The notes under the pieces: model-generated
Seen by the model: only the letters and a program-made list of their open reading frames with translations
Database searches by the model: none
Told to the model about the DNA's origin: nothing
Shown: piece by piece, positions 1-64,000 of the stretch
Numbering within the stretch: position 1 is the first letter of the stretch
How the letters are laid out: each line of letters opens with the position of its first letter
Origin: Alphaproteobacteria bacterium
GTDB taxonomy: Bacteria > Pseudomonadota > Alphaproteobacteria > CBCXTS01
Direction of reading: 5' to 3'
DNA length: 64,000 bases
Assembly (NCBI GenBank): GCA_965178085.1
Contig: CBCXTS010000026.1
Location: forward strand, 18,109-82,108
Translations under genes and position numbers: made by a program

Positions 1-4
1 TGAT

Positions 5-1069
5 TTATTGCTTTGTATGTAGTATCGCTAGAAAACGATAGAATATATGGGTCATTTTGGTAAAAGGGGTTGTGATAAACAAGCAAGCGACAAGTGCAAG
101 ATGGCTATATAAAAGAAGTGGTAATATATGGTGTATGTCTTTTAATATATAAAGTAAAAGTCCTGAAAAAGATGTTGCAAATAGCAATAAAATAAAAGCA
201 ACTTCTCCTGAAAAATAATGTATGTTTGCCAAGTTTCTGTTAGATTTAAATTTTAATAGCAACATCCATAAACACCCTATAACCATCATTAAGCCTCCTA
301 TCAAACCACTTAATTTAGGTAAAGAAAATAAAGGATATGGTGCTGGATAATGAAATATATAATGCAAGATAGTTGCGCTAGAAGTTGCGATAAAACATAA
401 TAAAAATCCATAAGCAATAAGATGATGCGCATATCGCCTTTTTTGCGTATAAATATCACCCTTTTCAAATTGGCAACCATCGCCATGACCACCATTTAAG
501 TTTTTCATGACACTGACTTCTTTAAAAGTATCTAATAAAGATTGTATAGTAATAGAACCTCCCTCTATTACTTTCCAAAATTTATATAAACTAAATCCTA
601 GCAAAATATAAGGTACTACGAATAAAGGAATAAAGATATTTATCAATAATTGGTGCGAAAAAATATCATAAAAATTATTAATAACATCATCTTGTGATTG
701 ATAGCCAAGCAAGACAAAAAATATTAATAAAATGGCAATGCTAATCAATAAAACAATAGGGCGCATAGATATTGTTTTTGTTAGTAAGTTAAATTGCGAA
801 TATTCTTCCCAACTATTTTGCCTAACCTCTGCAAAAGCTTTAGGAATATTAACATTAAATTCATGAGGCTCTGCATATTGACATGCGTAATAGCACCCAC
901 GACAATTATGGCATATATTGGCCAATTTAATAATATCATTATCTTCAAAATTGCGCAATTTATGTAACTCTGGAAAAACATTGCAAAAACCCTCACAATA
1001 ACGACAAGCATTACATATAGATGCTTGCCTTTTGGCTTCTTTTATAACGTTACTATTTGCTATTTGCAT
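5..1069 (-). CDS. tcuB: Tricarballylate utilization protein TcuB (Fe-S membrane protein); start taken at internal MQIANS.. Met
   Basis: Two CxxCxxCxxxC-type cysteine clusters (CNACRYCEGFC, CHNCRGCYYAC) followed by multiple hydrophobic helices; lies directly downstream of tcuA with a short overlap, the usual tcuAB arrangement. Confidence 0.8.
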   Translation of the reverse strand: MQIANSNVIKEAKRQASICNACRYCEGFCNVFPELHKLRNFEDNDIIKLANICHNCRGCYYACQYAEPHEFNVNIPKAFAEVRQNSWEEYSQFNLLTKTISMRPIVLLISIAILLIFFVLLGYQSQDDVINNFYDIFSHQLLINIFIPLFVVPYILLGFSLYKFWKVIEGGSITIQSLLDTFKEVSVMKNLNGGHGDGCQFEKGDIYTQKRRYAHHLIAYGFLLCFIATSSATILHYIFHYPAPYPLFSLPKLSGLIGGLMMVIGCLWMLLLKFKSNRNLANIHYFSGEVAFILLLFATSFSGLLLYILKDIHHILPLLLYSHLALVACLFITTPFTKMTHIFYRFLAILHTKQ

Positions 1070-2447
1070 AATTTGCAGCCTCCTTACCCGCAATACGACC
1101 AAAAACAGTACCAATAGTCATACCTGTGCCTGCCAAATAACCTTCACCTAATATAGAGCCTGCCATAATTTCACCCGCAGCCCATAAATTATCAATCAAC
1201 CCTGCATGATTAACGCATTGGGCTTTTTCATTCACTTTAAGCCCTAAATAGGTGAACGTAATGCCTGTTTTTAAAACAAAAGCGTAATAAGGTGGCGTGT
1301 CTATTTTTCGTGCCCAATTGGTTTTATTAATATTCAAATTGATTGTTGCTAGATTATCTAATAATTGGGCATTAAAATGCGTATTACCATTACATGCCGC
1401 ATTATAACTGTTAATCTCATTTACAAGATCATGCTTTGGGAGGTGTGATTTATACGCTAATTCTTCTATAGTACTGGCTGTAATAGGATCAAATAATGGT
1501 GGCATGAAATCATTTATCGCTTTTGCATCAATGATTGCATAAGCAATTTGATTAGGCTGTTCAGCAACAAGACGACCCCAAACAGCATAGCGTTTTGGCC
1601 ACAAATCTTCACCTTCATCATAAAAACGTTTGCCCAACTGATTGACTGTTACAGAAAAAGGTACGCAATCTAATCTTGTAGCAATACCGCCATCATATTC
1701 TGGTGCTTGGCCATCAACAGCTACAGCATGACATTGTTTGCCTTCGCCCACCGTTAAAATATTTTGGTTAATCAGCGCTCTTAAAGCTTTACCTTTATTA
1801 TATTGCGTTCCTCTGATGATAAAATTTTTTGCAACATCACCCCAATATTCTTGTAGCCATTCTTTATTAGATTCAAAACCTCCAGAAGCAACAATAATAG
1901 CTTTAGGGGATATTTTGTGGTTTTTTCCTTGATAGAGTATTGTTACAGAAGTCACTAATTGCTTATTAGTAGTAAAATCTATAGCTTCTGCCTTATAATA
2001 AGCATCAACGCCAATTTTTTTGGCATAATTATAATAGTTATTTAGTAAAGCTTTACCGCCTCCTAGAAAAAAGGCATTGGTGCGGGCAAGACTTAATGTG
2101 CCTGAGAGGCTGGGTTGAAATTTAACATTTCTTTGCTCCATCCATTTATAGCAATCATCGCTTTTATCTATCATGATATTAGCTAAACGAATATCAGTCT
2201 TACCTTTGGTAACTTTTAATAAATCTTCTAAAAATTCTTCTTTTTTATAATTATCTTCTAATTGACCTAAAGGTGCATTATGTTTAACCCTGAAATTACG
2301 GGTATGACGAGAATTACCACCACGATATGCATAAGGAGCAGCTTCAATAATAGCTACTTTTGCTCCCATTTCTCTTGCCTCTATAGCAGCAACAATGGCA
2401 GCGTTACCACCACCAATAATAATAACATCATAATGTGACAATACCAT
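1053..2447 (-). CDS. tcuA: FAD-dependent tricarballylate dehydrogenase TcuA
   Basis: N-terminal FAD Rossmann motif VIIIGGGNAAIVAAIEA, about 465 aa, fumarate-reductase/succinate-DH flavoprotein-like body; adjacent to tcuB. Confidence 0.8.
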   Translation of the reverse strand: MVLSHYDVIIIGGGNAAIVAAIEAREMGAKVAIIEAAPYAYRGGNSRHTRNFRVKHNAPLGQLEDNYKKEEFLEDLLKVTKGKTDIRLANIMIDKSDDCYKWMEQRNVKFQPSLSGTLSLARTNAFFLGGGKALLNNYYNYAKKIGVDAYYKAEAIDFTTNKQLVTSVTILYQGKNHKISPKAIIVASGGFESNKEWLQEYWGDVAKNFIIRGTQYNKGKALRALINQNILTVGEGKQCHAVAVDGQAPEYDGGIATRLDCVPFSVTVNQLGKRFYDEGEDLWPKRYAVWGRLVAEQPNQIAYAIIDAKAINDFMPPLFDPITASTIEELAYKSHLPKHDLVNEINSYNAACNGNTHFNAQLLDNLATINLNINKTNWARKIDTPPYYAFVLKTGITFTYLGLKVNEKAQCVNHAGLIDNLWAAGEIMAGSILGEGYLAGTGMTIGTVFGRIAGKEAANYANSK

Positions 2448-2470
2448 AAAGACTATCTTTGATTTTTATT

Positions 2471-2486
2471 GTATGCATGTGTATAC
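2471..2486. promoter_or_regulatory. GT-N-AC type palindrome (GTATGCATGTGTATAC) in divergent tcuA/gntR promoter region
   Basis: Inverted GTAT..ATAC arms with perfect GTATAC core between the tcuA start and the gntR start. Confidence 0.25.
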
Positions 2487-2521
2487 TAAATAAAAAATTT
2501 AGTGTCAATAAAGGTTTTAAA

Positions 2522-3160
2522 ATGACAAATTCCTATGCTGAGATTGCGCATGAAAAAATCATACTTCTTATTAAAGAAGGTATATTGAAACCTGGGCAAC
2601 GGGTTATGGAAACCGATATAGCTAAACGCACAAATTTATCGCGTACTCCTGTTAGAGAGGCACTTAAAAAACTAGAGGCGGAAGAAATTATTATTCATCA
2701 AGCGAAAATTGGCGCAGTTATTAAAAAATTTAATCACCAAGATGTTATAGAGTTATATGAGGTGCGCATCATGCTTGAGAAAATGGCTGCCAAGCTTGCA
2801 GCACAACATGCAACGATGAGTGAAATTGACTTATTAAAAAAATATAATAATAAAATAGTGGATGCTGAGGAGCAAGAAAAAGCAGCTTCTTATAATAGTC
2901 AGTTTCATCAGATCATTATACAATCTACCCGCAATAGATATTTGCAAAAAGCATGGGAGCAATTAACAAAAAGCATTATTCTTTTAGGTCCTACAACATT
3001 ATATAGCGAAACACGTTATCAAGAAGCTTATTATCAACATCATGATATTATTAAGGCTATTGAAAATAAAGATGCTGAACACGCCATGGTCATGGCAGAA
3101 GACCATATGAATAGATCGCTTGAAATAAGGTTAACGCATATACATGACGGTTCTTATTAA
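2522..3160 (+). CDS. GntR-family (FadR-type C-terminal domain) transcriptional regulator; start moved to internal Met (MTNSYAEIAHEKI..)
   Basis: N-terminal winged-HTH pattern (DIAKRTNLSRTPVREALKKLE) plus all-helical FCD-like C-terminus; divergent from tcuA. Confidence 0.75.
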   Translation: MTNSYAEIAHEKIILLIKEGILKPGQRVMETDIAKRTNLSRTPVREALKKLEAEEIIIHQAKIGAVIKKFNHQDVIELYEVRIMLEKMAAKLAAQHATMSEIDLLKKYNNKIVDAEEQEKAASYNSQFHQIIIQSTRNRYLQKAWEQLTKSIILLGPTTLYSETRYQEAYYQHHDIIKAIENKDAEHAMVMAEDHMNRSLEIRLTHIHDGSY

Positions 3161-4186
3161 ATGTTTGCATATGGATTAAGCTTTATTATTGCAGGGATTG
3201 GCGTTGCTATCTTTCAATTATTTGAATTACCGTTACCATGGTTATTAGGGCCTATATTTGCCTGTTTAATAGCTGCTTTATGCGGTATTAAATTTAAAAC
3301 CATTATAATGGTTAACAACCTTATGCGTACCGTCTTAGGAGTAGCTGTTGGAGCTTCTATAACATTGGTTTTTTTGGGTCATCTTTTATCTATATGGCAA
3401 AGCTTGGTTTCTGTTATTATTATGATTTTGTTAATAGCATTATTGGGAGTTCCCTATTTTTATAAAATATGGAAATATGATTTTATAACCTCTTATTATG
3501 CTGCAATGCCGGGTGGCTTACAAGATATGTTATTATTTGGTCAAGAAGCAGGGGCTAATATACGCACTTTATCTTTAGTACATGCGACAAGAGTATTAGT
3601 GGTAGTGGTTATTTTGCCCATTATTTTAATAGAATTTTGGGATGTTAATTTAAACAATCCTCCAGGCGCTTCAATTGCCAATATAGATGGAATGCAATTG
3701 CTTGTAATGGCTTTTGCTGGCATTGTTGGCTGGCAATTGGCAAAAAAAATCAAATTATTTGGTGCCTCTATTTTAGGGCCATTACTATTATCTGCTTTTT
3801 TATCATTGCTTGGTGTTTTAGAACAAAGACCCCCTGCGGAAGCTATTTGGGCAGCACAATTTTTTATTGGCATGGCTGTTGGGGTAAACTATGTGGGGAT
3901 TCAAATACGTGAATTAAAACATGATGTTGTAGCCTCTTTGGGGTTTTGTATTTTACTTGCCATCATTACATGGATAGTATTTACAGTGACCAATCTTTTG
4001 GCACTTACACTGCCACTAAATTTATTACTGGCTTTGACGCCGGGGGGACAAGCGGAAATTACAGTATTGGCTATTATAGTAGGCGCGGATGTTAGTTTTG
4101 TAATAGCTCATCATATTTTACGCATATTTTTTGTTATTTTGCTAGCTCCGATAATAGCGAAGATATTTAAGACACAACATGAATAG
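3161..4186 (+). CDS. AbrB-family membrane protein (duplicated AbrB domain, putative transporter/regulator of unknown substrate)
   Basis: About 340 aa, 10+ TM helices, internally duplicated; resembles the AbrB/'putative ammonia monooxygenase' family. Confidence 0.6.
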   Translation: MFAYGLSFIIAGIGVAIFQLFELPLPWLLGPIFACLIAALCGIKFKTIIMVNNLMRTVLGVAVGASITLVFLGHLLSIWQSLVSVIIMILLIALLGVPYFYKIWKYDFITSYYAAMPGGLQDMLLFGQEAGANIRTLSLVHATRVLVVVVILPIILIEFWDVNLNNPPGASIANIDGMQLLVMAFAGIVGWQLAKKIKLFGASILGPLLLSAFLSLLGVLEQRPPAEAIWAAQFFIGMAVGVNYVGIQIRELKHDVVASLGFCILLAIITWIVFTVTNLLALTLPLNLLLALTPGGQAEITVLAIIVGADVSFVIAHHILRIFFVILLAPIIAKIFKTQHE

Positions 4187-5123
4187 GGTTGCCATTATGA
4201 TAAGCAATAATTTGCTCAAAAATATCAGAAAATTGATTTTCTAACTCATCAATAGTAACAAAACCAATATGAGGAGTTGCAATAACGTTGGGATGGCATG
4301 CAAGAGGGTCACTTTGCCATGTGATTGGTTCTTCATCAAACACATCAATAGCTGCCATTTCTGGGCGCCCTTCATTAAGCGCATGTAATAAGCTATCTTT
4401 TTCAATTAAACCTGCTCTTGATGTATTCACAAACAGAGAATCTTTTTTCATATTTTCAAAATCTTTTCTTGTAATAATATTACGGGTTGTTTCCTTTAAG
4501 CGTACATGAATACTAACAATATCCGACATTGCAAAAAAAGCTTTCCTTGATGAGGCAAGGATCATCCCATCTTTTTTTGCTCTTTTACGCCCTTCCTCCG
4601 ATGCCCACCAAATAATATTCATACCAAAACTTTCAGCATATCTAGCAACCTGGTTTGCAATACGTCCATAACCATAAAAGCCTATGGTGCGTCCTCTTAA
4701 TGTTTTGCCAACCCCCATTTGCCAATTTCCTTGCTGTAAACTTGCCATTTGTTGGGGAATTTGACGGTACGCTGCAAGAATTAACGCCCACACATGTTCG
4801 GATGCGGCAAAGCTCGGCGTTCCTTTATGCATGTTAGAACAGACCGTAATATCTAAATCATGACAAGCTTCTATATCAATATGAGGATAGACACTTCTTT
4901 GTGAAATCAGGTGTAAATTAGGCAGTTTTTCTAATAAGTCACGGGTAATTTTTGTGCGCTCACGAAAAAGCACAAGTACCTCTGCATCTTTTAAGCGCTC
5001 TGTCAAAATAGCGATATCTTCTATATGATCATTCCATATCGTTACATCATATTCTGCAATTTTTTGAAAAGAGGGAATATATCGTAAACTATCAAACCAA
5101 TCATCTAAAATATGTATTTTCAT
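4167..5123 (-). CDS. D-isomer-specific 2-hydroxyacid dehydrogenase (glyoxylate/hydroxypyruvate reductase-like)
   Basis: NAD-binding GFYGYGRIANQVARYAESFGMNI and catalytic-domain layout typical of D-2-HADH family. Confidence 0.8.
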   Translation of the reverse strand: MKIHILDDWFDSLRYIPSFQKIAEYDVTIWNDHIEDIAILTERLKDAEVLVLFRERTKITRDLLEKLPNLHLISQRSVYPHIDIEACHDLDITVCSNMHKGTPSFAASEHVWALILAAYRQIPQQMASLQQGNWQMGVGKTLRGRTIGFYGYGRIANQVARYAESFGMNIIWWASEEGRKRAKKDGMILASSRKAFFAMSDIVSIHVRLKETTRNIITRKDFENMKKDSLFVNTSRAGLIEKDSLLHALNEGRPEMAAIDVFDEEPITWQSDPLACHPNVIATPHIGFVTIDELENQFSDIFEQIIAYHNGNPIHVVS

Positions 5124-5134
5124 TGTTAAGCTTT

Positions 5135-6202
5135 TTATAAAAACAAATTGCCATCTGCAATTTTACGGGCTGTTCGTGTTAAACCTGCAGCATTAACAAA
5201 AAAAACATCATTATCATTTGTATAATCTAATAATACATTAATAGAACCTAAAGGATGTTCTAATATTAAATCAACAGGGTTTACACTGGGTCTATTGAGC
5301 AAGTTATCTGCAATGGTACCTTTAGCCATTAAGCAAGATGCAATAGCTTGTGCGCCTGTAACCGCCATAGTAGGGTGCGCTTTCCATGGCATAAAATATC
5401 TTGCGGCAATATGGCCATTATTTTGTGCAGGGGCAAGCAAGGCAAATTTGGGTGTAACGGATTTTGTAACATCTCCCATACCCATTTTTTTTCCTGCTAT
5501 AATGCGTAAATTTTCAATTTTTTGAAATAACTCTTTATTATCATTTAATTCTTCTGCTGACTCATAGCCTGAGATATTCAAGTCACTTGCTTTTGCAATA
5601 ACCATCGGCATAGTAACATCTATACAAGTAACAGAAATATTACTGATAATGTCACTTTTTTGCCCTGTTGGAAATAATTTACCTGTTTTAGAACCAACAA
5701 TATCCATAAAATGTAACCCTATTGGTGCGTTTGTACCAGGCACTCCGTCAATGGCACTATTGCCCTTATAAATAACACCATCTTTATTTGTCTGTACAAT
5801 TGCTTTTACCTTAGCCCCTGTGTTAACGGCATGAATGATAATTTCTGTTTGGTTATTTTGTGGTTTCACTAATCCCATTTCAATAGCAGCAGGTCCAACG
5901 CCAGATAGTATATTACCGCATGTTGGTTTATAATCGACCAGTTTTTCTTCAACGCTAACTTGTGCAAAAAAATAATCAATATCGCAATCATTTTTTAATG
6001 ATGGTGATAACATAGCTACTTTCGTGGTAACAGCATTACCGCCCCCAATGCCATCAATATTTAAATAATGGCCTGCACCTATCACCTTTATTAGAGTTTC
6101 AGATAATTCATTCCTATTTTCAGGCAAATCAACTCTATTAAAATAAGGTCCTCTAGATGTGCCGCCACGCATAAAAAGATAAGGTATAGATTGTTTTTTC
6201 AT
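5135..6202 (-). CDS. PrpF/AcnD-accessory family isomerase (aconitate isomerase / 4-oxalomesaconate tautomerase-like)
   Basis: N-terminal FMRGGTSRGPYF signature of the PrpF family; about 355 aa; located within the tricarboxylate operon. Confidence 0.7.
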   Translation of the reverse strand: MKKQSIPYLFMRGGTSRGPYFNRVDLPENRNELSETLIKVIGAGHYLNIDGIGGGNAVTTKVAMLSPSLKNDCDIDYFFAQVSVEEKLVDYKPTCGNILSGVGPAAIEMGLVKPQNNQTEIIIHAVNTGAKVKAIVQTNKDGVIYKGNSAIDGVPGTNAPIGLHFMDIVGSKTGKLFPTGQKSDIISNISVTCIDVTMPMVIAKASDLNISGYESAEELNDNKELFQKIENLRIIAGKKMGMGDVTKSVTPKFALLAPAQNNGHIAARYFMPWKAHPTMAVTGAQAIASCLMAKGTIADNLLNRPSVNPVDLILEHPLGSINVLLDYTNDNDVFFVNAAGLTRTARKIADGNLFL

Positions 6203-6218
6203 TTTTCAATAGCTTACT

Positions 6219-8249
6219 TCAGATAAATGGCCATGGCAGTTGGATATGTTCTTGCAACAAACCCGATGGGAAATTACGCTTAAGGGAATAAGCAAGACCA
6301 ATCATCATTAAAATACCACAAATACTGTATAATATGCTATGCAACAAAGATAATTTTGCTCTTATTTGCATAAAACTTATCAAGAAAAAACCTAAAGCTA
6401 TAATAAAGCCAAAAATATATGTTAAGCCCAGTAATAATAATGGCCAAAATAAGGTCGATAATAAAGAATAGGGGGCATCGGCATCCTCACCTGCCACTTC
6501 TCTATCTGCAAATATAGCATCACCTTCATTATTTCTCATCATTTGTATTAACAAGATAAAACATGATAACATCATGATAGATGCCACAACTAAAGGCACT
6601 ATCTTATCTGTCATTAAACGATCATTAATTAAGGAAGCATTCCAAAAACTAATAATCGCATAGGTCAGCATGCCAAAAAGAAAAATCATAGGTAGGCGTT
6701 TTTTGCCAGCAATGACATTACCTTCAGCATTGATAGTTTTGGTTTGCCTAATACCTAAGATAATAGAAATAATAGTCAATATCAGTAACACAATGACGAT
6801 AGGGCTAAATACATAGCTTAAACCTGCATCCAAACTATCACGAAAACGAAAATTGGCAATTTGATAGGCTTGATTGGTAAATTTTTCAACAGGTTCTGAT
6901 AATACAAACCCAATTAAAAAAGCAGGGCGAGACCAATCAAAACGGCGCATCAAAATACCAAAAAAACCAAAAATATATAACGCTACTAAATCAATAATAT
7001 CTTGGCCTGACTGAAAGGCTGCAAAAGATAATATCATAAATAAGAAAGGAGCAATTAATGTAAATCTTATTTTGGTTAATTTTGCAATATAGGGGGAAGA
7101 AGCAATACACAATGCTGTTCCAATAATATTGGCAAAAGCAAGCAACCATACAATAGCATACGTAATATTAAGGTTGCTTTGTAGCATTTGCGGGCCAACT
7201 TCAATTTCACCAGATCCTAACAAAGCAACAGCCCCAATAAAAATAGCCATAGAGCCAGATCCTGGAATACCAAATAATAAGGTTGGTACTAAACCACCGC
7301 CTTCTTTGGCATTATTAGAACTTTCAGGGCCTATAACACCTCGTATTTCCCCTTTACCAAAGCCAGATTTATCTTTTGTTGTTTGTACCGTATGACCATA
7401 GGCAATCCAATCAACGACTGATCCTCCTAAACCTGGAATAACCCCAACAACCACCCCAATAATAGAACAGCGGATAGATAAAAAAATATTTTGTGACCAT
7501 GCTTTAACGCCGTCAAACCAACCCGCGCCCAATTTATTATCTTTGGCTATAGCATTATCTTGGCGTAATAAAGATACTATTTCAGGAATAGCAAATATAC
7601 CCAAACCTACAATAACTAATTTAAAACCATCTGTAACATAAGGCGTATCATAGCTTGCCATACGCAAACTGCCTCCAGCGTCACTCTCACCGATAGTACC
7701 CACCAAAACACCCAAAGCAGCAGCAGCAATACCTTTAAAAGGAATGCGTCCTGCCAAAATGGCCACCATGGAAAGTCCAAGAAATGTAATCATTAACATT
7801 TCAGGAAGCCCAAAGGCCAACACAATAGGGCGGGCAACTAAAATAAATAATGTAAGAAAAATAGCCCCAATTAAACCACCAAATAAAGATGAGGCAAAAG
7901 CTGCGGATAAAGCTTTTGCTGCCAATCCTTTTTTAGCTAAAGGAAAACCATCAAGTACGGTTGCTTGTGAAGCAGAGGAGCCAGGTATCCCCATAAGAAC
8001 GCTTGCAAAAGTATCAGAAGTTGGCACTACTGCTACCAAACCTATCATCAAGCTTAGTCCTAAAATAGGATCCATACCAAACATAAAAGGTAGTAATAAG
8101 GATAGACCAGCAATACCGCCTAATCCAGGAAAAATGCCTATCATAAGGCCTAAGAAAACCCCTATCATTAAATGCAATAGCACTTCAAATGTTAATATAA
8201 TTGAAAAAGCTGATTGTAATGAGGCGATGGCGTTTAAAAAAATATCCAT
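6219..8249 (-). CDS. tctA: Tripartite tricarboxylate transporter permease, apparent TctA-TctB fusion
   Basis: 676 aa polytopic membrane protein; first about 500 aa look TctA-like, extra C-terminal about 170 aa with 4 TM helices where a separate tctB gene usually sits; downstream of tctC. Confidence 0.7.
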   Translation of the reverse strand: MDIFLNAIASLQSAFSIILTFEVLLHLMIGVFLGLMIGIFPGLGGIAGLSLLLPFMFGMDPILGLSLMIGLVAVVPTSDTFASVLMGIPGSSASQATVLDGFPLAKKGLAAKALSAAFASSLFGGLIGAIFLTLFILVARPIVLAFGLPEMLMITFLGLSMVAILAGRIPFKGIAAAALGVLVGTIGESDAGGSLRMASYDTPYVTDGFKLVIVGLGIFAIPEIVSLLRQDNAIAKDNKLGAGWFDGVKAWSQNIFLSIRCSIIGVVVGVIPGLGGSVVDWIAYGHTVQTTKDKSGFGKGEIRGVIGPESSNNAKEGGGLVPTLLFGIPGSGSMAIFIGAVALLGSGEIEVGPQMLQSNLNITYAIVWLLAFANIIGTALCIASSPYIAKLTKIRFTLIAPFLFMILSFAAFQSGQDIIDLVALYIFGFFGILMRRFDWSRPAFLIGFVLSEPVEKFTNQAYQIANFRFRDSLDAGLSYVFSPIVIVLLILTIISIILGIRQTKTINAEGNVIAGKKRLPMIFLFGMLTYAIISFWNASLINDRLMTDKIVPLVVASIMMLSCFILLIQMMRNNEGDAIFADREVAGEDADAPYSLLSTLFWPLLLLGLTYIFGFIIALGFFLISFMQIRAKLSLLHSILYSICGILMMIGLAYSLKRNFPSGLLQEHIQLPWPFI

Positions 8250-8321
8250 AGAAATTTAAAATTTAAATGGAAGGAACCATCATTATGATGGCTCCTTCTC
8301 TTAAAGAAAAAATGATATATG

Positions 8322-9410
8322 TTATTTTAAAGTAACACCATAATCATTTTCTAACCATTTTTTAACAAAAGCTTTTGCGCTAGCGTCAACATTAATGCCT
8401 TTTTGTAAAGCTTCGCCAGCACCATTACCGGTAAATAATTTATATTTACCTAACCGTTTTGCAGATATTTTGGCAAAATCAGCACGCTCACCAACTTTTT
8501 TAAAGGCCTTTGCAAATGTATCAATAACTTCTTGGTCTGTGCCTGCTGGTAAAAAAGCAATTTTTTGCACAGGGAAACCTGCTACAAAAAAGGCTTTCCA
8601 AGCATTCCATGCTTCGCCCTTTGTTTCACAACCATCTGTTGCTTCACAAACTTCCTTAAACGTTGGCAGGTTAGGGAAAGTTGGGTCACGCACAATATTA
8701 CCATTATCATCTAAAGCGCCCCAACTCATCATAGCCACAGCTTTACCATCTTGAACCAACTTAGCAGAAGCTTTTAGGTAAGAGGATGAGGTTTGATAAT
8801 CAATATTAGCTTCACCACGTTCAAACATTAAACGGCCATCGCCACGGCCTTTAATGCCAAATACTGGCTCAACATCTATACCCAACATTTTCCATGCTAA
8901 TAAAGGCACTAAGTCAAGACGTGTTGCACCTTGTGAGCCATAAATAAATTTTGTATCTTGTAATTTGTTGGCTGAACCATCAAAATTTGCACCATCTTTA
9001 GGGTTGAGATACGCAACACCGCCTGTGCCAGAAGCCATTACAGGGTTCCAATCTTTATATTCATATTTAACACGCGGGTCATCTAAAAGATAAGGAAATT
9101 GTGTGGAACCTGAAGAGCCAAACAATAATGTACCATCTCCATTTTTTTGTTTTTGGAACCAGTTTGCGCCTTTAGTAGAACCTGCACCTGGCATAAATTT
9201 TACTACAACCGTTGGGGTGCCAGGTAATGCTTCTGATAATAAAGGTGCAAAAAAGTTAGCCCATTTAGCTGAACCACCTGTTTCTGAAAATGGAATAATC
9301 CATTCAACTGTTTTGCCTGATAAATCAATATCAGCTTGGGCTGTATTAGCCAGTATAGCAAGAGAAGCAATACCAATTGCCGCTGTTTTTAGCTTTTTTA
9401 TAATTGTCAT
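8322..9410 (-). CDS. tctC: Tripartite tricarboxylate transporter substrate-binding protein TctC (Bug family), with signal peptide
   Basis: Signal peptide AAIGIASLAILANTAQA, about 36 kDa periplasmic binding protein with Bug/TctC-like motifs; first gene of tctC-tctA(B)-prpF-HADH minus-strand operon. Confidence 0.75.
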   Translation of the reverse strand: MTIIKKLKTAAIGIASLAILANTAQADIDLSGKTVEWIIPFSETGGSAKWANFFAPLLSEALPGTPTVVVKFMPGAGSTKGANWFQKQKNGDGTLLFGSSGSTQFPYLLDDPRVKYEYKDWNPVMASGTGGVAYLNPKDGANFDGSANKLQDTKFIYGSQGATRLDLVPLLAWKMLGIDVEPVFGIKGRGDGRLMFERGEANIDYQTSSSYLKASAKLVQDGKAVAMMSWGALDDNGNIVRDPTFPNLPTFKEVCEATDGCETKGEAWNAWKAFFVAGFPVQKIAFLPAGTDQEVIDTFAKAFKKVGERADFAKISAKRLGKYKLFTGNGAGEALQKGINVDASAKAFVKKWLENDYGVTLK

Positions 9411-9456
9411 TATAATCCTCCGTATGAATCGTAATAGTAAAGTTGATAATAAGTAA

Positions 9457-9525
9457 GCGTATTACACTAATTATGTAAAGCGTATTACACTAATTATGTA
9501 AAGCGTATTACACTAATTATGTAAA
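9457..9525. repeat. 3 perfect tandem copies of a 23-bp unit GCGTATTACACTAATTATGTAAA, each carrying TTACA-N7-TGTAA inverted arms and a cGT-att-AC-a GntR-like half-site
   Basis: Read directly; 47-115 bp upstream of the tctC start codon, i.e. in the promoter region of the tct operon. Confidence 0.9.
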
Positions 9526-9606
9526 GACTTTAACATATAAAACTTGCATTATGCTTGCATTTGCTGTGGGTATGGTTTTAATACAAAGTCTGAAAAGTTA
9601 AAATGG

Positions 9607-9720
9607 ATGTCAGTTTTTAACTCACTTAGAAACCTATACGCTCATGAAGGCAGTAAAGAAAAAGGGTTGAATAAAGACGAGGTTGAAACTCTTAAAAAGA
9701 TCCATGCTAATCTTATTTAA
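9607..9720 (+). other. 37-aa ORF / possible gene remnant with HEPN-like R-x4-H motif (MSVFNSLRNLYAHEGSKEKGLNKDEVETLKKIHANLI)
   Basis: Open frame 9541-9720 ends in charged helical tail containing RNLYAH; no upstream domain remains; could be relic of a HEPN toxin/Abi gene or noise. Confidence 0.15.
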
Positions 9721-9943
9721 GGTGACAGAACCCTCTAGTAAAAGTTTATTTGTTGGTGCAAATGTTGGTATATTTGTTTTTTTACATCGGTTTAATATTA
9801 TAAATATCAAATACTTAAAGCCTATTTATGAATGATGCCACCGCCATTTTATGATATGGGCATCCATATCCATTTAGTTACATTTTGATCAATATTGAAG
9901 ATATCAAAGTTGCAATTGTATCTTTGTTCATGATTGGCTGATG

Positions 9944-9990
9944 GGTATCTATTTGCAATCATCGATCAATAGGTTTAGTTTGGGATCTTG
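9944..9990 (+). promoter_or_regulatory. Conserved promoter/leader element copy 1 (putative -35 TTGCAA 9953-9958, 17-bp spacer, putative -10 TAGTTT 9976-9981)
   Basis: About 38/42 nt identical to a second copy at 11062-11108; both sit about 54 nt upstream of paralogous small membrane-protein genes. Confidence 0.4.
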
Positions 9991-10035
9991 TGATGTATGC
10001 ACAAAATCCTATCAATTGAATAAAAGAGCCAATAC

Positions 10036-10251
10036 ATGAAAACAGTTGATATAGTAAAATGGATTGCCACTATCATACAATTAATGGGGTATGGATTAAC
10101 TGGGCTTAACTATACCCCATGGAATATTTATATGTTTATCATTGGTATTATATTGTGGTTTTTGGTTGGCTTTATGTGGAAAGATAAAGCCATTATGATT
10201 GTACATATCGGGGCTTTCTTGTCATTATCAATAGGGTATTTGAATGCATGA
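10036..10251 (+). CDS. Small 3-TM membrane protein, PnuC-repeat-like (resembles C-terminal 3-TM half of nicotinamide riboside transporter PnuC)
   Basis: 71 aa, three hydrophobic helices; paralogous to ORF 11153-11386; W..A....G / W-KDK / I-HIGAF pattern resembles the second PnuC repeat; RBS-like AAAGAG upstream. Confidence 0.55.
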   Translation: MKTVDIVKWIATIIQLMGYGLTGLNYTPWNIYMFIIGIILWFLVGFMWKDKAIMIVHIGAFLSLSIGYLNA

Positions 10252-10753
10252 AATTGGCCAATGGGTGCAAGTTAATGATTCAATGCAAAAAAATTACGCA
10301 TACCAGATTGTAGCGCCATTAGGAGAGGATTTTGATGAGGGTTTTTATCCTGATTTAAGTCCAAAGGATATGCTAGAAATGGGCGTGTTTGAAGGAAAAT
10401 ATTTAAATGATTGTCAAAATGAATTTCCTAGTGATTGGTTTATAAAGATCAAATCAAGCCATAGACCTAATCCATCATTAAACTATTTTAAAATAAAAAG
10501 CAGACAATCTTTAAAAATATGGCAAATGAAGGGATGGATTATAGGTGACGACCCTAGGGGGTGGTTTCAATGGTATTGCAGATATTATCAAGGTAGGAGG
10601 ATGGAAAGCATTGATATGATCCAAATCAAGAGATGGAAAGCATTTTCTAGACATGCAGGACAAATAAGAAAAAACTGCAATCCAAATGATGTTTTATGTA
10701 GACCAAAACAAAGGCAAGCATTATTGCAATGGGCTTATGACCCTTTCATTTAA
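10244..10753 (+). CDS. Hypothetical 169-aa Trp/Cys-rich soluble protein, translationally coupled (ATGCATGA 8-nt overlap) to the small PnuC-like protein
   Basis: Intact ORF with overlap-coupled start; motifs GWFQWYCRYYQGRR and IKRWKAF; no family recognised from memory. Confidence 0.55.
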   Translation: MHEIGQWVQVNDSMQKNYAYQIVAPLGEDFDEGFYPDLSPKDMLEMGVFEGKYLNDCQNEFPSDWFIKIKSSHRPNPSLNYFKIKSRQSLKIWQMKGWIIGDDPRGWFQWYCRYYQGRRMESIDMIQIKRWKAFSRHAGQIRKNCNPNDVLCRPKQRQALLQWAYDPFI

Positions 10754-11061
10754 ACACAGTATGATATGATCATATAAAGTGACACCGAGATAGAGCATCA
10801 AAGCCATTAATCTTTGGTCAAATTTTGCAATGAATGGTTATGTCTTTAGGTCGTTTGAAAGCTGATCTGATAAGGCTTGAACTATGACAACGCCTATATA
10901 TCACATAAGATTTTGAGAGTTTTTTTATTTTTTAACGGTTGATAAAGTCACCAGGTCATCAAACTCAAATCTTGCGTTTTTTGGTGTGTTTTTGCCGTCT
11001 TTTGTTCAAGACTAAACCAAAATATATTTTTGACGCTCTTAAGGTTTTAATGTTTTGCTTA

Positions 11062-11108
11062 GCTATCCATTTGCAATCATCGATGAATGGGTTTAATTTG
11101 ATGGATTG
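11062..11108 (+). promoter_or_regulatory. Conserved promoter/leader element copy 2 (putative -35 TTGCAA 11071-11076, 17-bp spacer, putative -10 TAATTT 11094-11099)
   Basis: Duplicate of element at 9944-9990; about 53 nt upstream of start codon 11153. Confidence 0.4.
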
Positions 11109-11152
11109 GATAAAACAAACCCGATAATTGATCTAATAAAAAGGAATGATGA

Positions 11153-11386
11153 ATGCTCAATCCAAGCAATTTAAAATATTTGGAATGGTTTGCAGTGATC
11201 ACTGCGATAGCGTATTCTTTGCTTGTTGCATCCAATATTGATTTAGAATTTGCTGGTTTTACATTGCTGCTTATTTCTGCAATTGCTTTGGGAGTATGGG
11301 CATATATTGGCAAGCATAAGGGTATATTTTTTTTACAATTTTTTTATGCAACAGCAGCTATCATTGGCATGATCAGGTGGTTTTAG
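11153..11386 (+). CDS. Small 3-TM membrane protein, PnuC N-terminal-repeat-like (half-size PnuC)
   Basis: 77 aa; LEWFAVITAIAYSLLVASNI... and FFLQFFYATAAIIGMIRWF align with the E. coli PnuC N-terminal half as recalled from memory (LSWIEAVGTIAGLLCIGLASLEKISN ... LLLQVFFFAANIYGWYAW); RBS AAGGAA upstream. Confidence 0.6.
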   Translation: MLNPSNLKYLEWFAVITAIAYSLLVASNIDLEFAGFTLLLISAIALGVWAYIGKHKGIFFLQFFYATAAIIGMIRWF

Positions 11387-11440
11387 AGGGGTTTTCTCTC
11401 ATAGGGCTAACAACGAGCTTAAAATAAAACAGGGTATGGA

Positions 11441-11806
11441 ATGAAAAATAAAGTCATTAATATAAGAGATCAGTTTGATAAAATTGATTCGTTGTGGGCG
11501 CCTAAAATCATGTGCCAATTTAATCAATGTGATTTTAAAATTGTCAAAATTGATGGCGAGTTTATATGGCACTTGCATGAGGATACTGATGAGGTATTTA
11601 TCGTGGTTGAGGGTGAGTTTAATATGGAATTTAGAACCCATATTGAAAAGGTACAACAAGGGGAGATGATTGTTGTTGAAAGAGGGGTTGAACATAGGCC
11701 AGTATCAGCCCAGGAATGTAAAATCATGCTCATAGAGCTTTCAGGCACTTATAATACAGGTAATGTTGAAAGCAACAGAACCAAGCCTATGGATGAATGG
11801 ATTTAA
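11441..11806 (+). CDS. Cupin-domain protein (metal-binding HxH...E...H motif)
   Basis: WHLHEDTDEVFIVVEGEF ... GVEHRP conforms to cupin motifs 1 and 2; 121 aa. Confidence 0.7.
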   Translation: MKNKVINIRDQFDKIDSLWAPKIMCQFNQCDFKIVKIDGEFIWHLHEDTDEVFIVVEGEFNMEFRTHIEKVQQGEMIVVERGVEHRPVSAQECKIMLIELSGTYNTGNVESNRTKPMDEWI

Positions 11807-11930
11807 TTTGATATCAATAAAAACCCAAGAGATAAGGCAGTAAATAGAACATAGTCATGCAATGGAGAATGTGGTATAAGTTAATGAAAAGCAATATCAC
11901 TCAATCATCATTAATAGGGCATATTTATTT

Positions 11931-12806
11931 GTGGATATGACGGATAAATTAGATAGCCGAGATAGCATTGTATTTGAGTTGGTTGATCTTGAGCAATATC
12001 CTATACATAGGATCAACGAACCAGCAGGCAAAGGGCATAATTTTTTAAAGCGTTGCCAACAGCATATGGAGGAATATGGCTGGTGCAATTTTGTCGAATT
12101 TATCAAACCTGAGGCACTCAATATTTTGCGTAATGAGGCTCTTGATTTATTGCCATCTGCTCAAATTTTAACCATTAGAAGAAATATTTATCAAGGTGCG
12201 GTTGAAAATAGTATGGACCCTGATGATTTAAAATCGCGTGAATATGTGCATACTGCACATCAATTGGCTGATGATCAAATCCCTAATCATAGTGCTATAC
12301 AAAAACTATATCAATCAACATTGGTGACAGATTTTATTAGACAAGTGCAAAAAAAGGACACCCTCTATCGTTGTAGCGATGAGTTTCAAGCGCTTAATAT
12401 TGTTGCTCTCAATCCTGAAAGTTGGCATGCTTGGCATTATGATACAATAGAATGCACCGTAACATTATTGTTGCAAGCATCAGAGCAGGGAGGTGAGTTT
12501 ACGTTTATCCCCAACTCTCGTGATGATGAAATGGAAGATACACAAAGAGTTAATCAAGTGCTTGGAGGTGATCTGTCAAAAGCAGAAACTTTTAAAAGAG
12601 ATGCAGGCGCATTAACGTTATTTCGTGGTGGATATTCATTGCACTCAGTTACAAAAGTAAAAGGCACAAAACCACGAGTTACTGCAATTTTTACCTATAG
12701 TGAAGAACCTCATGGTGCAATCAGCGATGATCTTAATATTAGAATTTATGGTAAAAGGGCTGAAAATATAATCAACCAAAGAAAGTTAAAAAAGGAAATC
12801 CAATGA
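11931..12806 (+). CDS. Putative Fe(II)/2-oxoglutarate-dependent oxygenase-family protein
   Basis: HxD...H candidate facial triad (WHYD ... SLHSV) and RVTAIFTY candidate 2OG-binding Arg; 4-nt ATGA overlap with downstream hydrolase gene. Confidence 0.5.
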   Translation: MDMTDKLDSRDSIVFELVDLEQYPIHRINEPAGKGHNFLKRCQQHMEEYGWCNFVEFIKPEALNILRNEALDLLPSAQILTIRRNIYQGAVENSMDPDDLKSREYVHTAHQLADDQIPNHSAIQKLYQSTLVTDFIRQVQKKDTLYRCSDEFQALNIVALNPESWHAWHYDTIECTVTLLLQASEQGGEFTFIPNSRDDEMEDTQRVNQVLGGDLSKAETFKRDAGALTLFRGGYSLHSVTKVKGTKPRVTAIFTYSEEPHGAISDDLNIRIYGKRAENIINQRKLKKEIQ

Positions 12807-13363
12807 CAATAGCCCTTTTAGTAATTGATGTACAAATGGCTTTAGCAATTGATGATGCCAATGGTGGAGAACGCTCATGCCGAGAGGCTGAGGGGAATAT
12901 TGGTCAATTATTGTCAGCATTTAGACAAACAGATCATCGTGTCATCCATATCCATCATTATGGACTTGATGATGATGATCCGTTTAATGAAAAGGCTGTT
13001 GGCTCAAAAGTGCAACCATTTGCTAAGCCCAATAATGGAGAAAAAACATATGTCAAAAATGGCAGCAGTGCATTTATAGGCACAACGTTAGAAAAAGATT
13101 TACGTAAAGATAATATCAAAACATTAATCCTTTGTGGTGCAACAGCAAATCATTGTGTTGAAACAGCAACACGCATGGGAAGTAACCTTGGATTTGATTG
13201 TTATTATGTTGGTGATGCTGTTTGGGCCTATGGTGTAAAAGGGCCAGATGGTACCCACCATAGTGGTGAGCAAATACATTCTGTATCGATGGCTAATATA
13301 GAAGGTGAGTTTGCTAGAGTTGTAACAACCAAAAAAATACTAGCTGATTTGGCTAGTTTTTAA
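12803..13363 (+). CDS. Isochorismatase-family cysteine hydrolase (same fold/family as nicotinamidase PncA, YcaC, RutB)
   Basis: Catalytic Asp in LLVIDVQ, Lys in YVKNGSSAF, nucleophile Cys in LILCGATANHCVETA. Confidence 0.8.
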   Translation: MTIALLVIDVQMALAIDDANGGERSCREAEGNIGQLLSAFRQTDHRVIHIHHYGLDDDDPFNEKAVGSKVQPFAKPNNGEKTYVKNGSSAFIGTTLEKDLRKDNIKTLILCGATANHCVETATRMGSNLGFDCYYVGDAVWAYGVKGPDGTHHSGEQIHSVSMANIEGEFARVVTTKKILADLASF

Positions 13364-13411
13364 ATGAAGGTTTGGTATTGGTCTTTGCAAATATCATGAA
13401 TAAAATATTAG

Positions 13412-13486
13412 CTTAAACTGATTGTGTGGGATTAAACTGATTGTGTGGGATTAAACTGATTGTGTGGGATTAAACTGATTGTGTTC
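13412..13486. repeat. About 3.8 tandem copies of a 19-bp unit ATTAAACTGATTGTGTGGG
   Basis: Read directly; in the convergent intergenic region between the isochorismatase-family gene and the GMC oxidoreductase 3' end. Confidence 0.85.
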
Positions 13487-13660
13487 CATTGTAGCAATCA
13501 CGAGGCAATAGATTGACAATTGATTGATCAGGAAGCCTTGATTTGAGGCAATATCCCCCCATCAGCGCTTTAAGTGATAATCTCCAGTGTTTTAAGTTGC
13601 TCCAGCTGCTTTAGGTACCTCAGTGCTTTAGATGATCAAGATTGATACCCAATAGCAATG

Positions 13661-15301
13661 TTAGGTTTCTTGTAAGATGAGATCGGATACTTTTTCTGCA
13701 ACCATGATAGTGGGTGCGTTTGTGTTGCCTGAGGTGAGAGTTGGGAAAATGGAGGCATCTACAACGCGCAAGCCTTTAACGCCATATAGTTTTAAATGCT
13801 GATCGACAACATCCTCTTGTGCATTTGGGCCCATTTTGCAAGTACCTACCGGGTGAAAAACCGTGCTACAGCGTTTCTTGAAATCGTCAATAATTTGCTG
13901 GTCTGTCGGGATTGGTTGGTCGCTAGGGGCTTGCTGACTGCTGGGGTTGGCAATAGGCGGAGCAATTCTGTGTTCAGTAATGGCTGCTAAGGCTGGCATT
14001 TTTGCAAGTTGATATAGCAATTGAACACCTTCAAGCATCTCGTCAATATCGCGTTGGTCATCGAGATATTTGGGTTGGATATGAGGGGCAATTGTGGGAT
14101 CGCTGGATGCGATATTGATAAAGCCTTTGCTATAAGGTCGCAAAGGTTGGATAGATAATTGAAAGCCCGGGAAGGGATCAGGTTTGAGCAAGGGTCGTTG
14201 ATTTTGGGGTGCTTTGGTGTAGCTCACAGGTGAGAAAAAAAGCTGCATGTTGGGGCGGGTCAAGCCAGTGTTGGTGCGGATAAAACCCCCTGCTTGATTA
14301 ACCCCAAGAGAAAGCGGGCCTTTTAAAGTAAATAGATAGCGTAATGCGTGCTTAACTTTACCCCAAAGCGGGCCTAATTCTTGGTTAAGGGTAGGCGTGT
14401 TAGCACGATAAAGCAAATCAATGCCTAGATGATCTTGCAAATTTTGTCCAACAGCAGGTGCATGATGGATCACTTTGATGCCAAATTGCTTGATGAGATT
14501 GGCATCACCAATGCCGGATAATTGTAAAATTTGGGGTGAGTTAATTGCCCCAGCAGCAAGAATAACCTCTTTTGCAGCAGAAATTTGCTTGATTTGGTTG
14601 TTGTGCTTATACTCAACACCTATTGCTTGTTTGTTGTGAAACAAAACACGTTGCACTAATGCCTTTTTGATTAGTTTAACATTGTTGCGTTTTCGAGCAT
14701 CCCACAAATAAGCGCGCGCGCTTGACATACGAAAACCACCCTTCATGGTGTTTTGGTAGTAACCTACGCCTTCTTGGGTTTTGTTGTTGAAATCTGGATT
14801 ATAGGAAAAGCCATACTGGGTGCATGCCTTGATAAAATTGTGGCAAATTGGATGTAAATCTTGACTGACATCGGTAATATGCAAAGGCCCTTGATGATCG
14901 GGGCTTGAGGTAGAGCTTGTCTCAGCTTTTTTGAAATAGGGTAAAACATCATCCCAACCCCATATTGTGTTACCAAGTGCTTTCCAATGGTTAAAATCTT
15001 CTGCCTGTCCGCGGATGTAGACCATTGCATTGATAGAACTTGAGCCACCTAAAACTTTACCGCGTGGGCAATAAATGCGCCTATCATCGAGGTTTTTTTG
15101 CTCTTGGGTTTGATACATCCAATTGATATTGCTATCATAAAAAGCCTTGCCGTACCCGATAGGCATTTGTACCCATAGATTGAGATCAGAGCCGCCAGCT
15201 TCAAGAATAGCAACGGTGTATTTTCCATTTTGTGACAATCGATTAGCAAGCACGCATCCAGCAGAGCCAGCTCCGACAATAATGAAGTCATATTGATCCA
15301 T
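13661..15301 (-). CDS. GMC-family FAD oxidoreductase (choline dehydrogenase-like)
   Basis: N-terminal YDFIIVGAGSAGCVLANRLS FAD motif, about 546 aa, GMC signature regions. Confidence 0.85.
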   Translation of the reverse strand: MDQYDFIIVGAGSAGCVLANRLSQNGKYTVAILEAGGSDLNLWVQMPIGYGKAFYDSNINWMYQTQEQKNLDDRRIYCPRGKVLGGSSSINAMVYIRGQAEDFNHWKALGNTIWGWDDVLPYFKKAETSSTSSPDHQGPLHITDVSQDLHPICHNFIKACTQYGFSYNPDFNNKTQEGVGYYQNTMKGGFRMSSARAYLWDARKRNNVKLIKKALVQRVLFHNKQAIGVEYKHNNQIKQISAAKEVILAAGAINSPQILQLSGIGDANLIKQFGIKVIHHAPAVGQNLQDHLGIDLLYRANTPTLNQELGPLWGKVKHALRYLFTLKGPLSLGVNQAGGFIRTNTGLTRPNMQLFFSPVSYTKAPQNQRPLLKPDPFPGFQLSIQPLRPYSKGFINIASSDPTIAPHIQPKYLDDQRDIDEMLEGVQLLYQLAKMPALAAITEHRIAPPIANPSSQQAPSDQPIPTDQQIIDDFKKRCSTVFHPVGTCKMGPNAQEDVVDQHLKLYGVKGLRVVDASIFPTLTSGNTNAPTIMVAEKVSDLILQET

Positions 15302-15383
15302 GAAAATACGCCAAAGTTATAAAATAGTTGGTTTAGGTCCATTTTTATAAATGAACATTGTATCATCTGTCTATATAAAGTTT

Positions 15384-15415
15384 AATGATCCTTTGTTGGC
15401 AAATTTAGGATCATT
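15384..15415. promoter_or_regulatory. Perfect 9-bp inverted repeat AATGATCCT-N14-AGGATCATT in divergent promoter region
   Basis: Read directly between the GMC oxidoreductase start and the enolase-superfamily gene start. Confidence 0.3.
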
Positions 15416-15492
15416 TTATTTGATTGATAGTTGTAATGGTTATTTTTTATTTTATCATGTTATGGTATAAAATTAAAACTTAATTGGAGAGC

Positions 15493-16599
15493 ATGATGAA
15501 AATTATAGCAATTGAAACATTTTCAACGGTTGATGTTTGTTTTGTCAAGGTAACAACCGATACAAACGCGTATGGATGGGGCCAAGCAGCGCCTTATTAT
15601 AGCGATATTACAGCAACCATTATCCATCGCCAAATAGCACCACATGCACTCAACCAAGATGCCAACGATATTGCCTATTTGGTGGATGTGATCCCTGAAA
15701 AAGAGCATAAATTTCCTGGATCTTATATCCAACGTGCTATTGGAGGATTAGAAACAGCCCTATGGGATATTAAAGGTAAATGTGAAGACAAAAGTGTTTG
15801 TGAGTTGCTTGGTGGAAAGCCAGGTAGCGTGCGCGCATATGCATCATCGATGAAACGTGATATTAGCCCGCGCGAAGAAGCAGAGAGATTTCTACGCTTG
15901 CGTGATCTTTATGGTTTTGATGCTTTTAAATTTAGAATTGGATCAGAATGCGGGCGTAATCAAGATGAATGGGTTGGGCGCACACAAGAAATTGTGCCAA
16001 CCATTGCTAAGGCGTTTAATGGAGAGGTTGATCTGCTTGTTGATGCCAATTCATGCTATAGTCCTCATAAGGCTATTGAAATTGGCAAGATGCTAGAAGA
16101 TCATGGTATTTGCCATTATGAAGAGCCATGCCCATATTGGGAGTATGAGCAGACAAAGCAGGTAACAGAAGCCTTATCGATTGATGTAACAGGTGGTGAG
16201 CAAGATTGTCATTTGCCAAATTGGAAACGCATGATTGATGGGTGTGTTGTTAATATTGTACAGCCTGATATATGCTATATTGGAGGCATTACAAACACCA
16301 TGCGAGTTGGTGAAATGGCACGCAAAGCAGGACTACCAGTGACACCCCATTGTGCAAACTTAACATTGGTAACATTATTTACGATGCATGTATTGCAAGC
16401 AATGCCAAATGCAGGGAAATATCTAGAGTTTTCAATTGAAGAGGAAGATTATTATCCTTGGCAATATGGGTTGTTTGCCAATCATTTGTTTGAGATTAAA
16501 AATGGCAAAGCCAATATAAGCGATGCGCCTGGTTGGGGGGTAGAATTGAATGCTGATTGGCTAGCAAAATCAAACTATCAAATCAGCCAATTGGATTAA
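15493..16599 (+). CDS. Enolase-superfamily enzyme (mandelate racemase/muconate lactonizing enzyme family); start at ATG after GGAGAG RBS
   Basis: MR/MLE-like capping and barrel domains (KxK, D..E..D metal ligands region LLVDANSCY..); the track ORF starts on TTG at 15484, ATG at 15493 is preceded by GGAGAG. Confidence 0.75.
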
Positions 16600-16695
16600 T
16601 GCTGGGCGATGATGAAAAGCAATCAAGCATGTGCAAAGCTCGTAAAGCCTTAATTGAAGCTCTTTGCTTTTAAAGATGTGTATTTGAAACGCTTG

Positions 16696-17994
16696 TTATA
16701 TACGCTGGGTTGCAAATTGCGCAATGATGGATTGTCGTTGCTGATCTGCTTTGTTGTATAAGCTTGTAAGATCTGCCTCAATGGCAGATATATTGTTGAG
16801 AGCTTGTCCAGAGGGCTGAGCAAATGATTGATCGTATAATGTTGTTAAAACGTCTTCAAGATTTTGTTGCTGTTTAACTTCACTCTCACTTAGCGCGCGC
16901 GATTGCGCGGTTGGGATATCTTGCAATTGATTAAGCTGGTTGATTAAAGAATATTCTTGCTGCTTTGCGTTTGAATCTAGATGCTGTTCTAACAAACTAT
17001 CGAGTTTTGCCTCAAGCGTTTGAAGGAGTTGTTGATCTTGTTTGGTGAGTAAATTTTGACCTAAAAACTGGTTGTCATGATCGTTTGATAAATGATTGCG
17101 GCGTTGCTCAAGCTGATGTAGTTGATTTTGCTCATCGAGGCTAAGATAGCGCGGTGTAGGAGCACTATCATAAAGAGATTCAAGCTCTTGAAAAAGTTTT
17201 TGAAGCTCCTCATCATTGGTAGATGAGATGCCTTGATCGCTTCGAGGTATAACGGTTTCAAGCTTTTGTTCTAAAACCAAAGCTATTTGATGGTTATTGC
17301 CTTGGGTTGACAGGTTGTTTAATGTATCGGCTATATGCTTAAGCAAGTTACGATTTTCTGGATTTAAAGCATCTAGCAAATTGTCGGCTTGTAAGCCTTT
17401 CTTTGCAAGCAGGTTATGAATTTGTTCTAAAAGAGAGCTTTCTTTTTTGTCGAATGCTTCTAGTTCTTTTAAACCTTGAGCGCCAAAAATGATTTGGTCA
17501 ATCTGCTTATCAAGATGTTCAAGTGCTTTGTCTTCCTCATGGCAGTTGCAATAGCCTTGGAGGAGCTCAAAAAATTCGTTAAAGCGAGTTTCTAGCTGAT
17601 CATTTGTGACATTATGGACAAAATCTCTAGTGCCGGCATTGCCTGTTTGATATGAAAGAATAGAGGTTGTAAGAGTAGTGGAGGTAAAACTTGGCGTATT
17701 GGCTTGTTGTGATACTGGTGGCGTAGGCTGAATAGCTTGAATAGCTTGAGTAGATTGGCCCAAAAGGCTCTGTAGCGTAGATGCAATAGTTTTAGATTGG
17801 CCACTTGTAGACTGGGTACTGGCAGATTGGGTACTGGCAGATTGGGTACTGGCAGATTGGGTGCTGGCAAATTGGGCTGTAAATTGGCGCGCAGCTTCTA
17901 TCTGTTTGTTTGAAACATCGTTTGCTAACAAGTTTTTATAAACTGGAAATTGATAGACAGCAACGTTATTAGAATGATTGATAGGCGATGTCAT
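16696..17994 (-). CDS. Hypothetical Q-rich, low-complexity/coiled-coil protein with (QSAST)n tandem repeat; no signal peptide or TM
   Basis: 432 aa, biased composition (Q, L, S, N), repeated QSASTQSAST.. encoded by 15-bp DNA repeats; no recognisable enzymatic motif. Confidence 0.55.
   Translation of the reverse strand: MTSPINHSNNVAVYQFPVYKNLLANDVSNKQIEAARQFTAQFASTQSASTQSASTQSASTQSTSGQSKTIASTLQSLLGQSTQAIQAIQPTPPVSQQANTPSFTSTTLTTSILSYQTGNAGTRDFVHNVTNDQLETRFNEFFELLQGYCNCHEEDKALEHLDKQIDQIIFGAQGLKELEAFDKKESSLLEQIHNLLAKKGLQADNLLDALNPENRNLLKHIADTLNNLSTQGNNHQIALVLEQKLETVIPRSDQGISSTNDEELQKLFQELESLYDSAPTPRYLSLDEQNQLHQLEQRRNHLSNDHDNQFLGQNLLTKQDQQLLQTLEAKLDSLLEQHLDSNAKQQEYSLINQLNQLQDIPTAQSRALSESEVKQQQNLEDVLTTLYDQSFAQPSGQALNNISAIEADLTSLYNKADQQRQSIIAQFATQRI
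17809..17880. repeat. About 4.8 tandem copies of 15-bp unit GGCAGATTGGGTACT inside the CDS 16696-17994 (in-frame, encodes QSAST repeats)
   Basis: Read directly; 3 perfect plus 2 diverged units. Confidence 0.85.
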
Positions 17995-18072
17995 GACGCT
18001 TTGCTTTCATATTTGTTGATAAAATAGAAGCAAAAAATATGCCTATCAAAGGCTTATTGTAAAATTGTGTGG

Positions 18073-18669
18073 TTATAGTAAGTTATTTTGTCCAAAGCGA
18101 ATTTTTTGCCAATCATCGTCAAGAACACTATAGCTTGAATGGTCTTGCCATTTTCCGCATATGCGTAATGCTTTGCGCGCTGTGCCTTCAAAAATAAAGC
18201 CATTCTTTTCTAGTACCTTGATGCTTGCTAAATTGTCTCTCATGCATAAGGCTTGTATGCGCTTAAGTTGCAATTGATGGAATGCATAATCCAATACAAG
18301 CCCAACAGCCTTAGTCATATAGCCTTTTTTAGTGTGTGTAGTACCAGTCCAATAACCGATCTGGGCGTTTTCACAAATGCCGTAACGAATGTTAGAAAGG
18401 CCAATTCCGCCTATCAATTTAGGATTGCGAATATCAAAAATCAGAAAATATTCTCCACGATTGGACTGTTTTAACATGCGGTTTCTTTTTAAAAAAGCAT
18501 AATACCAGCTACGCGTTAAATGGTCATCGCTCCATTGGGCCTCATAAGGCTTAATCTCATTTTGAGATTGCTCACGTAGTGCTTGCCATTTGTTAAAATC
18601 ACGCCGCTCTGGAGGGCGTAGCATGACGACATGATCATATAAAGTATGGTTTTTTTGTTGCCAAAACAT
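18073..18669 (-). CDS. GNAT-family N-acetyltransferase (RimJ/RimL-like)
   Basis: Acetyl-CoA binding pattern Q/R-x-x-G-x-G/A region (TKKGYMTKAVGLVLDYAF), about 198 aa. Confidence 0.7.
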   Translation of the reverse strand: MFWQQKNHTLYDHVVMLRPPERRDFNKWQALREQSQNEIKPYEAQWSDDHLTRSWYYAFLKRNRMLKQSNRGEYFLIFDIRNPKLIGGIGLSNIRYGICENAQIGYWTGTTHTKKGYMTKAVGLVLDYAFHQLQLKRIQALCMRDNLASIKVLEKNGFIFEGTARKALRICGKWQDHSSYSVLDDDWQKIRFGQNNLL

Positions 18670-18693
18670 CGCAAGCCTAATGTTAATAAAGGA

Positions 18694-20061
18694 TTATACG
18701 CAAGGAGCACGGTGTGCCCAACCAATTTGGGCTGCACAATCAAGGCATTGCTCAAGGGCTACTTTGGGGCCAATAACAGCAAGTGCTGGAGGGAGGGTAT
18801 CAAGCTTACAAAACCATTGATTGATCATCTGTGTGGTAATGTTTTCTAGGTGGTCTAATATAAAGCCATGATCATGCATTTGTTGATGGACAAGCATTTG
18901 CCTTGCCCATATGCCTGTACGGTTTTCATAAGATTCTAGATTAAATAGAAAACCAGCCTTATAGACTTGTTTTGCTCGATTAAGTTCTTGCAATTGGATC
19001 CCATCAAGTTTTAACTTATCTAATGTTTGCTTAATAGCATGGATGATTTTGTTGGCGTTAGATAGCGCAGTACCAGCGTATATCGTAACACTAGACACAT
19101 CAAGATATGATTGTAAACTTGCACAGATGCTATAGGCAAGAGCGCGTTCTTCACGGATTTCTTGAAACAATCTTGAAGCCATACCACCTCCTAAAATTTC
19201 AACGCCAAGTAATGCAATCATTGCTTGAGTGATGTCTTGTCCATCATAATATTTGTCATGGAAACCAAGCATTAAATGTATTTGCTCGGTATCGATTGCT
19301 TGAGATTTGCACCTTGGGATAAATGGCGCTTTGGTGTAGCTAGATGTAGTTTTGGTAAGGTTTTTAGAAGTGTCTTGTACAACACAAGAGTGGTGCAAAA
19401 ACAATGTGGAAAGATCGCTCATTTCTGCAACGCTTAGCCCACCAGTCATGGACAATACCATATTGGAACATTGATAGTAGCGTTGATGAAACTCTTGCAA
19501 AGTCTGTTGGTTGATGTTGGTGATGCTTTCAAGCGTGCCTAAAATGGGATATGCAAGCATATTATCTCCATATGCTGCGCGACAATACAAGTCTGATACT
19601 CGATCATCAGGTTGATCAGCAGAGCCTGTGATTTCTTGTTTGATTACTTTTCGCTCTTGCTCAATATCTTCAATCTCAAGGCGGGGCAGCAAAACAAGAT
19701 CGCTTAGTACTTGAAAAGCAAGATGAGCATCTTTGCATAATACTTGAACTTCATAGCAAGTTAATTCTTGCGATGTCCATGCGTTGATAGATCCGCCGAC
19801 ATTTTCAATCGTTTCAACTTGCTCTTTAGCGCTATAATGTTTGCTGCCTTTAAACGCCATATGCTCTAGAAAATGGGCAGTGCCGTTGATATCAGGGTGT
19901 TCATGGCGAGAACCTGCTTTGACATAGCATTGTAGAGTAAATGTTTGTATTTGTGCAATGCAATCGCAAATGATGGATAGTTCTTGCGTGCTGTTGGTTG
20001 CTTTGAGTGTTTTAATAATAGGAGTTCTTGCAAGGTTTTCTGATAGCATGGATATCAACAA
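18694..20061 (-). CDS. M16-family zinc peptidase (insulinase/processing-protease-like)
   Basis: Inverted zincin motif HFLEHMAFKGS ... E; about 455 aa; conserved adjacency to thrC in Rhizobiales. Confidence 0.8.
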   Translation of the reverse strand: MLISMLSENLARTPIIKTLKATNSTQELSIICDCIAQIQTFTLQCYVKAGSRHEHPDINGTAHFLEHMAFKGSKHYSAKEQVETIENVGGSINAWTSQELTCYEVQVLCKDAHLAFQVLSDLVLLPRLEIEDIEQERKVIKQEITGSADQPDDRVSDLYCRAAYGDNMLAYPILGTLESITNINQQTLQEFHQRYYQCSNMVLSMTGGLSVAEMSDLSTLFLHHSCVVQDTSKNLTKTTSSYTKAPFIPRCKSQAIDTEQIHLMLGFHDKYYDGQDITQAMIALLGVEILGGGMASRLFQEIREERALAYSICASLQSYLDVSSVTIYAGTALSNANKIIHAIKQTLDKLKLDGIQLQELNRAKQVYKAGFLFNLESYENRTGIWARQMLVHQQMHDHGFILDHLENITTQMINQWFCKLDTLPPALAVIGPKVALEQCLDCAAQIGWAHRAPCV

Positions 20062-21474
20062 TCAAGAAATGGATGTTTGATTGATATCAAGCAATATTTG
20101 CTTGAGAGTGTCTTGGTTGGCTTTGATTTGCGTGACGCGCTCTGGCTTGCTTTCAATGTTATGGAATATCTTGGGCCGTTCTGCTTCAAAGCCAATGGCT
20201 TTATAGACACAATCTGCAAATTTTGCAGGGTGTGCTGTGGCTAATACAACCAAAGGATGGTTAAGAGGTTTGGGTAAGTTTTGTGCTGCAAACATACCTA
20301 CAGCAGTGTGTGGATCTAAAATATATTGTGTTTGCTGATAAGTATGATTAATTTGTGCTAACGTATCTTGATCGCTTGCTTTGCAAGCTAGAAAAATCTC
20401 TGTTAATGCTTGCCAATCTTTAGTAGGCACATTCATACTGCCCGAGTTGCGTAAAGATTGAATTTGTTTGTTTGTTTGTTGTGCATTGCGCCCAAGAACA
20501 GAGTATAAAAGGCGCTCAAAATTACTTGATATTTGAATGTCCATACTAGGCGATAGGCTTGGTTTGACGGCTTGAACAGACATATCATTATGGTGAAAAA
20601 ATCGCGTGAGAATATCGTTATGGTTAGAAGCAACAACAAGATGGGGAATGTTTAACCCCATGCTACGGGCTAACCACCCAGCAAAGACATTACCAAAATT
20701 GCCACTTGGTACAACAAAACTCACAGGCCTTTCGGGTGCGCCAAGACGCAATGCGGCCCAAAAATAATATATAATTTGAGCCAGAATACGACCCCAGTTA
20801 ATAGAATTGACGGCACCAAGCTTTAATTGGTCACGCAAGGTGTCGTCATTAAACATTGCTTTGACAAGATCTTGACAATCGTCAAAACTGCCTTCTACGG
20901 CAATGTTATGAACATTTTTATCCAACACACTTGTCATTTGTGCACGTTGAAAATCAGATACGCGCCCTGCAGGGTGCAACATGCAAATCTGGATGTGCTC
21001 ATGACCTTTGAAAGCATGGATAGCAGCAGAGCCTGTATCGCCTGATGTTGCTCCAACAATGACCATTTTGCGATTACGCTTTGCTAAAAGATCTTCTAAT
21101 AAACCTGCAAGCATTTGCATGCCGAAATCTTTAAAAGCAAGCGTAGGTCCATGAAAAAGCTCTAACATCCAAATATCACGATCAAGATGTGTTAAGGGCG
21201 CAAGAGAGCGATGAGAAAAGCTCTTGGAAGCATGTTGCATAATAGAAAGAGGTAAGTCTTGTGGAAAATGCTTGCCTAAAAAAGGCTGTAATATTTTTGC
21301 AGAAAGCTCTCCATAATTAAGTTGGCGCATGGCTATTAAGGCTTGCTTAGAAAAATGTGGCAATTGTTGAGGAACGTAAAGGCCACCATCGCGTGCTAAT
21401 CCATTGAGCAAAACGCTAGAAAGATCCAGATTATGTTCACCACCTCTGGTGCTTTCATATGTGATTTCATGCAA
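20062..21474 (-). CDS. thrC: Threonine synthase
   Basis: About 470 aa PLP enzyme with long-form ThrC N-terminus (HEITYESTRGG), Lys-PLP region and typical length. Confidence 0.85.
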   Translation of the reverse strand: MHEITYESTRGGEHNLDLSSVLLNGLARDGGLYVPQQLPHFSKQALIAMRQLNYGELSAKILQPFLGKHFPQDLPLSIMQHASKSFSHRSLAPLTHLDRDIWMLELFHGPTLAFKDFGMQMLAGLLEDLLAKRNRKMVIVGATSGDTGSAAIHAFKGHEHIQICMLHPAGRVSDFQRAQMTSVLDKNVHNIAVEGSFDDCQDLVKAMFNDDTLRDQLKLGAVNSINWGRILAQIIYYFWAALRLGAPERPVSFVVPSGNFGNVFAGWLARSMGLNIPHLVVASNHNDILTRFFHHNDMSVQAVKPSLSPSMDIQISSNFERLLYSVLGRNAQQTNKQIQSLRNSGSMNVPTKDWQALTEIFLACKASDQDTLAQINHTYQQTQYILDPHTAVGMFAAQNLPKPLNHPLVVLATAHPAKFADCVYKAIGFEAERPKIFHNIESKPERVTQIKANQDTLKQILLDINQTSIS

Positions 21475-21539
21475 TGGCTGTTACTCCTTTTCAAAGCACA
21501 TTTTGATTAATGAACCATGATAGATATTGTTGTTTGACA

Positions 21540-22511
21540 TTACAGTAATTTTGTTCCTGGTGACATAGAAAATCCATTTAAAAAATCTTTGGCAGGCAAA
21601 ATAGGTTTTCCCGGGTTTTGTAATTTTGTTATACTGATATAACCATCAGCGCATGCGACATTAAGATGCATAGGATGAGAATTTAAAATAGTCCCTGGGG
21701 GCATTGGTGATGGTGAGGATATGTCCTTATACGAGCATGCAGTTGCCTCATGGACCAATATATGCTTGCCTTGATAATCAAAATATAATGCCCGTCTTGC
21801 TTGTAAAGCGCGATATTGGGCCATAATTTGAAGAGCTGTTTGTTGCCAGTTAAGTTTTGCATCTGCGCGGGTTATTTTGGATGCATAGCAAGCCAATTGA
21901 TCCTGTTGAGGCGATAGCTTTATATCTTTATCTAAATATGGCTGTAGATTTTTACTAAATAGTTGCAAAGATAACTTGCTCAAACGTTGGGATAATTCAT
22001 CTGCTGTTTCATGATCATCAATGGGAGTTGTTAGTTGATCAATAACAGGACCAGTATCTAAGCCTTGATCCATCTTCATTAAGCTTACGCCAGTTGTTGG
22101 ATCATTTGCCATGATTGCTCTTTCAATAGGTGCTGCACCTCTCCAGCGTGGTAAGATAGACGCATGAAGATTGATGCAACCATGGACAGGCAATAACAGC
22201 ATTTTTTGAGGCAGTAAAAGTCCATATGCAATAACAATTGCCAAATCTGGCTTGCATGTTTTGATTTGTTGTAAAGCGGCTTCATCAAGCTTGATGGGGT
22301 TATATATTGGCAAATTAAGAGAGCGAGCAAGGGTTTCAACAGGAGTTGGTTTGAGTGCTAATTTATTGCGCCCTACCGGCCTTGGAGGTTGCGTCCAAAC
22401 ACCAATAATGTTGTAGGATTTTAGTGATAAAAACTCTAAAATGGGAAGAGCAAAATCAGCAGATCCCATGAACATGATGCGTGCAAGCTTTTGTGGTGTT
22501 TTTACATTCAT
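21540..22511 (-). CDS. fmt: Methionyl-tRNA formyltransferase; start placed at internal Met (MNVKTPQKLARIMFMGSADFA..), giving a 4-nt overlap with the upstream gene
   Basis: MFMGSADFALPIL, HASILPRWRGAAPI and C-terminal tRNA-binding domain are textbook Fmt. Confidence 0.85.
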   Translation of the reverse strand: MNVKTPQKLARIMFMGSADFALPILEFLSLKSYNIIGVWTQPPRPVGRNKLALKPTPVETLARSLNLPIYNPIKLDEAALQQIKTCKPDLAIVIAYGLLLPQKMLLLPVHGCINLHASILPRWRGAAPIERAIMANDPTTGVSLMKMDQGLDTGPVIDQLTTPIDDHETADELSQRLSKLSLQLFSKNLQPYLDKDIKLSPQQDQLACYASKITRADAKLNWQQTALQIMAQYRALQARRALYFDYQGKHILVHEATACSYKDISSPSPMPPGTILNSHPMHLNVACADGYISITKLQNPGKPILPAKDFLNGFSMSPGTKLL

Positions 22512-23908
22512 TTTGAAAAACGATTTTGATATAAGCCAAATAATAATACAACTGCCGATCCTGCAATCCATACATGGAACCAACTTGTCCAGAAAGAGTA
22601 ACTAATGACCCATGCGCACAACGCTGCACCCGTGAATGCTGCACTGGTAAGAGCTTGGGGCTTAGGTAAGCTCAATATTTTAATCAACCACGCGCTAATA
22701 AAAACACAAAATGTAATCACACCAAACCATCCAGTTTCTAGCCATAGCTCTAAGACAATGTTATGGGGATGCAATGGCATTGCTTCTTCGGCGTGTAAAA
22801 AGAAGAGATTATCGGAGGCACTGTGACCTAGAAGTTCTGCAGTGTAATGTTTTGTATAAAAATAAAATTGATCGATTGCAATGAAACGAGAATTTCCTGC
22901 TCCAATACCAATCAAAGATAATAAGTCAGATGATTGAAGGGCTGTAGCCCAAATAGATTCTCTGTGTTGATCAATCAATGGCAAAAAATCAGCACTATCG
23001 CTAATAAGAGGCCATCCATTTAAAGATCCAAATGCGTATGTAAGGTATGCTAATATGAACACAGGTATTGAGATCATTATGAAAAAGGTGATGATTGTTT
23101 TAATGATCTGCTTTTGTGCATAGATGCAATACGTATAAATGAGGAGTGCAAAACCACCTGATATGGCTAACAACAATGCTTTTGGCAAGTCTCCATAAGG
23201 ATTGTTTAAGCTGTTGTATAGCGCTAATATGCTATGGATAAGAGTATTATTGATGATGATTAGTAGTAAAAAAGCAATGGAAAAATACAGCCAATAGCGC
23301 ATGCGAGATGTTTGTTTTTGGCATAACATGGCAATGAGTGTTATGCTTATACAAGCTGCAACATTAATAATCGGCTTTCCAAAAAAGAGATTATCCCCAA
23401 TAAAAATAAGCTTGATATAGGCACATATACTAAAGAATAAAATCCAAAAGACATAAATGGATAAAAAGTTTTGCACAAAGAAAGTGTATTGATTGGATGA
23501 TAAAAAATCAATGCGTTTCCATTGATAAATGATCAAAATAGTGCCTAACCCAATAACGATTAAGCGCATTGCCATGTCGATGCTACGTGTGGGCTCAAAA
23601 GCTAAAATCGCTGAAGATAACAGACATAAAATGAAGGCAATAAAACTTAATCCCAAAAGACTGATAGGTTGAATTTTAAAGATTGTCTTAATGGTCAATA
23701 GATAGGAGGAACGCTTAAAATTTGATAAAAACATGGCACAGCAAGCGCTTATGACAGCCAAGGCAAACGAGACAAAAGGACCAGATCGGCCTATTAAACC
23801 AGATGCAGGTACACTTGCAATCATCACCAACATGATGGTTTGATAAAACTCAAACTTTGTTAAGTGAGAGCGCAATATATGCAGAGCATGTGTCAGTTGA
23901 AATGTCAT
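22508..23908 (-). CDS. O-antigen ligase (WaaL/RfaL)-like polytopic membrane protein
   Basis: 466 aa, about 12 TM helices with a large periplasmic loop near C-terminus, typical Wzy_C/O-antigen ligase topology. Confidence 0.55.
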   Translation of the reverse strand: MTFQLTHALHILRSHLTKFEFYQTIMLVMIASVPASGLIGRSGPFVSFALAVISACCAMFLSNFKRSSYLLTIKTIFKIQPISLLGLSFIAFILCLLSSAILAFEPTRSIDMAMRLIVIGLGTILIIYQWKRIDFLSSNQYTFFVQNFLSIYVFWILFFSICAYIKLIFIGDNLFFGKPIINVAACISITLIAMLCQKQTSRMRYWLYFSIAFLLLIIINNTLIHSILALYNSLNNPYGDLPKALLLAISGGFALLIYTYCIYAQKQIIKTIITFFIMISIPVFILAYLTYAFGSLNGWPLISDSADFLPLIDQHRESIWATALQSSDLLSLIGIGAGNSRFIAIDQFYFYTKHYTAELLGHSASDNLFFLHAEEAMPLHPHNIVLELWLETGWFGVITFCVFISAWLIKILSLPKPQALTSAAFTGAALCAWVISYSFWTSWFHVWIAGSAVVLLFGLYQNRFSK

Positions 23909-23970
23909 TTTTAAAAATATAGCAGAGGCAAGAAAAAGTTAAAGTTTCAGAAGGTTTAAAATTCAAATAA

Positions 23971-25476
23971 TCATTTGAATTTTTGAGGCAATCCTAAGCT
24001 ACTCCAAATATCATCTATGCGTTGTTTTGTTTGAGAATCCATTTCTAAGAGGCGACCCCATTCACGGTCTGTTTCGGGTGGCCATTTTGCAGTTGCATCA
24101 AGACCTATTTTAGAGCCTAAACCCTCAACTGGTGATGCAAAGTCAAGGTAATCAATAGGTGTATGTTCAATGATGGTTGTATCGCGCGCAGGATCCATGC
24201 AAGTCGAGATAGCCCAGATTACGTCATTCCAATCACGAACATTAATATGTTCATCTACTATAATAACCCATTTTGTGTAAAGGAATTGGCGCAAATATGA
24301 CCACACCCCCATCATAATACGTTTTGCATGTCCAGGCCATGCTTTGCGTATCGAAACAACAGCAATGCGATAGCTACATGCTTCAGGAGGCAACCAAAAA
24401 TCAACAATCTCTGGAAACTGTTGCTGCAATAGAGGTACAAATACATCATTAAGAGCAGCACCCAATACTGAAGGCTCATCAGGAGGGCGACCTGTGAAGG
24501 TAGATAAATAAATAGGATTTTGGCGCCTTGTGATTGCTGTAATTTCAAAAACAGGAAATTTTTCAACAGAGTTGTAATAGCCAGTATGATCTCCAAATGG
24601 TCCTTCATCAACCATTTCATCAAGCTTGACATATCCTTCTAGTACGATTTCTGCATTGGCAGGAACTTTTAGCTCAACGGTCTTGCAATCAACAAGGTCA
24701 ACAGGTTTTTTTCGAAGTAAGCCAGCAAATTGATATTCGCTCAAAGTGTCGGGAATAGGTGTTACTGCGGCAATGATGGTGCATGGATCACAACCAATGA
24801 CCACTGCTGCGGGCAGGTGCTTTGATGGTGTTTGCTTTTTCCATCGATTAAAATGCTGAGCACCGCCGCGATGCTTTAACCAACGCATTGCAGTATGATT
24901 ACGATCAAGTACTTGCATGCGATAAATGCCGATATTGAAGCGGTCTTGTCTGTTTTGCTTAGGTTGTGGACCTTGTGTAACAACAAGAGGCCATGTAATC
25001 AGTGGTCCAGGCTCGCCTGGCCAGCAATTTTGGATGGGCAGGTTATATAAATTAATATCGCTACCGGTTTCAATAACCTCGTGGACACAAGCCGAGCGTA
25101 CGGTTTTAGCGCGCATGTTTAGTAGGTTTTTAGCTATGGGAAGCATAGAAATTGTTTCTTTGAGGGAGTCTGGTGGATCTGGTTGACGAAGAAAAGCTAG
25201 CATTTCACCTATTTCACGCAAGCCATCATTTGTACAATGCATTGCTTTAGCAACACGCTCTACAGTGCCAAATAAATTAACAAGAACAGGAATGTCGCTG
25301 ATGCTACCATCAGGCATAACAGGTTTTTCAAACAGAATGCATGGTCCATTGTGCGCGAGCAAGCGTGTTTGAATTTCGGTCATTTCAAGGTCAGTTTTGA
25401 TAGGGGTGCTAATGCGATATAGATCGCCATTTTTTTCAAGCATATCTATAAAACTGCGTAAATCTTTATAATACAT
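23971..25476 (-). CDS. ubiD: UbiD-family decarboxylase (4-hydroxy-3-polyprenylbenzoate decarboxylase)
   Basis: About 500 aa, UbiD-family conserved blocks (e.g. [10 protein letters not shown], metal/prFMN-binding E..H..E region). Confidence 0.8.
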
Positions 25477-25647
25477 GGTTGCCTATTTAAAGCGTGATAT
25501 TTTTAACATGAAGTTTGATGGATTGCTCCATGGTTGCATAACTATAAGAATACATCTTTATGACAGTTAAGATATTCATTGCAAGCTATTCATAGCAAGA
25601 TTGGCGTTTGATCCTTAATTGTATGACGATATTTTTGTTTTATATGG

Positions 25648-28434
25648 TTATTCAATAGAGTTGCATCTTTTGGTATGTTGTTGATCAACATATAACGGAG
25701 TTAGGATTGATTGTTGGTTTTGTTGGTTACTTTTAGGGTGTTGTTGTTTGATAGAAAATTGAGGATCTAGCAAATGACCTGATGCATGTATGTTTGTTTG
25801 GATGTTAATTGTTTTGAGGATATTTAAACGATTATGTAAATGAAGGTTTATATTGTTGCCAGGCAGATTGATTGTGCCATGTGCTTTTGCATTAAGATTT
25901 GCGGTGTTAAGTTTTAAAAACTCGATATTGCCAATACCGTCTTTAAAAACTGTACCATATATAAAACAAGTAAGATCTGGTTTTACACCTTTGATTGCGT
26001 TGATAAGGGTTAAAAAACTGTTTACAAAAATTTGCTTGTCTAATAAAGCGCTTAGATTAATAGTTAATGCGCGATCTGCTACATTGATTGATCCGTTTAG
26101 CGTTTGAGCAAAATCATGCCATGAGTTGCCGCGCATTTCTAGGCTAGCATTTCCAGCGATAGCACCACTTAAAACAGGAGGCAGGTTTGCAAGACTTGCA
26201 AAAGGATCAAGCCTAATATTGTCGGTGTTAATTTTTGTTTTGATATCCACAACAGGTTTGGTGTTAGTGTTATTAATGTACTTGATGATCATAGAAGCAT
26301 CTAATGATCCACCAACGCTATCTGCAATACGTAATGATTTGATATTAAGTTTACTATCAAAAAGGTTAGCTTGTAATGTAACTTGACTTAATGCTGCGCT
26401 GTCATTGATTGCTATTTGCTCGCCAACAAAATCAAGTTGGCCATTGACAAGAGATAAGCCATCTAAATGATGGATGCGGCGCTTTGAAAGTGGATGCAAT
26501 TTGTCGGTTTTTGGTTCCAATAGAAGCTCTGCCTGCGTGGGCTTTGTTTGCTTGCTGGGGTGTGTTGTAGAGCTATGTAAGGTTGTTGTTTTATCAGAGC
26601 CTGGCTTTAGTTTTATGACATTAAAATCTAATAGATTAAGTTTTTGAGATGTCAAGCTTGCTGAAATAGAAGGTATAGATTTGCTAATATCAATGGATAT
26701 TTTGCCACCTATATCACTGTCGCCTAGTTCTAGTGAAAAGGGATTTAGATTAACGTCTTGACCAAAACGACCATTGAATGAGAATGCTGTGCTGGTAGGT
26801 TTTGGGTTATAAAATAATGCTTTTGTAAGCGATGAGAATGCGTTTAAATCAGATGATTGAAAATGTACATCACCTTGAAAAAATCCATGTTCCTTCAAAG
26901 ACCCTGCAGATCCCGTAAGGTTTAGCCAGATGTTTGTTTTTTCTTGTCCAATTTCAAGATGGAACATATCAACGCCATAATTGTCGAATGATTTTCCTGA
27001 GCCTGCAATATGTGTATTTAAAGATAGTTTTCCTAGCGGCAATTTTTCAATTTTTTTAGCAAATTTTGGATGATGCCACGTAGCTATTTGCGAAATGATT
27101 TCTTGTGCGTGCAAGGCGTTTGCTTTTAACGCGAAATGCGTATCATTGAGTGTAAAAACATTGCCAGTGGCTGCGCTCATCACAGCATGAAAAGGAGAGC
27201 CTGGCATACCAACTTCAAGCTGCTTTGATTTAAGCGATAAAGGGCTTAAGGAGTCTTTTGTGGCATCACCTTGTAGTTCAAAATCAAGAAATATTTTGCC
27301 AAGTGCAGGTATTGTGGGCAAGCCTAGATTGAAAGCGTCATTCCATTGATTGATATCATCAATTGATTGCATGTTGATCGTGCCAGACAAATTTAACATA
27401 CCAAGTTGGAGTAAATTGCCAATACTACCTTGTAGTTTGCTAACAAGAGGTGATGTTGTATCTCCCAGGATAAAGTCTAAAGTTTGAACAGCAATATTGT
27501 TAGAGTTGTTGTTTGTTAAACCGTTGATGAAATGTGCATTCAGTGATGCCGGTCCTTTAATAGGTACAGCAATGCTTGACATATGAGCCAGCTCTTCAAG
27601 GGCAGATGTCATTAGGTTAAAACGAATATCCAATCCAGAAAGATCAGCAATATTGTCAATGCTACCTTCGATAGTAGCTTTGGTGTTGGCAACATCCATA
27701 CGAAGATTAATAGGCCAACTTTGTGCAAAACCAGGTGCGCCAATGACACCATCGGCGCTAATTTTGTGCCCTTGAAATTGCATATCAAGGTGGGTTTTTA
27801 AGACTCTGTTGTTTGTTTGATCTTGGATAAGGCTTAGTGTTTTTAACTCAAGTGCTTGAGTTAGGCCAAGTTGATGATTAAAAAACTCGATCGTAATGTT
27901 AGAGATATCTACATGATGAAACAAAGGCAAAAAGACTGGTTTTAAATCAGCTATAAGCTGCTCAAAATTTACTCCTAATGTTTGGACATTTTCTTCTAGC
28001 GGTGGTGTTTGCGTTTTAGGAGTTGATGTTTTGGGAGACAAAAAATCAAAATTATGTGCACCAGATTTTGTAGTTTCAAGCAACACATAGACATCTTGTA
28101 TCTCAAGAGAAGAGATATCAATAAGACCTAAAAAAAGACGACTGATATCTAATATAATATTAGCTTTGCCGATGGATAATGCGTTTGGATGATCAGACCA
28201 GCTTGGATTGGCAAATTCGATGTTTTCAAGATATAATTTTGGCTCAAGTGAAAGTTCTAAAGAAAGGTTGCCATTGATTTTAAGAGGACGGTTTGTTTGT
28301 TCATGTACAAATTGCTCTATCTCAGGGCGCCAATTATTCAAATCAAGATTTGTTAAAAATACAACCAAACTTGCCAATGCAACGCTAAGTAGTACAGTGA
28401 AGATTAATAGAGTTTTTAAAAATTTCTTTAGCAT
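25648..28434 (-). CDS. AsmA-family outer-membrane biogenesis protein
   Basis: 928 aa, single N-terminal TM anchor, long beta-rich periplasmic body; AsmA N-terminal pattern. Confidence 0.7.
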   Translation of the reverse strand: MLKKFLKTLLIFTVLLSVALASLVVFLTNLDLNNWRPEIEQFVHEQTNRPLKINGNLSLELSLEPKLYLENIEFANPSWSDHPNALSIGKANIILDISRLFLGLIDISSLEIQDVYVLLETTKSGAHNFDFLSPKTSTPKTQTPPLEENVQTLGVNFEQLIADLKPVFLPLFHHVDISNITIEFFNHQLGLTQALELKTLSLIQDQTNNRVLKTHLDMQFQGHKISADGVIGAPGFAQSWPINLRMDVANTKATIEGSIDNIADLSGLDIRFNLMTSALEELAHMSSIAVPIKGPASLNAHFINGLTNNNSNNIAVQTLDFILGDTTSPLVSKLQGSIGNLLQLGMLNLSGTINMQSIDDINQWNDAFNLGLPTIPALGKIFLDFELQGDATKDSLSPLSLKSKQLEVGMPGSPFHAVMSAATGNVFTLNDTHFALKANALHAQEIISQIATWHHPKFAKKIEKLPLGKLSLNTHIAGSGKSFDNYGVDMFHLEIGQEKTNIWLNLTGSAGSLKEHGFFQGDVHFQSSDLNAFSSLTKALFYNPKPTSTAFSFNGRFGQDVNLNPFSLELGDSDIGGKISIDISKSIPSISASLTSQKLNLLDFNVIKLKPGSDKTTTLHSSTTHPSKQTKPTQAELLLEPKTDKLHPLSKRRIHHLDGLSLVNGQLDFVGEQIAINDSAALSQVTLQANLFDSKLNIKSLRIADSVGGSLDASMIIKYINNTNTKPVVDIKTKINTDNIRLDPFASLANLPPVLSGAIAGNASLEMRGNSWHDFAQTLNGSINVADRALTINLSALLDKQIFVNSFLTLINAIKGVKPDLTCFIYGTVFKDGIGNIEFLKLNTANLNAKAHGTINLPGNNINLHLHNRLNILKTINIQTNIHASGHLLDPQFSIKQQHPKSNQQNQQSILTPLYVDQQHTKRCNSIE

Positions 28435-29114
28435 TGGCTCAATGTTGGATTTTGTTTGTTGGTTAAGTTTTCAATAAATGTAGCAATATCAAACATTTGC
28501 TCAACAACAATGGCAGCACCAGCTTGGTAGAGTTGTGTATTGGTGTGATTGCCCCAAGCAACACCAAGGGCGTGTACATTAGCGTTTGTTGCCATGTGCA
28601 TATCAAATGTTGTATCGCCTATCATGATTGTTTCAGATGCCTTAAAGCAACAGGTATCCATAATATTTTGTAAAATGGTTGGATTGGGTTTGCCAGGTCC
28701 ATCATCTGCTGATTGTGTCATGGTAAAATATTTTTCTATATGATGATGTTGTAATTGGTAATCAAGGCTTTTTCTGCCCATGCCAGTTGCAATAGCAAGT
28801 GTAGAGCCATTTAGGGTTAAATGCTGTAATAAATTTTTAACATTTGGATATAAGGGCGATTGATGATGAGATAAAGATTGTTGAAATGCTCTTGCATGGC
28901 GTGTGTAATGGCTAGATAATATTTCAATAAGGGCTTGATCTCCATCATTGAGCAAGCGACCAATAGCGCTTTGAAGATTAAGACCTATGGTCTGGCGAAT
29001 TTCCTCATCATCAGGGGCCTGTAACTCTTCATCATGAAAAGCCTTTTGCATATGCTTGATAATTGCAAATTGCGAATCTACTAATGTTCCGTCGAAGTCA
29101 AATACTATTAACAA
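28428..29114 (-). CDS. HAD-superfamily hydrolase, subfamily IA (phosphoglycolate phosphatase-like)
   Basis: Motif I FDFDGTLVDS, motif IV GDTTFD. Confidence 0.75.
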   Translation of the reverse strand: MLIVFDFDGTLVDSQFAIIKHMQKAFHDEELQAPDDEEIRQTIGLNLQSAIGRLLNDGDQALIEILSSHYTRHARAFQQSLSHHQSPLYPNVKNLLQHLTLNGSTLAIATGMGRKSLDYQLQHHHIEKYFTMTQSADDGPGKPNPTILQNIMDTCCFKASETIMIGDTTFDMHMATNANVHALGVAWGNHTNTQLYQAGAAIVVEQMFDIATFIENLTNKQNPTLSQC

Positions 29115-29177
29115 TGGGTTTTTTTGGTTGTTGTTGATATAATGATTGATGATGTTGGTTTAAAGCGTGGGTGTTTT

Positions 29178-30425
29178 TTAAGTTTGAATGTGGTCACAAT
29201 ATAGATTTCTATTATACCACCATATTGATATAGCAGGCACAAGTAAGATTAGCATGAATAAATAGAGATTACTATTTCCAGCTTGTTGATAGAAAAAACC
29301 TGCGCATATTGGTCCAATAATACGAGCAAGACTTGCAAATGATTGCGCGCCACTTAAGGCGCTTGCTTTTAATGATTGGGGCGCAATTTGTGATATTAGG
29401 CTTTGTACGCAAGGATTGTGGAGGCTAATTGCACATGCAAATATGAGAATGGGTAAAAGAGCAAACCATATTGGTGGAATAAATAGTAAAACTTTCATTA
29501 AGATGATAGTGTATGCCATTGCTAATACGCCAATGATTAGTAGAATTAACGCTATAGCGATTAAGCGATATTCACCAAATTTTATTTTTAGCCTGCTGAT
29601 CAACCCACCTTGCACGACGGCGCTCATTAAGCCGGCTGCTCCAAGCAAAAAACCTACTTCCATAGGGCCATAGCCAAATACATCAAGACACCATAAAGCA
29701 TAACTTGCCTCAATGGCTGTAAAAAGTATCAAAACACAACCATATATGCCCCAAAAGCTATGCAATTTGCGATTGCATATTAATGCTAAGAGTGATTTTT
29801 TGTTAACAGGATTTTGATTGGTTTTTGTTTCTTGAATTTTTAAAATAGTTACAAGAATTGCAATGAATGTAAAGAAAGCTGCACAAAATGCCGTTAAACC
29901 AAGGCCAGCAGGTCCGATATTAGGAATAGTGATAAAGTCTGCTAAAATGAGTGCTGTAAGCAATGGCCCAATTGTAAAACCAACACCAAAGGCAGCGCCT
30001 AAAAGTCCCATGGCACGTGTACGGTGCTCGGCTTTGCATAAATCACTAACCATAGCTTGTGTGGCAATTGTCCATCCAGCGCTTAAACCCGCAAGCGCGC
30101 GTGCTAGATAAATCTCTGTCACGCTAGAACTGAACCCAAGCCAAACATATCCAACGAGCGTACCAAAAGCGCTGATGATAATCACATGTTTACGGCCAAT
30201 GAGATCGCATAAATATCCCCAGATAGGTGCAGTGATGAATGAACATGCAGAAAAAACTGCAAAAATAGCAACGGTTTGAAATTCACTACCACCACTTGCG
30301 TGCACCATAAATGGCAATGCTGGAATTAATATACCCAATCCAAGGATATAAATAAATAGCGCTCCAACAACAGGTAAAAGAGGCTTGATGTCGAATGCAT
30401 TGTTATGGGCGTTGTTTTGTATCAT
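29178..30425 (-). CDS. MFS transporter (12 TM)
   Basis: MFS motif A region GYLCDLIGRKHV between TM2-3; 415 aa. Confidence 0.8.
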   Translation of the reverse strand: MIQNNAHNNAFDIKPLLPVVGALFIYILGLGILIPALPFMVHASGGSEFQTVAIFAVFSACSFITAPIWGYLCDLIGRKHVIIISAFGTLVGYVWLGFSSSVTEIYLARALAGLSAGWTIATQAMVSDLCKAEHRTRAMGLLGAAFGVGFTIGPLLTALILADFITIPNIGPAGLGLTAFCAAFFTFIAILVTILKIQETKTNQNPVNKKSLLALICNRKLHSFWGIYGCVLILFTAIEASYALWCLDVFGYGPMEVGFLLGAAGLMSAVVQGGLISRLKIKFGEYRLIAIALILLIIGVLAMAYTIILMKVLLFIPPIWFALLPILIFACAISLHNPCVQSLISQIAPQSLKASALSGAQSFASLARIIGPICAGFFYQQAGNSNLYLFMLILLVPAISIWWYNRNLYCDHIQT

Positions 30426-31564
30426 CTTGATATGGACACGCTATGGTTGATGGCGGCTTTATAAAGCATCATCGTGTGCCATACAACACCCATTACAACT
30501 AAACATGCGCCAAACTGGTGTAATAGAGCTAGTGGCAATGGTACTGTGTAGAGCAAGGTTATGATCCCTAGAAAAGTTTGCATAACAATTAATGTTGCTA
30601 ATATTATGGATGAAATTTTAATGCTTGCATTAGATGTTGTATAAGCATGCCAAATAGCCAACATGGAAAATAAACAAGATGCATATGCCAACATGCGGTG
30701 ATGAAATTGTATAGAACCTCTGTTTTCAAACAATAATACTTCAAAATTGATACCGCCATTTTGATGATCTTGCCAATAGATAGGAGGTAGAAACCTGCCA
30801 TGCATCCAAGGCCAATCATTAAAAGCGAAACCAGCCTTTGATCCTGCAACTAAAGCCCCTGAAGTGATGGTGATGATGATAAGAATAAAAAAACAGCCAA
30901 TCAATATGTTGCCAAGTTGAAAGATTTTGCTAGATTGTTTAAGGTTTTTTTGAGCCTGTAAGGCCATGATATCAACATTAGAAGTCAAGATAGCTAGAAA
31001 AAATAGCAATGCAAAAATCAAAATACCCATCACTAAATGAATAGCCAACCTTATAGGGGCAACTTCAATGCGATCTGTCAATCCGCTTTTGACCATCCAC
31101 CAGCCGATGATGGCTTGCAATGAACCCAATAATAACGCCAATATAAGATAAGGTTTGATAAAAGTCGGTAGTTGCTTGCCGAGCCAAAATATGATCATCG
31201 GGATGGCGTATATAATGCCAATCAAGCGCGCAAATAATCTATGAATATACTCCCACCAGAAAATAGCTCTGAACTCTTCTAGCTCCATACCAAAGGTTAA
31301 TAAATGATATTGCGAAGTTTGCTGATACAGATGAAAAATACGAAGCCATTCCTGCTTATGCATTGGCGGTAAAACACCCATTATAGGGCGCCATTCAACC
31401 ATTGAAAGTCCTGACCCAGTTAATCTAGTGGTTGCTCCAATAACGATCAAAGCTAAAACCATAGCAGAGCAAGTCCAAAGCCAAATGCAGATAGGTTTTG
31501 ATATATTTGTTTGCATAAGAGATACAAGCCTAGCGATGATATTTATATAGGAAAAACAAGCCAA
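30422..31564 (-). CDS. ctaA: Heme A synthase (CtaA/COX15 family)
   Basis: 8-TM protein with paired His-containing helices (HRLFA.., HLVMG.., HRMLAY.., HQFGA..) typical of COX15/CtaA. Confidence 0.75.
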   Translation of the reverse strand: MACFSYINIIARLVSLMQTNISKPICIWLWTCSAMVLALIVIGATTRLTGSGLSMVEWRPIMGVLPPMHKQEWLRIFHLYQQTSQYHLLTFGMELEEFRAIFWWEYIHRLFARLIGIIYAIPMIIFWLGKQLPTFIKPYLILALLLGSLQAIIGWWMVKSGLTDRIEVAPIRLAIHLVMGILIFALLFFLAILTSNVDIMALQAQKNLKQSSKIFQLGNILIGCFFILIIITITSGALVAGSKAGFAFNDWPWMHGRFLPPIYWQDHQNGGINFEVLLFENRGSIQFHHRMLAYASCLFSMLAIWHAYTTSNASIKISSIILATLIVMQTFLGIITLLYTVPLPLALLHQFGACLVVMGVVWHTMMLYKAAINHSVSISR

Positions 31565-31588
31565 GATAGCTATGTTATTCTAAGAGTT

Positions 31589-32713
31589 TTATGTTAATAG
31601 AAATTCGCGGCCTTTTTTTACCCGCGCGACCCCGTCGTAATCAATGATATCAGCTGTTGCGTAGGTTTCATGCCAATCGTTAGGTAGAAAACTACCAGTT
31701 CCTATAACATCAATTGGTACTTTTGCCATAGCCATGATTCTGCATTTTTCAGGGCCAAATCCTGATGAACCGACAATGCTGACGTGGGAAAAACCTGCTC
31801 CATTAAGCGTTTCACGAAGGTGCCATATAGCTGCTGCTGAAACACCAGTGCCGATAAGGTGGTGTAGCTCTCGTTCACTACGATAGCCACGAATAGCATC
31901 TGGTACGTTACGCTCCAAAACAGCGTAACTAGCCTCAGGATCAAGACCTTGTACGTAGCGTCCACCTAAAGTGTCAAGGCGGATTGCAAGTTTACCTTGA
32001 TCGGCAAGGTCATAGAAATGCTTGCAAACTTCAAGGGCGTCATCAATTTCATTGCCAAAATAATCAACCAATATTGTTAACGGCTGGTTAGGAAATGACT
32101 GTTGAAACATTTGAGCTGCTCTTAAAGTTGATCCAGCGTAGCCTATTAAGGCATGTGGCATTGTGCCCATGCCAGAGTCTTCATTGAAAAAATGACTAGT
32201 GGCATTGGTTGCATTGCCTATAAAACCTTTAGCGCCTATTTTTTGTTTGGCTCGTTTAGATCCAACAGATGCAGCATATGCCATCATAAGAGACATCTCT
32301 GTTCCAGCGCAATGGCGTGCATCCATTGCCATAAATTTTACATTGGGCAATTCAGAGCACATCTGAAAAGCATGATAAGCTGCAACGCAGCATGCTCCAA
32401 CTTTTTGTAAAAGCAATGTTTCTAGATCAACAAGATGCACAAATGAACCAGTGATATATAGCAATGGTTCACCCGCACCGACCCAGCGGCCTTCAGGATT
32501 AGGGACGCTGATGTCATATGTCACTCCACGTTGAGTAGCGATATGTTGGAGCCATTCAATAGCAAGTTTAGGGGCACTAATGACAGGCCTGCGCATAAAA
32601 ACTGCATAGGTAACACGTTGATCACCGTGGTGTTCAACTATCGCTTTAGTGTGGTTAAAATAAGCATCTGTCCATTGACTAATCTGTGTAGCTTTAACCC
32701 AGCTTAGATCCAT
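31589..32713 (-). CDS. Nicotinate phosphoribosyltransferase-family protein (short NAPRTase-like form)
   Basis: Type II PRTase-like layout; 374 aa is shorter than canonical PncB, so assignment is by family resemblance only. Confidence 0.5.
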   Translation of the reverse strand: MDLSWVKATQISQWTDAYFNHTKAIVEHHGDQRVTYAVFMRRPVISAPKLAIEWLQHIATQRGVTYDISVPNPEGRWVGAGEPLLYITGSFVHLVDLETLLLQKVGACCVAAYHAFQMCSELPNVKFMAMDARHCAGTEMSLMMAYAASVGSKRAKQKIGAKGFIGNATNATSHFFNEDSGMGTMPHALIGYAGSTLRAAQMFQQSFPNQPLTILVDYFGNEIDDALEVCKHFYDLADQGKLAIRLDTLGGRYVQGLDPEASYAVLERNVPDAIRGYRSERELHHLIGTGVSAAAIWHLRETLNGAGFSHVSIVGSSGFGPEKCRIMAMAKVPIDVIGTGSFLPNDWHETYATADIIDYDGVARVKKGREFLLT

Positions 32714-32721
32714 TTATGTCC

Positions 32722-34116
32722 TCATGCCGCGTAGCGTATTTTTGATTTGATAGGATGCTTGCGTAGTAGATCAGCAATCTGGAAAGACAATTCTAAAGCC
32801 TGTGATCCGTTCAAACGTGGATCGCAATGGGTATGGTAACGGTCATTCAATTGGTTTTCTGTAATGGATTGTGCACCGCCAACGCATTCGGTTACATCTT
32901 GCCCAGTTAACTCTAGATGGATACCACCAGGGAAAGTACCTTCATTGTGATGAATTTGGAAAAACTGTTCGACTTCTTGCATAACATCACTTGTTCGGCG
33001 CGTTTTAATGCCATTAGATGACTTAATGGTATTGCCATGCATAGGATCACAAGACCAGACGACGTGATGTCCGTTTTGTTTGATGGGTCTGATTAATTTG
33101 GGTAACATGTCTGCAATCTTGTCAGCACCCATACGCACAATTAATGTAATGCGACCAGGGTCATTATTTGGATCAAGGATATCGCATAATGCCAATAACT
33201 CATCGGGATCACTGCTAGGGCCACACTTAATGCCGATAGGATTGCGGATGCCTCGCATATATTCAACATGGGCATGATCTAACTGGCGTGTGCGATCACC
33301 AATCCAAAGGAAATGTGCAGAACAACCATAATGGGCTCCTGTAACACCATCAATGCGAGTGCTATCAATGCGTGTTAATGCTTGCTCATATCCAAGCAAT
33401 AAGGCTTCATGGCTTGTAAAAAAATCAACAGAACGCATCTGAGGTGTGTTTTTTGTTGTGATACCACATGCTTCCATAAAAGCTAGAGTTTCGTCTATTC
33501 TATTGGCAAGCTCTTTATATTGTTTACCTTGAGGGCTGTCTGCAATAAAATCTAGGTTCCATTGATGAAGATGGGTTAAATTGGCAAAGCCGCCTTGAGC
33601 AAATGCGCGCAACAGATTAAGGGTAGAAGAAGCTTGATGATAAGCTTTAAGCATACGCTGTGGATCAGGCTGGCGATTAATGTCGCTAAAAGCAATGTCA
33701 TTGACGATATCCCCACGATAGATTGGTAATGTAAGGTTATCTTTGGTTTCAACCGGCTCTGATCGAGGCTTTGCAAATTGACCTGCAATGCGGCCAACTT
33801 TAATGATTGGCAGGCCACTGCCAAAGGTTAAGACCACTGCCATCTGCAATAGCAATTTAAAGTTATCACGGATTTGATCAGCAGAAAATTGTGCAAAACT
33901 TTCTGCGCAATCACCGCCTTGCAACAAGAAAGCTTTACCTTGTGAAGCCTTGGCAAGCGATTGACGTAACGCGTCAATTTCTCTTGCAAACACAAGCGGA
34001 GGAAGTTGAGTTAACTCATCTTCAACGCGGGTCAATTGTTTGAGATCAGCATATTGAGGCAATTGCTTAGCTGGCTTGTCACGCCAACTATCAAGAGCCC
34101 ATGATAGTTTTTTCAT
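32722..34116 (-). CDS. 3-deoxy-7-phosphoheptulonate (DAHP) synthase, class II
   Basis: About 464 aa, class II (plant-like) AroA(II) conserved blocks. Confidence 0.85.
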
Positions 34117-34278
34117 TGGTTTAACCTTGCAGTATCATCAGTTTAGTTAAGTTTTATCATCTTTTTGTGATGTAATATGTAGTTAGTATATGCGTAGATT
34201 GTTTAAAAGTAAATATTTACTAATGAAATGCACCCATTGATGTAAAAGATTGCGTGTGCTTATCGTTAGTGATCATTG

Positions 34279-34734
34279 TCAGGTGAGGTCTATTTTTTTG
34301 CGTCTTTGCCAATCGCGTTCTTTGATTGTTTCGCGTTTGTCGTGGAGCTTTTTTCCACGTGCAAGTGCAAGCTCAAGTTTTGCTAATCCACGCGTATTAA
34401 AATATAAACTTAATGGCAATAATGTTTGTCCTTTGCGTTGGACTGCGCCTATCAAACGATTGCGCTCACGACGATGCAATAGCAATTTACGAGGACGTCT
34501 AGGCTCAAAAGCAATATGCTTTGCAATGTTTTCATAATTGCTGATATGCAAATTAAATAAATATAACTCACCTTCTTTGCTACCTGCATAGGATTCTTTA
34601 ATATTGACTTGGCCACTACGGATGGCTTTGACTTCACTGCCAGTTAGAATAATACCCGCCTCAAGCGTGCTTAAAATTTCGTAGTCATAGCGTGCTTTCT
34701 GATTGCGAGCAATAGGGCGTGCTGGTGAAGACAT
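34279..34734 (-). CDS. smpB: SsrA-binding protein SmpB
   Basis: 151 aa; [25 protein letters not shown] and C-terminal basic tail are textbook SmpB. Confidence 0.9.
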
Positions 34735-34769
34735 AGATGCATCTTTACTTTAATGATATGGATGGTATT

Positions 34770-35657
34770 TTAAATTAACTGAGCTTGTTCCATTGCTTTT
34801 TGGATACGCTCTTTTGTTGGTTTGTCAAGTGGTGCAATAGGCGAACGACACCAAGGTGCAGTATGGCCTAATAGAAAAAGAGCATATTTAGCTGGAGCAG
34901 GCGATGGCGCACAAAACATTGCTTGATGCAATGGCATTAATTGATCGCGAATATTTGCAAATGTTTGTAAATCTTTGTCATTCCATGCGGTATATAAACG
35001 AGATAGCAATTGAGGTGCAACGTTAGCAGTAACAGAAATCCACCCATGGCCACCTTGGGCTAAAAAAGCAGCGATTGTTGCATCTTCACCAGATAATTGG
35101 ATAAAACTTTCTCCCATCTGTAAGCGTGTTTCAAGAGGACGATCTAATGATGCGGTTGCGTCTTTGACGCCAATGATATGAGGATAATCTGTAACTAAGC
35201 GATGCATGGTATCAACAGACATATCAACAATACATCGCCCGGGTATGTTATATATAAAGATTGGTAATTGTACCGCTTGTGCAATGCTACTAAAATGCAA
35301 ATACAGGCCATCTTGTGATGGTTTGTTATAATATGGTGTTACTACCAATATTGCATCAGCGCCTGCGCTTTGAGCTTGTTGTGAGAGATGAACAGCCTCT
35401 GTAGTGTTGTTGGAACCCGTACCTGCAATAACAGGAACACGCCCATTAACAGCTTCAATACATAAGCGAATAACTTTTTCATGTTCTTCATGGCTAAGGG
35501 TTGGAGATTCTCCTGTTGTTCCAACAGGTACAACACCATGAGAGCCTTGTGTAATTTGCCAAGAAACGAAGTCTTGGAAGCGTTTTTCATCGACTGTAAA
35601 ATTTTCTTTCATGGGGGTGATAAGAGCTGGAATTGAACCTGTTATATGTTTAGCCAT
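34770..35657 (-). CDS. dapA: 4-hydroxy-tetrahydrodipicolinate synthase
   Basis: GSIPALITPM, VVPVGTTGES, catalytic Lys region; 295 aa. Confidence 0.9.
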   Translation of the reverse strand: MAKHITGSIPALITPMKENFTVDEKRFQDFVSWQITQGSHGVVPVGTTGESPTLSHEEHEKVIRLCIEAVNGRVPVIAGTGSNNTTEAVHLSQQAQSAGADAILVVTPYYNKPSQDGLYLHFSSIAQAVQLPIFIYNIPGRCIVDMSVDTMHRLVTDYPHIIGVKDATASLDRPLETRLQMGESFIQLSGEDATIAAFLAQGGHGWISVTANVAPQLLSRLYTAWNDKDLQTFANIRDQLMPLHQAMFCAPSPAPAKYALFLLGHTAPWCRSPIAPLDKPTKERIQKAMEQAQLI

Positions 35658-35717
35658 GCTATTCTCCTAATGCTACCCATGTTGTTTTTTTAATGTGACA
35701 AAGCCTGATTAAGTGTC

Positions 35718-35734
35718 ATTCTATATCATAGAAT
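35718..35734. promoter_or_regulatory. Perfect inverted repeat ATTCTAT-atc-ATAGAAT upstream of dapA
   Basis: Read directly, about 60 bp upstream of dapA start codon in the dapA / dehydratase divergent region. Confidence 0.25.
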
Positions 35735-35990
35735 AGCCTATCAATACTATACAAATATCGCATTGATCCAATTAGAAAACATCATATATGGTTGGATATT
35801 TTGATAACCCTAGAAGTCTTTTATAATCCTGTTATGGGCTTAAGAGTGATGATATTGACAAAATCTATGGAAGTGGTGTTTAATTAACGATTGCTCATTT
35901 AAGATAGCCATTTGTCTTTTTAAGAGGCAATCATTAATTGAATATAAGTTTAAAAACAATAACAGATTAGATCAAAAGAAGGTCAAGATC

Positions 35991-36992
35991 ATGGTCCATT
36001 TTCAAGATATTGAAAAGGCATATGCTAATATTAAGATGGATGTTAATCAAACGCCTTTATTATCATCTGCATTGCTTGATGATATGCTTGGATATCGTTT
36101 GTTGGTTAAAGCAGAAGTATTGCAAAAAACGGGTTCGTTTAAATTGCGCGGTGGAGTTAATAAATTGGTCCATTTAGGCGCTCAAGCAGAAAGCGGTGTG
36201 GTAGCTTTTTCATCAGGAAATCACGCCCAAGCAGTAGCCTATGCAACTCGTATGCGCGGTATTGCTTCGCATCTGGTTATGCCTAGGGATGCTCCACAAT
36301 CTAAAATCGAGCGCACGCGTGCTTTTGGCGGCAATGTCATTCTTTATGACAGGCAAAAGGAGAACCGAGAAGAAATTGCACAAGCATTATGTGAAGATAA
36401 AAAAATGCCCCTGATCAAACCTTATGATGACCAAGATATTATTGCTGGCCAAGGCACGATTGGTGTAGAAATAGCACACCAATGCGCTCAAATGGGATTA
36501 GAGGCACATTATATCACAATCCCTGCTGGTGGTGGTGGTATGGCTGCTGGTTGTTGCATAGCGTTGCATCATTATTTTAAGCAGGCAAAGATTTTTGCCG
36601 TAGAGCCTTTCCATTATAACGATATGAAGCAATCGCTGATGGATGGAAAACGAAGGAGTTTTTCTAACTCTAATCCAGCTCCATCTATTTGTGATGCCGT
36701 TGTAACGCCAATGCCAGGTGAGCAAACATTTCCTATTTTGCAAGAACATTTAACAGATGTTGTAGGAATCAAGGATGAAGATGCATTACAAGCAATGCGT
36801 GTTGGAATGGACATGTTTAGGGTGATCATAGAACCTGGTGGAGCGCTTGGATTGGCAGCTTTTTTAACAGGTGCAGTTCAACCAAAAAATTTGAACAAAG
36901 ATCAAGTCTGTGTTGCCGTATTATCTGGAGGTAATGTTGATAATCATATCATCATGCAAGCATTACAGAGTTTAAAGTTTAGTATTATTTAA
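35991..36992 (+). CDS. PLP-dependent threonine/serine dehydratase (short form, no ACT regulatory domain)
   Basis: PLP-lysine motif GSFKLRGG, glycine-rich loop; 333 aa. Confidence 0.8.
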   Translation: MVHFQDIEKAYANIKMDVNQTPLLSSALLDDMLGYRLLVKAEVLQKTGSFKLRGGVNKLVHLGAQAESGVVAFSSGNHAQAVAYATRMRGIASHLVMPRDAPQSKIERTRAFGGNVILYDRQKENREEIAQALCEDKKMPLIKPYDDQDIIAGQGTIGVEIAHQCAQMGLEAHYITIPAGGGGMAAGCCIALHHYFKQAKIFAVEPFHYNDMKQSLMDGKRRSFSNSNPAPSICDAVVTPMPGEQTFPILQEHLTDVVGIKDEDALQAMRVGMDMFRVIIEPGGALGLAAFLTGAVQPKNLNKDQVCVAVLSGGNVDNHIIMQALQSLKFSII

Positions 36993-37004
36993 TGACAGAG
37001 TATA

Positions 37005-37346
37005 ATGATGAGCCAAAATAAAAGCGAAGGTATCAAGCCTATTGAAAGAGAAGATTTCATGAAGTTGATGGCGCATTTAAATGATGATTGGCAAATGAAC
37101 GATGACGGTTTGTCTATTGCTCGGTCTATAAAATGCAAAAATTTTAGAGATGCTTTTGCAATGATGACTGCAATTGCATTAATTGCTGAGCGGTATGACC
37201 ACCATCCAGATTGGCATAATCTATACGCCAATGTCGATATTCGATTGACCACAACGAGTACGTCAAGCCTTAGCATTCGTGATTATGATATGGCGGTCAG
37301 AATTGACGCGCTTGCATCAAAATTTCAATATCGAAGTGATGTTTGA
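37005..37346 (+). CDS. Pterin-4a-carbinolamine dehydratase
   Basis: ERYDHHPDW...VDIRLTT ... DYDMAVRID matches PCD/DCoH core. Confidence 0.8.
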   Translation: MMSQNKSEGIKPIEREDFMKLMAHLNDDWQMNDDGLSIARSIKCKNFRDAFAMMTAIALIAERYDHHPDWHNLYANVDIRLTTTSTSSLSIRDYDMAVRIDALASKFQYRSDV

Positions 37347-37395
37347 TCAACAATAATACTGGGATAGTTTAAATACTGGGCTAGTTAATTTTTGA

Positions 37396-38490
37396 TTAGA
37401 AAAATGACAATATATCATTAATTGTTACAAAAATAATTAACGTAGCAACTAGTGCAATGCCAATGCGCATAGCAAAGTTTTGGACTTTAATATTAAGAGG
37501 TTTTCCTGCTATTGCCTCATATGCACAAAATAATAGATATCCTCCATCAAGGACAGGTATGGGTAGTAAATTTAGTAACCCGAGATTGATAGACAGAACA
37601 ATTGTAAATGATAGCAACGCCCAAAAGCCACTTTGGCCGATATCATTAGAAAGTTGTGCTATTTTTATAGGGCCACCTAACTCATCGCTACTTCGTGCGC
37701 CTATCATTAACTCACCTAAGGCTTTTAAGGTTTCCCATGCTATATTAAATGTTTCAGTTACCGCAGAAACAGCTCCTCCAACAATGCCGGTTTGCACAAC
37801 AATGGCAGCAGGTGCACTGATACCCAAGCGATAGATAGAAGCATTGTCAGTTTGTACTGCTTCAGGAGTAGCGGTTAGTTGTAAGGTTTGTCCTTGGCGG
37901 TTGATGCTAAAGGTTATGGGGTTGCCATTGCTTGCTAAAACTTTATTGCGCATATCGTTAAAGCTATTGATAGTAATATTATCAACAGCAAAAATTTTAT
38001 CACCTACTTGTATGCCAGCAATGTCTGCGGGACTATTTTCTAGTACATAGCCTACACCTTTATCCATAAAATCAGGTAATTGAACTTTGCCAACCCATAT
38101 AAAGCTAATCCATAGGGCAACAAACGCATACAAGAAATTGGCAATTGGGCCTGCTGCAACTACAATTGAGCGTGCAATAAGAGGGCGAGTATGGAATGCA
38201 AAACTTTCTTGTGCTTTGGTTAGAGGAGGTTGATCAGGGTTAAGGCCTGGAAGCATCTCTCCAAACATTTTAACATACCCCCCAAGAGGAATGATCGAGA
38301 ATTTCCACCTTGTGCCATGTTGATCCGTATATCCAAAAAGTTCAGGACCAAAGCCAACTGAAAACACCTCAACTCTTACTCCACACCAACGCGCAGCAAG
38401 ATAATGGCCAAGTTCATGGACAAAAATAAGCACTGCTAGTACTAAAATAAAATTTGCATAACTTATATTAGCAAGAAGTTGATCTAACAT
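37396..38490 (-). CDS. rseP: RIP metalloprotease RseP (site-2 protease)
   Basis: HELGHY zinc motif in TM1, PDZ domain, LDGG motif near C-terminus. Confidence 0.85.
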   Translation of the reverse strand: MLDQLLANISYANFILVLAVLIFVHELGHYLAARWCGVRVEVFSVGFGPELFGYTDQHGTRWKFSIIPLGGYVKMFGEMLPGLNPDQPPLTKAQESFAFHTRPLIARSIVVAAGPIANFLYAFVALWISFIWVGKVQLPDFMDKGVGYVLENSPADIAGIQVGDKIFAVDNITINSFNDMRNKVLASNGNPITFSINRQGQTLQLTATPEAVQTDNASIYRLGISAPAAIVVQTGIVGGAVSAVTETFNIAWETLKALGELMIGARSSDELGGPIKIAQLSNDIGQSGFWALLSFTIVLSINLGLLNLLPIPVLDGGYLLFCAYEAIAGKPLNIKVQNFAMRIGIALVATLIIFVTINDILSFF

Positions 38491-38570
38491 TATTGTCTAT
38501 ACCTTATTGAACTATATTTGACTTGTTTATTGATATTTTAAAGTTTAGGTCGTTTTAAAATATTGTGCCC

Positions 38571-39734
38571 CTAGGCTATTTTAAAATATTTATGCCATTG
38601 CCTGCAAACATTATTGTTTAATACGTGCACGGCTTCCCAATCATTATCATAGGCATATTCGGATCCAGCAAAAAGATCAAGCATATGATGAATGCCGTCA
38701 CAAATTTGTGTAAATTTTATTTTGCCTTGTAAAAAGGCTGCAACCCCAATTTCATTGGCGCTATTTAAAACACAGCACGCATGATCGCCAGCCTCTAATG
38801 CTTGATAAGCAAGCTTCAAAGCAGGGAAGCGGTGATGGTCTGGCTGTTCAAAGTCTAAGCGCGCGACTGTAGTTAAATCCAAAGACGGGGCATTGTTTTG
38901 TAAAATCGTATCAGGCCACCCTAATGCATAAGCAATTGCAATGCGCATGTCGGGCGCGTGTAGTTGTGCAAATTGTACGCCATCAAACTGTTCAATCATG
39001 GCATGAATGATTGATTGAGGATGGATCAGTACATCAATATACTTTCCTTCAAAGCCAAAAAGATGACTTGCTTCAATAACTTCTAGGCCTTTATTGATTA
39101 AGGTAGCTGAATCAATTGTGTTTTTAGGCCCCATACTCCATATAGGATGTTTTAAGGCTTGCTCAGGAGTGACATCTTGCATGTTGGCAAAGTCAGTATT
39201 TCTAAAAGGTCCCCCTGAGGCAGTAATAATAAGGCGAGAAATATTTTGGCGGTTACGATGTTCAAGCAGCTGAAATAAACCACTATGCTCTGAATCTACA
39301 GGAATTATTTTTGCATTGGTGCGCATGCTTAATTTTTGAAGCATTGCTCCAGCTGCTACAAGGCTTTCTTTATTAGCTATGGCAACATCAATACCCTTAT
39401 TTAATGCATGCCAAGTAGGCATCAGTCCATCTAATCCTGCGATAGCTGATAATACAAGATGAGGCTCAAGATCAACCATGTCCAGATATGCATTGGGACC
39501 AGTTGCTATTTTTATATTGGTATTTGAAAGGGCATCTTTTAGTGTTTTTTGTTGTTTTACATCGCTCAATATCACAAGAAGTGGATTTAGTAATCGAGCT
39601 TGTTTAATGAGTGTTTGCACATCGCTTTTTGCACAAAGACAAATACATTGAAGCTTATCTTTGTTGTGGGCAATGATGTCGACTGCATTGGAGCCTATTG
39701 ATCCGGTTGAACCTAAGATAGCAATTTTGCGCAT
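38571..39734 (-). CDS. dxr: 1-deoxy-D-xylulose 5-phosphate reductoisomerase
   Basis: MRKIAILGSTGSIG NADPH motif, about 387 aa Dxr layout. Confidence 0.9.
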   Translation of the reverse strand: MRKIAILGSTGSIGSNAVDIIAHNKDKLQCICLCAKSDVQTLIKQARLLNPLLVILSDVKQQKTLKDALSNTNIKIATGPNAYLDMVDLEPHLVLSAIAGLDGLMPTWHALNKGIDVAIANKESLVAAGAMLQKLSMRTNAKIIPVDSEHSGLFQLLEHRNRQNISRLIITASGGPFRNTDFANMQDVTPEQALKHPIWSMGPKNTIDSATLINKGLEVIEASHLFGFEGKYIDVLIHPQSIIHAMIEQFDGVQFAQLHAPDMRIAIAYALGWPDTILQNNAPSLDLTTVARLDFEQPDHHRFPALKLAYQALEAGDHACCVLNSANEIGVAAFLQGKIKFTQICDGIHHMLDLFAGSEYAYDNDWEAVHVLNNNVCRQWHKYFKIA

Positions 39735-39781
39735 TGTTGTTATTTTCTATTGATGTTTTGTTGTATTTTTATTGTTGTTGC

Positions 39782-40588
39782 TTATAGCCATAAACTGACC
39801 CAAAAGATATACGGCAAAGCTAACAAATGTCCATCAATTCGATCTAGTAAACCTCCATGGCCTGGAATTAGTCTTCCAGTATCTTTAACATTGGCTTTGC
39901 GTTTAAGAAAAGAGATTGCCAGATCTCCTATTTGTGAAACGATTGCAGTGGTACCTGCAACCCAAAGCGATGTCCATAACATTTCATGGAATGTGAATAT
40001 TCCTAATATTGTACCGATAAGCGCTGCAATTGTGAACCCTCCTAATGCACCCGACCATGTTTTATTAGGGCTTATTGAAGCTAGTAATTTTGGACCCTTA
40101 AAGGTGCGCCCAATAGCCCATGCACCAATATCAGAAGCAGCAACAACCACGATAACAAAGACAATATTGAAAATACTCTCAGGCAACCAATATAGATTAA
40201 GAGCACAAAAGCCAGTTGCTGCTATCCAAATTCCCATGAGGCTCATTTGTAAAGCTTTTAAAAATTTGCCTAAAGCATGATGTGCGCCAGTTGTACCAAG
40301 CAGACATAGTAGCAAAACAGCCGATATCAGAACCCAAAGACTATCAAAAGAGTCCAGCCATTTTAAATGAATGGCAAATGGCAAGCTGCCAACTGTCCCT
40401 AAAGCAAGACCTACTGCGATGGATGCTTGCTTGTTAAGTTTGATTAAATTACTTGCTTCATAAGCTGCTAAGCCTAATAATATCGCTAATACTATCAATG
40501 CAATGATGGTTGAATTAGCAATTGCAAGCAATATACACACAATAGCTATTGTGCTAATGATGCGTTGATGTGTTTGGCTTAAATGCAT
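39782..40588 (-). CDS. cdsA: Phosphatidate cytidylyltransferase
   Basis: Polytopic membrane protein with C-terminal CdsA signature region (GHGGLLDRIDG). Confidence 0.85.
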   Translation of the reverse strand: MHLSQTHQRIISTIAIVCILLAIANSTIIALIVLAILLGLAAYEASNLIKLNKQASIAVGLALGTVGSLPFAIHLKWLDSFDSLWVLISAVLLLCLLGTTGAHHALGKFLKALQMSLMGIWIAATGFCALNLYWLPESIFNIVFVIVVVAASDIGAWAIGRTFKGPKLLASISPNKTWSGALGGFTIAALIGTILGIFTFHEMLWTSLWVAGTTAIVSQIGDLAISFLKRKANVKDTGRLIPGHGGLLDRIDGHLLALPYIFWVSLWL

Positions 40589-40612
40589 TATTTTTTTAAG
40601 AGTTCAATGTTA

Positions 40613-41350
40613 TTATGTATCAATTGCGCCAAATCGGCGTTGTCGGTTTTGAAATGTTTGAATAGCATATTTGAAATCTTCACGCTCAAAATCGGGCCAG
40701 TATTTATCAATAAAAATTAGCTCCGCATAAGCTAATTCCCATAAAAGGAAGTTGCTGATGCGCATTTCTCCGCTGGTTCTGATTAACAGATCAGGGTTGG
40801 GCATATAGGCGCTTGAAAGATATTGCGAAAAAGCTTGCTCATCAAGGCTTTCAAGATTGGTTTTTTGTTCACGGACATCACGCGCTATAGCTCGTGCAGC
40901 CTCAACAATATCTTGACGACCACCGTAGTTGATTGCAAGTGTTACGTGTAAACCAGTGTTGTTTTTTGTTTGTTTTATAGATTTTTGTAATGCTGATTGA
41001 ACATTTTCTGGCAAATGCTTGATAATACCAATCACATGCAAGCAGATATTATGTTTGTTCATCATGTCACTTTGGCTTGAAAGATGCTGCACGAGCAGTG
41101 TCATGAGTAAGTTAATTTCATTTTGTGGGCGTTTCCAATTTTCGGATGAAAAGCAAAATAAAGTCAAATATTTGATTTTTTGCTCGATTGCTTCTTCTAA
41201 AGTCTTGCGTATAGCTAGGGTTCCTTGTTTGTGGCCCTTGTTACGTGCAAGTCCTTGCTTTTTTGCCCAACGCCCGTTTCCATCCATGACGATTGCAACA
41301 TGGGTAGGAATAGTGTGGTCGCTGATATTATTTTGATTGAGTTGAGACAT
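40613..41350 (-). CDS. uppS: Undecaprenyl-diphosphate synthase (cis-prenyltransferase)
   Basis: HVAIVMDGNGRWA and C-terminal RFG motif. Confidence 0.9.
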   Translation of the reverse strand: MSQLNQNNISDHTIPTHVAIVMDGNGRWAKKQGLARNKGHKQGTLAIRKTLEEAIEQKIKYLTLFCFSSENWKRPQNEINLLMTLLVQHLSSQSDMMNKHNICLHVIGIIKHLPENVQSALQKSIKQTKNNTGLHVTLAINYGGRQDIVEAARAIARDVREQKTNLESLDEQAFSQYLSSAYMPNPDLLIRTSGEMRISNFLLWELAYAELIFIDKYWPDFEREDFKYAIQTFQNRQRRFGAIDT

Positions 41351-41555
41351 ATAGCTCTATTGCATCACATTAAATATTTAAGCTTAAAGATAGGAATAAA
41401 CAACATCCACTACTTTAGAAGCGATCATGATCAACCAGTTATGATATTATAGATAAAAACATGGTGTTTATCAGCCAATAATGATTTGTAATCAGTTTTG
41501 TTTTGATAGTATCTGTTATACACTTAAAATATCTATAAGCACCGTAGATGATCTA

Positions 41556-42113
41556 TTATATTTTTAATATCTCTGCTTCTTTGTTTTGCAATGCAGTGTC
41601 AACTTCATTAATCATATGATCCGTAAGGGTCTGTATTTTTTCGCTTGCGCGGTGGAGATCATCTTGGGTGATACTGCTTTCTTTTTCTGCTTTGCGTAAA
41701 GAATCAATACCATCTCTGCGCGCCCCACGAATAGCAATGCGTGCTTGTTCGGCGACTTTGCTGGCAACTCGTGCAATCTCACGTCGTCGTTCTTCATTTA
41801 GTTCTGGTATAGGTAAACGAATAGAATTGCCTTCGGTTTGAGGGTTGAGGCCTAAAGCACTATCTCGAATAGCTTTTTCTACTGCCTTAACAAGTTCATT
41901 GTCCCATACGGTGACCATTAATAGTCTTGATTCAGGCACAGATACGCTGGCAACTTGAGCAAGCGGCATTAAGCTTTGATATGCCTCTACCATAATTGTA
42001 TCGAGCATATTGGTTGATGCGCGTCCAGTGCGTAATCCTGCAAAATCAGATGCAAGAGATTGCAAAACTTTTTTCATTCGTTTTTCAAGATCATCAATTG
42101 TTTCTACTTCCAT
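41556..42113 (-). CDS. frr: Ribosome recycling factor
   Basis: 185 aa, typical Frr sequence (RTGRAS.. LL..I.V.). Confidence 0.9.
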   Translation of the reverse strand: MEVETIDDLEKRMKKVLQSLASDFAGLRTGRASTNMLDTIMVEAYQSLMPLAQVASVSVPESRLLMVTVWDNELVKAVEKAIRDSALGLNPQTEGNSIRLPIPELNEERRREIARVASKVAEQARIAIRGARRDGIDSLRKAEKESSITQDDLHRASEKIQTLTDHMINEVDTALQNKEAEILKI

Positions 42114-42131
42114 AAGACTGCTTCCTCTAGA

Positions 42132-42875
42132 TTATGAATAGACACATTCGCTATCACGACTTATTAAAGTATAATGGCCTCGATAATGTAATACATCAAG
42201 CAACGAGGCTGCATCGCGTAGTGCAAATACCATGATGGGGATATCATTTTTTTCACACAGACCGAAAGCGGTAGAATCAAGAATCTCAAGATTATCATTT
42301 TTTGCTTTAGAAAATGATACTTTTGTATAGCGTTTTGCGTCGGAGTGCTGATTGGGATCTTTATTGTAAACGCCATCAACATTTGTAGCTTTTAAGACGG
42401 CATCACATCGTAATTCACATGCGCGTTGTGCGGCGGTTGTATCGGTTGAAAAATGCGTTTCGCCAAGACCGCCTGCAAAAATAACGATGCGTTTTTTTTC
42501 TAAATGGCGCTTTGCACGCCTACCTATATAAGGCTCACACAGCTTAGGCATTTCAAAGCCTGACATCACGCGTGTTTCGTGGCCAAGTTTTTCAAGCACA
42601 TCTTGCAAAGCAAGTGCATTAAAGACTGTTGCAAGCATGCCCATTCGATCTGCAACATCACGTGTAACCCCTTTGTCTTGAGACATAGTAGCGCCGCGCA
42701 TTAGATTGCCCCCGCCAATAACCAAGCATAAATCAATAGATGTTTTATCAATAACCGTGACGATGTTTTTGGCTAAATTGTTTAACTTGACAGGATCAAG
42801 ATTAGCGTTATCGTCACCATCTCCTTTTAAGCTTTCACCCGACAGCTTTAGTAAGACTCTTGTAAGCGGTTGCAT
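42132..42875 (-). CDS. pyrH: UMP kinase
   Basis: VLLKLSGE, GGGN motif, about 240 aa amino-acid-kinase fold. Confidence 0.9.
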   Translation of the reverse strand: MQPLTRVLLKLSGESLKGDGDDNANLDPVKLNNLAKNIVTVIDKTSIDLCLVIGGGNLMRGATMSQDKGVTRDVADRMGMLATVFNALALQDVLEKLGHETRVMSGFEMPKLCEPYIGRRAKRHLEKKRIVIFAGGLGETHFSTDTTAAQRACELRCDAVLKATNVDGVYNKDPNQHSDAKRYTKVSFSKAKNDNLEILDSTAFGLCEKNDIPIMVFALRDAASLLDVLHYRGHYTLISRDSECVYS

Positions 42876-42895
42876 TATATCCCTTAAAAGACTGT

Positions 42896-43822
42896 CTAGT
42901 TGGCGCTAGCAGCTTGTACTTCTGCTGCAAAGTCGTGCTCATCTTTTTGAACGCCTTCGCCCAGCTCGAAGCGTATAAACCCCGTTAGTTCAACTTCAGT
43001 ACCTAATTTTTTTGCGGCGTCGACTATCACTTTGCTAATCTTATTTTCGCCATCCATTACAAATATTTGTTCGTTTAGTACAACTTCTTCATAAAATTTA
43101 CGCAATCGTCCTTCAACCATTTTTTCAATAATAGCCTCAGGTTTTCCTGAAGCGCGAGCTTGATCTGCCAACACAGATTTTTCACGCTCTAGCGTTGCGT
43201 TATCAACTTCATCGACACAAAGATATTGAGGCCGTGCAGCTGCAATATGCATGGCAATGTTGCGTGCTAAATCTGCAAGAATATTTGTATCACCAGACGA
43301 TTGTAATCCAACTAATACGCCGATTCGACCGGTGGTTGGAGTTTGCTGTGCGTGAATATAATGTCCAATTGTGCCTTGGGAAACTTGCAATTTTGCTGTT
43401 CTGCGCAAATGCATATTTTCTCCAATTTGACCAATCAATTCATTGAGTGTTTCATCGATGCGCTTGTTACTATCTGGTATGATAGAGGCTTTTAATTGCT
43501 CAAGATCACCATCATTTGCCCCAGCAAGTTTTGCAACTTGATCTACAAAGTTACGAAAGATGTCATTGCGTCCAACAAAGTCGGTTTCAGCGTTGACTTC
43601 AACAATATCTGCGCGCAATCCATTAGCATAGATACCAACAAGGCCTTCAGCTGCTGTGCGTTCAGCTTTTTTTTGCGCAGTAGCCATGCCCTTTTTTCGT
43701 AGCCAATCAAGGGCTGCATCAAAATTGCCATCTGATTCTTTTAGCGCGCGTTTGCAATCCATCATGCCAACGCCAGTCTTTTCTCTTAAATCACGCACTA
43801 ATGCTACTGTAACATTTGTCAT
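42896..43822 (-). CDS. tsf: Elongation factor Ts
   Basis: N-terminal UBA-like VALVRDLREKTGVGMMDCKRAL, 308 aa. Confidence 0.9.
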   Translation of the reverse strand: MTNVTVALVRDLREKTGVGMMDCKRALKESDGNFDAALDWLRKKGMATAQKKAERTAAEGLVGIYANGLRADIVEVNAETDFVGRNDIFRNFVDQVAKLAGANDGDLEQLKASIIPDSNKRIDETLNELIGQIGENMHLRRTAKLQVSQGTIGHYIHAQQTPTTGRIGVLVGLQSSGDTNILADLARNIAMHIAAARPQYLCVDEVDNATLEREKSVLADQARASGKPEAIIEKMVEGRLRKFYEEVVLNEQIFVMDGENKISKVIVDAAKKLGTEVELTGFIRFELGEGVQKDEHDFAAEVQAASAN

Positions 43823-43899
43823 TAGAATGCTCCTAATAGTTTTTCAATATTAATCCATAATATTGTTTTATGGTTTGATATGATTATTTGATCTTTTGT

Positions 43900-44802
43900 C
43901 TATTGTTTGTCAGTTTGTTCAATATTAGCAGCAACTCCATCGGCTGTTGGTAAGGCGTCATTTTGGATAGCCTCTACAACAGGTTCTTCTTCAACAGATA
44001 CGGTTTCCTCAGCAACAATATCTTCTTTAGCAGGAGTAACTGGTTTGTTTGTTTTTGAGTTGCTTGATGTTTTAGATTTTGTTTGTTTGGAGACATCGAC
44101 ACCAGATTCAATTAATGAGCGTTCAATGCCAGCTAGAACAGCAGCAGAAAATTTGTTTGCATAAAGCTGTATAGCTCGCAATGCGTCGTCATTGCCAGGT
44201 ACTGGATAATCGATGCCTTCAGGAGTTGCATTGCTATCTATAATGCCAACTACTGGAATGCCAAGCTTATTAGCTTCTTGAATAGCAATTGACTCTTTGA
44301 CGGTATCAATAACAATTAAAAGACTTGGCAAATCTGCCATGTAGCGAATTCCGCCCAAAGTCAGGTTCAATTTGTTACGACGACGCTCTAATTCTAATAT
44401 TTCTTTTTTTGTTAAACCAGAATCTTTTGCTTCATATTGTGCATCTAATTCATTTAACTTTGTGATGGAATTGGTAATAGTATTCCAGTTGGTCATCATA
44501 CCGCCAAGCCAGCGATGATTTACGTAATATTGTCCTGCAGCAACTGCTGCATCACAAATAGGTTGTTGGGCTTGGCGCTTTGTACCAACAAACAAGATGC
44601 GTCCGCCTCGACTTGCCGTTTCATAAACGACTTCAAGTGCTTGGCGCATCAGCGGTAATGTAATGGAAAGATCAATGATGTGAACCCCGTTATGTGACCC
44701 GAAGATATAACTTTTCATCTTAGGATTCCAACGTCGGGTGATGTGGCCAAAATGAATTCCGGCGTCTAGTAGTTCACGCATATTTACGCTAGGTAATTGC
44801 AT
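43900..44802 (-). CDS. rpsB: 30S ribosomal protein S2 (with acidic C-terminal extension)
   Basis: [10 protein letters not shown].. S2 signature; rpsB-tsf-pyrH-frr synteny. Confidence 0.9.
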
Positions 44803-45354
44803 GGCAATATTCCTTTCTGTTTCGGTTGATTGCTGTAAGAAATGATACTTCAGGAATAGTTCTGAACACCGAAACCAATCATAGCAAACTAAAATATCGA
44901 AATATTAGAGTTTGGCTATTGTTGTTCTTACAGGTTACAATTGTAATGTATGTTTTATATTGTACATAATCGGTATCTCTTAAATTGATACTTACATCAC
45001 TCAAATACAAAATACCTAATTAAAGCAAATATTGCATGCTAACGATCGTAGGATGTATTTGATGAAAGAGACATTTAGAAAATGCATCAACAAAACACAG
45101 GTTTTAGTTTTGTTATCTATAACCCAGCATATACCTTAGGAGCAAGCATGAAATGTGGAATGATCAAATTAATTAAAAATATTTGTAAAAATGGGTACCT
45201 TAAATGATGGAAATGGCTTAAGTTTAAATTATTTATATGGTTGTATTGATCGATAAAGCAAAGCTTTGTATATGTCCTTTTTAGGTAGAATAAAGCACTA
45301 TAATATGGTGAAGGCTTAAGATAGTTTTAATGATAGCGGTTAAGAGAATTTTGA

Positions 45355-46341
45355 TTGATGGTTGAATATCAAAAAAATAACAATCAATTGTCTACAAAAG
45401 CAACAATAGCGGTGTTGCCAGTTGCAGGGCGTGGCACTCGTATGCTTCCAGCTAGTAAAGCGATTGCAAAAGAATTGATGCCAGTTGGTAATTTGCCACT
45501 GATTGCACATGCCATTATTGAAGCTCGTGCTGCTGGAATAGAAGAGTTTATTATTATTACGAGTCCAAGAAAACCAGACTTTCAAAAAGCGTTGAAGCCT
45601 GATCACGAATATATGCAATTATTGCGTAAAGAAAATAGAGCAGATATAGCCGATTTGCTAGAAAAATTTGCAATAGATGATTCAAAACTAACATGGATTA
45701 TACAAGATGAGGCACAAGGGTTTGGCCATGCGGTTTCATTAGCACGCGATGCAGTTGCCAATCGTCCATTTATTGTGATGTCACCCGATGATTTTATTGT
45801 CTCAGATTCATCTAATGTAGGCAGTTGGCTTAAACAGATGATAGCAATGCAAGAACGCCTTGGTGGTTGCGTTGTTATGGTTGAAAAGGTTAACAGAGCA
45901 AGTATATCAAAATACGGCGTGATCAAACCTGCTCAACCCATTAAAGCTGGAGGTAAAGATAGGCAACAGGCTCAAGACTATTTGCTTGAAGAAGCAATAT
46001 TATTGGATGATATTATTGAAAAACCATCTCAAGAAGACGCTCCTTCTAATTATGGAGTGATAGCGCGTTATGTTTTAGATGCTTCTATTTTTGATGCGTT
46101 GGAGCATACAACTCAAGACAAAAATGGTGAAATTCAATTGACGGATGCATTGCGCAATTTTATACCAATGCAAAAGCTGCATGCATTTATGTTATTAAAT
46201 AAACGTTATGATTGTGGCATAATTGAAGGATGGATTAGGGCCAATATGGCTATTGCAAGTAAAAATGATCCATCGATTATAGATTCACTTGCAAACGAGT
46301 TGCAAGCCATTAAAAAAAAATTAAATAATCATTTAAAATAA
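45355..46341 (+). CDS. galU: UTP--glucose-1-phosphate uridylyltransferase
   Basis: AVLPVAGRGTRMLPASKAIAKELMPV nucleotidyltransferase motif. Confidence 0.85.
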   Translation: MMVEYQKNNNQLSTKATIAVLPVAGRGTRMLPASKAIAKELMPVGNLPLIAHAIIEARAAGIEEFIIITSPRKPDFQKALKPDHEYMQLLRKENRADIADLLEKFAIDDSKLTWIIQDEAQGFGHAVSLARDAVANRPFIVMSPDDFIVSDSSNVGSWLKQMIAMQERLGGCVVMVEKVNRASISKYGVIKPAQPIKAGGKDRQQAQDYLLEEAILLDDIIEKPSQEDAPSNYGVIARYVLDASIFDALEHTTQDKNGEIQLTDALRNFIPMQKLHAFMLLNKRYDCGIIEGWIRANMAIASKNDPSIIDSLANELQAIKKKLNNHLK

Positions 46342-46355
46342 AGCAGGATGTTTGC

Positions 46356-47666
46356 ATGAAAATAGCTGTTATAGGAACAGGATATGTAGGTTTAGTAACA
46401 GGTGCATGCCTTGCAGAACTAGGCCATCATGTTGTTTGTTTGGATAAAGATCAATCCAAAATAGACAATATTTTATTAAGGCAAGAACTTCCTATTTATG
46501 AGCCAGGTTTAAGCGAAATTGTTGTTAGAATGCTTGCTGGTGGGAGGTTATATTTTGCTACAGATATTGATGACCATATCACTGATGTGCAGGCTGTTAT
46601 TATTTCGGTTGGTACACCTCCTAATGCAGATGGAAGCGCTGATCTATCACAAGTTAAAGACGTTGTTCAACATATTGCTCCTAAGATATCACAAGACGCT
46701 ATCATTATTAATAAATCTACTGTGCCAGTAGGCACCGCAGCAAAGACAGCTCAATGGGCAAAGGAAAGTCTAGATCGATTGCACCAAGATAAATCTATTA
46801 AAGTTGTCTCAAATCCAGAGTTTTTACGAGAAGGTGCTGCCGTTGAAGATTTTCTTAATCCAGATCGCATTATTTTAGGTAGTAATGATCGCGATGCTTT
46901 GGTTGTTGCGCGCGCTATTTATAGTTCTTTTGCTGCGCGCAATGTAGCCATCATTGAGACAAGTGCACAAACAGCAGAGTTAATTAAATATGCAACCAAT
47001 GCCTATCTTGCAACGCGGGTATCTTTTATCAATGAGATAAGTGATCTATGCGAAAAAGTTGATGCTGATATTCGTGTATTAGGGCCTGCGATGGGGCTCG
47101 ATGGGCGCATTGGAGCACAGTTTTTAAGGCCAGGTCCTGGTTATGGGGGGTCGTGTTTTCCTAAAGATACGCGCGCATTGTTGCACATAGCTAATGAAGT
47201 TGGGCAATCTCTGGAAGTAGTCAAAGCAGGCATTTGCGTCAATGATAGACGTAAGCAAGCATTGTTTCATCTGTTGGAAGAAAGATGGGGTAAGATGGAT
47301 GGGCTAACCATTACGCTCTTGGGTTTGACATTTAAATCTGATACAGACGATGTTCGTGAATCTGCCAGCATTGATTTAATGGGTCAATTGCAAAATACGA
47401 ACGCCCACATCAAAGCTTTTGATCCCAAAGGAAGTGACAATTTTGCACAATTATTTCCTAAGGTCCAATATTGCAAGACGATGTTGGAGGCAATAGAGCA
47501 ATCAGACGGCGTTGTGATTGTAACCGAATGGGCTGAATTTGCAACATTACAACCACGAGATATTATCACCCGTATGCGTCAAGCGCGTATTATTGATTTT
47601 AGAAACTTGCTTGATGGCAAGATATTTGCCAATAGCGATATTGATTATCAAGGTATCGGTTATTGA
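46356..47666 (+). CDS. ugd: UDP-glucose 6-dehydrogenase
   Basis: MKIAVIGTGYVGLV NAD motif, catalytic Cys region GGSCFPKD, 436 aa. Confidence 0.9.
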   Translation: MKIAVIGTGYVGLVTGACLAELGHHVVCLDKDQSKIDNILLRQELPIYEPGLSEIVVRMLAGGRLYFATDIDDHITDVQAVIISVGTPPNADGSADLSQVKDVVQHIAPKISQDAIIINKSTVPVGTAAKTAQWAKESLDRLHQDKSIKVVSNPEFLREGAAVEDFLNPDRIILGSNDRDALVVARAIYSSFAARNVAIIETSAQTAELIKYATNAYLATRVSFINEISDLCEKVDADIRVLGPAMGLDGRIGAQFLRPGPGYGGSCFPKDTRALLHIANEVGQSLEVVKAGICVNDRRKQALFHLLEERWGKMDGLTITLLGLTFKSDTDDVRESASIDLMGQLQNTNAHIKAFDPKGSDNFAQLFPKVQYCKTMLEAIEQSDGVVIVTEWAEFATLQPRDIITRMRQARIIDFRNLLDGKIFANSDIDYQGIGY

Positions 47667-47706
47667 AAAGGATCAATCAACAACCATGATTGAGGCAAAT
47701 GGTGCT

Positions 47707-48675
47707 TTAGTTTTTTTTGATAAAATAGGTATCTGAGCGGGCATGGTATAAAATCTTTTCTACGATGGCTGGATCTAAGCCCACCTTGTCCATAGCTGGT
47801 AAAGCTGCTTGTAACTCTTGAATAGTGCATGGACCTATTAAAATAGATTTGATGGCTTTAAAAGATAAGCAAAATCGAATAGCTGCAAGCGGCCATGATA
47901 TTGCGTGATCTGGGCTTGCAAGCGCCATTGCCTTTTGCGCGCCTGTAATCCATGCTGCAGTTTGCTCTTTTGAAAAATAATGCCGGATATCATTGGCTTG
48001 AAAAATAGTTTGAGGGCTTATGGGTTTGGCTAGAAAACCAAGGGCAAAAACTGTGCGCACGACAAGGTCAATTTTATATTGTTGGCACATTTCAAAAATG
48101 CCTTGCTCATAAGCACGAATATCAAGCATATTAAAATTAACCACAGCAATATCCCAATCAACAAGGTCACACCATAATCGTAAATCTATTGGTGCTTTGG
48201 TTGATACACCAATAGCGCGCACTTGGTGTGTACGGCGCAAATCATCCATAGTTTTTGCGATATCTTTTCTATTGCGATAGGTAATTTCTCCTTCTAAATG
48301 CAATACTAATATATCAACATAGCCAAGGCGATCGATGGATTGTTCAAGACCTTCAATGATTGTTTTTTTGCTATAATTTGTAGGTTCTTTAAAGTTAGGC
48401 CAACCAGCTTTTGTCATGATTAGGGGGGTTGCATTTTTTAAGGCTATGGCATTGCCAAGTCTTATTTCACTTTGTCCATTTGCATAAGCTGGGGCGCTAT
48501 CAAATAATGAGATACCTCCTTCAAGGGCTGTATGGATAACCTTAGTTGCTTGTTGAGCAGTAATGTTTGCATAAGCTGGGGATGCGTTGTTGCTTCCGCC
48601 TAAACCCCAGCATCCAAGAGATAACGCAGATAAATCTTGTCCATAAATTGTGTCTGTAACGCGCTTTGATTGCAT
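47707..48675 (-). CDS. Aldo/keto reductase
   Basis: AKR (beta/alpha)8 family layout, 322 aa; start overlaps upstream gene stop by 1 nt. Confidence 0.75.
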   Translation of the reverse strand: MQSKRVTDTIYGQDLSALSLGCWGLGGSNNASPAYANITAQQATKVIHTALEGGISLFDSAPAYANGQSEIRLGNAIALKNATPLIMTKAGWPNFKEPTNYSKKTIIEGLEQSIDRLGYVDILVLHLEGEITYRNRKDIAKTMDDLRRTHQVRAIGVSTKAPIDLRLWCDLVDWDIAVVNFNMLDIRAYEQGIFEMCQQYKIDLVVRTVFALGFLAKPISPQTIFQANDIRHYFSKEQTAAWITGAQKAMALASPDHAISWPLAAIRFCLSFKAIKSILIGPCTIQELQAALPAMDKVGLDPAIVEKILYHARSDTYFIKKN

Positions 48676-49673
48676 CAGTAATTTTTGGATTGGGTGGAAT
48701 GATCAAGCCTTAGATATCGTTGCAAGATAATGTCTGCGATATGGGCTGTTTCATTCAAAATTGTTTTAGGTTTTTTGGCAATATCTATCTCGTCATTGAA
48801 GGCATATGCAATATGTTCGTTGATTAAATGATGATGAAATTTCTGTAATTTAGAATGTGCTTTTTTAAGCGGAGGTATTGCAATCCATACAGGTTTACCA
48901 CTTGCACAGCACTCACTGATCATATTAACAGAATCGCCTGTAATCACTAACTGATCACAATGAGCTAAAATATCAAGATAAGGATTGTCCTTGCCCTCCC
49001 ACCAAAGAAAATGATCTGCGCATTGTTGTTTGATCATTTCTAACCAGCGAGGATCTGTTCGAGGCGATGCAGTAATTAACAATGTAGCTTGTAGGTTTTT
49101 TGCAGTACGTAACAATGCTTCTATCAAATCGAATAACCATTGGCCAGTAATATTGAAATGTCTATTTTTTCCACCTATAAGCACCCCAATATAGGGCTTA
49201 GGATATTGTTGAAAAGCAAAGTTTGTTTGAGCGAGCATGTGTGTTGTTAATAGCTTAGGGGTGATGCTAGTTGGTGCTCCGATCATGCTCAAAACATTAT
49301 CGCCTAGAAGCTCATCATGGCTAGGAACTACGACATAGTCAAAGCGCTCGCATGCAACATTAGAGCGCATTAATTGAACAGATAATGGCTTGCTATTGGC
49401 TCCATTGTTGCCCAATGCAGCAACCAATGATGCTGTTTTGCGCCCACATCCAATGATCATATCGGGTTTCAAGTTGTGTTTTTTTAATAAATTGCGCGCT
49501 TTATAAGGTGCTGTTATCGGGTTGGCAGTTGCACAAATTGGTTGGATGTTAGCTGTTGTGCCTTCGAGACATTGTGCAGTGAATGCATTTGAAATGGCCC
49601 CGCTCATGGCTTCAACTTGGGCTTGGTTTCCACGCCGGCCATCGTCAATAGTCCAAATGGTAAACGAGTCCAA
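48675..49673 (-). CDS. ELM1/DUF1022-family protein (mitochondrial-fission-ELM1-like, glycosyltransferase-like fold) common in alphaproteobacteria
   Basis: About 330 aa, family resemblance by memory only. Confidence 0.5.
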   Translation of the reverse strand: MDSFTIWTIDDGRRGNQAQVEAMSGAISNAFTAQCLEGTTANIQPICATANPITAPYKARNLLKKHNLKPDMIIGCGRKTASLVAALGNNGANSKPLSVQLMRSNVACERFDYVVVPSHDELLGDNVLSMIGAPTSITPKLLTTHMLAQTNFAFQQYPKPYIGVLIGGKNRHFNITGQWLFDLIEALLRTAKNLQATLLITASPRTDPRWLEMIKQQCADHFLWWEGKDNPYLDILAHCDQLVITGDSVNMISECCASGKPVWIAIPPLKKAHSKLQKFHHHLINEHIAYAFNDEIDIAKKPKTILNETAHIADIILQRYLRLDHSTQSKNY

Positions 49674-49684
49674 GTTAATTTCCT

Positions 49685-51133
49685 TTAAGGTAATTTTAAA
49701 AGCAAACGGACTATTTTTTTTGTTTTTTGTGAAAATAGCTTTGGTGTATAATAGCTACCAGCTACACGCTTAGAAATTTCGCTTAATGTAGGATAAGGAA
49801 AAATACTGCTTGCAACCGAAGCAACTTTGCCAGCGTTGGCAACAACATCAAACCACGGACCAAGAAGCTCTCCAGCGTGGTTGCCTACAATAGTCACACC
49901 TAATACTTGTCCGTTTTTACGACAAATAACTTTGATAAAGCCATGCGTGTCGTTTTCTGCAATGGCGCGGTCATTATCGCCAAAAGGAGTTTGCAATGAT
50001 GTGATATTGCTTTTGCCGAATATGGCAATGGCGTTGGCTTCATTCATGCCAACATGGGCAAGCTCTGGATCGGTATATGTAACCCAAGGTAATGATTTTA
50101 GCGAGACCTTTGCTGGAATACGAAACAATAGATTACGTATAAGGATGCCAGCGTGATAAGAGCTTAAATGAGTAAATTGAGGAGGGCCAGTTACGTCGCC
50201 TGCAGCAAAAATGCAACGATTGCTAGTGCGCAGGCGATTATCTGTTTTAATAGCGTTGTTTTCAATACAAACATTGGCGTGGTCTAACCCGAGTCCATCA
50301 ATAGATGCTGCGCGTCCAGTTGCAATTAAAAGATGACTTGCTGATATTGTTTGCTTGGCATTTTGGCGGCTTTGTAGATCAAGCTTGATATTGTCGCCTT
50401 CTTTGTGGATTTGTAATACATCACGATGGGTTAAAATGGTAACGCCGTCTTTTTCAAGGCTTGCTTGGACTACTGCGCTAGCTTCACGGTCATCATTGTT
50501 AAGGATTTCTGCGTTAGAAATTAAGGTAACTTTGGCTGTCAGTCGTGCAAAAGCTTGTGCCATTTCACAACCAATGGGTCCTGCGCCAATGATGACAATA
50601 TGCTTTGGCAAAACATCAAGTTTAAAGATAGTTTCATTGGTTAAATAATCAACTTGATCAAGGCCAGGAATTGGTGGAACTTTTGGATATGAGCCAGTAG
50701 CAATAATAAAATATTTTGCTTTGATGCGATACGATTTTGTTGCAACGGTTTTAGGGTCGATGAAAGCGCCTGCTTCTTGGATCACTTGCACGCCCATCCT
50801 TTCAAAGCGCTCTACACTATCGTTTGGAGCAATGGTTGCAATTGCATTGTCAACGTGTTTGCGAACGCCTTCCCACATAATGACAGGATCGCTTGTTTGA
50901 ATGCCAAACGCTTTAGCATGCTTAATGTCATGTACTCTTCTAGCAGCAGCTAATAAAGCTTTTGATGGGACACATCCTGTATTGAGACAATCACCACCCA
51001 TCAGGTTTTTTTCAAGCAAAATAACACGAGCACCCATATTGACAGCGCCTGCTGCAATAGAAAGGCCAGCAGAGCCTGCGCCAATAACGCATAAATCGGT
51101 TGTTAGTGAGGTGGTATCGTTAGCTTGTTGCAT
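49685..51133 (-). CDS. Class I pyridine nucleotide-disulfide oxidoreductase (dihydrolipoyl dehydrogenase / mercuric reductase-like)
   Basis: FAD motif VIGAGSAG, redox disulfide GDCLNTGCVPSK, NAD motif IIGAGPIG; C-terminal motif reads YPTLSE instead of HPTLSE. Confidence 0.75.
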   Translation of the reverse strand: MQQANDTTSLTTDLCVIGAGSAGLSIAAGAVNMGARVILLEKNLMGGDCLNTGCVPSKALLAAARRVHDIKHAKAFGIQTSDPVIMWEGVRKHVDNAIATIAPNDSVERFERMGVQVIQEAGAFIDPKTVATKSYRIKAKYFIIATGSYPKVPPIPGLDQVDYLTNETIFKLDVLPKHIVIIGAGPIGCEMAQAFARLTAKVTLISNAEILNNDDREASAVVQASLEKDGVTILTHRDVLQIHKEGDNIKLDLQSRQNAKQTISASHLLIATGRAASIDGLGLDHANVCIENNAIKTDNRLRTSNRCIFAAGDVTGPPQFTHLSSYHAGILIRNLLFRIPAKVSLKSLPWVTYTDPELAHVGMNEANAIAIFGKSNITSLQTPFGDNDRAIAENDTHGFIKVICRKNGQVLGVTIVGNHAGELLGPWFDVVANAGKVASVASSIFPYPTLSEISKRVAGSYYTPKLFSQKTKKIVRLLLKLP

Positions 51134-51172
51134 AGTGTTGTGCCAGCTTAAGAGTTTATTGGCGATGACGGA

Positions 51173-53866
51173 TTAATCTAGTGTACGAATAATAATGTCT
51201 TGCATATTGGTGCTAAGCATATGCTTATCGAGCATTTGTTGCAAGCATTCATGCATTTTATTTTTGCGTGGACCTTTGAAGCGTTTCCACTGGCTAAAAC
51301 AACCCGCCAGTCTTGCTGCAACTTGAGGGTTGAGTTGGTCAAGCTTTAATAATTGTTGGCCCATAAAATCATATCCATCGCCGTTTTCTTGATGAAATAC
51401 CAGTGGGTTTGCAAAAGCAAAGCCACTTAATAATGCGTAGACTTTATTGGGCTTATGCATCGAAAAAGCGCTATCTTGCATTAAACGCTCCATCAGATCA
51501 ACATTGCAAAATTCTGGAGATGTAGATTGGAGGGAAAACCAATGATCAATAACAATTTCATCATGAGCCCATTGCTCATAAAAAGCATCAAGGCGTACTT
51601 GTGATTGATTGCTTAAAGAACCTTTTTTGTTGCTAAAGCGAGTTAATTGGCGTAACGCGCCCAAGCGCACACTCATGTTATCAGCGTTGTCATATGTTTG
51701 ACAAAAAATATCTTCAGCTTGGTCATGGAAAAAAATAAAGCCCATTAAAGCCACCTGCAAAGCACGATGATTGCGCGCGTTTACGTTGTCTTCAAAAGGC
51801 TTTTCGAGGCTTTGATATAAGTCTAAAATTTTATCTTGATAATGCTGATTGGGTGTCTGCCATAATTGCTTAACTGCTTGTGCTATGGCAATAATATCCA
51901 ACTGCTCCATTTGATCCATCAACGAGGTAATGGTTGGCCATTCAAGCAGTTTTGCATGGAATGCTTTGCTTTCATTGCTAGTGTGATGCAAAATTTTGTT
52001 AAAAATGGCGTCGATTAATTGTAAGGCATCGTTGGAGAGGGTGGGTTGAGATTGGTTTGTTGCAAATAAGGTTGTTTGATCCACTGCAAGCTGATGCAAT
52101 GCTTGGTCACTTTGATCCCATAAAACAAAAGGGTCATGCTCATATTTTAATATAAAAACTGGATCAATTGGGGGCACTTGCTGGAGCTTTACAGGTGCAG
52201 AGAATTGTCGATTTAATATGGCAACTGGCATGGTTTGTATGTTGTCAAACACAAAAGATTGGCATTGTTTGCGCCATATCAAAACTAACTCATCATGATC
52301 GTTATAGCTATAGTCACCTTTTGATGGTGTTTGCGTACAAACATTGCCATTGCTATCAAGCAAACGACAAGCAATTGGAATGGGCAAAGCATGGTGGGTT
52401 TTATCTTCAACATTGACGTCAATGACCAAGCGTTGCTGGTTTTCAATATAGCTGCATTTGGCTAATAATTGAGGAGTGCCTGCATGCTCATACCAATTGA
52501 AAAAATCTTTTAACTTTCCATCGCTAACCGATTCCATTGTTGCAAAAAAATCTTCACATGTTGCAGCGCTGCCATCGTGCTTTTGAATATATTGATCCAT
52601 TGCGAGCATAAATTTTGTTTCGCCTAAAATAGTATGCATCATGCGGATTAATTCAGCTCCTTTTTCATAAACGGTTGCTGTATAAAAATTGTCAATTTGG
52701 CGGTATGCTTTTGGGCGTACTGGATGTGCTAGAGGGCTGCTATCTTCTTCAAATTGTGATTTGCGTAGCATTTGAACATCGTCAATGCGTTTAATAGCAC
52801 GGTCTTGTGTGTCGCTGGTAAATTCTTGATCACGAAACACGGTCAAGCCTTCTTTTAATGAAAGCTGAAACCAATCTCGCAATGTAATACGATTGCCTGT
52901 CCAATTATGAAAATATTCATGTGCGATGATAGAGCTAACCAAATCAAATGCTCGATCTGTTGCGCTTTGGTGGTCTACTAATACATATTTAGCGTTAAAA
53001 ATATTTAACCCCTTATTTTCCATTGCACCCATGTTAAAACTGTTGGTTGCAACAATGTTATACATATCAAGATCGCAAGATAGGCCAAAGCGTTTCTCAT
53101 CCCAACGCATGGCATCTTTAAGCGATTGCATTGCATGATGAGCGCGCTCTGACGTACCAGGGTCACAATAGATGCCAAGGGTTACATTGCGCCCATCCAT
53201 TGTCATAAATTGATCTTCTAGATGATCAAACTTTCCACCTGCTAATGCAAATAAATAAGCCGGTTTATAAAAGGGATCTTGCCAGCAAACATGATGGAGT
53301 AAATCGTTGGCTTGTTGACTGTTTTGGGCCAAACTATGATGGCCGTCATTGCTAGATATACGATTGCCATTGGATAGTAAAACCGGATATTGGTTTTTGG
53401 GCGCTGTGATAGAGACATTCCATTTGCTTAAGCAATCGGGCCTATCTGGATAGAAAGTAATTCTGCGAAAGCCATTTGCCTCACATTGTGTACAAAAGAT
53501 GCCATCGGCATAGTATAAACCCTCAAGGCGGGTATTTTGATTGGGAGAAATAGCAACGATTGTTTCAAGCTTAAATGTTGAAGGGACATTTTTAATTAAA
53601 ATGCCATGTTTGCTCAAGACGTATTGATCCGGTGTCAATTCTGTTGCGTTAAGTTTGATTGATTGTAAATCAAGTTCTTCACCGTCTAGCCACATATCAT
53701 TATGTGTTGAATCGGTGCGCTGTACTTGTAATGTTGCCTCAACAATAGTGCGCGCTGGATCAAGCTCAAACAATAATTGCGTATGGATTATCTTAAAAGG
53801 ATAGGGGGCATAATCTGCAAGCTTAATGAGGGGATCAGTTTGTTCAAGAGGGGTGTTATTCATCAA
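51173..53866 (-). CDS. pepN: Aminopeptidase N (M1 family)
   Basis: HEYFHNW...E zinc motif (HExxH+E), GAMEN motif, 897 aa. Confidence 0.9.
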   Translation of the reverse strand: MMNNTPLEQTDPLIKLADYAPYPFKIIHTQLLFELDPARTIVEATLQVQRTDSTHNDMWLDGEELDLQSIKLNATELTPDQYVLSKHGILIKNVPSTFKLETIVAISPNQNTRLEGLYYADGIFCTQCEANGFRRITFYPDRPDCLSKWNVSITAPKNQYPVLLSNGNRISSNDGHHSLAQNSQQANDLLHHVCWQDPFYKPAYLFALAGGKFDHLEDQFMTMDGRNVTLGIYCDPGTSERAHHAMQSLKDAMRWDEKRFGLSCDLDMYNIVATNSFNMGAMENKGLNIFNAKYVLVDHQSATDRAFDLVSSIIAHEYFHNWTGNRITLRDWFQLSLKEGLTVFRDQEFTSDTQDRAIKRIDDVQMLRKSQFEEDSSPLAHPVRPKAYRQIDNFYTATVYEKGAELIRMMHTILGETKFMLAMDQYIQKHDGSAATCEDFFATMESVSDGKLKDFFNWYEHAGTPQLLAKCSYIENQQRLVIDVNVEDKTHHALPIPIACRLLDSNGNVCTQTPSKGDYSYNDHDELVLIWRKQCQSFVFDNIQTMPVAILNRQFSAPVKLQQVPPIDPVFILKYEHDPFVLWDQSDQALHQLAVDQTTLFATNQSQPTLSNDALQLIDAIFNKILHHTSNESKAFHAKLLEWPTITSLMDQMEQLDIIAIAQAVKQLWQTPNQHYQDKILDLYQSLEKPFEDNVNARNHRALQVALMGFIFFHDQAEDIFCQTYDNADNMSVRLGALRQLTRFSNKKGSLSNQSQVRLDAFYEQWAHDEIVIDHWFSLQSTSPEFCNVDLMERLMQDSAFSMHKPNKVYALLSGFAFANPLVFHQENGDGYDFMGQQLLKLDQLNPQVAARLAGCFSQWKRFKGPRKNKMHECLQQMLDKHMLSTNMQDIIIRTLD

Positions 53867-53910
53867 TAGCTCTTTTATAGGGGGTTGTTGGATTTAATAA
53901 GGTTTTGGGG

Positions 53911-54978
53911 TTAACTTGTGCGATTGATACAATAATATGCAAGTTTAGTAAGGTTTTCTCGCATAGGTGTGGGTGGAAAAATCCTTAAGGCGTCTTCTGC
54001 AACTGTTGCAAAATAATGTGCGCGTGCTTGCGTATCTGTAAAAGCATCATGCTTTTTCATCAATGATATAGCGTGTTCTAAGTCTCCAGTTTGGATATTA
54101 TCATCTACAATGGTGCGCTTCCAAAATATGCGCTCTTTTGTTGTGCCGCGCAACCATGCAAGCAATACGGGTAAGGTAACTTTGCCTTCTCTAAAATCAT
54201 CGCCAATTGTTTTGCCAAGCTTTGTTTGATTGGCATCATAATCTAGAATGTCGTCGCTTAATTGAAACGCAATGCCTAAATTGGTACCATATTCGCCAAG
54301 AGCATTTTCATAAGCCTCACCGCTTTCACTAACAATGGCAGGCACTTTGGCAGCAGCAGTAAAAAGGACAGCTGTTTTTGCTGCGATCATTTCCATATAT
54401 TGATTTTCAGATACTTCCAGCGTACGCGTTGTTTGCAATTGCATTACCTCACCTTCTGCTATTCGAGCGGATGCATCGCTTAACAGTTTTAATACGCGTA
54501 ATGAGCCATCGGTGACCATCAATTGAAAGGCGCGTGAAAATAAAAAATCTCCAACAAGTACAGATGCTTGATTGCCCCATATGGTATTGGCGCTGGCTTG
54601 CCCGCGGCGTAAGAGGCTTTCATCAACAACATCATCATGGAGCAAAGTTGCTGCGTGGATAAACTCTACACATGCTGCAAGGCCGATATGGCGTTGGCCA
54701 ACATAATTGCACAAATTAGCCCCTGCAAGTGTCAGCAATGGTCGAATGCGCTTGCCGCCACTGGCAATTAAATGCCCTGCTAATTGTGGGATCATCGAAA
54801 CCGAGCTTTGCATTTGATCAATGATCGTATGGTTTACGCGTGCAAGATCATCTTCAACGATACTTGAAATAGTATGAATGGGTGATAAGTTGCTTGGTTC
54901 AATTGCTTGGTCGTTGGTTGTTTTGTTGATAGGCACGACATTATTCATGATGGGCTCATTAAAGGTAATCTTTATCAA
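53911..54978 (-). CDS. ispB: Polyprenyl diphosphate synthase (octaprenyl-diphosphate synthase-like); N-terminal about 30 aa may be upstream of the true start
   Basis: First DDxxD motif LLHDDVVDES and second motif region SDDILD. Confidence 0.75.
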   Translation of the reverse strand: MIKITFNEPIMNNVVPINKTTNDQAIEPSNLSPIHTISSIVEDDLARVNHTIIDQMQSSVSMIPQLAGHLIASGGKRIRPLLTLAGANLCNYVGQRHIGLAACVEFIHAATLLHDDVVDESLLRRGQASANTIWGNQASVLVGDFLFSRAFQLMVTDGSLRVLKLLSDASARIAEGEVMQLQTTRTLEVSENQYMEMIAAKTAVLFTAAAKVPAIVSESGEAYENALGEYGTNLGIAFQLSDDILDYDANQTKLGKTIGDDFREGKVTLPVLLAWLRGTTKERIFWKRTIVDDNIQTGDLEHAISLMKKHDAFTDTQARAHYFATVAEDALRIFPPTPMRENLTKLAYYCINRTS

Positions 54979-54999
54979 GATTGATGATGCAAACTATTT

Positions 55000-55135
55000 G
55001 AATGCAAGCATTTATATGGGAATTTATATGACATAGTATTACGCGGTTATGGGATATTAATGCAAGGTATTTTATGGGGGTATTTTGTGCAAGGTATTGA
55101 ATGCAAGACATTTATGAGGGCATTTGATGGGTGCT
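55000..55135. repeat. Array of about 5 degenerate direct repeats of the form AATGCAAG(G)-N2-6-TTTATGGG
   Basis: Read directly in the ispB / tRNA-like intergenic region; the 15-mer CTATTTGAATGCAAG recurs at 59775-59789. Confidence 0.5.
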
Positions 55136-55294
55136 CTTAATGGCAGACTATCAAGATAGACATAACTATGTGATATTTAATATTTGCTTAAATTTTAGAT
55201 TTCAAGGAGGATTTTATCTTGCTTTGGCTGGAATGTCATGGTTGAAGGCATGATGGTTATGGGTGATGAAACGATGCTTATATCTTTAAAACAA

Positions 55295-55370
55295 GGGCGC
55301 TTAGCTCAGTTGCTAGAGCAGCTGACTTTTAATCAACGGATCACAGGTTTGAGCCTTTTAGCGCCTACCA
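55295..55370 (+). tRNA. tRNA-Lys(TTT)-like sequence with CCA end but non-canonical D-loop and T-arm (possible pseudo-tRNA or island attachment remnant)
   Basis: Acceptor GGGCGCT/AGCGCCT, D-arm GCTC..AGCA, anticodon loop CTTTTAA; but the D-loop has C where the conserved G19 belongs, the T-loop (TTTGAGC) has T in place of conserved C56, and the T-stem and anticodon stem carry mismatches. Confidence 0.45.
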
Positions 55371-55659
55371 TTGCATGCTTTCAATGTTGTTGTTTTTAAA
55401 AGTCCACCTTAAGAAATGCTGTTTGCAAAGAATATTGTCGATGTCAACTTTATCCTATATTGGTATTGTTTTTAACAAGGGACTTTGCATCATCAAGCTT
55501 TATAAAAATTAATGCATTGCTCAAAGCAAAAAACACTTGAAAAAATAATACAAAAGCAGATATGAATACGTATAAATGTAATAATAGAAAAGCTAGCTTA
55601 CATCATTTAAAAAACTGACTATTATTATCAATGAATATTATGATGGAAAGGATACATCC

Positions 55660-56853
55660 ATGCAATTGGCACAGTCGCTATCAAGATTAGGTACAGAAAC
55701 GGCTTTTCAAGTATCAGCTGGAGTAGAAAGACTAAAACGTGAAGGTCATCACCCAGTTAACCTTGGAGTAGGACAGCCTGATTTTAAAACTGCACCACAT
55801 ATTGTAGAAGCTGCTGTGAAGGCTTTAAGAGATGGTCAGCATGGTTATACTTTGCCACAAGGGATATTGCCTTTGCGTGAAACGGTTAGTCAATTTTTGT
55901 TTAATCGCTATCAAGCCAATGTATCGCCTGAGCATATTATGATTGTGCCAGGGGGTAAGGTTACAATGTTTTTAGCAGCGATGATATTTGGAGAAAAAGG
56001 CAAAGAAATTATTTATCCAAATCCAGGTTTTCCTATTTATGAAAGCGTGATCCGCTATAGCGGCGCAACAGCTGTACCTGTACCGCTTCAAGAAAAAAAT
56101 AACTTTGAGGTTAAGGCCGATGATATTTTATCAAAAATAACGCCTAAAACATCGCTGATTATTTTAAACACGCCATCTAATCCATTAGGCAGTGTGATGG
56201 AAAAGACTGAGATGGATAAGCTTGTTGTGGGGTTAGAAAAATTTCCTGAAGTGGTTTTAATGGTTGATGAAATCTACTCACAGCAAACCTATGATGGGTT
56301 TGTTCACCATAGTATCCTAAATTATGAGCATTTACGCGATAGGGTTATTATGCTTGATGGTTGGTCCAAAACATGGGCTATGACAGGTTGGAGACTTGGG
56401 TTTGGTGTTTGGCCTGCAAAATTAATTGAAAAAGTTGATCATTTTTGCGTTAATATCCATTCATGTGTTAATAGTGCCGCGCAATTTGCAGCAATAGCAG
56501 CAATGGAAGGTCCCCAAGATAGCGTGCATGAGATGGTGGAGATTTTTGACCAACGTAGGCGCCATATTGTAGCAAAACTTAATGCTATGCCAGGAATGAC
56601 ATGTGCTACACCAAAAGGAGCATTTTATGTGTTTCCAAACATATCGGCATTAGGTCAAAATAGCCGTTTTTGGCAAAATAAAATATTAGAAGAAGCCCAT
56701 GTAGGAACCATTGCAGGCACAAGTTTCGGCGCATATGGTGAAGGGTATTTACGTCTTTCATATGCATCATCGATGGAAGATATTGATGAGGCACTTGTGC
56801 GCATTGAAAAGCTTGTTACGCAATATGCAAATGATCATAGCTTAAAACTTTAA
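55660..56853 (+). CDS. Class I/II PLP-dependent aminotransferase (aspartate/aromatic aminotransferase family)
   Basis: About 397 aa, fold-type I aminotransferase blocks, Lys-PLP region near SWSKTWAMTGWRLG. Confidence 0.85.
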   Translation: MQLAQSLSRLGTETAFQVSAGVERLKREGHHPVNLGVGQPDFKTAPHIVEAAVKALRDGQHGYTLPQGILPLRETVSQFLFNRYQANVSPEHIMIVPGGKVTMFLAAMIFGEKGKEIIYPNPGFPIYESVIRYSGATAVPVPLQEKNNFEVKADDILSKITPKTSLIILNTPSNPLGSVMEKTEMDKLVVGLEKFPEVVLMVDEIYSQQTYDGFVHHSILNYEHLRDRVIMLDGWSKTWAMTGWRLGFGVWPAKLIEKVDHFCVNIHSCVNSAAQFAAIAAMEGPQDSVHEMVEIFDQRRRHIVAKLNAMPGMTCATPKGAFYVFPNISALGQNSRFWQNKILEEAHVGTIAGTSFGAYGEGYLRLSYASSMEDIDEALVRIEKLVTQYANDHSLKL

Positions 56854-56898
56854 GCTATTTGGCATCTTACAATTTGGTTGGATTATAATTTTGTTGGA

Positions 56899-58497
56899 TT
56901 AAAATCCTGTTGCCGTGCCATCTTTGCGTGAGTCAGAGCCGCCAATCCAGGTCTGTGGGTTATCTAGATTGCGTATAATGGCTTGCCCACCACCAATAGG
57001 TGATGATGGATATTCAAGCGTGTGTCCGCGATCGCTTAAAGCATCAGCAGTGTCTTGAGAAAAACCAGCTTCTAGCTCTAAGGTATCATCAAATGCAAAC
57101 GCACGCGGAGCATCGATGGCTTCTTGTGGGTCCATGGAAAAATCTACAATATTGCTAATAAAATTTGCATGCCCAGCAGCTTGGTATTGACCACCCATCA
57201 CACCAAATGGGCCAATTAAGTCATCGTCTTTTGTGATCATGGCGGGGATAATTGTGTGCATTGGGCGTTTTAGTGGGGCAATAACATTTGGATGGTCTTT
57301 GGTTAGTTGAAACGAGCGCCCGCGTGAATGGAGTAATATACCAGATTGAGGTGCTGTAATGCCTGAGCCGAAGCTATCGAAAAGAGAATTAATGAACGAA
57401 ACCGCCATACCGTTTTGATCAACTGCAGCCAAATAGATTGTATCAGGATGGGTTGGAAAATCTGTTGGAGAAGAAGGTCCAGCCTTTTTCATGTCAATTT
57501 TTTCGGCAAGCATTTCGATGGTGTTGCTAGATAATAGCCATTCGGTTTTATCGCTAGTGTGTTTTGGATCTCCTAGATGTTGGTCGCGCATTGCATAAGC
57601 AAGTTTGCTTGCTTCTGCAAATAGATGGATACGATCGATCTCGGAAAAGCTTTGTATATTAAAATGTTCTACTATTTTAAGGATCATCAAAGCAACAATA
57701 CCTTGCGAATTAGGAGGGCATTCCCAAATGGTGTAACCGCGATAGTTGGCTGAAATGGGCTGCACAAATTGTGCTTGTGTTGTTGCAAAATCAAAAGGTT
57801 GGTGCAACCCACCAAGCCCTTGTAATGTAGAGATGATGTCATCTGCAATCCAACTTTTATAAAAACCGTCCATGCCATAGGCTGCTATATGGCGATAAGC
57901 GCTTGCTAACCTAGTATTTTGAAATATATCACCAGTTTGATAAGGGTTGCCATCGCGCAAATAAATATCGCTTGTAGCATTGTGGATGGACAGCTTGTCG
58001 CTATGATTGGCCCAATCATGGGCAACGCGGGGATGGACTGCAATACCTTTTTCTGCATAATGAATGGCAGAATCAAACAATTTACTCCATTCAAGGATCC
58101 CAAATCGTTTATGTAATGCCCACCAAGCAGCAACTGCCCCGGGCACTGTCACACTGTGAGGGCTGGTGACGTCAAGTTTTGTAATGCCTAAATCAAACAT
58201 ATGATCAAGTCTTGCGGCTTCAGGTGTGCGTCCAGAGCCATTAATGGCAACTAAATCCGTGTCATCAGATGGCTTGACAAGAGCAAAGCAATCTCCACCA
58301 ATACCGCTCATGTGAGGCTCACCAATTGCTAAAATAGCAGTTGCTGCAATGGCTGCATCAATAGCCGAACCGCCTTGAGAGAGGATATGCAAACCTATAG
58401 AACTTGCAATTGGATGAGAAGTTGCAATCATTGCATTGTCGGCCATAATGCATGAACGACCGGGCAAACTGAAATTACGCATTATATTAATCCTCAA
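56899..58497 (-). CDS. ggt: Gamma-glutamyltransferase-family protein without obvious signal peptide (true start possibly at MADNAMIATSHP, about 58446)
   Basis: GGT N-terminal block ATSHP.AS..G..IL..GG.A.DAA.A ... and catalytic Thr region TT(H)..; homology begins right after the N-terminus so no leader is evident. Confidence 0.8.
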   Translation of the reverse strand: MRINIMRNFSLPGRSCIMADNAMIATSHPIASSIGLHILSQGGSAIDAAIAATAILAIGEPHMSGIGGDCFALVKPSDDTDLVAINGSGRTPEAARLDHMFDLGITKLDVTSPHSVTVPGAVAAWWALHKRFGILEWSKLFDSAIHYAEKGIAVHPRVAHDWANHSDKLSIHNATSDIYLRDGNPYQTGDIFQNTRLASAYRHIAAYGMDGFYKSWIADDIISTLQGLGGLHQPFDFATTQAQFVQPISANYRGYTIWECPPNSQGIVALMILKIVEHFNIQSFSEIDRIHLFAEASKLAYAMRDQHLGDPKHTSDKTEWLLSSNTIEMLAEKIDMKKAGPSSPTDFPTHPDTIYLAAVDQNGMAVSFINSLFDSFGSGITAPQSGILLHSRGRSFQLTKDHPNVIAPLKRPMHTIIPAMITKDDDLIGPFGVMGGQYQAAGHANFISNIVDFSMDPQEAIDAPRAFAFDDTLELEAGFSQDTADALSDRGHTLEYPSSPIGGGQAIIRNLDNPQTWIGGSDSRKDGTATGF

Positions 58498-58628
58498 GAA
58501 TCCAGATATTGAAAAAATCGTTGGATCATCATTATAGGCTAAAAGAAGTATAATATCCAGTAATGGACATTGCTTTTTGTGATATATTTATCTACAAACT
58601 TTTAAAAGATATCTTCTAGCAAACATAT

Positions 58629-59768
58629 ATGTATGACAGAAAGGTAAAGCTCATGGATAAAATTTCAAATAATATTCCACCTACAATGAAAGCTTTTTTA
58701 TTGAAAGGTCATGGAGGGTTTGATCAATTGGTGCTTGAGCAAATAGCTACGCCTGTCATTAAGGACAATGATGTATTGATTAAAGTAGGTGCATGTGGGC
58801 TTAATAACACCGATATTAATACGCGCACTGGCTGGTATTCTAAAACAGTAGAAGAAGGCACAACAGGATCTAACCTTGAAAGTGCAAAAAATGAGGATTC
58901 AAGCTGGGATGGAAACGACATCCAACTACCAAGAATTCAAGGCGCAGATATTGTTGGACATATTGTAGCATTAGGCAAGCATGTTGATGGTGGGCTGTTA
59001 GGAAAGAGAGTTTTGGTTGAGCCGTGGTTGCGTAATTTTGGCCCTAACGGTGAAAATGATGCATGGGGATATCTTGGCTCAGAGTGTGATGGAGGCTATA
59101 GCCAATATACAGCTATTGACCATCGTCAGGTATATCCAATTGATAGTTCCTTATGCGACAGTGAGCTTGCAACATTTGCCACCTCGTATGTCACAGCTGA
59201 AAATATGATCAGCCAAGCCAATGTAGGTCCAAAAGACAAGGTGCTCATTACGGGGGGCTCAGGAGGGGTTGGCTCAGCACTCATCCAACTATGTCAAAGG
59301 CGAGGTGCAACTGTTATTGCCATGGCAAGCAGCGCAAAGCATGCTGCAATGGAGCAAATCGTCAATCCAGATTTTCTATTGCCTAGATCTTGCCCCAATT
59401 TATGCAAAACTTTAAAAGAAACAACAGGATCTGAGCAAGTTGACGTTGTGTTGGATGCTGTGGGGGGTGAAATGTGGCCGCAATTGATTGATGCATTAGC
59501 ACGCTTTGGACGTTATAGCTGTTCAGGTGCAATTGCTGGGCCCATTGTACGGTTTGATTTGCGTAGGTTTTATCTCAACAATCTTGTTTTTACAGGGGCA
59601 ACGATTGTACCATTTGGTATGTTTGGAAATTTGGTAAGCTATATCGAGCATAGTGAGATTAAACCTTTGCTTGCCAAAACATACAAGTTTGAAGATCTGC
59701 ACATAGCCCAGCAAGATTTTATTGATAAAAAACATATAGGTAATCTTGTTATTGATATGAACGCTTAA
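58629..59768 (+). CDS. Zinc-type alcohol dehydrogenase / quinone oxidoreductase (MDR superfamily); start may be internal (MKAFLLKG.. about 58686)
   Basis: MDR GroES-like domain then Rossmann GGSGGVGSALIQL. Confidence 0.75.
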   Translation: MYDRKVKLMDKISNNIPPTMKAFLLKGHGGFDQLVLEQIATPVIKDNDVLIKVGACGLNNTDINTRTGWYSKTVEEGTTGSNLESAKNEDSSWDGNDIQLPRIQGADIVGHIVALGKHVDGGLLGKRVLVEPWLRNFGPNGENDAWGYLGSECDGGYSQYTAIDHRQVYPIDSSLCDSELATFATSYVTAENMISQANVGPKDKVLITGGSGGVGSALIQLCQRRGATVIAMASSAKHAAMEQIVNPDFLLPRSCPNLCKTLKETTGSEQVDVVLDAVGGEMWPQLIDALARFGRYSCSGAIAGPIVRFDLRRFYLNNLVFTGATIVPFGMFGNLVSYIEHSEIKPLLAKTYKFEDLHIAQQDFIDKKHIGNLVIDMNA

Positions 59769-59963
59769 GCCAAGCTATTTGAATGCAAGGGCACTATTTG
59801 GACATGCCAAAGGTCTTTCTATAAGCATTGATAATATAACCATCAAAGTTGAGGCCGCAAATGGGCTTAAGATAGAATCTATATGGGCTAGTAGATATTG
59901 CCCGTTGTAGTGGGCCATGATATTAAAAAGTGAACAATGATATTACGCTTTAAATGCGTGTTA

Positions 59964-61973
59964 TTATTGTGTAATGCCCGTGTTTGTAATGCCCGTGTTT
60001 GTAATGCTTGGATTTGTAATGTTTGTGATTGCGCCGATGATTGTATTGGTAAATGTTTGAAATAATTGTTTGGCTGAATGGGCATTGATGCCAAGAGCAT
60101 TATGGTCTATAGGCGTGCTTGCAAGATTGTCTTCAAGCGTTTGCAATTTGGGCCAATTACCCTTTGCAAGTTCTGTTAAAGATGTTGCATGCTGGTTTAA
60201 GCGATCGGCATAAATCCAACTATTGCTAAGCACATCTTTTACATATCGACGAGTTTCAAGTGCTTTAAGACTTTCAACTAGCAATAAAGGATCGTTAAAT
60301 TTTTGCACAGGTCTGTTCCATTTAAGCATATTGCCAGGGCCTGCATTATAGCTGATGAGGGCTTTGACCAGGTTTTCTTTTATATGGTCTTGCTCAATGA
60401 GGTGGATTAAATATTTTTGGCCAAGATGGATATTCAATTCATGTTTAAATAGCTGTGAGCGTGAGGAACGCTTTCTAAAACGTTGGTTAGAGATAAAATT
60501 TGCTGTAGCAGGCATTAGTTGCATCAATCCTCTTGCACCTGACTGGCTGATGGCAGTAGCTCTAAAGGCAGATTCTTTGCGTATAATAGCAAAAATCAAA
60601 GAAGAAGGTAAACGAAACTCGATATCGCTAGCCCACCCAGGAATAGGATATAATGCGTTATCAACCCATACACCACTGCTTTTGGCAATGTAGCGCCCAA
60701 GATCATAGGCAAGTTCGGCAAGGCCAGCCTCTTCGGTAAAATGCACAAGCCATATTTTTGCATTATCAGAAAGTAAGTTAATAACAGGCTTAACGGTTTT
60801 ATTAGCGCGATTATGCCTGCCTAACTCAACCAATGCAGTAGCGCGTCGGATAAGTTCGGTCTGGCGAAATTCACGATCAACTTGCTGGCTATATGATGTG
60901 GTTTGCCAATTATATTGGAGATCAATGCCTAAAACTTCATTGGCTAGAACACTATAGAAAGTATGCTTAAGGGGCCCACTTGCTGCAGTCTTTAAGTAAG
61001 AGGTAGCATTTTGTGGGTTAGATGCAGCAAGATAAGCACGCCATATCCAAAAATTTAACTGTGCTAAACGAGCGTCGTTGTCTTTGATCTCCCAAGAAGA
61101 TAGCGCAGTCTTAAATAACTCTACAGCGCTTTCATAGCGCTCTAGCCGCCATGCGGAAAGCCCTGCCCACCAGCCAAGATTGGCCGTGCAAATGGTTGGG
61201 TCTTGCGATGCTTGGAGATGTTTTGTTAAAGCAATGGCCTTTTCATCAAACTGATGGTGATAATAACCGCGCGCAATATAGCCCAGTGCTTTTTGAAAAC
61301 CGCATTGGCCAAGTGTTTTGCGGTTGATGAGAGCATGCTTAAGAGAACGCGAGACGTAGCTTTTTTCAATATCACGGCGATATTGGCGCAATAGTCTATT
61401 GGCTGTTCTAGAAACAACATATGGTTTTGGTTTGCCCGAAGATCTTTGAGATAGTTTGATCGAACCAGCCGTGTTTTTTAAGCTGTTTGGGATATAAGGT
61501 ATTGAAGGCCGAGCAGGGTTTTTATAGTTTTTTGGTTTGCGTTTTAAGGCAAGTCGATGAACGCGTTTTGCCCCTGGGTGATCGCCATATTGTTTGAGCC
61601 AATTGCGTAGTTCTTTAAAAGAAGAGCGGTATTTTGTAGGATGCATATAGCGCTGGAATTGAACCTCGCCAATTAAAATAGGATCTTTTAGTTTTTTAAT
61701 TAAGCCATCAGCTTCTTTCCATTTTCCATTTTCTTGTAAAGCAAAAATTAAAGAATAGGTTTGAAGATCTTTGCTAGAAAGCACCGTAGGTAGTACAAAA
61801 TCACTATCTTGAAGGCTGCTTTGACCTGTTGCAATGGATGCAGCAGATGGCTTGATAGTGTTCGTGCTTTGTGCTGTGGTAACTGGATACATAAAAGCAG
61901 TCGCCATAAAAACTAAGAAAAATGCTAGAGGATGCATGCTTATTACGAACTTTCTAAATTTAAAACTTGTCAC
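59964..61973 (-). CDS. slt: Soluble lytic murein transglycosylase (Slt family) with signal peptide and repetitive C-terminal tail
   Basis: SLT catalytic block ESAFRATAISQSGARGLMQLMPATA, superhelical N-domain, signal peptide MHPLAFFLVFMATAFM; C-term ITNITNPSITNTGITNTGITQ encoded by tandem repeat. Confidence 0.8.
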   Translation of the reverse strand: MTSFKFRKFVISMHPLAFFLVFMATAFMYPVTTAQSTNTIKPSAASIATGQSSLQDSDFVLPTVLSSKDLQTYSLIFALQENGKWKEADGLIKKLKDPILIGEVQFQRYMHPTKYRSSFKELRNWLKQYGDHPGAKRVHRLALKRKPKNYKNPARPSIPYIPNSLKNTAGSIKLSQRSSGKPKPYVVSRTANRLLRQYRRDIEKSYVSRSLKHALINRKTLGQCGFQKALGYIARGYYHHQFDEKAIALTKHLQASQDPTICTANLGWWAGLSAWRLERYESAVELFKTALSSWEIKDNDARLAQLNFWIWRAYLAASNPQNATSYLKTAASGPLKHTFYSVLANEVLGIDLQYNWQTTSYSQQVDREFRQTELIRRATALVELGRHNRANKTVKPVINLLSDNAKIWLVHFTEEAGLAELAYDLGRYIAKSSGVWVDNALYPIPGWASDIEFRLPSSLIFAIIRKESAFRATAISQSGARGLMQLMPATANFISNQRFRKRSSRSQLFKHELNIHLGQKYLIHLIEQDHIKENLVKALISYNAGPGNMLKWNRPVQKFNDPLLLVESLKALETRRYVKDVLSNSWIYADRLNQHATSLTELAKGNWPKLQTLEDNLASTPIDHNALGINAHSAKQLFQTFTNTIIGAITNITNPSITNTGITNTGITQ
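59971..60030. repeat. 4 tandem copies (2 perfect, 2 degenerate) of 15-bp unit GTAATGCCCGTGTTT at the 3' end of slt
   Basis: Read directly. Confidence 0.8.
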
Positions 61974-62064
61974 TAGCGCTCAAAGCTTATGTAAAATATA
62001 TTGCCATGGCATAAGCTAATTGAACACGCCGATATTGACATGTGTTACTTTTAAATACACAATT

Positions 62065-62102
62065 ATTATGCCAACCAACTTTTATTATGCCAACCAACTT
62101 TG
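62065..62102. repeat. 2 tandem copies of 19-bp unit ATTATGCCAACCAACTTTT
   Basis: Read directly in the slt / bamD divergent intergenic region. Confidence 0.7.
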
Positions 62103-62143
62103 TACTAACCCTTGTGGTTAGATGGCTTAAGTAACTATATAAA

Positions 62144-62180
62144 AACTAGCTAGTAGAACTAGCTAGTAGAACTAGCTAGA
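62144..62180. repeat. About 2.8 tandem copies of 13-bp CTAG-rich unit AACTAGCTAGTAG
   Basis: Read directly; contains CTAGCTAG palindromes. Confidence 0.7.
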
Positions 62181-62561
62181 GGATCAAAAATAGTTGTTTG
62201 GCCAGCATTGCCAATAGTAGTTTAGTTTTAGTAGGAATTAACTTTTACTCTCTTCATTGAGATTTACCCTTTATCTTATTTCGCGTATATGCTCAACAAG
62301 TAAGGTCAATATTTTTATATTATCATCATAATGGTTGCTTCACGAGTATATAAAATCAGTGACAGACACCATGAATAGGATATATAATTTAAAAATAGAA
62401 TCACATAATATATAATTCAAAAAGATATTATAGAGTAAGATATAATGATCAATAAAATAGTGCAATTGTTACAATTAATGCTCAAAACAATAGGGCTGAA
62501 GCTGATCGATCAAAAGAAAGTAGCGATATCAATAATGCTTGATATGTTGTTGAAGCGATGC

Positions 62562-63413
62562 ATGCTAAGTCTGCGATGTGTATTGCTAGCAGGCGTGCTA
62601 GCTTTCAGTCTTGCTGGGTGCTCATCTGATAGCAAGAAGGAATATGTAGAAAGACCAGTAGAAGAACTATATAACGAAGGTCTTGCTGCTTTGAGAGAAA
62701 AAGAATACGAAGCAGCCGTTGTTAGTTTTGAAGAAGCCGAGCGCCAGCACCCTTATTCTGCATGGGCAACACGGGCCCAACTAATGGCGGGATATGCTAA
62801 TTTTCTAGATGGGCGCTTTGATGATGCGTTGATTACATTGGATCGTTTTATAGAGCTTAATCCAGGTAGTGATGATATTGTTTATGCCTATTATCTTAGA
62901 GCTGCAAGCTTATATCAACAGATAACCGATGTACGCAGAGATCAACGCATTACACGCTTGGCTCTTGAAAGCTTGCGCCAAGTTACTAATAATTTTCCAG
63001 AAAGCGAGTACGCTCGCGATGCAAACCTTAAAATTGATTTAACCCTTGATCATCTTGCAGGAAAAGAAATGTCAGTAGGGCGCTACTATCTTAGGCAACA
63101 TGATTATTTGGCTGCTATTAACAGGTTTAGAATCGTAGTAGAGCAGTTTGATACAACTACCCATGTGCCAGAAGCGCTTTTAAGAATGGTGGAAGCCTAT
63201 CTTGCGCTTGGTATCCGATCCGAATCTGAGCGCATTGCATCGGTCTTAGGGCATAATTTTCCAGCAAGTTCTTGGTATAAGGAAAGCTATACATTGCTAA
63301 CTGGCAAAAAGATTGAACAAGACCCGCTGAACGCGCAAGCAGATAAATGGTATGAAGAAATGTGGGGCTGGATTGAGAACAAAGTTAAACCTGTCAAAGA
63401 TTTTTTGATATAG
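62562..63413 (+). CDS. bamD: Outer membrane protein assembly factor BamD (TPR lipoprotein); start moved to MLSLRCVLLAGVLAFSLAGC signal/lipobox
   Basis: Lipobox LAGC, TPR-like helical repeats, BamD-like length; conserved bamD-recN adjacency. Confidence 0.8.
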   Translation: MLSLRCVLLAGVLAFSLAGCSSDSKKEYVERPVEELYNEGLAALREKEYEAAVVSFEEAERQHPYSAWATRAQLMAGYANFLDGRFDDALITLDRFIELNPGSDDIVYAYYLRAASLYQQITDVRRDQRITRLALESLRQVTNNFPESEYARDANLKIDLTLDHLAGKEMSVGRYYLRQHDYLAAINRFRIVVEQFDTTTHVPEALLRMVEAYLALGIRSESERIASVLGHNFPASSWYKESYTLLTGKKIEQDPLNAQADKWYEEMWGWIENKVKPVKDFLI

Positions 63414-63414
63414 A

Positions 63415-64000
63415 ATGTTAACTAGATTAGGGATAAAAAATTTTCTGGTTGTATCGGATGCGCAGGTTACTTTTGAAAAGTCCTTTAACGCATTAACGGG
63501 TGAAACAGGCACTGGAAAATCTATTTTATTTGAAGCGCTAGCGCTAGCGCTTGGCAAACGCTTGTCAGGTAATATGGTACGAGCCGATGCCAAGCAACTA
63601 GAGGTTGAGGCATGGTTTTGTCCGCCTTTTCCAAAAGGGCTAATAGAAGTAGGCGCAGAATTAGGCATTGAAATAGAAGACGAGGATTTAGTATTTAAGC
63701 GTGTGATTGAGCAAAGCGAAGATAGTACCGCTGGGCGATCGCGTTCTTATATTAATATGCTACAATTTCCTTCGCGTGTGATGCGCCAACTAGGAGGATA
63801 TTTGGTAGAATTTCAAGAACAGCATGAATTGCACCACTTTTTTACCCCCAATGCACAATTACAATTAATTGACCAAATGCCTCTTGTAAAACAAAGTTAT
63901 GTTGATATGCAGCAAGCTTATAGCAATTGGCATCGCTTGCATGGAGAGCTCGTCCTTGCCAAACAAACACAAGAAAAAACACAATCAGATTGTATATGGT
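63415..64000 (+). CDS. recN: DNA repair protein RecN, N-terminal part (runs off window end)
   Basis: MLTRLGIKNFLVVSDAQVTFEKSFNALTGETGTGKSILFEALALALG Walker A / SMC-like N-terminus; not in ORF track because no stop in window. Confidence 0.8.
   Translation, partial: MLTRLGIKNFLVVSDAQVTFEKSFNALTGETGTGKSILFEALALALGKRLSGNMVRADAKQLEVEAWFCPPFPKGLIEVGAELGIEIEDEDLVFKRVIEQSEDSTAGRSRSYINMLQFPSRVMRQLGGYLVEFQEQHELHHFFTPNAQLQLIDQMPLVKQSYVDMQQAYSNWHRLHGELVLAKQTQEKTQSDCIW

Follow-up and report, generated by a model that had tools for sequence, protein, structure and literature searches.

In the analyzed window, a stretch of 64 kb (64,000 nucleotides) from an alphaproteobacterial contig, two genes for small membrane proteins are each preceded by nearly the same short block of DNA. 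This raises the question of whether the two genes share a promoter, a regulatory site or a leader, or whether the block is a trace of rearrangements in this region.

The repeated block and the genes downstream of it

An earlier note on this DNA had reported a duplicated element of about 45 bp located 53-54 nt upstream of two small genes. The duplication is real, with a chance expectation of zero, and was measured as a block of 37 nt in which 33 of 37 positions (89%) were identical in an ungapped alignment. Copy 1 is located at 9946..9982 (TATCTATTTGCAATCATCGATCAATAGGTTTAGTTTG) and copy 2 at 11064..11100 (TATCCATTTGCAATCATCGATGAATGGGTTTAATTTG), both orientated into the plus direction and each lying 5' of a small transporter-like gene with three transmembrane (TM) helices. 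The distance from the end of the block to the start codon was 53 nt for copy 1 (ATG at 10036) and 52 nt for copy 2 (ATG at 11153), which bears out the position given before. Relative to these starts the copies span from -90 to -54 and from -89 to -53, respectively. Written as a search pattern the block reads TATCYATTTGCAATCATCGATSAATRGGTTTARTTTG. A 32-nt degenerate consensus occurred exactly twice in the 64 kb, compared to 0.00 occurrences expected from shuffles. An assembly artefact can be excluded, since the two copies differ and their longest common exact run is 16 nt.

The edges of the block are sharp and its flanks without significant similarity; the left flanks of both copies are unrelated (p 0.4 to 0.9, shuffles). 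The downstream leaders had been described as related as well, which could be confirmed as a marginal likeness only (p about 0.05 to 0.10 against shuffles). Here, a motif on the side of copy 1 (10003..10019, plus strand, AAAATCCTATCAATTGA) is complementary to the 3' half of the block and has a counterpart of marginal similarity on the side of copy 2 (11117-11132, plus strand, AAACCCGATAATTGAT, p 0.05). Terminal inverted repeats of the block were not found, nor were minus-strand copies within the 64-kb window.

Both downstream genes had been regarded as miniature pnuC genes. For the gene behind copy 2 (11153..11386, plus strand) this holds below the usual threshold. It encodes a three-helix membrane protein of 77 aa resembling the N-terminal third of PnuC, with a score of 18.1 bits against PF04973 (NMN_transporter) at a Pfam gathering cutoff of 27.3. 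In its family 14 of 15 members matched the same model at E<=0.05, all of them sub-threshold. The structure model of the protein could be superimposed on part of the PnuC structure 4qtn with a TM value of 0.67 and an rmsd of 2.0 A over 67 columns (Foldseek E 1.7). The gene behind copy 1 (10036..10251, plus strand) encodes a three-helix membrane protein of 71 aa, which had no PnuC match in Pfam, belongs to the family DUF6552 (E 5e-30) and is weakly SemiSWEET-like. The structure models of both proteins (pLDDT 85.5 and 89.9) showed three helices, compared to about 7-8 TM helices in the PnuC architecture. The two proteins are not detectably related: BLASTP gave a match of 8 residues only (E 0.049) and hhalign a probability of 0.9%.

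The two families of three-helix, transporter-like proteins of 70-80 residues are of larger biological interest than the repeat. One of them was found with 64-81% amino acid identity (tblastn) across SAR11, HIMB59, SAR116, acI Actinobacteria, SUP05 and Halieaceae.

The DUF6552 gene is followed by a gene (10244..10753, plus strand) for a protein of 169 aa without a Pfam model, which is a member of a large family. Since the start of this gene overlaps the DUF6552 gene by 8 nt, both are probably part of one operon. Downstream of the PnuC-like gene a gene for a cupin of 121 aa is located (11441..11806, plus strand), followed by a 2OG-Fe(II) oxygenase gene (11931-12806, plus strand) and a gene of the isochorismatase family (12803-13363, plus strand). 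These last three genes constitute a module, which was present in another genomic neighbourhood in a relative (here referred to as L088).

The block is judged lineage-specific, since in 80 genome loci it did not precede the homologues of the PnuC-like gene, and stray matches in wider scans had unrelated flanks. Nor did it precede the closest homologues of the DUF6552 and PnuC-like genes in 14 further loci, and gapped local alignment of both copies with the 94 loci revealed no relative except for the cupin end of L088. A metagenome scan with TTTGCAATCATCGATNAATNGG yielded only 2 matches, both GC-rich and with unrelated flanks; one had the arrangement TTGCAA-17-TATAAT and was taken as coincidental. 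A viral scan yielded only 10 matches, again with unrelated flanks, which were inferred to encode the Walker-B-like stretch ...A-I-I-D-E.... HIMB59-like loci have an upstream block of their own, TTGCAC-N17-TAAATA, whose spacer is conserved. It was similar in geometry but did not align with the element, and no RNA structure was found for it (consensus -3.3 kcal/mol).

A partial third copy at the end of the cupin gene

No third full copy was present in the 64 kb. However, the search revealed a partial copy 3 at 11792..11812 (plus strand, GATGAATGGATTTAATTTGAT). It covers the last four codons of the cupin gene (D-E-W-I) together with the TAA stop and 6 nt beyond, and it lacks the -35-like hexamer of the full copies. 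It was identical to copy 2 (11082-11102) at 20 of 21 positions, with 0.01 such matches expected. The part of the block that matches the cupin 3' end includes the -10-like hexamer as well as the 3' part of the spacer, namely the codons D-E-W-I/V and the stop followed by TTTGAT. Read in the cupin frame, copy 2 gives D-E-W-V-stop and copy 1 D-Q-stop.

The C-terminus D-x-W-I/V-stop is kept across the cupin family. Among 18 homologues with 40-78% identity W120 was invariant and D118 nearly so, and all of them ended with W-I/V. Since copy 3 is located at this conserved C-terminus, what had been noted as a conserved spacer and -10 was most probably copied from the gene end, and the cupin gene is the likely source of the 3' half of the block. 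The copying event is judged recent, because copy 3 differs from copy 2 at one position and from the L088 orthologue at two positions of the same 21 nt (TAA versus TGA among them). A cupin pseudogene extending past the last 4 codons was not found upstream of copies 1 and 2, either by tblastn or by a six-frame hmmsearch using the profile of the family.

Based on these results the following order of events is proposed. The 3' 21 nt of the block would have originated as the cupin gene's end (codons D-E-W-I/V, stop and 6 nt), a step that may be called largely shown, and would have brought in the -10-like TAATTT along with the 3' part of the spacer. At copy 2 this cupin-derived stretch would have been joined to an unrelated 5' segment carrying TTGCAA exactly 17 nt upstream, and the fused 37-nt block would then have been copied again to the site 5' of the DUF6552 gene. 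In this way the repeat would have spread within a small variable gene island at about 9.4-13.5 kb of the window. It counts against this explanation, the best one at hand, that we know of no mechanism for the copying of a 20-40-nt patch.

The copies may also lack a function and be scars or junction repeats that arose through successive insertions or rearrangements at a recombination-prone cupin 3' end, so that their positions would mark the boundaries of cassettes. We regard this as possible, if doubtful. The sharp edges of the block fit such an origin, as does the arrangement of the genes: the DUF6552 and 169-aa genes lie between copies 1 and 2, along with a non-coding stretch of 310 nt, and the PnuC-like and cupin genes are bracketed by copies 2 and 3. 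In L088 the core was independently duplicated, as a direct repeat of roughly 75 nt around an unrelated insert of 0.9 kb. Furthermore, the GC content of the island is below that of its flanks, and two perfect tandem arrays are located at its bounds. However, no recombinase, integrase or transposase was found when 47 ORFs of the window were scanned with Pfam, and the block has neither terminal inverted repeats nor minus-strand copies. The near-equal distances of 53 and 52 nt to the start codons of unrelated genes would be unexpected for a mere scar. The roles as scar and as promoter are not mutually exclusive.

The region itself is judged prone to rearrangement, since in L088 the module is situated elsewhere and the cupin 3' end is duplicated around an insert. 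A HEPN-like fragment, weak and below threshold, was found in the intergenic region 5' of copy 1; the Pfam scan of the intergenic six-frame translations revealed nothing beyond it. An integron attC site or cassette array was rejected: GTTTAAT and GTTTAGT do not fit the integron core GTTRRRY, which also speaks against the scar reading, no inverted copy was found and no recombinase was detected among the 47 ORFs.

A more far-reaching proposal would treat the core ATsGATsAATrGrTTTrrTTt at the cupin 3' end as a recombination hot spot or attachment-like site, which works without a linked integrase, is duplicated on insertion and doubles as a portable promoter. We consider this quite unlikely. If true, the locus would be an array of two cassettes, with copy 1, the DUF6552 and 169-aa genes, copy 2, the PnuC-like and cupin genes and copy 3 in this order, and L088 would represent an independent insertion at the same core. 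Small gene sets would then have been inserted in a host lineage of streamlined marine Alphaproteobacteria.

Promoter, operator and leader readings

The earlier note had read the element as a sigma-70-like promoter. The arrangement in question is present in both copies: the -35-like TTGCAA (9953-9958 and 11071-11076) is separated from the -10-like TAGTTT of copy 1 (9976-9981) and TAATTT of copy 2 (11094-11099) by a spacer of 17 nt (9959-9975 and 11077-11093, respectively), which is within the range of 16-18 nt. However, the hexamers are weak, with 7/12 matches to the consensus per copy (4/6 for TTGCAA and 3/6 for TAGTTT or TAATTT), and neither site was called by a consensus promoter scan at a threshold of 9/12. 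A promoter-like site with 9/12 matches (ATGACA, 16 nt, TAAGAT) is located upstream of copy 2 at 10884-10911. This stronger site would place copy 2 inside a 5' untranslated region, which argues against a promoter at copy 2. Additionally, the 21 nt common to copies 2 and 3 are no promoter by themselves, since copy 3 has no -35.

The position of the full copies fits a promoter: they share one orientation, and the starts of the two non-homologous genes follow at distances of 53 and 52 nt. The geometry of TTGCAA, 17 nt and TAnTTT is in its favour as well. The best reading, with a probability of about one half, would be that a locally and recently spread DNA block was reused as a putative core promoter. 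The two full copies would then be the common core promoter of two unrelated small-transporter operons, one with the DUF6552 and 169-aa genes and the other with the PnuC-like and cupin genes. Such promoter reuse or capture would lead to a similar basal transcription of both operons, for which a dedicated operator or RNA switch would not be needed. This candidate for promoter reuse would be a fairly ordinary case, and any action of the block would be at the DNA level. If the block is an active promoter, the joining of a stop-codon region to a TTGCAA segment would have produced a portable promoter of 37 bp for two unrelated genes, and the locus would offer a traceable instance of how promoters are born and reused in a small and streamlined genome.

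The conserved and palindromic spacer had led to the proposal of an operator. According to this proposal a dimeric factor would bind to the dyad AATCATCGATSAAT or to the inverted repeat ATCYATT-N14-AATRGGT within the promoter and co-regulate both operons. The dyad, which is centred around ATCGAT within the spacer, was symmetric at 12 of 14 positions in copy 2 and at 10 of 14 in copy 1, and the 7-nt inverted repeat was kept in both copies through a double change from T-A to C-G. A functional link is hinted at by an actinobacterial locus of the acI lineage (L005), in which both protein families were found within 1 kb; this was, however, just one of 80 loci.

The proposal is undercut by the near identity of the 3' spacer part and the -10 to the cupin 3' end. 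The right half of the dyad is cupin sequence, so that copying explains the conservation of the dyad, and would account for the conservation of the spacer better than selection on a binding site. Furthermore, no additional site was found in the 64-kb window and no similar sequence upstream of orthologues. A regulator gene is not adjacent; the sole one found, a GntR/FCD gene at 2459-3160, adjoins an operon of a tripartite tricarboxylate transporter (TctA family). The operator thus has little support and is considered unlikely. Other binding sites were compared by eye and rejected. An IHF site, a DnaA box, a CtrA box and the NadR box TGTTTA-N6-TAAACA were each not conserved in both copies. A sigma-54 promoter would read TGG-N8-TTGCA in copy 1, but copy 2 has TAG in place of the essential GG, at a site outside of the conserved block.

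A small riboswitch-like fold of the leader had been suggested too. In this model AATRGGTTT would have two alternative pairing partners, ATCYATT upstream and AAAyCC...AATTGA in the leader downstream, as in a riboswitch or an attenuator. Each copy allows either of the two helices to be drawn. The change A9971/G11089 is complemented in both partners, by T9950/C11068 upstream and by T10010/C11122 downstream, although this covariation comprises one position in two sequences only. The marginally conserved leader motif (p 0.05) and the stronger promoter-like site upstream of copy 2 would also fit a transcribed leader. The complementarity at A9971/G11089 is in line with a constraint on an RNA or hairpin and was counted against the promoter reading.

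The leader fold itself was not borne out. The element had no Rfam match at E<=10, the NAD+ classes included, and at the gathering threshold the whole window contained only a tRNA. Fold z-scores against shuffled sequences were -0.84, +0.14, +1.15 and +0.10 on both strands, without a signal of stability, and the minimum-free-energy folds of the two copies differ. The duplex of element and leader was not significant for copy 1 (p 0.30 against shuffles and 0.49 against random genomic windows) and borderline for copy 2 (p 0.02 and 0.11). Half of the block is a copied gene end, and the block was absent upstream of homologues in about 90 loci of many lineages. Such an absence across so many lineages is unlike any riboswitch known to us. 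The probability that remains for a leader RNA is very low, and the riboswitch reading has almost no support. The case also cautions against taking the conservation of two copies within one genome as evidence of an operator or riboswitch.

Finally, the block could be part of small upstream ORFs encoding leader peptides. The first of these (9941-10039, plus strand) has 32 aa, and the second (ATG at 11050 to 11127, plus strand) has 25 aa. The same reading frame is open in both copies, with the common core I-[YH]-L-Q-S-S-[IM]-N-[RG]-F-[SN]-L, and at copy 1 the stop codon overlaps the start of the DUF6552 gene as ATGA, which suggests translational coupling. However, all four nucleotide differences are non-synonymous in this frame, and the stop is not conserved in position, as at copy 1 it overlaps the gene start, whereas at copy 2 it precedes the gene start by 25 nt. 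ATG 9941 has no convincing ribosome-binding site and the peptides had no family matches. Leader peptides are accordingly considered extremely improbable.

Comparison with known systems

The NAD+-II riboswitches (pnuC motif) resemble the present case in being elements 5' of a PnuC-like gene. They differ from the block, for which neither a covariance-model match nor a stable or common fold was obtained and which is not conserved beyond its own genome. Additionally, the proteins encoded here are miniatures with three TM helices, unlike those of NAD+-II and other Pnu-family riboswitches.

With attL/attR-type repeats the locus has in common that blocks of genes are flanked by short direct repeats duplicating the 3' end of a gene, and that the same core flanks a different insert in a related genome. 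In contrast to these systems, integrase or mobile-element genes are missing, the repeat is situated 5' and not 3' of the intact gene, and its copies are imperfect.

A sigma-70 core promoter is resembled by the -35-like TTGCAA, the 17-nt spacer and a TAnTTT keeping T1, A2 and T6, as well as by the position of the block about 45-50 nt 5' of a Shine-Dalgarno sequence and start codon. The difference is that the -10 of the block consists of a stop codon and 3 nt from a copied gene end, at a total match of 7/12.

Highly similar upstream blocks before unrelated genes have been documented as "putative mobile promoters" (PMC3575422), in work on promoter reuse by Matus-Garcia, Nijveen & van Passel 2012, with PMC3575422 as its commentary. 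They were defined by an identity of at least 80% within one genome over at least 50 nt and by non-paralogous downstream genes (PMC3575422). The identity of 89% is above this limit, and the downstream genes are non-paralogous by the comparisons given above (BLASTP E 0.049 over 8 residues, hhalign 0.9%). The length of 37 nt is below 50 nt, and the flanks are not significantly similar. As in the documented cases (PMC3575422), similar non-coding blocks are located within -150 to -50 (here -90 to -54 and -89 to -53) of non-paralogous genes in one genome, and neither is associated with an IS element. What sets the present putative promoter block apart from the mobile promoters (PMC3575422) is that for part of it a source can be named, the 3' end of a coding gene next to it.

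The 37-nt repeat and the cupin gene end

Direct reading of 9000-12500 and a repeat finder revealed a gapless 37-nt direct repeat, here referred to as the block. Copy 1 (9946-9982, TATCTATTTGCAATCATCGATCAATAGGTTTAGTTTG) is located upstream of gene 1, a member of DUF6552, and copy 2 (11064-11100, TATCCATTTGCAATCATCGATGAATGGGTTTAATTTG) upstream of gene 2, encoding a PnuC-like protein of 77 aa. The two copies were identical at 33 of 37 positions, and a 32-nt degenerate consensus of the block had exactly two sites in the 64-kb window, with 0.00 expected from shuffles. The 21-nt 5' half was found at two sites only, even when 3 mismatches were allowed. Between the block end and the start codon there were 53 nt in copy 1 (ATG 10036) and 52 nt in copy 2 (ATG 11153). 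Both copies contained TTGCAA, a 17-nt spacer and TAGTTT (copy 1) or TAATTT (copy 2), located as the earlier note had described. Since repeat finder, shuffle counts and geometry all confirm it, the observation of a direct repeat stands; the repeat is real and its description was correct.

The similarity of the left flanks of both copies was not significant (p 0.40 to 0.94). The leaders, i.e. the DNA between block and start codon, had been proposed to be related as well. Some similarity is present, but it is marginal and not significant (p 0.05 in local, 0.10 in global alignment), the best local match being AAATCCTATCAATTG..AATAAAA versus AAACCCGAT-AATTGATCTAATAAAA.

Scanning the window with each of the copies in gapped mode, together with pattern searches, led to a partial copy 3 at 11792-11812 (GATGAATGGATTTAATTTGAT), which shared 20 of 21 positions with 11082-11102 of copy 2 (0.01 expected). 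In total, three local copies with sharp block edges are present. Copy 3 is not intergenic but partly coding, consisting of the last four codons of a cupin gene (GAT GAA TGG ATT, D-E-W-I), its TAA stop and 6 bases. In an alignment of 18 homologues (40-78% identity) W120 was invariant, D118 nearly so, and all sequences finished in W-I or W-V; to judge from this alignment, the cupin C-terminus is ancient. The cupin reading frame continued through the other copies as D-E-W-V-stop (copy 2) and D-Q-stop (copy 1), and the -10-like TAATTT corresponds to the stop codon plus three bases. The 3' 21 nt of the block are hence common to a conserved gene end, and the part that had been taken for a conserved spacer and -10 box reads as a copy of that end. 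The 5' half (TATCYATTTGCAATCATC) had no counterpart at copy 3. As neither tblastn nor a profile search of six-frame translations found another cupin remnant upstream of copy 1 or copy 2, the copying was limited to a short patch.

Genes downstream of the repeat

Gene 1 (10036-10251, 71 aa) was assigned to DUF6552 with an E-value of 5e-30, while gene 2 (11153-11386) matched no family above threshold. The product of gene 2 aligned to positions 1-66 of the PnuC model with E 0.0028 (18 bits, cutoff 27) and to a phage PnuC-like PHROG with E 0.031. The same sub-threshold PnuC match was obtained for 14 of the 15 members of its family. Between the products of both genes no relationship was detected by BLASTP (an 8-residue match only) or hhalign (probability 0.9%). 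The designation as two mini-PnuC genes was therefore too strong: gene 2 is PnuC-like below the threshold, gene 1 belongs to DUF6552.

AlphaFold models of both products were three-helix bundles (pLDDT 85.5 and 89.9), which are too small for Foldseek to return a significant match in the PDB, and none was found. The 77-aa model could be superposed on part of PnuC 4qtn (TM 0.67, rmsd 2.0 A). With the DUF6552 profile, SemiSWEETs were the only matches among PDB sequences (E 0.23 to 10), a weak likeness.

The family of the 77-aa protein has no Pfam model. Its members share 64-81% identity (tblastn) across phyla of streamlined plankton, namely SAR11/Pelagibacteraceae, HIMB59-like, SAR116, acI Actinobacteria (Nanopelagicus, Planktophila), SUP05/Thioglobus and Halieaceae, and one cluster is present on 988 contigs. 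The consistent sub-threshold likeness to the N-terminal third of PnuC suggests a half-size Pnu/SWEET-type candidate transporter that was spread by horizontal transfer. In an acI locus (L005, 1083-3213) a DUF6552 gene lies directly 3' of an AIR-synthase-like gene, read from its sequence as a putative ThiL, and a homologue of the 77-aa protein follows about 650 nt downstream of the DUF6552 gene. Locus L082 (978-4304) shows the betB/betA-like order aldehyde dehydrogenase, DUF6552, GMC oxidoreductase; a choline-dehydrogenase-like GMC gene is also located in the window (13661-15301). These neighbours give hints only of thiamine- or choline-related substrates. Of the two subjects, the small transporter families are a more interesting lead than the repeat.

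A gene encoding 169 aa (10244-10753) overlaps gene 1 by 8 nt. Its product carries the motif DPRGWFQWYCRYYQGRR and had no match in Pfam, NCBIfam, PHROG or PDB. The family is large (2045 cluster representatives at E<=1e-3, 126 at E<=1e-30), with N-terminal extensions in many members and one member of 1696 aa. Gene 2 is followed by genes for the cupin, a 2OG-Fe(II) oxygenase and an isochorismatase-family protein.

Distribution and possible roles of the block

We retrieved 80 species-level genome loci of the 77-aa family, including SAR11, HIMB59-like, SAR116, acI, SUP05/Thioglobus and Halieaceae. The block was present in none of them (0/80), and in most the 77-aa homologue was located immediately 3' of another gene. 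It was also not found at the loci of the closest DUF6552 homologues (L081, L082, L089-L094) or the closest 77-aa homologues (L083-L085). When JGI metagenomes were scanned for exact matches to a 20-base core, only two GC-rich matches with unrelated flanks were obtained, and a viral scan gave ten unrelated matches that read as ...AIIDE... coding sequence. The block is lineage-specific.

Loci of HIMB59-like Alphaproteobacteria share a conserved block of their own, about 55 nt long, upstream of the 77-aa homologue (L001, L006, L007 and L025 at ~2920-2975; L085 at ~85-140). It reads GTATTGCyAwGTTTGCACAAnnAGTATGCrnnAGTTAAATACCATTAG, comprising TTGCAC-N17-TAAATA, in which the spacer is conserved, and inverted repeats of the form GTATT...AATAC. 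Considered as a relative of the window block it was rejected, since the geometry is similar but the two do not align. No convincing RNA structure was found for it, and it may represent a regulated promoter of this clade.

The geometry of the window block is compatible with a sigma-70 promoter. What speaks most for a positional role of the promoter type is that the block lies almost equally far from the start codons of two unrelated genes. The hexamer matches are weak (-35 4/6, -10 3/6), a consensus scan called neither site, and copy 3 has no -35. The scan did call ATGACA-16-TAAGAT (10884-10911), situated some 150 nt before copy 2. With 9/12 it scored highest among the sigma-70-like matches of the 400-nt intergenic region preceding gene 2. 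If this site were active, copy 2 would lie inside a 5' UTR of roughly 240 nt.

A regulated operator, as had been suggested, is not supported, the evidence for it being thin. The dyad is imperfect (10/14 in copy 1, 12/14 in copy 2) and half of it is cupin-derived, and the 64-kb window holds no further block site. Among 47 ORFs scanned, which included no recombinase, the sole regulator was a GntR/FCD protein 7 kb away, whose gene adjoins a tripartite tricarboxylate transporter (TctA-family) operon.

Nor is the proposal of a riboswitch-like leader supported. Rfam returned no family match to the block even at E<=10, and the folds computed for segments of about 100 nt and for the 47-nt core differed between the copies, with z-scores of -0.84 to +1.15. 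Two mutually exclusive helices can be drawn by hand, pairing AATRGGTTT either with the upstream ATCYATT or with the leader motif AAAyCC..AATTGA. Both partners carry the complement of the sole variable base of this strand (A9971/G11089); this is the only covariation, with two sequences behind it. The element-leader duplex energy was not significant for copy 1 (shuffles, p 0.30; random genomic windows, p 0.49) and borderline for copy 2 (p 0.02 and 0.11, respectively). No other lineage has the block, which makes a riboswitch very unlikely.

Small upstream ORFs traverse both copies. The stop of a 32-codon ORF across copy 1 (9941-10039) joins the DUF6552 start as an ATGA overlap, and the matching ORF across copy 2 stops 25 nt upstream of gene 2. 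The stop positions are not conserved, and because all four copy differences are non-synonymous in frame, ORF 9941-10039 is probably not meaningful.

A variable island and the probable origin of the block

In the relative L088, which shares the cupin, oxygenase and isochorismatase genes at ~77-79% nucleotide identity (cupin protein 78%), homology to the window begins 6 nt upstream of the cupin ATG and stops just past the isochorismatase stop. DUF6552, the 169-aa gene and the PnuC-like gene are absent from the matching place, where a tRNA and unrelated DNA are found; the module adjoins this tRNA in a neighbourhood unrelated to that of the window. At the position of copy 3, L088 reads GATGAATGGATTTGATTTTAT. 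Copy 3 differs from copy 2 at one position and from this orthologue at two, so the copying is later than the split of both lineages and thus recent.

The region of the repeats is a small variable island with a GC content slightly below that of its flanks. Two perfect tandem arrays of 72 nt each, the top-scoring ones in the window (9455-9526, 23-nt unit AAGCGTATTACACTAATTATGTA x3.1; 13413-13484, 19-nt unit TTAAACTGATTGTGTGGGA x3.8), are mutually unrelated and flank a low-GC segment of roughly 3.9 kb with all three copies and six genes. A 58-aa ORF (9544-9720) with an R-N-L-Y-A-H motif matched the C-terminal part of Apea-like HEPN below threshold (E 0.01). We regard this ORF as a probable gene fragment; it would point to decayed or rearranged DNA in the intergenic region (625 nt) that precedes copy 1.

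The main rival explanation regards the copies as junction repeats left by insertions at a recombination-prone site. It is favoured by L088, where the same cupin end was duplicated independently over about 75 nt; the resulting direct repeats flank an insert of 0.9 kb, by which the oxygenase gene is truncated at its 5' end. These repeats (10318-10410 and 11255-11350) comprise the 3' end of the cupin gene plus some 50 nt beyond it and are roughly 85% identical; by eye, the insert carries a zinc-ribbon-like ORF and a Ca-binding-repeat-like fragment on the minus strand. Junction repeats can coexist with a promoter role, so that neither excludes the other.

As the most likely history, ending in reuse as a promoter region, we envisage that the cupin-end patch was fused with a TTGCAA-bearing segment upstream of gene 2. 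At this position a usable core promoter would result from TTGCAA, the 17-nt distance and a TAATTT derived from the stop codon, and the fused 37-nt block would later have been reused upstream of the DUF6552 operon. We therefore class the block as a small case, specific to this genome, of a reused promoter region whose origin is traceable to the 3' end of the neighbouring gene. Comparable upstream blocks before non-paralogous genes were described as putative mobile promoters by Matus-Garcia, Nijveen and van Passel; they lie between -150 and -50 and share at least 80% identity over 50 nt or more (PMC3575422). The window block agrees with these in every respect but length, 37 nt as compared to at least 50 nt (PMC3575422).

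Follow-up and report, generated by a model that had tools for sequence, protein, structure and literature searches.

A candidate half-size relative of Pnu transporters and a neighbouring DUF6552 gene in an alphaproteobacterial contig

SemiSWEET, the half-size form of the SWEET transporters, has been central to understanding transport by, and evolution of, that fold. Two small genes in a 64-kb stretch of alphaproteobacterial DNA (the window; ORF1 and ORF2 in Table 1) raise the question whether Pnu-type transporters have such a form too, since the described classes of triple-helix-bundle (THB) transporters include no half-size Pnu form (PMC12280002) and we found none in the searchable literature. 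Both open reading frames start with an ATG preceded by a Shine-Dalgarno-like sequence and contain the peptides quoted in the preliminary description of the locus. AlphaFold2 predicts three helices for each, as had been described (pLDDT 89 for ORF1 and 93 for ORF2).

Table 1. Features of the locus (positions within the window).
Feature	Position	Strand	Length	Description
Upstream element, copy 1	9937..9987	+		core 9951-9982, ATTTGCAATCATCGATCAATAGGTTTAGTTTG
ORF1	10036..10251	+	71 aa	3-TM, Pfam DUF6552, weakly SemiSWEET-like
ORF3	10244..10753	+	169 aa	alphaproteobacterial family, no Pfam family
Upstream element, copy 2	11056..11106	+		core 11069-11100, ATTTGCAATCATCGATGAATGGGTTTAATTTG
ORF2, semi-Pnu candidate	11153..11386	+	77 aa	single THB, by sequence homologous to Pnu (PnuC/PnuT) TM1-3
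Cupin	11441-11806	+		Pfam, NCBIfam; possible operon partner downstream of ORF2
HalD-like Fe/2OG oxygenase	11931-12806	+		Pfam, NCBIfam; possible operon partner downstream of ORF2
Isochorismatase-family hydrolase	12803-13363	+		Pfam, NCBIfam; possible operon partner downstream of ORF2

The proposal that ORF2 resembles the first PnuC repeat was borne out by profile searches. The Pfam model NMN_transporter (PF04973) aligns partially, through its N-half, with ORF2 (profile positions 2-66 of 175, E 0.0028, 18.1 bits) and matches 19 of 22 diverse members of the ORF2 family, the best with an E-value of 1.2e-5 and 25.8 bits and none reaching the Pfam gathering score of 27.3 bits. The register was the same (about positions 2-66 of 175) in all ten family members checked, and when a PnuC HMM was run over the six-frame open reading frames of the window (at least 45 aa), ORF2 was the single best match. 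Alignment of the ORF2 family with an alignment of 11 PnuC proteins in hhalign gave a probability of 85% (P 6e-6) over 74 columns, corresponding to residues 23-97 of E. coli PnuC, with the C-terminal repeat as a mere alternative match (P 0.006) and a reversed control at P 0.5. The score of 35.8 compares with 11.7 ± 2.3 (maximum 18.7) for a null of 150 column permutations; circular shifts would be an invalid null here because local alignment recovers contiguous blocks. Conserved residues of the ORF2 family are E11, Y21, N28, E32, W49, Q62, Y65, G72, R75 and W76. The gates in TM3 of Pnu transporters are a Tyr and, 11 residues further at the helix end, a Trp (PMC5749112), and this pair (Tyr-x10-Trp) corresponds to the conserved Y65 and W76. 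The TM3 signature of Pnu proteins, LQxF[YF]A...G...W, which includes both gates, is kept in ORF2. On this sequence evidence ORF2 is a remote homologue of Pnu TM1-3 that is free-standing and full-length to that domain.

The ORF2 family is also large. At 90% identity it falls into more than 1,100 clusters, mostly of 74-79 aa, and an exhaustive search yielded 259 representatives at 50% identity; all of the 150 of these that were listed are at most 139 aa long, and no full-length PnuC is among them. Members are abundant in Pelagibacteraceae (SAR11), usually as a solitary gene with varied neighbours, and one variant alone occurs on about 1,000 SAR11 contigs. The small gene that adjoins a divergent relative of ORF2 (P0390) does not encode a membrane protein. 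For another divergent relative (P0319) a weak precomputed match to PF26604 (CBU_0592) is on record; no precomputed Pfam match exists for ORF2 itself or its near relatives, and a literature search on PF26604 found no paper. Judged by its sequences, this is thus a large, uncharacterised and conserved family of about 75 aa, and the idea of a free-standing half-size PnuC unit holds for ORF2, for which "semi-PnuC" is a fair description. The three-helix domains of PnuC that TM4 connects are parallel in the published structure, not inverted. The preliminary description thus made a minor error in calling the repeats inverted; that TM4 joins the two domains is stated in PMC5749112.

ORF1 proved to be a different kind of protein. 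It is a full-length member of DUF6552 (PF20189; E 5.4e-30): it scores 104 bits where the cut-off is 27, covers positions 12-77 of the 78 in the profile and shows no sequence difference from that family. It had been taken for a diverged paralogue of ORF2 that fits the second PnuC repeat. Both parts of this claim failed: NMN_transporter matches none of 19 DUF6552 members and does not match ORF1, and hhalign of DUF6552 against PnuC gave a probability of 1.2% over 12 columns, which did not improve on a reversed-sequence control. Between ORF1 and ORF2 themselves BLASTP found a match of only 8 residues and hhalign a probability of 0.5%. The DUF6552 profile has no match in ORF2, and among the ORF2 relatives it matches P0390 only, weakly (E 0.12). 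Of the proposed PnuC split into two halves, the N-half therefore stands with ORF2, and the C-half falls with the assignment of ORF1 to DUF6552.

What similarity ORF1 has to other families points to SemiSWEETs. These are bacterial single-THB sugar facilitators, about 75-90 aa long, whose three TM helices are arranged in the order 1-3-2 and which act as parallel homodimers, the pore requiring the dimer; their hallmarks are a PQ motif in TM1 and a Trp/Asn substrate pair. All of the best PDB sequence matches of ORF1 are SemiSWEETs (E 0.13-0.4), and the NCBIfam model SemiSWEET_2 matches 16 of 19 DUF6552 members, with a best E-value of just 0.008. ORF1 scores 12.3 bits against the curated SemiSWEET cut-off of 80 bits (NCBIfam NF037968/NF037969), and ORF2 has no match at all. 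In the HMMER alignment of ORF1 with 4qnc, the weak similarity runs across TM2-TM3 and places W41 on the substrate-binding Trp, with H57 in place of the Asn; TM1 has a Gln (Q15) and no Pro. By their AlphaFold2 models, we count both ORF1 and ORF2 as having the size and topology of SemiSWEETs (about 80-100 aa, three TM helices). From these comparisons, DUF6552 is a 3-TM family separate from PnuC, the sole outside similarity of which is weak and to SemiSWEETs. Among 80 DUF6552 loci sampled, 23 have the gene between betB and betA of the choline-to-betaine operon with overlapping start and stop codons, commonly in the order betI-betC-betB-X-betA, and two more adjoin genes for dimethylglycine-dehydrogenase-like proteins.

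The other genes nearby offer few clues to function. The start of ORF3 overlaps the stop of ORF1 by 8 nt, so the two are probably co-translated. ORF3 is highly conserved, with over 8,000 homologues, of which the top 120 share 64-74% identity with it, and neither Pfam nor NCBIfam, PHROG or PDB contains a match. We considered whether ORF3 accompanies DUF6552 as a conserved partner and rejected this: the ORF1-ORF3 pairing is absent from the other loci examined (0/80), and a homologue elsewhere follows gltB. Downstream, ORF2 and the cupin gene are separated by 54 nt with no terminator-like site. The cupin, oxygenase and hydrolase trio adjoins no ORF2 homologue elsewhere among those examined; the association is particular to the window. 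The isochorismatase-like gene would connect the locus with NAD salvage if it encoded the nicotinamidase PncA, but NCBIfam lends this no support, as its matches are weak and concern the models for RutB, biuret amidohydrolase and a generic hydrolase.

A different connection between ORF1 and ORF2 lies upstream of each. The two copies of an upstream element (Table 1) are identical at 29 of the 32 nt of their cores in an alignment of the upstream regions, and they end 53 nt before the ATG of ORF1 and 52 nt before that of ORF2. Copy 1 can be read as TTGCAA-17 nt-TAGTTT with the dyad ATCTATT/AATAGGT and copy 2 as TTGCAA-17 nt-TAATTT with the dyad ATCCATT/AATGGGT; as read from the sequence, a C/T difference in the left arm is offset by a G/A difference in the right arm. 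A pattern search found exactly two copies in the 64 kb, with none expected by chance. Each gene had been credited with its own promoter. A promoter consensus scan did not call the elements, so that part was not confirmed; what stands is a near-identical 32-nt element at nearly the same distance before each start codon. A riboswitch before both genes was considered and rejected: an Rfam scan returned nothing relevant, the leaders of ORF1 and ORF2 have no common, consistent or unusually stable RNA fold, and the element is absent from the relatives' loci examined. We infer that the shared element ties ORF1 and ORF2 into co-regulation in this genome. Its occurrence in just two copies, its absence from relatives and the lack of a promoter call weigh against this point.

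Taken together, we consider it somewhat likelier than even (a probability of roughly 0.55) that ORF2 is a semi-Pnu facilitator acting as a homodimer and that ORF1 is a separate DUF6552 protein, co-regulated with it in this genome. ORF2 would be an inner-membrane protein of one THB, from the same ancestral stock as TM1-3 of the Pnu type. By analogy with SemiSWEETs, which relate to their 7-TM relatives as ORF2 does to PnuC, it would most likely form a dimer of parallel subunits, which in most genomes would be a homodimer, and this six-helix assembly would act as a facilitator through which a small solute moves down its gradient. Tyr65 and Trp76 in TM3 would be its outer and inner gates, respectively, as their correspondence to the Pnu pair suggests. 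ORF1 would probably be a small facilitator or an accessory membrane subunit in quaternary-amine metabolism, and in the Roseobacter group DUF6552 is embedded in the choline-to-glycine-betaine operon. The near-identical elements, as putative promoters or operators, would place ORF1 and ORF2 under one condition, and the two proteins may also pair.

Several observations weigh against this combination. Firstly, the semi-Pnu reading has to face Pfam scores below threshold, and the PDB, searched with the ORF2 family by profile and by sequence, yielded no Pnu structure (such as 4QTN). The Pnu core has 7 TM helices, as two three-helix domains and a linker, whereas ORF2 has three predicted helices only and does not show the full-length Pnu architecture. 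The Pnu ligand-binding motif WxxW(x)3D/N, which lies in TM6 (PMC5749112), is in neither ORF1 nor ORF2 when the sequences are read directly. No gene for a vitamin-trapping kinase, such as nadR/NR kinase or thiamine kinase, and no vitamin riboswitch was found near ORF2 (window neighbours, SAR11 loci, Rfam). Because the motif is absent, it seems improbable that ORF2 binds nicotinamide riboside or thiamine, the substrates of PnuC and PnuT, in the PnuC manner. Secondly, Lys and Arg are enriched in the N-tail and loop 2 of ORF1 and ORF2 alike. This shared bias suggests parallel placement in the membrane and, with the three helices predicted for each, speaks for two compatible three-helix units; by the positive-inside rule, however, both are predicted to be N-in/C-out. 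The THB units in PnuC and SWEET are N-out/C-in, the opposite of this prediction, which counts against the proposed combination.

The alternative that survives best, although we regard it as doubtful, is that neither protein is a transporter. DUF6552 would then serve BetA, the membrane-associated choline dehydrogenase, as a membrane anchor or partner, the ORF2 family would partner LysE-type exporters or another complex, and the PnuC-like sequence would reflect nothing beyond the common descent of a helical hairpin unit. The translational coupling of DUF6552 between betB and betA fits such a role, as does a gene for a choline-dehydrogenase-like GMC oxidoreductase 3.4 kb away in the window; against it, 57 of the 80 DUF6552 loci are outside bet operons. 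For ORF2, LysE genes flank its homologues at SAR11 loci in three different arrangements, but SAR11 genomes have many LysE genes and the adjacency may be chance. The missing Pnu ligand motif and the non-specific results of fold searches agree with a non-transport function. However, the alignment with PnuC spans the whole THB unit, more than one helix, and the TM3 gate residues are kept across the family.

The preliminary description had put forward an obligate heterodimer of two non-identical halves, and in this form, with ORF1 taking the place of the PnuC C-repeat in a parallel assembly resembling MPC1/MPC2, we find it unlikely. Heterodimeric single-THB transporters do have a precedent in the MPC, where two non-identical 3-TM THB proteins form one transporter (PMC12280002), and the predicted topology is identical for ORF1 and ORF2. 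The near-identical element equally far upstream of both genes can be read in the same way. In three mutually unrelated backgrounds, namely the window, L080 (a Thalassobium MAG) and L113 (an actinobacteria-like contig), a DUF6552 gene is followed within 1 kb and on the same strand by an ORF2-family member; by a rough estimate, chance would give such adjacency about 0.03 times per sampled set. P0390, furthermore, weakly matches both NMN_transporter and DUF6552. On the other side, the two MPC subunits are paralogous while no relationship is detectable between ORF1 and ORF2, and no sequence relationship of the MPC to either was detected. ORF1 resembles neither PnuC nor ORF2 and lacks the TM6 motif. 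As a rule, the two bacterial families do not occur together: outside the window, 90 of 92 ORF2-family loci have no DUF6552 gene nearby, and 86 of 88 DUF6552 loci have no ORF2 relative nearby. DUF6552 recurs in the bet operon without an ORF2 relative, and a second DUF6552 copy in the Thalassobium MAG carries an in-frame stop. SAR11, the group richest in the ORF2 family, is not named among the 120 DUF6552 proteins listed. With partners missing near so many loci and solitary homologues in SAR11, a heterodimer is unlikely to be obligate in general; facultative or lineage-specific pairing of ORF1 and ORF2 may occur.

Lastly, the view that the two genes are what is left of a full-length pnuC after a recent disruption, to which the N-half similarity of ORF2 and nothing else points, has a negligible chance of being right and is effectively excluded, as the 900 nt that separate the frames hold an unrelated conserved gene, ORF1 is not PnuC-like, the 64-kb window holds no coding remnant of pnuC TM4-7, and the length of about 75 aa and the position of the stop are constant in ORF2 orthologues from hundreds of genomes with differing neighbours.

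A semi-Pnu protein would be the half-size Pnu form that has been missing so far. If the reading is true, this family of about 75 aa would be a minimal system for Pnu-type gating and an unrecognised solute-uptake gene in SAR11. A more far-reaching version, which we consider a long shot, makes it a major, uncharacterised route of uptake in streamlined marine bacteria, SAR11 among them. In some lineages, this one included, it would join the SemiSWEET-like protein of family DUF6552 in a mixed heterodimer, so that two THB families share one pore; the solute might be cationic, for instance choline or a vitamin precursor. The position of DUF6552 inside choline-oxidation operons gives it, in turn, a testable link to quaternary-amine metabolism.

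ORF1 and ORF2, the two small genes of the locus, are both present in the window, contain the peptides quoted in the preliminary description and are real genes. Shine–Dalgarno-like sequences (AAGAG/AAGGA) precede their starts. More than 1,100 homologous clusters were found for ORF2, mostly of 74–79 aa, and about 40 positions are invariant among its close relatives; for ORF1 there were 363 homologues, every one assigned to the same Pfam family. AlphaFold2 on the family alignments predicted three long helices both for ORF2 (4–26, 32–52 and 56–75; pLDDT 93) and for ORF1 (3–23, 29–48 and 51–70; pLDDT 89). Structure searches with the monomer models gave non-specific matches.

Coordinates of features in the window and in fetched loci outside it (L numbers)
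Feature	Location	Coordinates	Strand	Remarks
676-aa multi-pass membrane protein and 362-aa periplasmic-binding-like protein	window	6219-9410	-	just upstream of the locus
ORF1	window	10036-10251	+	71 aa, ATG start
ORF3	window	10244-10753	+	169 aa, between ORF1 and ORF2; 8-nt overlap with ORF1 stop
ORF2	window	11153-11386	+	77 aa, ATG start
Cupin, Fe/2OG oxygenase (HalD/WelO5-like), isochorismatase-family hydrolase	window	11441-13363	+	downstream of ORF2
GMC oxidoreductase, choline-dehydrogenase-like	window	13661-15301	-	565 bits vs NCBIfam choline dehydrogenase subfamily cut-off 605
DUF6552 gene between betB and betA	L010	5001-5228		choline and choline-O-sulfate catabolic operon; also L016, L022, L023, L032, L035 and others
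LysE/RhtB gene adjoining ORF2-family gene	L001	6222-6833
LysE/RhtB gene adjoining ORF2-family gene	L006	4716-5977
LysE/RhtB gene adjoining ORF2-family gene	L177	3904-4605
P0319, divergent ORF2 relative	L193	221-496
AT-rich insert	L080	7800-9900		flanked by repeated 'GTTAGAAAGT'-like sequences
Extra DUF6552 copy	L080	8001-8213		in insert
195-aa ORF	L080	8544-9131		in insert
Second DUF6552 copy	L080	9315-9572		in-frame TAG nine codons short of usual end; ORF2 homologue begins 105 nt after it

The preliminary description likened ORF2 to the first repeat of PnuC, and profile comparisons bear this out. The whole length of ORF2 aligned to positions 2–66 of the 175 positions of the Pfam NMN_transporter profile (PF04973), a partial N-half alignment with an E-value of 0.0028, under the gathering score. 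This profile was matched independently by 19 of the 22 members of a diverse ORF2-family alignment (identity down to 35%; best E-value 1.2e-5, 25.8 bits), and all ten family members examined singly showed the same register (positions 1–3 to 66–71). Using hhalign, the ORF2 family matched an alignment of E. coli PnuC with ten PnuCs from phages at a probability of 85% (P 6e-6, 74 columns) along residues 23–97 of E. coli PnuC, which comprise TM1–3. The C-terminal repeat of PnuC was a weak alternative match (P 0.006), and the reversed-sequence control gave a P of 0.5. The real score of 35.8 lay far above those of 150 column permutations (mean 11.7, sd 2.3, maximum 18.7) and thus hydrophobic composition does not explain the match. 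Among the six-frame ORFs of the window with a length of 45 aa or more, ORF2 was the sole top match of the PnuC HMM (E 0.0018; runner-up 0.39).

In Pnu transporters (PnuC/PnuT), TM3 and TM7 each end C-terminally in a Trp that serves as the inner gate, a Tyr 11 residues before that Trp is part of the outer gate, and the ligand motif WxxW(x)3D/N is located in TM6 (PMC5749112). ORF2 shares the TM3 gate spacing, with Y65 and W76 11 residues apart and kept across the family, and has no ligand motif, which an N-terminal repeat would not be expected to carry. A trapping kinase is also absent from its surroundings.

When 1.8 billion representative proteins were searched exhaustively with HMMER, no more than 259 ORF2 relatives came out at E ≤ 0.001; of the 150 listed, none is longer than 139 aa and none is a 7-TM PnuC. 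Together with the lack of any trace of a full-length pnuC or TM4–7 remnant among the same six-frame ORFs of the window, this free-standing family led us to reject ORF2 as a broken pnuC. Pelagibacteraceae (SAR11) are very rich in the family, with one variant on 988 contigs. In SAR11 loci the gene is solitary in varied neighbourhoods, often with LysE-family genes beside it. LysE/RhtB exporter genes adjoin it in three kinds of arrangement: convergent and overlapping, divergent, or downstream on the same strand. This adjacency could reflect a functional link or the many LysE genes in SAR11. P0319 has a precomputed weak match to Pfam PF26604 (CBU_0592), which may be the nearest curated family and suggests that small proteins of this type may already have been curated. 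The searchable literature yielded no mention of PF26604 and no paper on half-size PnuC.

ORF1 had been described as a diverged paralogue of ORF2 fitting the second PnuC repeat. Its full-length match to Pfam DUF6552 (E 5.4e-30) makes it a member of that family. BLASTP between ORF1 and ORF2 gave an 8-residue match alone and the two families had a profile–profile probability of 0.5%, on which grounds paralogy was rejected. None of 19 DUF6552 proteins matched NMN_transporter, and hhalign of DUF6552 against PnuC (1.2% over 12 columns) was no better than the reversed-sequence control; ORF1 was therefore also rejected as a PnuC C-half, and only ORF2 is retained as a free-standing half. The outside similarity of DUF6552 is to SemiSWEETs alone and weak: all top PDB sequence matches were SemiSWEETs (E 0.13–0.4, across TM2–TM3), and the NCBIfam models SemiSWEET_2 and SemiSWEET_3 were matched by 16/19 and 11/19 members, with a best E-value of ~0.008 and scores far below the cut-offs. 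This relation is suggestive only. No paper on DUF6552 was found in the searchable literature.

Among 80 genome loci, DUF6552 was located between betB and betA in 23, in the Roseobacter-group operon betI-(betC)-betB-X-betA, and in Cognatiyoonia its start and stop codons overlap the flanking genes. Two further loci have dimethylglycine-dehydrogenase-like genes beside it, and the others have diverse neighbours (e.g. guaA, rplP). The Roseobacter choline literature examined contains no mention of this small ORF. In several NCBI records the protein carries the erroneous name 'ubiquinone biosynthesis methyltransferase UbiE'. DUF6552 relatives elsewhere adjoin betA; in the window the GMC oxidoreductase, which scores just under the choline dehydrogenase cut-off, is 3.4 kb from ORF1. 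ORF3 had no match in Pfam, NCBIfam, PHROG or PDB, but its homologues number more than 8,000; among the 120 best, identity is 64–74% and most come from Alphaproteobacteria (Rickettsiales, Maritalea, Terasakiella and Rhodobacterales). For an unannotated protein its sequence is strikingly conserved. An ORF3 homologue elsewhere is located after gltB, not with DUF6552.

No terminator-like site was found between ORF2 and the downstream cupin, oxygenase and hydrolase genes, which may form an operon with ORF2 and may serve the catabolism of some amide or amine compound. They are not conserved beside ORF2 homologues elsewhere. The upstream 676-aa and 362-aa pair resembles, by eye, a tripartite tricarboxylate (TctA/TctC-type) transporter; the 362-aa ORF had no match in NCBIfam.

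A 32-nt element (ATTTGCAATCATCGATsAATrGGTTTArTTTG) has exactly two copies in the 64-kb window, with 0 expected by chance. One copy ends 53 nt upstream of the ORF1 start codon, the other 52 nt upstream of the ORF2 start codon. The likeness between the upstream copies reaches ~50 nt. The element is readable as TTGCAA-17 nt-TA[G/A]TTT and contains a dyad (ATCyATT/AATrGGT), the single inter-copy difference being compensated. It had no match in Rfam, the copies have no common RNA fold, and it was not found in relatives. We infer a promoter plus operator, which would imply co-regulation of ORF1 and ORF2.

HMM searches of all fetched loci found both families together in three alone: the window, L080 (a Thalassobium MAG) and L113 (an actinobacteria-like contig with the order ddl-thiL-DUF6552-yqeY-ORF2-rpmB-recG). 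In each, DUF6552 is no more than 1 kb upstream of the ORF2-family gene and in the same orientation, and by a rough estimate three such co-localisations exceed chance. In most loci either family occurs without the other: no DUF6552 was near 90/92 ORF2-family loci and no ORF2-family partner near 86/88 DUF6552 loci. SAR11 is not named among the 120 DUF6552 proteins listed, and the DUF6552 copy beside the ORF2 homologue in L080 is interrupted by an in-frame stop. The obligate heterodimer proposed previously is therefore unlikely in general, and the split-PnuC heterodimer as first stated is not supported. A lineage-specific or facultative pairing is possible, given the putative co-regulation here and the three syntenic cases.

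In both families Lys and Arg are concentrated in the N-tail (~2) and loop 2 between TM2 and TM3 (~2), with none in loop 1 and 0–1 in the C-tail, and this shared bias suggests that ORF1 and ORF2 are parallel in the membrane. The positive-inside rule predicts N-in/C-out for both, reversed relative to the triple-helix-bundle (THB) units of PnuC and SWEET/SemiSWEET, which are N-out/C-in. In the classification of THB transporters, single-THB proteins function as dimers and two-THB proteins as monomers (PMC12280002). In the best-supported picture, ORF2 would be a single THB unit of the Pnu lineage that dimerises, in most cases with a second copy of itself, to build a six-helix facilitator, and by analogy would stand to PnuC as SemiSWEET does to SWEET. 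What stands of the original proposal is thus its ORF2 part. ORF1 represents another type of small 3-TM protein, with a separate link to choline and betaine operons, and ORF2 is a credible 'semi-Pnu' protein of a large, uncharacterised family prominent in SAR11.
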